Below are positions 1-34,224 of a stretch of DNA of 34,224 bases, one piece after another. This stretch comes from a virus. Its lineage: Duplodnaviria > Caudoviricetes. The DNA lies in IMG/VR virus record IMGVR_UViG_3300016636_000019, positions 1 to 34,224 of that record; one strand, given 5' to 3'. Each line of letters starts with the position of its first letter. Positions within the stretch are counted from its first letter, which is position 1. A program made the position numbers and the translations under genes. The notes beneath the pieces were generated by a model. The model ran no database searches and was not told the origin of the DNA. It saw only the letters and a program-made list of their open reading frames with translations.

Positions 1-154
1 CTATCTGATTACCTTGCACACGCTGAGCTGACGCAATGGGCAAACCACTGGTAAGAATTGTGTACACAAGACCCTGAGTAAACTTGCCATCAGTAGTTCC
101 ATTGTCACACCAAGTGACCATGATTCTATCTTTAACTGATTTAACTTTTGACAT
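1..154 (-). CDS. Glycosyltransferase family 2-like protein, 3' end truncated by the window edge
   Basis: Manual translation MSKVKSVKDRIMVTWCDNGTTDGKFTQGLVYTILTSGLPIASAQRVQGNQI...; ATG overlaps the upstream gene; resembles N-termini of phage GT2-like proteins. The DxD motif is not visible in the window. Confidence 0.5.
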   Translation of the reverse strand, partial: MSKVKSVKDRIMVTWCDNGTTDGKFTQGLVYTILTSGLPIASAQRVQGNQI

Positions 155-314
155 GGTCACCGCCCCATCCTCCACCTTTGAAATGAATGGCAGGTGGTGT
201 AAATACTTTGGTCAGTGTGATGTCACACTTCTCGCACTTAGGGAACGGATCATCAGTAACAATCAGTTCGACAACTGATTCACAGTTCATGCATTTAAAG
301 TCAAAGGTTGGCAC
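141..314 (-). CDS. FmdB-family zinc-ribbon protein (57 aa, absent from the ORF track)
   Basis: GTG start coupled to the upstream TAG; MPTFDFKCMNCESVVELIVTDDPFPKCEKCDITLTKVFTPPAIHFKGGGWGG matches the MPxY/FxxxCxxC...CxxC...FKGxGW pattern. Confidence 0.85.
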   Translation of the reverse strand: MPTFDFKCMNCESVVELIVTDDPFPKCEKCDITLTKVFTPPAIHFKGGGWGGDHVKS

Positions 315-475
315 TATTTCTTTTTCTTCCTTGCTACTGCTGCGTTATCAATTAAGTTTGGGTATGGTCTACCTGCTGCCTTGGCACGAGCACGTGCCTG
401 AGCTTTTTGTTCTGGTGTTAGTGGTGTTGATGTCTTCTTTGGATTAGTTGTTTTCCAAAATGGTTTCTTCTTCAT
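314..475 (-). CDS. Small basic hypothetical protein (53 aa)
   Basis: ATG at 475 overlaps the sigma-factor stop (TAATG); MKKKPFWKTTNPKK...AGRPYPNLIDNAAVARKKKK. Confidence 0.7.
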   Translation of the reverse strand: MKKKPFWKTTNPKKTSTPLTPEQKAQARARAKAAGRPYPNLIDNAAVARKKKK

Positions 476-1113
476 TAGTACGGTGTCATCCCTCCGAGTT
501 TGTCTGCTATATCTTTTATTCCTTTTGCAACCAATTGTTCCACACGTTGAGGGGAAATGTCCCAAGCCTCAGCGATATCCGCAAGTGGCATGTCGTTTAC
601 AAATCTAGATGTTAGTATGCCTTGCATTCTGGGATCTAGTTTCTTCATTGCTCTATCTACATCTGCAATCATTGCTGCCAGATTGTTACCCTCATTGGCT
701 GGCTTCTTAGCCTTGACCCCATGTATATCTGGATCGAAGACTTGGTTAGCCAAGTATGATTCGTTAGTGCCAGCAACTTTAATTAGATTCTCAATTAGAT
801 CTAGACGATAGAAGTATTCATCGCCTAGTTCATAACCAAGTGTGCGAGCTTTTTCTTTGCGAGCGTATCGCTCGCCAGCCCTACGCATGAATGTACTAAA
901 TGCTTTCTGTCCTTGCTTGATCTCAATAGGATCTTCACGAATTAAATACTCAGCAACTTTGTCTCTGCGTTTCCACGCATACTCATTCATTGCTTGTCTT
1001 ATATCTTCAAGCTCCACAAATCTATGGTAACGCTTGGATAAACTCCAAGCCAGAGATACATTGATCTCGTTAACCTCATCCCATATGGGATGATCACGGT
1101 CTAGTTCAGCCAC
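475..1113 (-). CDS. Phage RNA polymerase sigma-70-family factor
   Basis: Region-2-like segment (VELEDIRQAMNEYAW) and region-4 HTH (LDPRMQGILTSRF...PLADIAEAWDISPQRVEQLVAKGIKDI). GTG at 1113 overlapping the endo VII gene is the likely start; the ORF extends to 1134. Confidence 0.8.
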   Translation of the reverse strand: MAELDRDHPIWDEVNEINVSLAWSLSKRYHRFVELEDIRQAMNEYAWKRRDKVAEYLIREDPIEIKQGQKAFSTFMRRAGERYARKEKARTLGYELGDEYFYRLDLIENLIKVAGTNESYLANQVFDPDIHGVKAKKPANEGNNLAAMIADVDRAMKKLDPRMQGILTSRFVNDMPLADIAEAWDISPQRVEQLVAKGIKDIADKLGGMTPY

Positions 1114-1393
1114 GGTCTTTAACCAAATAAGCATGTGCTGCCATCAACATATCTGGATCATCATTAAGTAAACCTAGAACTCTATTGTGAGGCGAACACA
1201 AGAGACCCCGCACCTTGCCAGTCTCGTGGTCATGATCAATATCAAGAGCACGATTCGTATAAGATTTTCCACAGATATAACATCCGCCGTTTTGTTCTTC
1301 AAGCATACGATTATAATCATCAACACTTATTCCATAAGAACGGATCCTTGAGATCCGTTGTTCTTCGTAAGTCTTATTCCGATTTCTTGGCAT
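1106..1393 (-). CDS. Recombination endonuclease VII-family (His-Me finger) nuclease
   Basis: YGISVDDYNRMLEEQNGGCYICG...LDIDHDHETGKVRGLLCSPHNRVLGLLNDD is the typical Endonuclease_7 pattern. Confidence 0.9.
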   Translation of the reverse strand: MPRNRNKTYEEQRISRIRSYGISVDDYNRMLEEQNGGCYICGKSYTNRALDIDHDHETGKVRGLLCSPHNRVLGLLNDDPDMLMAAHAYLVKDRG

Positions 1394-1697
1394 GCTTAGC
1401 CCATACTCCACGCTGCACCATCAATGCAATGATTGCGTAGTTTGCAATATCAACAAACGAATCTTCTAAAGATTCGTTCTTTGGTTTAACATTCTTGTAT
1501 ATCAGATTCTTTAATCGCTCTAGCTTGTCTGACATACGAACCATTAACCCATTGGTTGCACCGCCAGGTGCATTCCAGATATTGAATGGACCATAATCAA
1601 TTTGTTTCTTTACAAGAATTGCCAGCAACTCATCGTATATTTTCTGAGCATCCTCTTCAAACTCAAGGATTAGCTGGTCGGTTTTTTCAGTCGACAA
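1374..1697 (-). CDS. Nucleotide-modification-associated domain 1 protein (Nmad1/DUF1599; MazG-like helical fold)
   Basis: KKQIDYG..NI...GLMVRMSDKLERLKNL...ESLEDSFVDIANYAIIALM; TTG start with AAAGGTG SD. Confidence 0.8.
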   Translation of the reverse strand: MSTEKTDQLILEFEEDAQKIYDELLAILVKKQIDYGPFNIWNAPGGATNGLMVRMSDKLERLKNLIYKNVKPKNESLEDSFVDIANYAIIALMVQRGVWAKHAKKSE

Positions 1698-1709
1698 CGG
1701 AGCACCTTT

Positions 1710-2354
1710 CTAGTTTAGTGCATTGACTAAGTCAGTCAATGCTTGTGCTCCTTGGTTGCAAATTATACTATTAACATCACTGTCAGGCGGTAGCGACACA
1801 CGTACGGCTTGAGGTATTGCATCTTGTAATCTTCTGGCTAGTTCCTGCCCTGGATTTGATCCATCTTCTTTAGCATCATTGTCAGTGCAGATAACTACCG
1901 TACCTATACCATCAAAGCAGCGAGCAAAGTGAGGCTTCCAAGCGTTAACTCCTGCAACAGCGACAGCAGGATGACCAGCAAGTGTTGCACTGATTGCATC
2001 TATCTCTCCTTCTACTATTAGAACTTTGTTAATAGCGTTTAGTATTGCGTCAACATTATATAGGTGGTGCTTCTGACCAGTAGGTATCATGTACTTAGGG
2101 TCTCCACCATCAATGCGACGGAACTTAAACCCTACTACACCAGCCTCAGTTATATACGGAATAGACAGGTGATTCTTAATTCTATCTTCATGCCCAGGTG
2201 CTACCTCTGATACATAACCAAGCATGAACCGACTAGCACCTTCAAGAATCCCACGCTCTTTTAGATACGCCTCTGCTGGTGAACCAGCAAGAGCCTCGTG
2301 ATATTGCTTGGCTGCCCTAGTCCAAAGTTCAATTAGCTTTGGATTAGTTCTCAT
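1710..2354 (-). CDS. DNA primase, catalytic/TOPRIM subunit without a zinc-binding domain
   Basis: AEAYLKERGI, LGYV, IPY, KFRRI..PKY, LIVEGEIDAIS and CTDND (TOPRIM DxD). Likely start is ATG 2354 after AGGAG. Confidence 0.9.
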   Translation of the reverse strand: MRTNPKLIELWTRAAKQYHEALAGSPAEAYLKERGILEGASRFMLGYVSEVAPGHEDRIKNHLSIPYITEAGVVGFKFRRIDGGDPKYMIPTGQKHHLYNVDAILNAINKVLIVEGEIDAISATLAGHPAVAVAGVNAWKPHFARCFDGIGTVVICTDNDAKEDGSNPGQELARRLQDAIPQAVRVSLPPDSDVNSIICNQGAQALTDLVNALN

Positions 2355-2550
2355 CCCACTCCTGCTTTGCCCATAAAGTAAAGTTAATATAAACAAATAT
2401 TAAATCTAATCTTAATACCCTTGCATCTACATATTCAATTAGATCTAGTGAGTCTAGATCTTCATAGACAGATGTCATTGTATGGTATTGGATACCAATA
2501 CCCCAACAATAAATGCGGTTAAACCCTACATATAAACTAAGTCTTCCCAC
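2344..2550 (-). CDS. Hypothetical protein (68 aa)
   Basis: GTG start coupled to the upstream TAG; its stop overlaps the primase start and it fills the gap exactly. Confidence 0.55.
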   Translation of the reverse strand: MGRLSLYVGFNRIYCWGIGIQYHTMTSVYEDLDSLDLIEYVDARVLRLDLIFVYINFTLWAKQEWDEN

Positions 2551-3083
2551 TATTTCTTCTCCTGTCTATGCATTATGAATGGAGGTGCAGTATACACATC
2601 ATTCTTCGCTGCTATCTGCAACGCCTTACGCCATGTTGCGCCTTGTTGTATAGCACCAACCGCATAAGAAGATCCCGAGCCTATCCCATATACCCCATCA
2701 TCACGCAAGAATACCGAGAAGGTATCATCTATCTCATAGATAATTCCATTAACTGCAATTAAAAATAAAAACTCATAGTCATCTGACTTATCATCTGCTA
2801 CCCAACCATTTTCTTTCAAGCACTCACGCATGCTTGGAACTATATCCGTAATCATAAAATGATATTGATCCTTGGTTGAAGGTGGTAGTGCAGGTGGTTT
2901 CCAGATATGTTGGATGGTATCGCATGGCATAGTAGTGCCAGCTCCTGCAATTAAATACTTACCACGCTTGGTAATCTTTGTAATAATAGGATGAGAGTAT
3001 GGTCTACCTTTCTCTGTAGTTGTACGAGAGTCGGCTGCAATAATGCAGTGATCATTCTTTTGTATACCAACAATAGTTGTCAT
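2550..3083 (-). CDS. Proteasome beta-subunit/HslV-like N-terminal-threonine (Ntn) hydrolase
   Basis: M-TTIVGI start giving Thr1, AADSRTT, TKI (Lys33-like), AGAG, YGIGSGSSYAVGA and DVYT; ATG coupled to the upstream TGA. Confidence 0.85.
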   Translation of the reverse strand: MTTIVGIQKNDHCIIAADSRTTTEKGRPYSHPIITKITKRGKYLIAGAGTTMPCDTIQHIWKPPALPPSTKDQYHFMITDIVPSMRECLKENGWVADDKSDDYEFLFLIAVNGIIYEIDDTFSVFLRDDGVYGIGSGSSYAVGAIQQGATWRKALQIAAKNDVYTAPPFIMHRQEKK

Positions 3084-3412
3084 CACTTCCGCAATCTTGG
3101 CGGTGTCCACCGACCATTGGTTCGTCGTCTGCCACGCATTGGCGTGGCAAACTCTTTACTCTTTTCTGATCCTATGTTTTTCTCTGCCCACTTACGAGCT
3201 TCTGAGTATGTTAACTTTTCACGAGCCATGATTATGTGAATACCAGAACCACTACTGTTACAGGCATAACATACCCAGACGCCCTTCTCTGAATTAACTG
3301 AAGCAGACTTACGTGAATCATCATGCACAGGGCAGAGAATAGACTTCTCACCTTGTGGCAAGGTTAATCCATAATGATTAAAGACTGCTTCAAGAAATTC
3401 AGGTTGATTCAT
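3083..3412 (-). CDS. DNA primase zinc-binding (CHC2) subunit
   Basis: CPVHDDSRKSASVN...WVCYACNSSGSGIHIIMAREKLTYSEA is the DnaG-type CHC2 zinc finger. Confidence 0.88.
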   Translation of the reverse strand: MNQPEFLEAVFNHYGLTLPQGEKSILCPVHDDSRKSASVNSEKGVWVCYACNSSGSGIHIIMAREKLTYSEARKWAEKNIGSEKSKEFATPMRGRRRTNGRWTPPRLRK

Positions 3413-3790
3413 TTAATACCAATTCCTTTCTTGATGGAACGACCATGCTTCGCACCAAGTTCCGTAACGATGAAGCACATACTTGTGTGCTTCTGATGTC
3501 TGTTTGAGTATGGACCAATCTGGTTTTGCCCAGAGTAACTGCCATACTCCACGAGCACCACTCGATTTGTTGTACGAGTCGATGTTGTAACGGCTCTCCT
3601 TGTACGCAATCTTCTTCGCACAAGCAGCTTCTCGTTTGTCTGTTGTTACCGTGCTTATCGCTAACTCCAAAGCCTCCTCCTTGTCCAAGGTAGGAAGAAC
3701 TTTCTCTATCGTCATGATAGGAGATTGAGCTAACGCTGGTGTTGATACTACTATCAACATTGTTAATACGGTCATTACTGTCAACCGCAT
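3413..3790 (-). CDS. Secreted lytic-transglycosylase (SLT/lysozyme-like) protein
   Basis: Signal peptide ending PALA; KESRYN..SYNKSSGARGVWQLL...YVLHRYGTWCEAWSFHQERNWY; SD AAGAGG. Confidence 0.8.
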   Translation of the reverse strand: MRLTVMTVLTMLIVVSTPALAQSPIMTIEKVLPTLDKEEALELAISTVTTDKREAACAKKIAYKESRYNIDSYNKSSGARGVWQLLWAKPDWSILKQTSEAHKYVLHRYGTWCEAWSFHQERNWY

Positions 3791-3828
3791 AGTTACCTCT
3801 TTTCAGTTGATAACTAACTGTCACCTTG

Positions 3829-4182
3829 TTATCTATGTCCATTGTAACCTGCCTGTTTAAGCAGATCGACCCAGAGTTGCGCTGGCATTACTGCGTACGA
3901 CTCTGAGACATTTGTAGTGCCACGCTTTTTTATTAGCACCACTCCAGTCTCGGCATCTGCATGAGTCATTTCATTGTCTAACTCTTTCAGATACCCAGAG
4001 AGATCTATCTTCTTTTCATTCTTACATTCTACTACAACACCATCTATCCCATCAATATCACCAACATCATCATGACGACCAGCACCATATGCTCGCTCGG
4101 CACAAGGGAATCCATTAGAGACTAGCCACTTGGCTACGTCTCTTTCGTATTGAGAACCTTTGCGTTTACTTGGTGTTGACAT
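3829..4182 (-). CDS. Holliday junction resolvase (Hjc-like PD-(D/E)XK)
   Basis: KRKGSQYERDVAKWL...ERAYGAG..DVGDI...VVVECKN. Confidence 0.8.
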   Translation of the reverse strand: MSTPSKRKGSQYERDVAKWLVSNGFPCAERAYGAGRHDDVGDIDGIDGVVVECKNEKKIDLSGYLKELDNEMTHADAETGVVLIKKRGTTNVSESYAVMPAQLWVDLLKQAGYNGHR

Positions 4183-4441
4183 AATGATTTACTAATATCT
4201 GTTTAACTTCTATGCCACGTTTCTTTCTAATTCTCATTCGTTCTCTAGGAGAAGTGCCACCCCATATACCATATGACTCATGAGCAAGACCCCACTCTAA
4301 ACATTCTTTCATTACTGGACACTCCTTACATATTTGTTTAGCTTTCCGTTCTTCACTACTAGTAGCACTGTTATGTTCTTGAAAGAAAAACTCTAAACCA
4401 ATTTCTTTACAAGTTGCATTAGTGAAGTCTGGATATTTCAT
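4166..4441 (-). CDS. whiB: WhiB-family Fe-S transcription factor
   Basis: C-x-AKQICKECPVMKECLEWGL..ESYGIWGGTSPRER: four cysteines plus the G[IV]WGG turn. Confidence 0.95.
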   Translation of the reverse strand: MKYPDFTNATCKEIGLEFFFQEHNSATSSEERKAKQICKECPVMKECLEWGLAHESYGIWGGTSPRERMRIRKKRGIEVKQILVNHYVNTK

Positions 4442-4940
4442 TGACTAGTACCTCAATCGGTTGTAATTGATTAGCGTCCATAACTAATCGAGTGCCGTAA
4501 CCATAGTCATGTAGGTAATGATTAGCAAGAAAATTTTCTCGTGTTGTCCAACCAATTACATCAAATAAACTATCCACATGTGGAAGTTGTTTATCCCCAG
4601 AAAACTTTACAAGTACAGCCAAATCAGATACAAATAATTCTGGTGCATTAAATATTAATTGCGGTAGTGTCGACGTCTTAACCTGTATAGATCTTCCCAA
4701 TACTGTCTGGAGGTCGTGTCCGTTATCACCGCTAGGCGTAACCGTATCATCCGTCGGTAACCCAAGGAGCCGAGCACATGCCACCTCACCCAAGCGACCC
4801 ATAAGATTAACGGAATACGAGGAATTATTTTTATCAAACTTACGATCCGTAACATCAAACTCCTTCTTATTCTTTCTAACCCTGTGGATAAACCTAAGTG
4901 AATCCATAATCTCATCTTCAGTTAATTCTATTACTGCCAT
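4419..4940 (-). CDS. Putative PD-(D/E)XK restriction-endonuclease-fold protein
   Basis: GRLGEVA...GDNGHDL...IQVKT pattern (E...D...Q-x-K). Confidence 0.55.
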   Translation of the reverse strand: MAVIELTEDEIMDSLRFIHRVRKNKKEFDVTDRKFDKNNSSYSVNLMGRLGEVACARLLGLPTDDTVTPSGDNGHDLQTVLGRSIQVKTSTLPQLIFNAPELFVSDLAVLVKFSGDKQLPHVDSLFDVIGWTTRENFLANHYLHDYGYGTRLVMDANQLQPIEVLVNEISRLH

Positions 4941-5764
4941 TGTCGCAGTGTCCTTGCTCTATTTAATTCTGCTGGTGAGTTATATAAACTCATATGACTT
5001 GGCTCTACAGATAAAGTAATATAGTTCTCGGCTGTTGGATCTGCCTTACCATGGCGATTCTTTACAACAGCAACCCTGTACACATTGGCTATGCCATCTA
5101 ACGCTACGCTTAGTACCAGTTCAGGTAAGGCGGAGACCTTACCCATTAAAGCTTTACGTGGGGCTGGGTAGTTAGGCTTAGACATCTTTTCATTTTCAGA
5201 TACATGGTGTAGAACTATGAACGCAGATTCATATTCTCTAGCCATGTAATGGAATGCAGACATTGCATCACGCAATGCTGTCCACTCATTGTCGCTGACT
5301 GCAGCGACATTCATTAAGTTATCAATATAGATTGCTGATGGTGGAGCACCGTGCAATTCAATCCAAGCTTCAATCTCTTCTTCAATATCTTGTAAAGAAG
5401 GAGACGGATCAAAACTAAATCGAATATGCCCAGCACCATCAGCCAGTGCATCTTCTAGGAGGACAGATGCCTCCGAGTCCATCATTCTTTCCACATCAGT
5501 TACTGATCTATCCATAAGGATTGCACCTGCACGAAGAGCAATCGTTCGAGAATCAGAGTCTGCTGAAAAGTATAAGGCTGGAGTCTTGGATGTAATTGCG
5601 TACCATAAAGCAAGCATGGTTTTACCACCACCTGGCTGTGCTGCAACCAAGTGTAATTGTGCCTGACGGAATACAACTTGATTGCTGGTGAGTTGAGGTA
5701 GAACTTCAGGAAGGGCATGCCCTGCTGGAGATTCCACTCCTACTACTTGCAATAAGGTACGCAT
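4931..5764 (-). CDS. DnaB-like (SF4) replicative helicase
   Basis: Walker A AAQPGGGKT, YFSAD, Walker B IYIDNL, VLHH and VKNRHG. Confidence 0.9.
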   Translation of the reverse strand: MRTLLQVVGVESPAGHALPEVLPQLTSNQVVFRQAQLHLVAAQPGGGKTMLALWYAITSKTPALYFSADSDSRTIALRAGAILMDRSVTDVERMMDSEASVLLEDALADGAGHIRFSFDPSPSLQDIEEEIEAWIELHGAPPSAIYIDNLMNVAAVSDNEWTALRDAMSAFHYMAREYESAFIVLHHVSENEKMSKPNYPAPRKALMGKVSALPELVLSVALDGIANVYRVAVVKNRHGKADPTAENYITLSVEPSHMSLYNSPAELNRARTLRQWQ

Positions 5765-5767
5765 GGA

Positions 5768-6217
5768 TTACTTAGTCCAGATTGTTTCGGCTTCTACTGC
5801 ACCTACTGTAAATGGCTTTGGTCCTTTAGCAGGATCAAACCAACCTACATAAGCTTTGCCAGCCTTGGAAGTACCCTTCTTCTTTGCATACTTACCACGA
5901 CCATCTGGTAATTCTGGTGCATCTGGATGTCCATATGTCCATTCATTACCATACTTATCTTTGACTACCTCGATAGAGGTTGGTCCAGAACTAACTACTG
6001 TTGGATTTAATCCAGCATTAGTTAATGCCTGCACCGTTTTATCCATTGATGTCATACCGCCACGACCACCTAATGCAGTCTGTAGTTCGGTTGCTGCTTT
6101 GATTGCCTCAATAGCAGCCAACATGTTGGTAGCAAACTCTTCAGCACTATCACCTCGGACAGTGAATAGGTCTGTACTGTTTAGCTTACCTGTATATGAG
6201 AACTTAGATTCAGTCAT
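5768..6217 (-). CDS. Hypothetical replication/recombination-module protein
   Basis: 149-aa ORF with AAAGGA SD between nuclease and helicase; C-terminal KKGTSKAGKAYVGWF. Confidence 0.65.
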   Translation of the reverse strand: MTESKFSYTGKLNSTDLFTVRGDSAEEFATNMLAAIEAIKAATELQTALGGRGGMTSMDKTVQALTNAGLNPTVVSSGPTSIEVVKDKYGNEWTYGHPDAPELPDGRGKYAKKKGTSKAGKAYVGWFDPAKGPKPFTVGAVEAETIWTK

Positions 6218-6894
6218 CTAGTTCGTCCTTTCTTTCCCTTTGTTGTTGGTATTTGCAGTGGGAAATCTTTACTGCCCATTGCTGGACATTTATCTTGGAA
6301 CGAACACATACGGCATGAATCACCTACGGATGGTGGAAACCATCCGTTCAATACCGAATGGTTCATTGCACCAAATACATAATCAAAATAATCTATTGTC
6401 AGGTGCGACAGATCTATCAGATCGTCAAGCGAACCTGTTCTTGTCATGAAGAATGCGCCCCACTTAGGGCGAACACCTAAAGCTTTTTCAATACCAGAGG
6501 CATACAAGCCTGCTTGGATCATACCAAATGGTGTCCTAGAACCTGTCTTGTAATCAACGATTACCAAGTCTTCCCCCACTTGGTAGATCGCATCTACAAT
6601 AAAGCGAACTGGTGTTCCCCCGAAGTGAACATCTGCTGCCCATTCAATTCCAGGACGACCATCTGGCATGGTAGCAATTTTCCAACCAGAAGACTCATAC
6701 CATTTCTGGTAAGCCTCTACTTGTTTAAGTCCATCGCTTTGCCAAAACGATAGATCTTCACCGTCTGGACGTAAGGTGGTCTTACGTCCAGCAGTCTTCC
6801 ACTCTGTCGAGGGAATCCCAGACTTGTCTTCGACTTCCTTGACGGCGTCATTAAATACCTCAAGCCACTTCTGTGTCAAATCAATCGAGGTCAT
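6214..6894 (-). CDS. Cas4/RecB-like PD-(D/E)XK exonuclease, C-terminal fragment
   Basis: GIE...RFIVDAIY...IVDYKTG...QAGLYA and C-terminal CRMCSFQDKC (3 of the 4 Fe-S cysteines). Has its own SD AGAGGTGA; start could be 6900, 6897 or 6894. Confidence 0.9.
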   Translation of the reverse strand: MTSIDLTQKWLEVFNDAVKEVEDKSGIPSTEWKTAGRKTTLRPDGEDLSFWQSDGLKQVEAYQKWYESSGWKIATMPDGRPGIEWAADVHFGGTPVRFIVDAIYQVGEDLVIVDYKTGSRTPFGMIQAGLYASGIEKALGVRPKWGAFFMTRTGSLDDLIDLSHLTIDYFDYVFGAMNHSVLNGWFPPSVGDSCRMCSFQDKCPAMGSKDFPLQIPTTKGKKGRTR

Positions 6895-7105
6895 CATCAC
6901 CTCTTATGTAATCAGGGTTATCCACAGGGGTAGGTGCGGTCATAGGAGAACCACAGTTCGCACAAAATGAATCAAGAAACCACATGATGAGTTCGTAGTT
7001 TTGAAAGATGGCACGTATGACCTGTATGTTTGAGCCACAGTTGATACACTCATTGCTTGGTATACCACGTTGATCAATTGTCAAGTTGCTTCTTGTAAAA
7101 CTCAT
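6881..7105 (-). CDS. Small CxxC...CxxC zinc-binding protein nested between the two nuclease fragments
   Basis: IDQRGIPSNECINCGS...FLDSFCANCGSPMTAPTPVD; ATG at 7105 with GGAG 10 nt upstream; overlaps both flanking ORFs. Confidence 0.75.
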   Translation of the reverse strand: MSFTRSNLTIDQRGIPSNECINCGSNIQVIRAIFQNYELIMWFLDSFCANCGSPMTAPTPVDNPDYIRGDDDLD

Positions 7106-7265
7106 GGTTGAGCCACTCCAGCATGGAGTGGACAGCAGAACCAGCAGCAAGATATACGGCAGGTTTCTCTGGAACCATAGCTACTTTGCTAAGATAGTAT
7201 TTTTGTGGACAGGATTGCCAAGTAGATAACTGGCTATAAGATCTATGAGGGGGAAGTTCGTTCAT
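7074..7265 (-). CDS. Cas4/RecB-like exonuclease, N-terminal fragment (63 aa)
   Basis: HRSYSQLSTWQSCPQKYYL...AAGSAVHSMLE is the PDDEXK_1/Cas4 N-terminal motif (S.S.L..CP..Y; G..VH), ending at TGA 7074. Confidence 0.88.
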   Translation of the reverse strand: MNELPPHRSYSQLSTWQSCPQKYYLSKVAMVPEKPAVYLAAGSAVHSMLEWLNHEFYKKQLDN

Positions 7266-7312
7266 AACCAAATAATAATCTAACCAAGTGACAATCTTAG
7301 GTAACGACACAC
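7266..7312 (-). promoter_or_regulatory. Putative promoter of the replication operon (leaderless mRNA)
   Basis: TATTAT (7277-7272) lies 6 nt upstream of ATG 7265 with no SD; GTGTC/GACAC motif at 7306-7310. Confidence 0.45.
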
Positions 7313-7363
7313 CTGTAATTCTGACCAATAATCTGATAAGGTTGAAGGGTGGTGGGTGGGAAA

Positions 7364-7382
7364 GGCTCGCTCAGGGCGAGCC
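7364..7382. other. GC-rich inverted repeat in the divergent intergenic region
   Basis: GGCTCGC-TCAGG-GCGAGCC, a perfect 7-bp stem. Confidence 0.6.
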
Positions 7383-7402
7383 GTGAAAAAGAATAGGAAG
7401 AT

Positions 7403-7978
7403 ATGACATACCCTAATTGGTTTGAAGCAACGGATGCTAGACAAAACTTTGAGAAACATTTATTACCATTAGCGAACACAGCCTTGCGCTGTGTTCAAAT
7501 AGGTGCATATACAGGAGATGCTACTAAATGGATGGTAGATAATATTTTAAAACATGAGGTGTCTTGCCTTATAGATGTAGATACATGGCAAGGATCTGAT
7601 GAACCAGTACATAAGAACATGGACTGGAATGATGTATGGAATACATACAGCGAGAAGAATAAAGAAGCTATTAACTCTGGCAAAGTTATACCAACAAGAA
7701 AAAGAAGTGACGTTTTCTTTGCCATGTCTGGCGGGGGTTATAACTTTATTTATGTAGATGGTGACCATACTGCATTTGCTGTATTACGTGATGGCATGAA
7801 TGCATATGAACAGACAGTTGTTGGTGGGCTCATTGCATTTGATGACTATACATGGAGCATGAGCATGGGTGATTTCTATGATCCAAGATATTCAATAGAT
7901 ACATTAATACATTTATTAAATGGACGAGTTGAAAAGATTGAAGAGAACTCTCAACTCTGGTTAAAAAAAATCCAATAA
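7403..7978 (+). CDS. Class I SAM-dependent methyltransferase (Methyltransf_24-like)
   Basis: VQIGAYTGDAT, DVDTWQGS, FIYVDGDH and GGLIAFDDY motifs; AGGA SD; the only credible plus-strand gene. Confidence 0.88.
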   Translation: MTYPNWFEATDARQNFEKHLLPLANTALRCVQIGAYTGDATKWMVDNILKHEVSCLIDVDTWQGSDEPVHKNMDWNDVWNTYSEKNKEAINSGKVIPTRKRSDVFFAMSGGGYNFIYVDGDHTAFAVLRDGMNAYEQTVVGGLIAFDDYTWSMSMGDFYDPRYSIDTLIHLLNGRVEKIEENSQLWLKKIQ

Positions 7979-8010
7979 AAAAAGAGGGGGATCAATTAAG
8001 ATCCCCCTCT
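7977..8010 (-). terminator. Rho-independent terminator of the structural operon, possibly bidirectional
   Basis: AGAGGGGGATC-AATTAA-GATCCCCCTCT 11-bp stem followed by a T-run on the minus strand, between convergent genes. Confidence 0.85.
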
Positions 8011-8019
8011 CTTCTCGCC

Positions 8020-8238
8020 CTACCATTCTGGTGGAGCAACTGCGAGCGCATCCAGCGTGGCTATATTGATGCACCCGACTGCTGGGATGTTAAGGCGACG
8101 CTGCAACCCTTTTAACATTTCCTGTAGGGGAGCATCAAGCACATCATCGCCAGCAACATTAAGAGCCACACGAACTTTCGTGACTAGCTCACTTCTTTCA
8201 TCTGGTCCAACAAGTGTTAATAATTTATTTGTATCCAT
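8020..8238 (-). CDS. Stand-alone peptidoglycan-binding (PG_binding_1-like) domain protein
   Basis: LVGPDERSELVTKVRVALN..DDVLD..LQEMLKGLQRRLNIPAVGCINIATLDAL follows the three-helix PGBD pattern (L..G.....V..LQ..L...DG.F.....AVK.FQ...L..DG....T..AL). Confidence 0.65.
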   Translation of the reverse strand: MDTNKLLTLVGPDERSELVTKVRVALNVAGDDVLDAPLQEMLKGLQRRLNIPAVGCINIATLDALAVAPPEW

Positions 8239-10145
8239 TAAGAAATAATTTGTTCAGTATCAATAGTTTGCAACTGAACAGTTACTATTCCTCCGAACCC
8301 GCTTGCAAAAGTGGGAGGTGCAACTTGCTCAAATTGAATAGCACGGATAACACAGATTCTTTCTTCTCCATTTGAGAAATCTTGATAGAGTACTGCTCCA
8401 CCATTCTGTTCAATACGCTCAAGGTAAGATATTCGTTCCCAGGGTACTGAGATTCTTGTGTTGCCATTAGGATCACGCTCCTCTTCATAGCATAATAATG
8501 GAACAGTTATTGTTCTAGATCTTTGTGGTGCAGGTAATGCACGTATCTGCCACTCTTCTAGTATAGGTGACTTAGTAGTATCAGATGAATCTCTAGTAAG
8601 ATTAAATGTAATTTCAAAATGATCTGATGGATTAACATAACCAGCTAAAGTAATTTCAGTGCTCATACCTAAAGGAGTAGATCCAATACTTAATAACTGA
8701 TCTTCTTGATCTTCAACAGTAAATCCAAGTGTTCCAGAACTATCTGGATCTGAGTTAATCAATAAAGATACTGGCTGTTTTCTTTCGCTAGTACCCCAAC
8801 GAATCCAACCAGACTTTAAATAACCAGATGAAGCTTTAACTGTGGCAGACTCAATCCATACGCCAGCACTAGTTGTAATAAGTTTTCTTCCAGTTGTACC
8901 AATAAAAGCAACGCCATTAGGTGAACTGCTATCAATAACTAAATCAGATGCATAGGCATAACCATTACCTACAGCTTGTCCAAGATTAATTCTCCATAAG
9001 CCAGTAGATCCAGAGATAGCTTCTGATCTAGTTGCATAAACATACTCTTCATTAAAAGCTATATCAGATACATTGCCAGTAACGTTGAGAGGTCCATATG
9101 TAAATGACGCACCATCAGTTCCAACCGATCCAATGCGAACACCTTTGTTTGTAGCAAGAACAACAAAGTCATTTAAGTAAACCCTTACTTGGTTAAGGGT
9201 TTCACCTCTTGGTAGTTCTGCAATAACGACAGGGTCGTTAATTGCAGCTACTGCGGAGGTAGCATTCATAGTATAAGATTGTATTCTTGATACAGAGCCT
9301 ATTGTATAACCAACAATAATAGAACTAGGTAGTTCACTAATTGAATTAAATGTTAAAGAAGTATTGGCAAATGTATACCTAACATCACCAGCAACCATAT
9401 TAACTGGTGGTGAGCTTGGGTTCCTAGGTAGTTCATACACATTCATATCTACTGAATCATGCATAACTCCAGCAATAATTCTATCTTTAACATAGGCAAT
9501 GGTTTGAACTGTTATAGATGTATGGGCAGAAGGTTTGTTATATAACTTGGTAACAGCCAATGCTGTGCTTACTTGATATATACCATCAGCAGCACCCACG
9601 ATTGCATAAGTTCCATCAGTTGTTAATATCTGTGCGGTTGTTGATGTTGATAAAGATGTTGAGGTGGTTGTAGTTCCATCATAAAATTTTACATTACCAC
9701 CTGCTATAAAAAATGTACCACCAGATACAGTAGCAGGATAGGTAGCAGCAGATGTATTTAATTGTGTAGTTGCTGGTAATAATGAAATCTCGCCAACAGT
9801 CCAGGGATCTATATTATTTGATTCATAGAATCTATATAGATCAGATGAATCTGCGTCATAATACCTTTCGCCCGCACCATGGTGCCATGAGGTGGCAGAT
9901 CTTAACCACCAGTTAGATAGCGACTGCTCACCAGCAGTTGCGCTCTGGTCAATACGTTCTTTCTGGTATGTCGTAGTGATACGACTAATGCGGTTATTGT
10001 CGGAGGCAGCCGACAACCATGGAGTATTACCTATAGCATAACTAGCAGCAAACTCATCACGTTGGTATCTAACCAACGCAGTAGGAATGTTGGTGCTGAT
10101 TGCAATAGGTAAATCGCCTTTAAGATATTTGTTGGTCGTTGCCAC
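8238..10145 (-). CDS. Tail protein, probably podovirus nozzle/tail tubular B-like (beta-propeller)
   Basis: 635-aa beta-rich Ser/Thr-rich protein with SWHHGAG motif; size and position in the structural operon. Confidence 0.55.
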   Translation of the reverse strand: MATTNKYLKGDLPIAISTNIPTALVRYQRDEFAASYAIGNTPWLSAASDNNRISRITTTYQKERIDQSATAGEQSLSNWWLRSATSWHHGAGERYYDADSSDLYRFYESNNIDPWTVGEISLLPATTQLNTSAATYPATVSGGTFFIAGGNVKFYDGTTTTSTSLSTSTTAQILTTDGTYAIVGAADGIYQVSTALAVTKLYNKPSAHTSITVQTIAYVKDRIIAGVMHDSVDMNVYELPRNPSSPPVNMVAGDVRYTFANTSLTFNSISELPSSIIVGYTIGSVSRIQSYTMNATSAVAAINDPVVIAELPRGETLNQVRVYLNDFVVLATNKGVRIGSVGTDGASFTYGPLNVTGNVSDIAFNEEYVYATRSEAISGSTGLWRINLGQAVGNGYAYASDLVIDSSSPNGVAFIGTTGRKLITTSAGVWIESATVKASSGYLKSGWIRWGTSERKQPVSLLINSDPDSSGTLGFTVEDQEDQLLSIGSTPLGMSTEITLAGYVNPSDHFEITFNLTRDSSDTTKSPILEEWQIRALPAPQRSRTITVPLLCYEEERDPNGNTRISVPWERISYLERIEQNGGAVLYQDFSNGEERICVIRAIQFEQVAPPTFASGFGGIVTVQLQTIDTEQIIS

Positions 10146-10154
10146 GATTTACCC

Positions 10155-10661
10155 TTACTTCTTAGACGGACAGTGCTGACAGCATTTAGATGTATCTTCT
10201 GCTGGATAAGCTTTCTTTACTGGTATGGCAGCAATGGCTGCCTTTACTTGATTAATTAATTTTGGTTGATTCATCCACCAGAACCAAGGGCTAGTATCAC
10301 TAGATTTATTAGCATTGATAGAAATATGTAAATGCTTGTTATGAGGGTTGCTACCAGTATAAACACGATTGCCAGACTTAGCTTTAGCACGAGACCATAT
10401 TTTTTTATTAAAGATAAGATAAGAAACTCTTTCATCTTCTTTTAACTTTTCAAATATTTCAGCACAATCAATGCCATTCTTTGGATCATGAGTTAGATCA
10501 ACTGCTAATCCAGTGTTGTGGTCTGAATTAGGATTCTGTTTTATATGAGCAGCAGATGGAAGTAGACCATCGCTGGCTTTCTTTCGTGCTGGTTTTAATG
10601 CTGTTGCTTGGCGCAGCACAGCAAGGGCAGCAGGTGTGGCTTTCTTGATTACAGGTTTCAT
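10155..10661 (-). CDS. Endolysin, zinc-peptidase (M15-like) catalytic domain only
   Basis: SDHNTGLAVDLTHD...YLIFNKKIWS...YTGSNPHNKHLHISI (H-x6-D...HxH); adjacent to holin-like genes. Confidence 0.75.
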   Translation of the reverse strand: MKPVIKKATPAALAVLRQATALKPARKKASDGLLPSAAHIKQNPNSDHNTGLAVDLTHDPKNGIDCAEIFEKLKEDERVSYLIFNKKIWSRAKAKSGNRVYTGSNPHNKHLHISINANKSSDTSPWFWWMNQPKLINQVKAAIAAIPVKKAYPAEDTSKCCQHCPSKK

Positions 10662-10861
10662 CCATTGTTCTTTCCAGCTATTAATTCAAATAAACTATCC
10701 ACTCGCTTTTCCAATCTATCGACGGAGTCACGAAGGCTTGTGCCAGAGTTCGGCTTAAGTTCAGCAAGGTAATGTTTTACTAACCAACGAACTGAGCCAG
10801 CAAAGCTGGCGACTATTGTGGTAACCGCTACTGCGATACCAGCCCACTCGTTGCTAGACAT
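10658..10861 (-). CDS. Single-TM membrane protein of the lysis cassette
   Basis: N-terminal TM, then LAELKPNSGTSLRDSVDRLE coiled coil; this pattern is typical of actinophage lysis-cassette membrane proteins. Confidence 0.7.
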   Translation of the reverse strand: MSSNEWAGIAVAVTTIVASFAGSVRWLVKHYLAELKPNSGTSLRDSVDRLEKRVDSLFELIAGKNNG

Positions 10862-11049
10862 TACTCTGACCCACGCCCATACTCAGTTGCTGATGGATCT
10901 AACCATTTAAGAACTGGTCCAAGGAATCCAGCTAATGCTGCAGTTCCTAAAGTCTTTGGATCTGTCACTCCTGTTAGATACAGTGCAACAGCAGCAGAAG
11001 CTGCTGCTCGGAACCAAGACAGTATTGCTGATTGTAGTTTTGCGTTCAT
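10861..11049 (-). CDS. Putative holin (two TM segments)
   Basis: SWFRAAASAAVALYLTG...AALAGFLGPVLKWLDP...YGRG; strong SD AAGGAG before ATG 11049. Confidence 0.7.
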   Translation of the reverse strand: MNAKLQSAILSWFRAAASAAVALYLTGVTDPKTLGTAALAGFLGPVLKWLDPSATEYGRGSE

Positions 11050-11094
11050 TTGCTTCTCCTTTTTGTGGTTATAATTAACCACAATATTTTTTAA

Positions 11095-11304
11095 TTAAGA
11101 AAGTAAAAGTTTTGCTTGCTCTTCGGTAATGCCTAGTTGTGCTAGGAGTTGTGCTTTGGCTTGCACCTTTGCTTGTGCTTCGGCTATACGTTGTTGTATT
11201 TTTTCATCTTCTAAACGATTTATTTCTATTTCTTCTGGTGTTAAATTTACTTCAAATATTTCACCAGTTTCGCAATTTACAACTGTTTTTTTATTTGTGT
11301 TCAT
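11095..11304 (-). CDS. Small tail-fibre-associated protein (chaperone-like)
   Basis: VNCETGE...LTPEEI...KAQLLAQLGITEEQAKLLL, directly after a fibre gene. Confidence 0.6.
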   Translation of the reverse strand: MNTNKKTVVNCETGEIFEVNLTPEEIEINRLEDEKIQQRIAEAQAKVQAKAQLLAQLGITEEQAKLLLS

Positions 11305-12080
11305 TATTTGACTCCATATAATAATACTTGACCTGAATTATAAGTTACGTTTTGACCTAGATATAGAGTAATACTTGTAATAGCACTATTAGTTTCTATT
11401 CCACCCCAAGCACCCACTGCAGTACCTACACCACCTGACTGTTCTATAAATCCAAATCCAGTCATCGGTTTATAATAACTTGTATTTGCATAATTAAAAA
11501 TTGTACAAACAAAAGTATTATTATTGCTCCCTGAACTAATATTATAGCCAGCAGACATATTCATTACAGAATTATCAGCCGTATTAGAATTGTTTGACCC
11601 GCCACTATTTTGCCTTTGGTCAAGAGTTACAATGTTTGTGCTACCATTTGGTCTTATTTCAATTTGCGTATTGTAAGTAGGAAAATTAGCACCGTTAATT
11701 ATTAATACTAAATTATTATATGTGCCAGGAATAGAAGTTAAATCAGTTTGCCTGTTTGATAATGTAGTAGTAGAAATTAGAGTCATTCCACCGCCAGTAG
11801 CAGCAGCAGCCCACTTAACTCCATTAGTTGCGCTAGAGTCAGCTGTAAGAACATAATCGTTAGTACCGACTGCTAGTCGAGCAGGAGCATCGGCTGCACT
11901 ACCAACAATTAAGTCACCCTTAGCATCTATTAAAGATTTAGGAATGTCAGCGGTAGTAGATGCTTTACCATCTAACTGTGTCTGAATAGCAGAGGTTACG
12001 CCATTGACATAACTTAACTCTGTAGCTGATACATCATCTAATACATCTGCTGCATTTGCCAGATCTCTTGCTTTACTCAT
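11304..12080 (-). CDS. Tail fibre/receptor-binding-like protein
   Basis: MSKARDLAN N-terminus, ELSYVNGVTSAIQTQLD, DAKGDLIVG module, GGMTLISTTTLS...LYGVK C-terminal domain. Confidence 0.7.
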   Translation of the reverse strand: MSKARDLANAADVLDDVSATELSYVNGVTSAIQTQLDGKASTTADIPKSLIDAKGDLIVGSAADAPARLAVGTNDYVLTADSSATNGVKWAAAATGGGMTLISTTTLSNRQTDLTSIPGTYNNLVLIINGANFPTYNTQIEIRPNGSTNIVTLDQRQNSGGSNNSNTADNSVMNMSAGYNISSGSNNNTFVCTIFNYANTSYYKPMTGFGFIEQSGGVGTAVGAWGGIETNSAITSITLYLGQNVTYNSGQVLLYGVK

Positions 12081-12459
12081 TTGGGGTTACCTCTCTCCAA
12101 GATAGGTCATCTTCTGACCAGTAGTAAGATTTACCTTCAACTGTAGGTCTAGGAGTAGGTGCTTGCCAACGGCAAGTATCTTCATCTAATACCCAGGAAT
12201 TAAATGGTTTAGGAATCATAAATGCATCTTTATCAGCATCATAAATCATACCAATGCCTGCATAGTTCTTACGGATGTTACCATTGTAAGAGGTTCTTTT
12301 ACACACTTGACCTTTGAGGTTACCATAAAATGTTTCCCAAGCCTCAGTGCTACCACCAACTTGAGTACCATCAATATCAGTTTGAATTATGTTTTCATCA
12401 ACTCCTGTAATTACCTCAGTAACCACATTGTTGTTATCTAAGAATGCATAATGTGCCAC
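12073..12459 (-). CDS. Tail-fibre-associated conserved protein
   Basis: MAHYAFLD.NNVVTEVITG...CKRTSYNGNIRKNYAGIG..YD...DAF..PKPF.SW.LDE.TC.W.AP; GTG at 12459 with AAGGA SD. Confidence 0.7.
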   Translation of the reverse strand: MAHYAFLDNNNVVTEVITGVDENIIQTDIDGTQVGGSTEAWETFYGNLKGQVCKRTSYNGNIRKNYAGIGMIYDADKDAFMIPKPFNSWVLDEDTCRWQAPTPRPTVEGKSYYWSEDDLSWREVTPNE

Positions 12460-12479
12460 TATATTTTCCTTTTCTTTAT

Positions 12480-13367
12480 TTATATCCAACTTACACTGCC
12501 TGAACCAGCAGTAATTGTTGTGACCTTATCTGAACCTGTTGTTGATGTACTGCCTGTTAACCCTGCACCAATAGTAATTGACCTAGTGTTAGGGTATCTT
12601 AAAATAACTACGCCGCTACCGCCAGCCTCACCATATCCACCACCACCACCAGTATTGGCTGTACCAGCAAAACCTCCAGCACCACCACCACCTGCAGTTG
12701 CAGTAGAGTTGTTATATCCACTACCACCACTTGCTCTTGTAACAGCACTTCCTGTTATATTATTGGAAACACCCGCACCACCTGCACCACCAATATTATT
12801 AGTTGTACCAGAAGGATTTCCTCCTACACCACCAGCACCACCGCCTCCTGCTGACTGAAACCAAGTACCTGTGTTAGTAGCATTTCCTCCACTATATCCT
12901 TGATTAGTAGTTCCAGTTCCACCACTAGTTGGTCCAACACCGTTGTATACGGCAGCACCACCGCCACAGCCACCATTACCAGGTCCACCACTACTATTTC
13001 CTACCGCTCCATATCCCCCACCTGTTGAGGTAACATTATTAAATTGTGAATCAGAGCCACTCATACCAGTGTTATATCCAGAAGAATCTGTTCTTCCAAC
13101 GTTTGGTCCACCAGCACCAACGCTTACGGCATATCCTACTCCAGTAAAAATTGTTTGCGAACTTTCCAAACTTCCGCCACCGCCTGTAGTTCCATAACTA
13201 GCACGAAGTCCACCAGCACCACCGCCAGCACCACCATTTTGTCCACCACCGCCACCACCTGCTATCACTAAAAAATCTACAGTCACCTGTTCCGCACCAG
13301 TATATAAATTAGCATTAAATACGGTTCCAAATATAGCTCCAGTTTTAAGGCTTCTTATTGGAGTCAT
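12480..13367 (-). CDS. Glycine-rich-domain tail protein
   Basis: VDFLVIAGGGGGG...GGGGAGG...GTANTGGGGG..GGSGVVILRY. Confidence 0.8.
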   Translation of the reverse strand: MTPIRSLKTGAIFGTVFNANLYTGAEQVTVDFLVIAGGGGGGQNGGAGGGAGGLRASYGTTGGGGSLESSQTIFTGVGYAVSVGAGGPNVGRTDSSGYNTGMSGSDSQFNNVTSTGGGYGAVGNSSGGPGNGGCGGGAAVYNGVGPTSGGTGTTNQGYSGGNATNTGTWFQSAGGGGAGGVGGNPSGTTNNIGGAGGAGVSNNITGSAVTRASGGSGYNNSTATAGGGGAGGFAGTANTGGGGGYGEAGGSGVVILRYPNTRSITIGAGLTGSTSTTGSDKVTTITAGSGSVSWI

Positions 13368-13669
13368 TAGGCAATCTCCACTCCGCTAATATGAAAATTA
13401 ACAGTTGTTGCAGATGCTGAACCTTTAATAGTTTTAGTCGCAGCCAATGCTTGTTTTAAATCAATTATTGAAGAATCGTTAGGAAGTATGCTAACTGTAG
13501 TTCCAATTGATACATCATCAAGAAGTAATGTATATGTAGCACTTGATGATGAAGTATTAGCAACTACTATATTAGTTACTACGGTTGTAGTTGCTGAAGG
13601 GACTGTATATAGGGTCGTGCTTGATGTTGATGCTGCTCCTCTAAAGAGCACCTTTGAAGTTGTAGCCAT
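13367..13669 (-). CDS. Small virion/tail protein
   Basis: TTLYTVPSATTTVVTNIVVAN...VNFHISGVEI beta-sandwich; SD GAAAGG. Confidence 0.65.
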   Translation of the reverse strand: MATTSKVLFRGAASTSSTTLYTVPSATTTVVTNIVVANTSSSSATYTLLLDDVSIGTTVSILPNDSSIIDLKQALAATKTIKGSASATTVNFHISGVEIA

Positions 13670-13691
13670 TAGTTACTACCTTTCGTTGTTG

Positions 13692-15554
13692 TTAGTATGC
13701 ACCCATTATGGTCATATTTATATCTGCGTATTGTGTTAAATCTGGAGCAGGAACCTCTGCCCACTCAAGTCCTGTTGCAGTTGCTGAGTTAGCCTTTAAG
13801 AAATATCCATTGGTTCCTACAGTTAGTTTACCTGTTGTATCGGCTGCAGTTCCTACAATCAAATCGCCTTTAGCGTCAAAGACTGTGTTAGGGATTGCTG
13901 TAGCCAAATCAAATGCGGTAAAGGTAATTACCTCTAATACATCAGATGCAGCTAATGCTGCCAAAGATGTAATGCTTGATCCATTAGATGCTGTGTAATC
14001 TGTACCACGAAGTAATAGAACACCATTTAGGTATACCTGCTCTTTACCTGCTAGGTATGAAAGTGTTAGACCATTAGCATCTGCTCCAGAGACTGAAGTC
14101 TCTCCACCAGTTGCCACAAACTTATAACGATAAATTTCTGCAGTTGAAGATATTCCACCCCAAGCAGATCCTGTCCATGCATACATTGCATCAGCAGTAC
14201 TATCCCAATAAAGAGCACCTTCTATTAATGCATTGCCATCATTGTCTGCAGCTGGTGGGCTTGCCTTGGCACCCAAATATCTATCATCAAATGAATCATA
14301 TGTTGATGCTGCAGCCGTTGCGGAAGCATCGGCAGATGCAGCAGATGTAGCTGCAGAAGAGGCAGATGTTTGTGCAGAAGAAACACTTGTTGCCATAGTT
14401 GAAGCATATGTTTGTGCAGATGACGCACTGGTTGCAGCAGATGCTGCCGACGTTGCAGCGGATGAAGCAGAAGTAGCAGCACTGGTAGCAGAAGTAGAAG
14501 CAGCAGAAGCATAGTTAGAAGCATTAGTTGCTTGAGTGCCAGCACTAGTTGCAGATGTAGCAGCACTTGCTGCACTAGTTGCAGCAGCGGTTTCACTTGA
14601 TGCAGCAGCGGTAGCATAACTTGAAATAGTTGCAACAGATGCAGCAGCAGTAGTTGCTGATGAAGCAGCAGCAGTTGCGCTATTAGCAGCAGATGTTGCA
14701 GATGTTGCTGCACTACTTGCTGATGTGGCAGCCGATGTTTGTGATGTTAAAGCTGATGATGCTGATGTCGCTGCGCTTGAAGCAGAAGTAGCAGCTGATG
14801 TTTGAGAAGTTAATGCACTAGATGCACTAGTTGCTGCTGAAGAAGCAGAAGTGGATGCAGAGGAAGCACTAGTAGCAGCAGCAGTTGCACTCGCTGCTGC
14901 AGAAGATGCTGACGTAACAGCACTTGCTGCAGAGGTGGCAGCACTGCTTGCTGAAGTAGAAGCACTAGATGCTGAAGTGGCAGCAGCCGTGGCTGATGCT
15001 GCAGCACTAGTAGTTTGTGTATCAATGTAATTTCTGGTAGCAGCAGATGATGCTGCGGTTGGTTCAGCAAGACCAGTAATACTTGCACCAGTAATTGTAC
15101 CACCACTAATGGTTGCAGTAGAGGTAAAAGTTCCAGATATTGTTGCACCATTTATAGTAGGTGTTGTTAAAGTTTTACTTGCTAAAGTTTGAGCACCGCT
15201 TGTACCAACAACATCTCCAGATACACCGTGAACTCCAGTAGTTGCTATTTCATGTGCTCTTGATTCAGTAAAGTCTCGAGCCGATACACCGTGTTCAACG
15301 TTAGCACCAACAGCATGTGCCTTAGCACCAGATGAATCAATGTTACGTGTGATCTGATAGGAAGAACCTACAAGACTGGTTACCTCAACAACCTCTTCAT
15401 TAGCTGTGTCCTTTTCAAGGATCAACGTATAAGGATATTGTGCTGGTAAATTAGATGCAGCAGACAGCGTTAAGCTGGTTGCTGATGATGAGATCGAATC
15501 CGCTAAGGTTGTTTTAGCAGCATTCGAACTGTAATAGCGTGACGGTGATGGCAT
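13692..15554 (-). CDS. Long tail fibre with an Ala/Ser/Thr coiled-coil stalk
   Basis: N-terminal attachment domain (EEVVEVT...ITR..D...AHAVGANVEH), QTLASKTLTTPTI, SASSAAT repeats, FDDRYLGAK and QVYLNGVLL..GTDYTA modules. Confidence 0.8.
   Translation of the reverse strand: MPSPSRYYSSNAAKTTLADSISSSATSLTLSAASNLPAQYPYTLILEKDTANEEVVEVTSLVGSSYQITRNIDSSGAKAHAVGANVEHGVSARDFTESRAHEIATTGVHGVSGDVVGTSGAQTLASKTLTTPTINGATISGTFTSTATISGGTITGASITGLAEPTAASSAATRNYIDTQTTSAAASATAAATSASSASTSASSAATSAASAVTSASSAAASATAAATSASSASTSASSAATSASSALTSQTSAATSASSAATSASSALTSQTSAATSASSAATSATSAANSATAAASSATTAAASVATISSYATAAASSETAAATSAASAATSATSAGTQATNASNYASAASTSATSAATSASSAATSAASAATSASSAQTYASTMATSVSSAQTSASSAATSAASADASATAAASTYDSFDDRYLGAKASPPAADNDGNALIEGALYWDSTADAMYAWTGSAWGGISSTAEIYRYKFVATGGETSVSGADANGLTLSYLAGKEQVYLNGVLLLRGTDYTASNGSSITSLAALAASDVLEVITFTAFDLATAIPNTVFDAKGDLIVGTAADTTGKLTVGTNGYFLKANSATATGLEWAEVPAPDLTQYADINMTIMGAY
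14305..15010 (-). repeat. Degenerate 21-nt (7-aa) SASSAAT/SATSAAT tandem repeats
   Basis: Roughly 230 aa of heptad repeats in the translation, including SASSALTSQTSAAT twice. Confidence 0.85.
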
Positions 15555-15557
15555 TTA

Positions 15558-16451
15558 TTACCTCGAGTACTGTATAGTGTTTAGGAAGTTGGCTTGCTGC
15601 TTTGATACCTCTTCCGCTAGGCGGACGGTATAAAGTTGGAAAATATATTTTGCTGTGTTGGTAGAAGCACCAGCTGAAACAGGTTGATCTAATGCGTCAG
15701 CAGATACCGATGTAGCAATTACCTTACCTGGATCGACTGTAGATAACAGTCGATACATAGCACCAAGGCGAACCACATCTTCGCACGATGCTGGTAAACC
15801 ACTTACTGTTAACTCTTGGTTATCAGTAATAGTTGTTGGAAATTTTGTGTATTGAACACGAACGGTCTGACCAGGCATAGGAGCTTCATTTAAAATCAAA
15901 GCTTGCTTGGTAGATCCACTATCTAGATAATTGGTATCTAATCTCCAACGCTTAATTAAAGCCCAGACTCCTGTAGAGTCTGGTAGTTCCCAAGAAACTC
16001 CAGTAATATCTACTAAAGCATCTGGCATTACATAAGAATAATCACTACCATTAAATGTAAATGATTCATTAGCAATAACAGGAAAGTTCATTCCCTTGAT
16101 TGTTTCTAAAATTGCTCGTTTAACTTGAGACCTTGGGAACATAGGATTGTTTTTAACAACTGATCCAGATACATGGCTGGTAGCGGTAGTTCCACGCCAT
16201 CCTCTACCTACTGGATTAGCACTTGTTCCTAATACTTGAATAGTTCCAGATGCAGTTACTGATCTTTTTATGTATATTAATTCATCATCAATTTCAATAA
16301 TACCTTTGCTTAATGCAGCAGCATCATCTACTGTTATTGTTATATCCCCTGCTGCAACTGAATTAGTTGCAATAGTTACCGACTCTTGGTTCTTAACATA
16401 ACCACTAACTTCACCAAGCGTTTGCTCTGTTAATTGATTTAACGTAGCCAT
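15558..16451 (-). CDS. Head-tail connector/adaptor-like virion protein
   Basis: IIEIDDELIY...GRGWRGTTATSH...PMFPRSQVKRAI...GLPASCEDVVRLGA; lies between capsid and tail genes. Confidence 0.6.
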   Translation of the reverse strand: MATLNQLTEQTLGEVSGYVKNQESVTIATNSVAAGDITITVDDAAALSKGIIEIDDELIYIKRSVTASGTIQVLGTSANPVGRGWRGTTATSHVSGSVVKNNPMFPRSQVKRAILETIKGMNFPVIANESFTFNGSDYSYVMPDALVDITGVSWELPDSTGVWALIKRWRLDTNYLDSGSTKQALILNEAPMPGQTVRVQYTKFPTTITDNQELTVSGLPASCEDVVRLGAMYRLLSTVDPGKVIATSVSADALDQPVSAGASTNTAKYIFQLYTVRLAEEVSKQQANFLNTIQYSR

Positions 16452-16693
16452 TATGCTTGAACCGCCTTTCCTAAAGTATCGGATGCCATAACAGCAGCCT
16501 TGATATCATGCATCTTTGTAGATCTAGGTTGTATACCTTGTTTTCTTGCGTTTCTATATGCGTTTAATTCTGCATTGGCTTGTTTAGATACGGCATTAGC
16601 CAACGGATCTGTAATACTAAAATTTGCTGCTCTTGCACATTCGCCCCAGTTAGCATGGTCTTGGGTCTTACAACCAGATCTACAGTTACTCAT
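16451..16693 (-). CDS. Hypothetical protein with a CRSGCKTQDH..WGEC metal-binding motif
   Basis: Coupled ORF with a Cys/His cluster and ELNAYRNARKQGIQP. Confidence 0.7.
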   Translation of the reverse strand: MSNCRSGCKTQDHANWGECARAANFSITDPLANAVSKQANAELNAYRNARKQGIQPRSTKMHDIKAAVMASDTLGKAVQA

Positions 16694-16940
16694 CCCAGAT
16701 GTACTCTCCATAACCCGCTGCTGTTAACTCAGCAGCTTCTGCATCGGTTATGACATTGTCATAACCACCACGTAATACTCTTTGATATGTAGATAAATCA
16801 CTATCTTTAGGAACAATAACTGTTGACCATGTTCCATTATTCTTAATTACACTCTTACCAATTGGATAAGATACAAACCAAAGATCATTAGGACGACCAA
16901 GTTTATAGCGGTAAGTAGGTCCACGAAATATCTTTGTCAT
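16686..16940 (-). CDS. Hypothetical virion-region protein
   Basis: TAATG coupling; RGGYDNVITDAEAAELTAAGYG. Confidence 0.7.
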   Translation of the reverse strand: MTKIFRGPTYRYKLGRPNDLWFVSYPIGKSVIKNNGTWSTVIVPKDSDLSTYQRVLRGGYDNVITDAEAAELTAAGYGEYIWDE

Positions 16941-17215
16941 TACCACTTCACCTTATCTGCCCAGTATGCTGCCGACATAACACCTTTGTTTATGTTCTTG
17001 GCATGACGTGCTTTAAAAGACTGACGTCTTTGTCGGTAAGACTTTGTCTCACCAGCCTTCTTTGGAGATCCAGATACACCCTGTTGACCAAACCTAATTG
17101 TTTTAATTTGGGAGCCAGACTTGGCTACAACCACATGAGATTTAGTAGGATGTGTCGGTGTTCGCTTTGGTTTATTAAAACCAGATACACCTGCTCTTTT
17201 AAGCCTTGGGTCCAT
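16940..17215 (-). CDS. Small basic hypothetical protein
   Basis: MDPRLKRAGVSGFNKPKRTP.HPTKSHVVVAK...IRFGQQG...SFKARH...SAAYWADKVKW. Confidence 0.75.
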   Translation of the reverse strand: MDPRLKRAGVSGFNKPKRTPTHPTKSHVVVAKSGSQIKTIRFGQQGVSGSPKKAGETKSYRQRRQSFKARHAKNINKGVMSAAYWADKVKW

Positions 17216-17345
17216 TCTTCTTGTACTCTCCAACTTTTCCAAGTATTGATTTAATTCGTCCGTCTTTATTTATACGAACTACCATTCCATTTTTAATTTG
17301 CATTGGATTAAATCCATCGTGGCGTTTATATTGACCAGAAGACAT
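17199..17345 (-). CDS. Small basic hypothetical protein (48 aa, absent from the ORF track)
   Basis: MSSGQYKRHDGFNPMQIKNGMVVRINKDGRIKSILGKVGEYKKNGPKA; TAATG coupling. Confidence 0.65.
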   Translation of the reverse strand: MSSGQYKRHDGFNPMQIKNGMVVRINKDGRIKSILGKVGEYKKNGPKA

Positions 17346-17521
17346 TACTTCTTCTTTACTTTAGGTTTCTTTACGCCCATCTTCTTAGACATACCAGCTT
17401 CAGATAAAGCAATAGCAATTGCCTGTTTACGAGATTTAACTACTGGACCACCTTTACCAGAATGCAAAGTTTTACCTTTAAACTCACGCATTACTTTTTC
17501 TACTTTGGATGGCTTCTTCAT
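17345..17521 (-). CDS. DUF6496-like small basic protein (58 aa, absent from the ORF track)
   Basis: KVEKVMREFKGKTLHSGKGGPVVKSRKQAIAIALSEAG; ATGA coupling. Confidence 0.8.
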   Translation of the reverse strand: MKKPSKVEKVMREFKGKTLHSGKGGPVVKSRKQAIAIALSEAGMSKKMGVKKPKVKKK

Positions 17522-17682
17522 TTCTTCTTCTTTAACTTAGGCTTTTTAACACCCATTTTTTTACCGTATTCAATTTTTCTTTCCATTTTGCCTTCAGTCT
17601 TTTCATGCTTCATTGAAGCTTTTTTAGCTGCAGCAATTCCCTTTTTAGTATATGGAAACTTCTTACCTTCTACCATTGGCAT
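17518..17682 (-). CDS. Small lysine-rich protein (54 aa, absent from the ORF track)
   Basis: MPMVEGKKFPYTKKGIAAAKKASMKHEKTEGKMERKIEYGKKMGVKKPKLKKKK. Confidence 0.7.
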   Translation of the reverse strand: MPMVEGKKFPYTKKGIAAAKKASMKHEKTEGKMERKIEYGKKMGVKKPKLKKKK

Positions 17683-17705
17683 ATATTTATTCTTTCTTGT
17701 TAGGT

Positions 17706-17733
17706 GAAGAGGGGCTGTTGCCAGCCCCTCTTC
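17706..17733 (-). terminator. Strong hairpin after the major capsid gene (terminator/attenuator or mRNA stabiliser)
   Basis: GAAGAGGGGCTG-GCAA-CAGCCCCTCTTC: 12-bp stem with a GNRA loop, 6 nt after the MCP stop; no U-tract. Confidence 0.7.
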
Positions 17734-17739
17734 GCTGAA

Positions 17740-18714
17740 TTAGGAAGCGATACTTGACTTTGTCTGTAGGACGTAACGTGCTTCCTTGCGGAAGATGTTC
17801 CATCCAATTAAAGCCTTCCATCCTGCTGGACGGAAACGCATCAACTTATCAGTTACTGGACCAATAACGGTCTTTGGCTCATATGAAACTGCTTCAATAA
17901 GAGCTTGCTTACCAAGAAGAACAGTTGCATAAACCTTTGATGTACCAGATCCTGAAATGGATTCTGCACGAGGTGTTTCGATGTAACGAATCTGATCGTA
18001 GATTCCGATCTCACCTGTCCATAGGTTACCAACACCAGCTTCGGTGTAGGTATGAGGCAATTGCCATACAGCAGATCCGCTTGATTGTGCTTCTGAACGA
18101 AGGTCATAAGACACATCTGGGTGGATAAGTGCTGTGTAGAAACCACCATCACGAGGTGATACGTTAGCACCACGTAGTTTTGCAACACCCTTGCGAGCAA
18201 GAGCAGCAGTGATGTATGGTGCAGAAGTAGATGAAGATACGTTCTCTCCGTTGATGGTTGACTCATCAGCAGATGAAGTTCCTGTGTAACGACCAGTTGC
18301 TAGTGATGTTAACTTGGTCCATACTAATGAATCAAGTGAGTCACGCATGTTGTAAGACAACATGTCAGCAACCGCTGGATCGATTGCAGATAAAGACTCA
18401 AGAGCAAGACGCTCAGTTGTAATTACGGAGTTACCGTATTCATCAACAGTAACGTTTACTTTGTTAGTGTTGTTCAACTGTACTGCATCTGGATCTTGTG
18501 TCTGAGTTAGTGCTGAAGTAGCACGAGATAGATCTGTGTAGACTTGGAATACAACAGTATTACCAGGGTTTGTCACATCGACAGGACGCTTGTCCGCAAA
18601 CTTGCGGAACATTGGTTCTGAGCGAAGGTTAAACTCGATATACTTATCATACGCCGTCTGGATCAAGTTCGACAATGTGCTTGTCGTAGTTGACGTTGCG
18701 GGTGTAGTAGGCAT
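17740..18714 (-). CDS. Major capsid protein (N4-gp56-like family)
   Basis: 324 aa; PGNTVVF, VTVDEYGNSV, YTALIHPDVSYDLR, GEIGIYDQIRYIET, GPVTDKLMRFRPAGW; follows an acidic scaffold gene. Confidence 0.9.
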   Translation of the reverse strand: MPTTPATSTTTSTLSNLIQTAYDKYIEFNLRSEPMFRKFADKRPVDVTNPGNTVVFQVYTDLSRATSALTQTQDPDAVQLNNTNKVNVTVDEYGNSVITTERLALESLSAIDPAVADMLSYNMRDSLDSLVWTKLTSLATGRYTGTSSADESTINGENVSSSTSAPYITAALARKGVAKLRGANVSPRDGGFYTALIHPDVSYDLRSEAQSSGSAVWQLPHTYTEAGVGNLWTGEIGIYDQIRYIETPRAESISGSGTSKVYATVLLGKQALIEAVSYEPKTVIGPVTDKLMRFRPAGWKALIGWNIFRKEARYVLQTKSSIAS

Positions 18715-18746
18715 AATTTCCTTCTATTAGGGTTTGATATGGACTA

Positions 18747-19205
18747 TCAGCGTTTTAAGAAGTTAGTTAATTCCTCTGGGCTTGTTGCGTTAGCAATAAG
18801 TGAAGAGATGTCTTGACCAATACTTGGATCAATATCACCATTCTCAAAGTCTGATATTTGCTCAAAAGATTGAGCGTCAGCGTCTGGTTCATAACCAGCC
18901 TCTGATTCATCAACGGCAGTAATTCCAAAAGCCTCGCCGTATTCGGTTAACCATTCAGAAACTGCATCCTCGTCGGCTTCAACCTCCGATGGAATGAACT
19001 GAGCGATTTTTGGATTTAGTCCAAAGCTTTCTAGGATTTCTCCTACTGATGCTTCGTGACTATAAGTTTGAAACTCTTGAATAACTTGATCTCTTTCCTT
19101 AAGTTCTTTAGAAAGTAGATCAACTTGCTTCCGTAGTTTCTTTACTAGATCAGTACCATAATCTGAAGAATCATCTTCAAAGTCGTACTCTGTATATTCT
19201 GCCAT
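18747..19205 (-). CDS. Capsid scaffolding protein
   Basis: Acidic, coiled coil (DLVKKLRKQ...LSKELKE), C-terminal ANATSPEEL; directly upstream of the MCP; SD AGGGAG. Confidence 0.75.
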   Translation of the reverse strand: MAEYTEYDFEDDSSDYGTDLVKKLRKQVDLLSKELKERDQVIQEFQTYSHEASVGEILESFGLNPKIAQFIPSEVEADEDAVSEWLTEYGEAFGITAVDESEAGYEPDADAQSFEQISDFENGDIDPSIGQDISSLIANATSPEELTNFLKR

Positions 19206-19346
19206 TGCGTTTTCTCCCTATAGTTGATTGGACCCTCATCGGGCTTGCACCACACGTACTCCTCACCAGGGGAAGTGATTCATAGACGTGATGACTACCA
19301 GACTTATACACGTTACCTGGGCTGGTCGGTCAGGAACGGAAACTAG
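19206..19346 (-). ncRNA. Candidate cis-regulatory structured RNA (pseudoknot plus hairpins) in the scaffold/MCP leader
   Basis: Largest intergenic gap within the structural operon. P1 CGUU-CCUG/CAGG-U-AACG; loop ACCAG pairs with downstream CUGGU; stems CACGU/ACGUG and UCAC/GUGA; hairpin GCCC/GGGU. Confidence 0.55.
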
Positions 19347-20954
19347 TTATACGTCTGCTGTTTTAGATCTACGACCAAGAGATGTCGTATCAATTGCAGA
19401 CTTCTGCTGGAACATTGCTCTTTCTTTAGATGCAAGTTTCTTCTTCTTAACAGTTACATCAGTGCCACCAGCAAGTGCTAACTCTTCACGAGCAATATCT
19501 TGCTCGCCTGCGGTTTCACCATATAGACCCATTAAGCGTCTGTAATCTCTTTGCTGTACAGCAGCGGTCTGGAATGCAGATTCTGCTTGACCTGCTTTAC
19601 CTGCTTTATAGATTTCTTCAGCAAATGCTTTATCAGACATCTGACCTGCACGAAGTGCAGCTCCACCAATTTCAGCAGCGGTGTACATCTTCTTGGCTTC
19701 TTCAGTTGTATACTTAAATCTAGAGTCAATAAGATTCATTGCTCTATCTTTATCAAGAAGATATGCTGTTAAATCCTCGTTGGTTAATCCATAGTAATCT
19801 TTAAGTGCTGTCTTAATACCTTCATCAGCATTGTTTAAAGCATTTCTGGCTATATTAACTCGATCAGTTAATTCAGCTGCGCTTACTCCCATAGCAATAA
19901 AGTTGGTAAAATCTTCTTGCTGATCATAAAATCCTGTAGGAAGTCCTGCTTCTCTAAGGATTTCTTCATAAGCTTTTTCTGTTTGAATGTATTCGTAAGG
20001 TGTAAGAAGTCTGTCTCCAGGTCTTCCTTTGCCATCAGCCATACGCTTTTTAATTACTTCATTAGCAGCAAAACGAGTCTTGTAAGCCTCGCTATTATAA
20101 ATACTATTTAAAACTTGTGCTTCAGTTGGTGCTATGTTATCTCTATAAACCTGATCAACAGTATCCATAAGAGAAGTAATGTATGCTTGACCTAATCCAG
20201 TATTTTCAAACATTTTCATTACTGAATCACGAGCACCAAAATCTGTATATGATGATAGTAAAGCACCTTGAGTACCATCAGACATGGTCTCGTATACTTC
20301 GACTACACCACCAGTTTTACGTACAGTCTTTTGACCAACAACTTTTGGTTTAGCAGCTTCGGCTGCAGCAGCAGCTTGCATATCAGCAATCTGTTGTGTA
20401 AGTAATGCTATTTGATCTAATACTGCTTTGTTGGCTGCATCGGTTGTTGCACCAGCAACTGGTGCGCCACCTGTACCAGTTCCCGCTCCTGAGCCACCAC
20501 CTGCATTTGCGCCACCACCTGCACTACTAGTTGATACTAATGGAGGTAATCCATTTTCTGCACGTTTCTTATCGGTTGCAGCATTAATTGCTTGACCAAT
20601 AGAAACACCAGTTAAACCTTGTGCTTGAGCATTACTAATAACTTGTTGATATTCAGCATCAGTTAAATTAGCTTGTGCGCTCCAAGAATCTCCATAGTAT
20701 CCAGCTTTATTAACACCACCACGAGATTCATAATATTGTTGTGGTGTCATATTATTAGAAGCAGCATTAGCTGCTATTACTTGTTTAGTACTTGCATCTA
20801 AATTTTTATAAGCAACTGCAGTAAATCCTGGATCTACAGTTTGATATTGACCTACACCAGATAATGGCGTGGTTGCAGGTTCTGATTTTGATGCTTTGTA
20901 TACTTCTTGAAATGCACCATATGATGAAAATAAACTGTTATCTGATTCTCTCAT
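19347..20954 (-). CDS. Putative internal virion protein (535 aa)
   Basis: Low-complexity N-terminal half with a Gly linker, helical C-terminal half (YKTRFAANE...LTPYEYIQTE); structural-operon context. Confidence 0.6.
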   Translation of the reverse strand: MRESDNSLFSSYGAFQEVYKASKSEPATTPLSGVGQYQTVDPGFTAVAYKNLDASTKQVIAANAASNNMTPQQYYESRGGVNKAGYYGDSWSAQANLTDAEYQQVISNAQAQGLTGVSIGQAINAATDKKRAENGLPPLVSTSSAGGGANAGGGSGAGTGTGGAPVAGATTDAANKAVLDQIALLTQQIADMQAAAAAEAAKPKVVGQKTVRKTGGVVEVYETMSDGTQGALLSSYTDFGARDSVMKMFENTGLGQAYITSLMDTVDQVYRDNIAPTEAQVLNSIYNSEAYKTRFAANEVIKKRMADGKGRPGDRLLTPYEYIQTEKAYEEILREAGLPTGFYDQQEDFTNFIAMGVSAAELTDRVNIARNALNNADEGIKTALKDYYGLTNEDLTAYLLDKDRAMNLIDSRFKYTTEEAKKMYTAAEIGGAALRAGQMSDKAFAEEIYKAGKAGQAESAFQTAAVQQRDYRRLMGLYGETAGEQDIAREELALAGGTDVTVKKKKLASKERAMFQQKSAIDTTSLGRRSKTADV

Positions 20955-22210
20955 GCTAGGAACCCATGGTCTCTAAGAATTATTTTACCAATATTTGTCT
21001 TTTCTTCTTTGGCTTGCTGTGTGTAATCAAAGTCTTTGCTACTACGAGCTAATTTCTTGGCACCATAAAGATTCATAGGTGATACATTTCCTTTATCATC
21101 TGTGTAATTAAGAGCTTGTTGTACAAGATCATTATTGAGATCCAATGATTTAGGATCAATTTCTAAGGTAGTAGCAATTGTGGTTATCCAAGGATCTGCT
21201 GCTTGGCGAAGTGTTTGACCACGTAGTATTTGATCTTTTAAACCAGGAAATAACGACATTGCACGTTGTTCTAGTTCGTTATCAATATCTTCTGGCTGTA
21301 ATGTTCCAGCAACTAATCCTTTGATTGATGCTTCAAACCATTTTTTGAATCCTTCATTTGATACAGTTGATGGATAGCCATAGTCATATGCTCTTTCGTA
21401 CAATGCTTGAGCCATAGTCTCAAGCTGTCCATCAAGATCATAAACAATTTTGCCGTTACTTTCAAAAGTATTTGTTTTATCAAACTTAATAGAATCAGCC
21501 ATTAATTTATTTAAATAAGCTTGATCGTATCTAATAACCTTGCCATCTTGAATAACGGCTTGTTGCATCATTTGTTCTGCATATTTAATTGCATCTGCAG
21601 CAGAAATAGATAAACCGTTTTGCGCCCATTTCTTTACAATCTCACTTGCGTTTAGTTGTAAGTCGGCAGCAAATTGACCAGGATTAGTTTGTTTAAAGAA
21701 TGCATATTTGCGTTGAGTATCTGTTTGGTTTTTATACCAACTAGTATTCTGAATAATCTGAGTTTGTAGGTCTGGATCTGTAATCATAGTTCCACTACCA
21801 TCAAGCCCAAGAATCTTATTTAATGCATCTTGAAGAGACTTATCTGAATTAATAACTGCAGCAGCTACACCAAACTTAGCAGCAAGTTGTTCTGGTGAGA
21901 ACTTATCCATTTGAGTTGCACCAGTAGACGAGATACCTGTATTGACAACTGAAGTACTACCAGGTGAATAACTGGTAGTAGTACCACTTACAACACCAGT
22001 GTTTGTACTGGTGGTTGTGCCACTTGTAGCAGGTGGTGTCTTTGTATCACCAGGAAGATTAAGTTTAGTTCCAGAAAATATTGTGCTTCCACCATTATAT
22101 TTAGGATTGGTGGTTAATACTGGATTAGCAGCAATAATTTTAGCAACTGTTGTTTTATTAGCAGCAGCAATCTTTGATAATGTATCGCCAGATTTAACGG
22201 TATATGGCAT
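20951..22210 (-). CDS. LysM-domain virion protein (419 aa)
   Basis: N-terminal YTVKSGDTLSKIAAANKTTVAKIIAANP...IFSGTKLNLP (LysM), then a Ser/Thr linker and a helical domain. Confidence 0.8.
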   Translation of the reverse strand: MPYTVKSGDTLSKIAAANKTTVAKIIAANPVLTTNPKYNGGSTIFSGTKLNLPGDTKTPPATSGTTTSTNTGVVSGTTTSYSPGSTSVVNTGISSTGATQMDKFSPEQLAAKFGVAAAVINSDKSLQDALNKILGLDGSGTMITDPDLQTQIIQNTSWYKNQTDTQRKYAFFKQTNPGQFAADLQLNASEIVKKWAQNGLSISAADAIKYAEQMMQQAVIQDGKVIRYDQAYLNKLMADSIKFDKTNTFESNGKIVYDLDGQLETMAQALYERAYDYGYPSTVSNEGFKKWFEASIKGLVAGTLQPEDIDNELEQRAMSLFPGLKDQILRGQTLRQAADPWITTIATTLEIDPKSLDLNNDLVQQALNYTDDKGNVSPMNLYGAKKLARSSKDFDYTQQAKEEKTNIGKIILRDHGFLA

Positions 22211-22992
22211 TAGCTCACCACATTTCCAATAGCATTTCTGTCGGTTAACAGATTGCTAACTATCTTTAATACATTCTTAGCAGCAAATGATTCTGCAAAG
22301 TCTGGTTGGCTGCGAGCAAAGTTGCGAGCAAACATAGTTGGATCAAAGCCAGTTGTTTGAGTTCCTTTAGTAGTTGTCTGACCTAATTCAAAACCTTTAC
22401 CACCAGGAGCGGTAGTTGTAGTTCCTTCAAATATAGATGGTTCTTTTGTAGCAGCAACATTCATTGCTGCGGTTCCTGCTGCTATTTCAGCAGCTGATGC
22501 AGTACGACCAAGCTCTTGTTCCATAGTGTCAGATATAGTCTGAGCACCAGCAGATGGGCTGTATTGAGTTATACGCTCATCACGTACCTTGGTAGTTCCA
22601 TACTTCTTGGTAGCACCTTGGTAATCTGATGGATCTAAAACATCTAAGTAATCTTCTGGATTAGAACTTACCGCACCAACTGTCTGTGTCCAGTCAACCG
22701 CATCTCCCCATACTTTTTGGGCTGCAGATTTAGGCACACCTCTGGCTGCAAGTTCTTTTAAAAATTCTTCATAACGTGCTTTGTTATTATTTTTTAAGAA
22801 TTTAAACCAAGCTTTAGCTTCATCTGCCTGTACAGGAGTGCTAACTCCTGGAACCAATATTGGTTTTGTTCTAGGGGTAAATGTAGGTAAATCTGATGTA
22901 GATGTTTGTGGTCTAATAGGTGAACCTTGTTCATAGGCTTTAGTTCCTGGAACTAAACTTTCTCCATTAGGACCGTATCTTGGTTCAGCCAT
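22210..22992 (-). CDS. Putative internal virion protein (260 aa)
   Basis: Translationally coupled ORF within the virion cluster. Confidence 0.6.
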   Translation of the reverse strand: MAEPRYGPNGESLVPGTKAYEQGSPIRPQTSTSDLPTFTPRTKPILVPGVSTPVQADEAKAWFKFLKNNNKARYEEFLKELAARGVPKSAAQKVWGDAVDWTQTVGAVSSNPEDYLDVLDPSDYQGATKKYGTTKVRDERITQYSPSAGAQTISDTMEQELGRTASAAEIAAGTAAMNVAATKEPSIFEGTTTTAPGGKGFELGQTTTKGTQTTGFDPTMFARNFARSQPDFAESFAAKNVLKIVSNLLTDRNAIGNVVS

Positions 22993-25900
22993 TATCTCAC
23001 CACCAAATCTGTACTTAGTTGAGGCATGTTTTCAAACCACCTTGCTGAGAATGTATCAAAATCATCTCCCGCTGCTTGTAAGAAATCAAAGTGCCATTGA
23101 GACAATTGAATCCTTAGATCTCTTTCACGACGAGGATCATTCATAACCAAGTCGTAGTCTTTTTTCCATTGCTTTATTTGCTGTAGATAAAAAGCAATTT
23201 CATTCCATTTGTTGGTTTGTTTACCAGCATGGCTCATCCACTTCTGGTTATTAACAATCTCTTCAATTACTGGAACGGTTACATTCCAAAAGTCTTTTGC
23301 TCCTTGCTGACGTTCGTCAGCCCAACCTTTAAAGTCGCCACTAATTCTTGCAACCTGTTCATTGAAGTATGCTTGCATACCAGTTGTTTCATATCTTGCT
23401 TCTGAGGTAGATCGGATACCGTATTGATACATCATGGCATCTCTCCACTTGGAAAGCTTGTCATATTCATACCACCCACGTCTTGCCTCAACAGACTTTC
23501 GTACTTCTTCAGCACTCTTCTGTTGAGTCAATGGTGAGTTATATCCACCAGGAAAATTCATTCTCTTATAGATTGCAGCAACTTCAGTTGAGTATTCATC
23601 TGTTAAATCGCCGTAGCCAGTAGATAACATTTGTGCAAACTTGGTATCGTATCTACCAATACTCTCTAATAACTCTGGGTTATTACGTAGCATCTTAATA
23701 TCAGATAGGTTTGCTGCTACTCCTGCTATGTTTTTTCGGTTAGATCCAATAAATGCTAGACCATCAACACCAAAGTCTTGAACAAATCTATCTTGAGCTT
23801 TATCGTAATCACCATTAAACTGTGTTACTAGATCGCTATAGTATTGAGTTGCAGCTCTAGTTACTGGGTCAAATGTTGTAGCAATAGGTGCTGAGAACTG
23901 GCTTATAGACCTAATAAATGCCATATTACCTGCTGCCTTAGCAGCAGTTGCCATATCAGGTGGAGCACCTACACGACCATTGCGATCCCATTCAGAGTAT
24001 TGAACTCTAAAGAACATGTTTACATCATCTGCAAACCGTTCACTCTTATCTAAACCAACTGCTGACATTGCTGCTGCAATTGGTCCAGGGATCTTTCCTG
24101 AATCAATTAAAGATTGTAAGTAACTTGGAACTATTGCATTCTTTGCAGTCTCTGCAATGTTCTTTCCTTCAATTGGATAGCCAGCATATAGCAAGCTATT
24201 CTCATAGAAGTCATTTCCAAAGGTATTTCTTAATCCTTCAGATATATCCTCGCCGTAAATCTTCCATAGTCCAAATGGTGCAGTAAACCCATTCTTTACA
24301 AGTTCAGATAATGTGACCCCACCAAACCAAGACACGCTTGGATCGGCAATCATAAACTCCATTTGCTTTGGATTCCACTTTAATCCACCACCACGAGAAT
24401 CAGTATATGGTTTAAGCGAATCTTTAATTACCTTTGGTAGTTTATCGCCATAAGGTATTGGATATTTAACAGTTACATTCTTACCTGGTGGCACATCTTT
24501 TATTGACTTGTATGTATTGCCATCTTCGTCTTCATAGTTTTCAAAGTTATCGAAGGCATTGGCAATAGTTCCATACCAGTAAGCATTCATTGGGTTCTTT
24601 GCCATAAGGCGAAGAGCCACAGCCTGTGAGTTAAAGAATGCTAGAGGGAAAGACATTGCAAACCGTGCTGCATACATACCATTACTTAAACGACGTGAGG
24701 AGTATAAGGTTCTTTCTACACGATCTGTAGCTTTACGATATGCAACCTGACGGAACTGGTTATTAACTACAGCATCTGATGGATCTATACCATTTCGTTG
24801 CGCTGCTGCAATAAGATCTTTCATCTCTTCTCTTACATAAGTAAGGAAGAGTGGATTACGAACCATTCTATTTTCAGATGCTGCTAAGACTCTCCAAGCT
24901 GCATCAATTGCACCTTGAGTCTTAACCAGACCACGCTCTAAACGATTTAAATCAGATAGATCGATGTTTGGTCCATCAATTTCAGGTAATAAATCTGGTC
25001 TATCTTTTAATGCTGCAGTCATTTCATCAATACTGACCGCTCTATTTAAGACAATCTCACGAATGTTTGGATCTGGATACATCTTAAATAATTTATCTTG
25101 AGTTGCTGTAGCCCAGTTTAAAAAGTCATCTTGACCCATTGGTCTACCAGCACGAGACTCCATACGACGACGGTACTCAGCACCTTTAGTATCTTTATAT
25201 AGATATCTAACAACTTCAATTGGTGAATCACCACGGAATAACATGCCTAATGGCATGTCTAACTCTTGACGAATCTGTCGGTTAGCTATGTGGGTTAAGG
25301 CATTCATATATGGCTTAACATCATTACGAGGGATGGTTACAAACCTTGTTCCATCAGCTCTTAATTGTCTAGAAATCTGAGATTGTGTCTGGGTATTAAT
25401 AAAGTTAGCAGCGGTATCCATCTCAGCAAGATAAGCACTGGCTCCACGGATGTTTGGATCAGCCAAACCATCAATAGTGTACTTCTTACCATTAACTTCT
25501 AGGATTTCTTTATCTTGTCCTAGGTATTTGTACTGTTGTAACTCTGCTCTGTGTATGGCAGCAGCGGTAAGAGTGTCTCTATGTTTCTTCATTAATGAAG
25601 AAACGCCATTTACCATGTCGGCACTATTAGTTAATGCATCATCTGCATCAATAAAAGCTCTTTGGGCTAAAAACATTTGATAATCTGCGTTGTTTTTAGC
25701 AGCAGTAAGATCTGCTTTATTAGTTTTGGTTGCTTTACGCAGTGCTGATTCAGCTTTTGCCTGTGCTGCTATTGCAGCATTAAGGTTTTTCTCTGCATCA
25801 TCTAAAGTTTTTTGAGCAAGTTCCCATCTTTCAACTACTGGCTTTAATTCACCAGCAAGAATATCCATTTCTTTCTGGGCTTGCTTTTCTGCACGATAAG

Positions 25901-27959
25901 CTTGTCTAGTTGGAGACCCTGGAATAAATCTTTTTGCTGACTCTGCTCGCAAACTAGTGTTATGAACAAGATTATTTATACCAGGAAGTACGTTTTTAAG
26001 TAAACTTAGATTACCAAGAGCCATACTTGCACGAGCAAACGGATCAAGTATTGAGTTCTTTGGTATATATGCAAGGCGGATAAGATTTAAGTTACTAAAT
26101 ACAGCGTTTGCTAAATCTAATACCTCACCAGTACCCATTACAGCCTTAGAAGCAACCGCTCCCTTAACCTGTCCAGCAGTAATTGGTGACCTTCCACCTA
26201 AAACTCTTTTAGAATTTAATATAATTTCTATTTCTAACTTACGGAAATCAAGCATTGGAATGATTGATGCTTCGTTTGAGATAGAAAAGAAATTACTTAC
26301 GTTAATTCCACCGTTCTCATCTGGAACAAAACCGTTTTTTGTGGCATATTCCTTGATTGTTTGACGGCGACCTTTAACTGCACTGTGCCAACTGGTAATT
26401 AATTTAACTTGATCAGCAGAAGTTCTGATATCAGCCACATCTGCAGCACCTGCGAACTTGGCTAGTTTTAACATTACCTGTTGTTCAATATAATCTAAAG
26501 CAATTGCACGTTGAGTATCATCTTGGGCATTTAAAAACCTAGACACCATCTTGCGTTTAAAGTCTGTACCTTCTTGACCACGAAGAATCTGAAGACGATT
26601 TAAGTCTGAAAGTACATCCATTGCTGATTCATACTTACGTGGGTTTGATATATTAATCATTCCCTGTGGGCGACCTGACCCTACCCAAGCAATGGTACGG
26701 ATAATACGATCATATGGAGATGATTGGTAAACCTGAGTACGCCAGCCGTTGCCACCATCTTTGCCAAATAGTTTTAAATCACCAAACTTGGCTTGAAGCT
26801 TAAGTTTTTCTTTAGCAAGTTTGATTGATTCAACAGATGCAAACTTACCTGGACGATAAGATGAAAACTGACCAACGTTAATATCATCCTTAAAACCTTC
26901 TAAGGCATATTTAAATTCTCTGTCTCTTGCTTTCTTATCTTCGATAAGTTGTTGATACCTAGGTGTTAACTTAGGATCTAAAGCCTCTGTATGAATTTTA
27001 GATAGATCTGAAATAGGATCTATATTATTCATTCCATAGTTGTCTAAGTGATCAGCCATTAAAGGTGATTTAGTAAAGAATCTTTGGAAAGCTAACTTAT
27101 CTCCACGCTCGGCTAATAGATAATCAGCCATATCTCTATGGTTATCAATACGAGCCATAATCGTTGCAGAGCGATTAGGATTAGATCCATTAGATACTAA
27201 TGGGTTAGCAATAATCTTACTTACATCTTTTGTTTTAACTGCATCATCTACTAACTTAGATAATCCTGTTGGTGGTGGAGTTCCATCATTACGAGTACCC
27301 CATGCAACCGCTTCTTCTAAGTTCTTTTTAAATAGATCTTGGTCAGCCTTAGTTACTATCTTTTCAGAACCAAGTGCTGTGGTCTTTGCTACTTTAACTG
27401 CAGAACCAATACCTTTACTACCAAGCAAAGCAAGTCCTAAGTCAGTACTACCAGATGCAAGCCATCCAAGAAATTCATTTTTATATGCTTGGTTTCTTTG
27501 CTTGTCATCAAAGACGTTAAAGTCTTTATCCATGAATGTAGGTGTAATTTGGTCTGGCAAGATTGCGCCAACTGTTTGACCAACTTGGGTAGCAAGAGCC
27601 TGACCCATTGAGATCTTCTTGGCTTGCTCTCTAGCAAATCTAAAGCTTTGTACAAATCCTTTTGTTTGACCTTGACGTGCTGCTTCTGCAGCAAGGAAAG
27701 GTGTTGCTACTGTCTGGGTAATACCACTTACGATACCACCAACTTTTTCCATTACATTAAGAGCAGGATTAACTAAGAATCTAAATGGACTAGCTTGAGC
27801 TTTTTCTATTCCACTGGCAATGCCAGCACCAACTTTTTCTTCTACTCTACCTACAGCAGTTTTATCTAATACTTCTTTTTTAAATTCATTAACTCTGCTT
27901 AAAGGGTTAGGTGTGGAAGTTGTGCCTGTTTCAGCTCTCCAGTCATCCCATAGACCCAT
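22992..27959 (-). CDS. Large virion protein, probably an internal/ejection protein (1655 aa)
   Basis: Largest ORF; mostly helical with a central coiled coil; no recognisable catalytic motif; podovirus-like context. Confidence 0.6.
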   Translation of the reverse strand: MGLWDDWRAETGTTSTPNPLSRVNEFKKEVLDKTAVGRVEEKVGAGIASGIEKAQASPFRFLVNPALNVMEKVGGIVSGITQTVATPFLAAEAARQGQTKGFVQSFRFAREQAKKISMGQALATQVGQTVGAILPDQITPTFMDKDFNVFDDKQRNQAYKNEFLGWLASGSTDLGLALLGSKGIGSAVKVAKTTALGSEKIVTKADQDLFKKNLEEAVAWGTRNDGTPPPTGLSKLVDDAVKTKDVSKIIANPLVSNGSNPNRSATIMARIDNHRDMADYLLAERGDKLAFQRFFTKSPLMADHLDNYGMNNIDPISDLSKIHTEALDPKLTPRYQQLIEDKKARDREFKYALEGFKDDINVGQFSSYRPGKFASVESIKLAKEKLKLQAKFGDLKLFGKDGGNGWRTQVYQSSPYDRIIRTIAWVGSGRPQGMINISNPRKYESAMDVLSDLNRLQILRGQEGTDFKRKMVSRFLNAQDDTQRAIALDYIEQQVMLKLAKFAGAADVADIRTSADQVKLITSWHSAVKGRRQTIKEYATKNGFVPDENGGINVSNFFSISNEASIIPMLDFRKLEIEIILNSKRVLGGRSPITAGQVKGAVASKAVMGTGEVLDLANAVFSNLNLIRLAYIPKNSILDPFARASMALGNLSLLKNVLPGINNLVHNTSLRAESAKRFIPGSPTRQAYRAEKQAQKEMDILAGELKPVVERWELAQKTLDDAEKNLNAAIAAQAKAESALRKATKTNKADLTAAKNNADYQMFLAQRAFIDADDALTNSADMVNGVSSLMKKHRDTLTAAAIHRAELQQYKYLGQDKEILEVNGKKYTIDGLADPNIRGASAYLAEMDTAANFINTQTQSQISRQLRADGTRFVTIPRNDVKPYMNALTHIANRQIRQELDMPLGMLFRGDSPIEVVRYLYKDTKGAEYRRRMESRAGRPMGQDDFLNWATATQDKLFKMYPDPNIREIVLNRAVSIDEMTAALKDRPDLLPEIDGPNIDLSDLNRLERGLVKTQGAIDAAWRVLAASENRMVRNPLFLTYVREEMKDLIAAAQRNGIDPSDAVVNNQFRQVAYRKATDRVERTLYSSRRLSNGMYAARFAMSFPLAFFNSQAVALRLMAKNPMNAYWYGTIANAFDNFENYEDEDGNTYKSIKDVPPGKNVTVKYPIPYGDKLPKVIKDSLKPYTDSRGGGLKWNPKQMEFMIADPSVSWFGGVTLSELVKNGFTAPFGLWKIYGEDISEGLRNTFGNDFYENSLLYAGYPIEGKNIAETAKNAIVPSYLQSLIDSGKIPGPIAAAMSAVGLDKSERFADDVNMFFRVQYSEWDRNGRVGAPPDMATAAKAAGNMAFIRSISQFSAPIATTFDPVTRAATQYYSDLVTQFNGDYDKAQDRFVQDFGVDGLAFIGSNRKNIAGVAANLSDIKMLRNNPELLESIGRYDTKFAQMLSTGYGDLTDEYSTEVAAIYKRMNFPGGYNSPLTQQKSAEEVRKSVEARRGWYEYDKLSKWRDAMMYQYGIRSTSEARYETTGMQAYFNEQVARISGDFKGWADERQQGAKDFWNVTVPVIEEIVNNQKWMSHAGKQTNKWNEIAFYLQQIKQWKKDYDLVMNDPRRERDLRIQLSQWHFDFLQAAGDDFDTFSARWFENMPQLSTDLVVR

Positions 27960-28113
27960 CGGTATTAGTTTCCCTTCCAGCTGTTAATTCTTCTAGTAAT
28001 GCATAACGATCATCATCTGATTCAAATTCAAATCGTGCTAAATCCCATGCGACTGGTGCTAATTCAAAACCCAGGTACTCAAGATTTTCTTCAAACTTTT
28101 TAAATATTTTCAT
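27943..28113 (-). CDS. Small acidic hypothetical protein (56 aa, absent from the ORF track)
   Basis: MKIFKKFEENLEYLGFELAPVAWDLARFEFESDDDRYALLEELTAGRETNTDGSMG; overlaps both neighbours and fills the gap. Confidence 0.6.
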   Translation of the reverse strand: MKIFKKFEENLEYLGFELAPVAWDLARFEFESDDDRYALLEELTAGRETNTDGSMG

Positions 28114-28525
28114 CTATTTGGCTTTTTAAATATTTAGTAAATGCCTTCATAGTTCCAGTTGAATTAGGTGAATCAGCAAATGTCTGCATCAATGGAAGGT
28201 ATTTGGCTATCATAGATAAATCTGCAATTTGTGTATCTGCTGGGTTTGGTAAATTAAGTATTTCTCTACCTGGACCAGGAGTATTACCACCAACTCCAGC
28301 GGTAACAAACTCATTAGCTCTACGTGTTTCTGCACCTAATGGAATAATGTTTGCTAAAGGATCTTGTGCTTTAGCCATAGGTGCAGCATTTTGATCCGCT
28401 AAGAATTGTTTTTGTTCACCGTATGCTGCATCTGGTAATCGTTTTGCACCTTGCGCTGGAGGCAAGTCACTTCGATTAGACATTGCCCCAGGCATAGGAA
28501 CAGCAGCAGGATTAACCATTGACAT
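28100..28525 (-). CDS. Hypothetical virion-region protein (141 aa)
   Basis: PAAVPMPGAMSNRSD...AYGEQK...ETRRANEFVTAG...PGPG; SD GTAGGT. Confidence 0.65.
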   Translation of the reverse strand: MSMVNPAAVPMPGAMSNRSDLPPAQGAKRLPDAAYGEQKQFLADQNAAPMAKAQDPLANIIPLGAETRRANEFVTAGVGGNTPGPGREILNLPNPADTQIADLSMIAKYLPLMQTFADSPNSTGTMKAFTKYLKSQIDENI

Positions 28526-28532
28526 GAGTTAC

Positions 28533-30098
28533 CTACTTCTTTTTAGGACGATATGGAACAGGACCTGCATATCCACCAGCTGGAACTTTTCCTTTTGATG
28601 GGATATTAATTGCAGTGTTTCTGTAAATCTTTCTAGGATCTTTAATTTTCTTGTTTGCTGCCATTAACTCTGAAAGAGTTACACCAGACTTTTTAGCAAT
28701 ACCAGATAATGTATCTCCAGCATTTACTCTGTAAGTAGATCCACCTGCACCTACCTTTGTACCAACAAATCTTCCTTGACCAGTAATACGTGGTTGATTA
28801 CTTCTTGCCTCTGGTCCTGGTGTTTTAGCAGCATTAATCTTTGCTTTCTTAGCACCTGCTGGTTCTTTTGTTAATGCTTGTAATATTGGCTTACCAACTA
28901 AACTTGCAGCAGTAACTGCTAAAGCTGCTTTACCTGTAAGTGCTCTACCAGCAAACTTAGCAGCACCTAATGCTGCAGCTTTTGCTCCACCTTTTTTAGC
29001 AGCAGTTTTAGCAACAACTGGACCTGCGCTAGGACGTACAGCAAGTTCTTTGCTTGGAACGTTTGGCTTAGATGATACAACGGTTGAAGGTACTTTAATA
29101 GCTTTAGCTGCTTTATTTTTTTCAACAATAGATTTAATTTGTTTATCATCAAACTTAAATGTAAGTTTTCCATTCTTCATAGTACCTACACCAATTGGTT
29201 TAGCACCTGCTGGAACCTTACTAGTTGATACTGGACCTTGTTTTTTAACTGCTGTAGCAGCAGACTTGGCTGCTGTAGCAACAGGTCCTGCAGCTTTAGC
29301 TGCTACCTTTGCGCCTTTTTCCTGACGGAATAAAGCCTTGTTAAGTGCAGACTTTGGTTTTACGCCTTCTTTAATAAGTCTGTCATAGATTGCTTTACCT
29401 TCTGCATTAAGTTCTTTGCCTGCAGCAAAACCTTTTTTAACAACTGGTAATTTTTTATCAGTTGGTAATCCTGGCTTTTTAGCATCTGCTGGTTTCATAG
29501 GTGTTTTCTTAGGTAATCCTTCACCTTTTTTAGCAGGCATATTTTTCTTTGCAGCAGTTTGTTTTAACAATGCATTTTGAGATGCACTTCTTCCTGCACC
29601 TTCTTTAATTTTTTTACCTGTCTTAGGATCAATCTTATAACCTTGTGGCTTTGGTTCTGGTGCAGTTACTGCACTACGAACTTTTTGTGCCTCACTTAAT
29701 TTAGGTGCTGGTTTACCAGCTTTTTGTGATTTAGGTTCAGACAATCTTTTTTGTGCAAGTTCTGCTGCTTGACGATCTGCCTTTGACATTGCTTCTAATT
29801 CTGCTTTGTCATAAGGATACATTCTTAATGCTTCTGCTTTAGCAGCAGCACGATCACGAGCCATACGCTCTTGTGCAGTCTCAGTAGGTTTTACTCTAAT
29901 CTTATTACCTTTATCGTCGGTAATATAACCCTTCTTGGCTTCTGCCTTCATTTCTTTAAGAACTTCTATATCGTCCTTAGAGTACTTTGTGAAAGGGTCT
30001 TTCAACCTTGCTTTTTTTGAACCGCTAAAAGTTTTTTTAGCTTCAACTTTGGCAGCCTTACGTGCCTGCCTGAATTTCTTTGGAGTTTTGGCTGCCAT
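28533..30098 (-). CDS. Lys/Ala-rich basic protein with a C-terminal LysM domain (521 aa)
   Basis: Histone-H1-like AAKK/PKK composition; YRVNAGDTLSGIAKKSGVTLSELMAANKKIKDPRKIYRNTAINIP (LysM); SD AAGGA. Confidence 0.8.
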   Translation of the reverse strand: MAAKTPKKFRQARKAAKVEAKKTFSGSKKARLKDPFTKYSKDDIEVLKEMKAEAKKGYITDDKGNKIRVKPTETAQERMARDRAAAKAEALRMYPYDKAELEAMSKADRQAAELAQKRLSEPKSQKAGKPAPKLSEAQKVRSAVTAPEPKPQGYKIDPKTGKKIKEGAGRSASQNALLKQTAAKKNMPAKKGEGLPKKTPMKPADAKKPGLPTDKKLPVVKKGFAAGKELNAEGKAIYDRLIKEGVKPKSALNKALFRQEKGAKVAAKAAGPVATAAKSAATAVKKQGPVSTSKVPAGAKPIGVGTMKNGKLTFKFDDKQIKSIVEKNKAAKAIKVPSTVVSSKPNVPSKELAVRPSAGPVVAKTAAKKGGAKAAALGAAKFAGRALTGKAALAVTAASLVGKPILQALTKEPAGAKKAKINAAKTPGPEARSNQPRITGQGRFVGTKVGAGGSTYRVNAGDTLSGIAKKSGVTLSELMAANKKIKDPRKIYRNTAINIPSKGKVPAGGYAGPVPYRPKKK

Positions 30099-30124
30099 AG
30101 TTATCCTTTACTTATAAAATAAAA

Positions 30125-30274
30125 TTACTTAATTTTTTTGCTATTGCCTTTAATGCCTTTAGGTGTAATGCCGAACTTAACCATTCCGCCACCTTTAACG
30201 GCACCTGCTGGCTTCTTGCCCATCATTGCGCTAGAAGTTGGAGCCTTGGCTGACTTTCCTTGCTTTCCGATCAT
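30125..30274 (-). CDS. Small Lys/Gly-rich basic protein (49 aa)
   Basis: Strong SD AAGGAG before ATG 30274; MIGKQGKSAKAPTSSAMMGKKPAG... Confidence 0.65.
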   Translation of the reverse strand: MIGKQGKSAKAPTSSAMMGKKPAGAVKGGGMVKFGITPKGIKGNSKKIK

Positions 30275-30287
30275 TTGTTTCTCCTTG

Positions 30288-32060
30288 TTATGCTGGTATT
30301 TGACGAGTAACTCTCGCTGATAGATTTGGGTTTCCTCCACCAGTTAATCCCGCAAGAAGCTCTTGCATTGCTGGTCTACCTTGTGGAAGTTGTGGTGCTT
30401 GACCACCAGCCATTGGCTCAGGACCTGCTGGTACTTCTGGCATTCCTGGTTGTGCTGGTTGTTCTTTTGGTGCTGGTTCTGGCTTAAAAGCATTTGCTAC
30501 TGCATCTTCAAGAGGTATACCTTTTTTACGATCAGTAATAACACTTGCCATTTTTTCAACAATCTTCATTGGATCTTGACCTTGCATTACCATTTGTGGA
30601 ATTGCTGCAGCCATAGAAGATACGGATGCTTTTAATGAATCACGCATTTCTTCAATGTCAATTGCTCTCTCTTCTTCACCAGCATTTAGTGAGATAGGAA
30701 GGTTGCGACGCAACATTCCTCGAGAAATTAATTTATCTCCTCTTGCCTGTAGACCCCATACCAATGCACGGTTAGGATCTAAACCTGCCATCAAACCGTA
30801 TTCAACGGTTACGCCATAGTTACCATTGATATCTGAACTTGGCTTATACTTTAATTTGTATGGAACTCCGTTGGCTGTTGCAGATACTTCACGAGTTAAT
30901 TCTGGGAAATATGCTTCATCGGTTGCATATGCAAATGATATTGCTTGACCAATTGCCTCGCCAAGGATTGATTGATAAATTTTAACTTGAGAATCGTATC
31001 CAGCCATAAGTGCTTTAACACCTTGACCTGTAACGATAGAACCTTCTGCTTGTCCTGCACGAGCTTGAGGAAAACGAGTTCCTAATTTCATTTCATCTGC
31101 TAGAACATTGTTCTCAGCAAATGCATATTGAGGTACGTCTAGATTAACCCTACGAATTTTCTCAGGGCTGTTCGAACGAATGACCGAATCAGGACCAACG
31201 GATAGAGAAGTAACATCAGTAGGAAGAGCAAGGGGAGCTTCAACAGATTTTTGAACAGCCTCCATAGTGAGGAGTGCAAGCCTTGCTTTTGCTGCATACA
31301 CTGGCAAGACGTCGTCGAACTGACCTCTGGATTCACCATCGAGCGAAGGACGTTGAGCAATTGCAACTGGGACTGTACCTGTTTTGTTTGGTGTCGTCGC
31401 AAGAACTAAACCTCCACGATCTGGTAAAAATAAAACTGTTCTGTCTTTATCTGTCCAACGTACAACCTGTAGTAATGAGTTACCATCACCACGAGTAAAT
31501 GAATTGGATTGTAAAATTTGATCTGCATACTCTGGAAAGTGTGCTGCCAAATCACCCGCTTTACGGTGATATAGGCGAGCGTAGGTGTTAACAACACCGA
31601 AGCGATCCATGTCGTAATAAGCACCCATAGAGTTTTCAATATGGATGTGTGGTCTCTTGTCTTTAAAGTTTGGTTCAACTCTAATAGGAACGAAACCATA
31701 TGTTGCTAGTTGGTCTGCGCCACGCAGTAACTCTGTACCTAGTCTGGATGCTGCTACATAATAGTTAGCAATCTTTGTACGCTTGTCAGCTTTGGTACGC
31801 TGGTTATCATCTAGTGATGAATCTCCAGCAGCAGTAATGGTAGGTAGAACACCGACTTGTTCAGAAACATCTCGAGCAACAACATCAATAAGGTTGGCAA
31901 TAATAGGACGTGACCATACTCCTTCAGGAAATAATCCTTGGAATACTTGATCTGCCTGTCCTGCTCTAACTAATGCAACTTCACGCATGCGTCTATCACG
32001 CTCGGAGTTACGAGCTTTTAATTGCTCAAAGGCTTGTTGTAGTTCTTTCATTAATGTCAC
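30288..32060 (-). CDS. Portal protein
   Basis: 590 aa directly after the terminase; ANLIDVVARD, GQFDDV and VEYGLMAGLDPNR, with a Q/P-rich C-terminal extension as in podovirus portals. Confidence 0.8.
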   Translation of the reverse strand: MTLMKELQQAFEQLKARNSERDRRMREVALVRAGQADQVFQGLFPEGVWSRPIIANLIDVVARDVSEQVGVLPTITAAGDSSLDDNQRTKADKRTKIANYYVAASRLGTELLRGADQLATYGFVPIRVEPNFKDKRPHIHIENSMGAYYDMDRFGVVNTYARLYHRKAGDLAAHFPEYADQILQSNSFTRGDGNSLLQVVRWTDKDRTVLFLPDRGGLVLATTPNKTGTVPVAIAQRPSLDGESRGQFDDVLPVYAAKARLALLTMEAVQKSVEAPLALPTDVTSLSVGPDSVIRSNSPEKIRRVNLDVPQYAFAENNVLADEMKLGTRFPQARAGQAEGSIVTGQGVKALMAGYDSQVKIYQSILGEAIGQAISFAYATDEAYFPELTREVSATANGVPYKLKYKPSSDINGNYGVTVEYGLMAGLDPNRALVWGLQARGDKLISRGMLRRNLPISLNAGEEERAIDIEEMRDSLKASVSSMAAAIPQMVMQGQDPMKIVEKMASVITDRKKGIPLEDAVANAFKPEPAPKEQPAQPGMPEVPAGPEPMAGGQAPQLPQGRPAMQELLAGLTGGGNPNLSARVTRQIPA

Positions 32061-33946
32061 AATCTCGCAGTCCGCTGCGCTGCAGCTAGATCATCTAAGT
32101 TGATGATGTACCGAGACTCGATGTCTCCTCTAGGTGTAAATTGATTACTCAAAAAGTTAGGTACATTTGCTGAAGTAAGTAAAGTTTCTCTTGCTACGAT
32201 CTCACAGAACCACAGTGCCATGACTGCGTCCATCTTGAGTTTCTTGCCTTGTACTCCTGGTTGCCAGGTTACAAGTTGTTCGATTAACTTCTTTACGTGT
32301 TCATTCTTTGAGCTATCTGGTAATTCAATTAAGTTATCGCCAGCATGCTTAAAGTTATTCATGACACCATCCCGCTTAGTAATGGTGCCAAATAAAGGAG
32401 CGAGTGAGGCTACGCCGAACTCGGGATCCTGTTTATTATTTCCTGTGTAGTGAGGTCTATAGTTGATACCTCGTGTTGACAGGAAGTTACGAATCTCTTC
32501 GTCTTGTGTAAGGAAAAGCTGAAAAGCATTTGATTCCACAATGACCGCATGTGGTTTATACACATCGGTCCACTCCTTGATAAGAGAACGGATTGCTGCA
32601 GGTGTAGGGGCAGTCATGATGTAAACATCCATGACGTAGCGTTTATGTGTTCTGCGATCAACCGCATAGGCAACAGCAGCGGTATCACCAGTCATTGCTG
32701 GATCAATACCAATGACTCTAAAGAAATTATTAGAGTTCTCAGGATGACCTGCTGCGCCTGCAACCAGCGCACCCGACTTTCTCATTCCATTAACTGCGCC
32801 TCTGACGCACATCGGGTCGAAGATTGCATTCTCCGCAATATCGAGGTTCTGGTAAACCAGTGACCACTTAGATGGTCCTGCCTCGTTTCGGACAGCCGTT
32901 AGACGCTGTCCTGTCCATCGATCAAACATTCCATTCTCATCTGGGACATCATCCTCAGTAAGTGGTTGTTCGGATTTCTCCCAAAGGGTTTTCCAATCCT
33001 TTGGATCGTCTGCGTATTCTAAGACCGCAGGCATGGACAAATATGACCAAGGGAGTACACCATCGGTGTAGTGGCTTGGATTTCTTAATTCTTTATATAG
33101 ATCAACTGCCGATACTCTAGTACCGACAACAAGAAGTTGACCCCCACCTGGTGGAAGACGAGAGGCAACTTCTTGTCTAATCCATTCTTGTTGCTTAGCC
33201 CACTCTGAAGCATTACTCAGAGTGACCACGTCATCTAAAACTATTAAGTCGGCACGGTTACCATAAACCTGCCCGCCCATTCCTATAGCTTCTATAGTTG
33301 GGTCTTTAGCATCTGACTCACGTACGTCACCACCAAGATATACCTTGGTAGCCGACCACTGGTCGGCGGTTGCTTTATATCCATCGGCTGGACCAAAGGC
33401 TACCTGAAGGTCAGCATACCGAGGATGCGTCAAGCGTTGCTTGATCGCATACAAAAACTTCTTTGCCTGTTCCTGTGTCTTGGATATAACCATGACGTTA
33501 ATGTTGGGATTCTTAACTACTCGATAAGTTACGTAGTTAATTGTGATGGTCATAGTCTTGGCATGGTTAGGGGGTACATTTACCAAGAGGCGGGATAAGC
33601 CCGCCGATCCCTTTTCGTAAACCATGGATTCATGTAACCAGGTTGGATCTTTACCTTCCAACATGGATACTACGTTCATCATGTGCTTTGGTACTTTAGT
33701 ACCAAGATACTTTTCAGAGAACTCTGCAAAATCAGACAAATTGGACCGAGCTTCTTCAGCGAGGTCCTGTGTTCTAAACCGAGCATTATCAATTAAAGCT
33801 GAGAAGCCTTCGGCTTCTCGGCGTTGGGTATCATACCAAGATCTGGATCTACCAATAACTTTTAGACCATCAGCAATAGTGCGCCCTTGGCGCACCAAGA
33901 GGATAAGTTCTTTCCTTGCTTCCTCTGGTGATAACTGTCTTTCCAT
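32057..33946 (-). CDS. terL: Terminase large subunit with an N-terminal HTH (TerS-like) extension
   Basis: Walker A-like VPPNHAKT, Walker B LIVLDD, VVGTR, nuclease IGIDPA and MDAVMALWF; ATG 33946 after GGAGG. Confidence 0.92.
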   Translation of the reverse strand: MERQLSPEEARKELILLVRQGRTIADGLKVIGRSRSWYDTQRREAEGFSALIDNARFRTQDLAEEARSNLSDFAEFSEKYLGTKVPKHMMNVVSMLEGKDPTWLHESMVYEKGSAGLSRLLVNVPPNHAKTMTITINYVTYRVVKNPNINVMVISKTQEQAKKFLYAIKQRLTHPRYADLQVAFGPADGYKATADQWSATKVYLGGDVRESDAKDPTIEAIGMGGQVYGNRADLIVLDDVVTLSNASEWAKQQEWIRQEVASRLPPGGGQLLVVGTRVSAVDLYKELRNPSHYTDGVLPWSYLSMPAVLEYADDPKDWKTLWEKSEQPLTEDDVPDENGMFDRWTGQRLTAVRNEAGPSKWSLVYQNLDIAENAIFDPMCVRGAVNGMRKSGALVAGAAGHPENSNNFFRVIGIDPAMTGDTAAVAYAVDRRTHKRYVMDVYIMTAPTPAAIRSLIKEWTDVYKPHAVIVESNAFQLFLTQDEEIRNFLSTRGINYRPHYTGNNKQDPEFGVASLAPLFGTITKRDGVMNNFKHAGDNLIELPDSSKNEHVKKLIEQLVTWQPGVQGKKLKMDAVMALWFCEIVARETLLTSANVPNFLSNQFTPRGDIESRYIINLDDLAAAQRTARL

Positions 33947-33959
33947 GTGCCTCCAGTGC

Positions 33960-34224
33960 CTGTAGGGGTCCACAGGGGTCTGGACAGAAGTATCCCCACT
34001 TATGCATATAAGTTCTTAACGGCGGGCTAAATGCCCGCCTTAGAAGGCTCAGTGGAACTTCGCCTTACACTTATATAGGGGTCTAGAGCGTCGGCGTGTT
34101 TCAAGAGCAAATTAAAAGTTTTTTTCTTGGTTTAACAAAAGTGCTGGTCAGAGCTGGTTTTCTGGTCAAAATATTTTAGGAGATAGTGGGGGGAGGGTGG
34201 GGGGCGGTGTTAAACATGGTGGGG
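33960..34224. promoter_or_regulatory. Non-coding control region upstream of the terminase (promoter and possible packaging signals)
   Basis: AGGGGTC x3 (33964, 33974, 34077), CTGGT x3 (34144, 34154, 34162), hairpin GGCGGGC-TAAAT-GCCCGCC (34021-34039) and G-tracts at 34187-34224. Confidence 0.45.

Follow-up and report, generated by a model that had tools for sequence, protein, structure and literature searches.

The exonuclease of the phage analysed here is probably made from two genes. Judged from sequence, a short N-terminal chain (N) and a larger catalytic chain (C) would co-fold into a single nuclease of the Cas4/AdnA type, with a 4Fe–4S cluster predicted to bridge the two chains, and a third gene (Z), lodged in the break, would be a passenger. 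The window, that is the whole stretch of DNA analysed, is a virus record assembled from metagenome data, 34,224 nucleotides long, that occurs in freshwater metagenomes and has an estimated completeness of 82%; a WhiB-like regulator gene in it points to an actinobacterial host.

Gene layout at the break

N, Z and C are overlapping open reading frames on the minus strand, each in its own frame. The elements of the locus and the neighbouring genes are the following.

3829–4182, minus strand: RusA-like Holliday junction resolvase gene (neighbourhood)
4166–4441, minus strand: WhiB-like regulator gene (neighbourhood)
4931–5764, minus strand: DnaB-like helicase/ATPase gene, in the same operon as the nuclease (Pfam and PHROG)
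5768–6217, minus strand: gene for a 149-residue protein, next after C and coupled to it by an ATGA overlap
6214–6894, minus strand: C subunit gene, 226 residues from its likeliest start, with the catalytic motifs and three Fe–S cysteines
6881–7105, minus strand: Z gene, 74 residues, ATG at 7105 and TGA at 6883–6881, CxxC...CxxC, in the third frame
6896–6903, minus strand: Shine–Dalgarno-like site GAGGTGAT for C, within the 3' end of Z
6904–6906, minus strand: in-frame TAA just 5' of the C start
7074–7265, minus strand: N subunit gene, 63 residues, ATG at 7265 and TGA at 7076–7074
7272–7277, minus strand: −10-like hexamer TATTAT, 6 nt 5' of the ATG of N

A sequence-only reading of this DNA had proposed this layout, with N ending at 7074, C in another frame with its own Shine–Dalgarno site and a TAA upstream, and a 74-residue gene overlapping both; it is confirmed, and the start of C is refined to 6894. 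N carries the motifs HRSYSQL..CPQKYYL..GSAVH, comprising an SxS motif, the first Fe–S cysteine (Cys19, codon 7211–7209) and a G-x3-H helix (His46). The remaining signature residues lie in C: Glu84, Asp101, Asp114-x-Lys116, Gln127-x3-Tyr131 and the Fe–S cysteines Cys194, Cys197 and Cys203. Both products match the Pfam family PDDEXK_1 above cut-off, N over positions 3–50 of the profile (E = 2.9e-7) and C over positions 88–247 (E = 4.2e-7), and phrog_1870 is covered by N at positions 11–67 and by C at positions 75–293.

Directly after the TAA at 6906–6904, the C frame reads GAG GTG ATG ATG. The second ATG, at 6894, is the likeliest start, because the first is missing in relatives (ACG in L018 and CTG in L034); it leaves a gap of 179 nt between the stop of N and the start of C. 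Z shares 32 nt with N and 14 nt with C. Its start at 7105 is supported: of 50 distinct N genes in close loci, 48 have ATG or GTG at the site, against a CAT to CAC ratio of 156 to 138 at the other histidine codons. TTG 7084 may be an alternative start, since Z begins about eight codons later in some relatives (L050 and L133). All 35 distinct close loci have a TAnnnT hexamer 5–8 nt before the ATG of N, as do 10 of 11 loci of another split clade, compared with 32 of 782 internal ATGs. This hexamer is missing in distant N-Z-C loci, and in those inspected another gene overlaps the start of N. A leaderless transcript start at N, at the head of the replication operon, is likely. The sequence upstream of N varies among relatives (loose ends at 7266–7399 in the contig comparison).

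Among the 26 window proteins scanned there is no cas locus around the nuclease, whose neighbours are the helicase, WhiB, resolvase, primase and structural genes, and no second PDDEXK_1 copy was found in the record, which is 82% complete. The 149-residue gene at 5768–6217 likewise comes after the nuclease in the split relatives inspected; its similarity in the Atlas is to mycobacteriophage L5/D29 gp49-type proteins, with PF25690 on 15–20% of the cluster members, which is a lead only, and its product is a candidate partner of the nuclease. The primase (1710–2396, minus strand, 228 residues) and the DnaB-like helicase (4931–5764, minus strand, 277 residues) are short stand-alone genes, each covering just part of longer PHROG profiles. 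A Methyltransf_24 gene (7403–7978, plus strand), in opposite orientation to almost all other genes, sits between the replication operon and the structural module.

Position of the cut in the fold

The sequence-only reading had suggested aligning the halves to intact homologues. In such an alignment N and C abut at residues 51/52 of P0131, an intact relative: N aligns to residues 4–51 and C from residue 61, its start mapping to about residue 52. In the model of P0131, built with 89 sequences (pLDDT 96), the cut is predicted to fall in loop 51–56, between helices 34–50 and 57–76. A break in this loop, between two helices of the N-terminal lobe, would leave no part of the fold lost. N runs on for about nine residues past the intact homologue, and this tail is partly conserved in the clade.

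The profile of the intact family matches the nuclease domain of AdnA (E = 3.5e-17), as does the model by Foldseek (E = 1.2e-8), with further matches to ACE1, Dna2 and Cas4; the solved relatives are the AdnA nuclease domain (6ppu and 9np6), ACE1 (9iab), Dna2 and Cas4. Motifs and the 1+3 cysteine pattern are those of the actinophage ‘Cas4 exonuclease’/PDDEXK_1 (PF12705) solo nucleases, for example of cluster A mycobacteriophages. Mycobacteriophage members are described as belonging to pfam12705 (PMC5704561), and the cluster of Cas4 as being held by four conserved cysteines (PMC4625639). Relatives in cultured phages share about 25–35% identity and, unlike the nuclease studied here, are in one piece under one exonuclease gene in all 60 matches listed (1291 records). 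Whereas the single-chain PF12705 nucleases carry their cluster ligands in one polypeptide, here the ligands are divided over two genes.

Conservation and selection

Using C, 80 IMG/VR loci were fetched, two of which end before N; the N-Z-C split is seen in all of the 78 close loci that hold both halves, so that the search of relatives proposed by the sequence-only reading found the split and its nested gene conserved. One of these loci (L001) is identical to the window in protein sequence and may be the same phage. The arrangement persists to about 47% identity in C. A search for homologues of C returned 92 proteins, with identity down to 47%, and 85 of the top 88 are 218–237 residues long, the other three being shorter pieces.

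The median dN/dS (Nei–Gojobori, non-overlapping parts) is 0.032 for N, 0.083 for Z and 0.125 for C, as computed on pairs with pS of 0.05–0.6 (511 of 1128, 279 of 990 and 1112 of 1830 pairs, respectively), which are not independent of one another. All three values are far from 1, and constraint is strongest on N. The earlier contention that these are not pseudogenes is therefore upheld by purifying selection. His7, Ser9, Ser11, Cys19, Gly42, His46 and Glu50 are invariant in 43 split N proteins, and Glu84, Asp101, Asp114, Lys116 and Gln127 in 103 C proteins, with Tyr131 at 90% or more. The three Fe–S cysteines of C are kept in 103 of 103 proteins and Cys19 of N in 43 of 43; the complete 1+3 set exists only across both genes, no single chain carrying all four ligands.

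Recurrence of the break and circular permutation

Among the best 150 representatives of 50% clusters, 95 are intact, 50 consist of C only, three are permuted and two are other or unclassified; a second search, with 91 new proteins, added four more permuted forms. Most C-only proteins are unlikely to be random contig fragments, because 69 of 85 begin no more than four positions away from one profile point; the E, D, DxK and Q residues and the three cysteines are retained in all 85. The seven permuted proteins (P0118, P0120, P0125 and P0312–P0315) are single C–N chains circularly permuted at this very cut, with all catalytic residues and cysteines kept, and one of them represents a 14-member cluster from four sources. 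When metagenome loci were scanned for their DNA context, permuted forms were found in none of 32 loci, nor in an earlier scan.

The split loci are related and do not count as independent events. Three DNA-verified split groups form separate clades (support 100, 100 and 96 in a quick tree of 58 rows), and joining the split forms into one clade is rejected (AU test, p = 0.0004; 13 of 32 rows, LG+G4 quick tree), with the group set by gene layout, though a FastTree had been viewed earlier. This would mean several fissions or several re-fusions in the family, and the direction may be either. The motif P[AGS][VL][YFP] of N occurs in all 45 N-Z-C proteins and six of seven permuted ones, compared with 12 of 147 intact proteins and none of 16 other split forms; of the seven permuted N parts, four have their nearest relative among N-Z-C proteins and three among intact ones. 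This distribution is compatible with re-fusion of the permuted forms from a split ancestor, without proving it. The wider picture, in which an Fe–S staple is naturally built over two gene products and fission and fusion lead to permutation (repeated splits at one loop, a lasting heterodimer with a gene slot, and C–N chains re-fused from split ancestors), we put forward tentatively, as somewhat short of an even chance.

The gap as a proposed slot and the likely role of Z

Pooling the loci of distant C proteins, and dropping those that were identical, cut before N or (one locus) without an assignable start, gave 109 distinct split loci: 91 are N-Z-C, in 16 N abuts C, and two have unrelated inserts of about 60 residues. 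A metagenome scan of 33 loci (including L225), at least two of which appear to repeat earlier contigs, gave two N-Z-C, nine abutting, seven with other inserts (counting L236, scored in this way since its Z match falls outside the gap), 12 intact and three incomplete loci. Z is thus missing from 18 of the 109 distinct split loci and from 16 split loci of the metagenome scan, and wherever the sequence of a locus extended far enough, N lay next to C. The split is independent of Z: distant phages break at the same loop without it, and Z occurs elsewhere.

Small unrelated genes of about 50–100 residues, some of them hydrophobic, lie in the same break in other phages (L113, 2313–2498; L115, 793–984; L226, about 2180–2500; L236; L245–L247), which suggests that the break is a swap slot for small genes in other lineages. 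Once the gene had split, its junction would have turned into a slot where small genes enter and leave. The loop tolerates in-frame insertions as well: three intact homologues (P0159, P0222 and P0249) have 60–160 additional residues in it.

Z has four invariant cysteines (Cys20, Cys23, Cys48 and Cys51), and its model is a small β-strand domain (pLDDT 82). Its Pfam matches are to zinc ribbons and below threshold; searches of PHROGs, cultured phages and PDB folds returned no match, the structural matches are three uncharacterised viral models only, and matches in the Atlas have low shared-feature counts. Compared with intact nuclease homologues it shows no similarity (probability 3%), so that it does not represent a part that the nuclease has lost. 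A Z profile retrieved 23 loci, of which 21 are nuclease loci; in the other two (L220 and L221) there is no nuclease within 2 kb, and in L237 Z lies about 1.9 kb downstream of an intact nuclease gene. Away from the break (L220, L221 and L237), genes of the Z family are near WhiB or other small genes. P0113 is a sister of the clade in which Z occupies the gap.

Z is likely a passenger in the break with a job of its own. We consider it unlikely that Z serves the N–C nuclease of this clade as a genuine third subunit or as a regulator, such as a DNA-binding or assembly factor co-opted after insertion. Such a role would account for features that a passenger would not need, namely purifying selection (dN/dS 0.083, four invariant cysteines) and the persistence of Z in the gap in all of one large clade (support 100), which spans about 47–100% identity in C. 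The predominance of nuclease loci among those with Z (21 of 23) likewise speaks against a mere passenger, and translation of Z is coupled with both halves. Other clades, however, have split enzymes without Z, and the top match of the permuted-profile scan (L226) has an unrelated insert of about 100 residues; homologues of Z occur off the break, in one case downstream of an intact gene, and the intact homologues have nothing similar to it. As a general requirement, the third subunit that the sequence-only reading had entertained finds no support, given the split loci without Z and the Z genes outside the break.

A probable two-chain nuclease

With Cys19 invariant in N and three cysteines invariant in C, we infer that the ligands still meet across two chains. 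N would pack against C, and a 4Fe–4S cluster held by Cys19 of the small chain and Cys194, Cys197 and Cys203 of the large chain would staple the two together. Judging by its family and its gene neighbourhood, the enzyme probably processes DNA ends in recombination-linked replication, alongside the helicase and the resolvase encoded nearby. The earlier reading of a two-chain nuclease that shares one cluster gains support from conservation, selection, the recurrent break and circular permutation, and the complex itself keeps the standing of a prediction.

The halves might instead have parted in function, C being a cluster-free nuclease and N having a role of its own, which we regard as improbable. 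In one Cas4, DNA cutting is reported to proceed in the absence of the cluster (PMC8610317), so that C might act alone, and a precedent for divergent halves is described in TTV1 (PMC4625639), where the Cas4 gene is divided between TP1 and gp7 with Cys1 in one open reading frame and three cysteines in the other, and where the N part is now a nucleocapsid protein. The TTV1 cut, as described there, falls inside QxxxY, catalytic residues are lost and the product, its N part serving as a capsid protein, is apparently inactive, whereas here the cut lies upstream of the entire catalytic core and all residues are retained. Moreover, the invariance of Cys19 (43 of 43) and of the three cysteines of C (103 of 103) makes most sense if they still meet, N stands beside C wherever the length of the locus allows a view, N is under the strongest constraint of the three genes, and the permuted chains re-unite the same two parts.

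Proposed translation of the two chains

For the two-chain nuclease, we propose one mRNA, likely leaderless at N, with stop/start coupling through N, Z and C, and with C initiating from its own Shine–Dalgarno site. Separate translation of N and C is supported by signals in the sequence, namely the frames and this site. Of 91 Z loci, 85 have a Shine–Dalgarno match of at least 4 nt before C, as do all 18 loci without Z, compared with 291 of 667 internal ATGs; with the threshold at 5 nt these numbers become 57 of 91, 7 of 18 and 53 of 667. Many of the junctions between N, Z and C are simple stop/start overlaps.

Production of a single full-length protein by ribosomal bypassing, frameshifting, RNA splicing or a split intein is very improbable, even though the frame steps are always +1,+1 in the 77 closest distinct loci and both junctions are alike (xATGA). 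Bypassing, frameshifting and splicing are unlikely, given that the reading frames differ between loci and that C is preceded by a ribosome-binding site of its own: further out, the steps from N through Z to C are +1,+1 in 77 loci, −1,+1 in seven and +1,−1 in seven, and in abutting loci +1 in 13 and −1 in three. Only 18 of 91 Z loci have the last codon of N again in the landing zone, and the window is not one of them. Folding of the gap mRNA is at the level of shuffles or worse (z = +0.75), the gap has no Rfam match at E up to 1, and its sequence evolves like a protein gene. By these sequence comparisons, recoding of N, Z and C into one protein is unlikely, and they argue likewise against the bypassing that the sequence-only reading had offered as an alternative. 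Contigs of four RNA runs fall on other parts of the window or belong to a library that is probably DNA, and none of them crosses a junction. An xATGAG motif at both junctions, considered as a recombination or recoding signal, was rejected; it is lost in distant loci and arises from start codons overlapping stops.

Bypassing in T4 gene 60 uses matched take-off and landing codons and a structured non-coding gap. The present locus resembles it in a coding gap with a stop at its beginning and differs in having no matched codons, no strong fold, a gap of 160–210 nt that is coding, and variable frames. No intein match was found, and there is no space for intein halves, because the end of N and the start of C are adjacent residues of the intact homologue; the intein site described in Cas4, in motif III (10.1101/2025.01.02.630785), differs from the position of the break.

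Finally, an assembly error or a decaying pseudogene, for which the metagenome-assembled origin of the window could speak, is refuted by the same layout in 78 of 78 loci, by strong purifying selection and by contigs of independent studies that span the break without indels (X5 over 6364–7500 and X4 over 6836–7157).

Relation to known split genes

Phage genes in two parts with a third gene between them are described for nrdA-a/mobE/nrdA-b of Aeh1 and for the T4 topoisomerase genes with mobA, in which the pieces form an active enzyme without splicing (PMC3045599 and PMC2988022). The present arrangement is alike in form. In those systems, as described, the split was caused by the insert, a homing endonuclease, whereas Z has no match to a nuclease family or fold; in addition, the split here persists without its insert, is seen again in several lineages and has a counterpart in circularly permuted forms. 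Genes in pieces of the Aeh1 type are also marked by new terminal tails required for activity, and the partly conserved extra residues of N would be the candidate for such a tail.

The words ‘split’, ‘permut’ and ‘fission’ do not occur in the main text of the Cas4 phylogenomics paper (PMC5704561), and the main text on isolated Nanopelagicales phages (PMC10202952) does not mention exonuclease, Cas4 or RecB. No description of this split was found in the literature searched, which comprised main texts and few subscription journals. Within that scope, the locus adds a new form to the phage ‘genes in pieces’, one whose insert is not of the homing type.

Significance

For annotation, the nucleases of these phages will seem N-terminally truncated, and the 63-residue partner gene is easy to miss. 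A natural split site in a Cas4-type nuclease would also be useful for engineering a switchable enzyme. If the proposal is true, these phages have a natural two-chain nuclease with an Fe–S staple, and the occurrence of intact, split and permuted forms at the same cut in one family would make the fission–fusion route to circular permutation directly testable.
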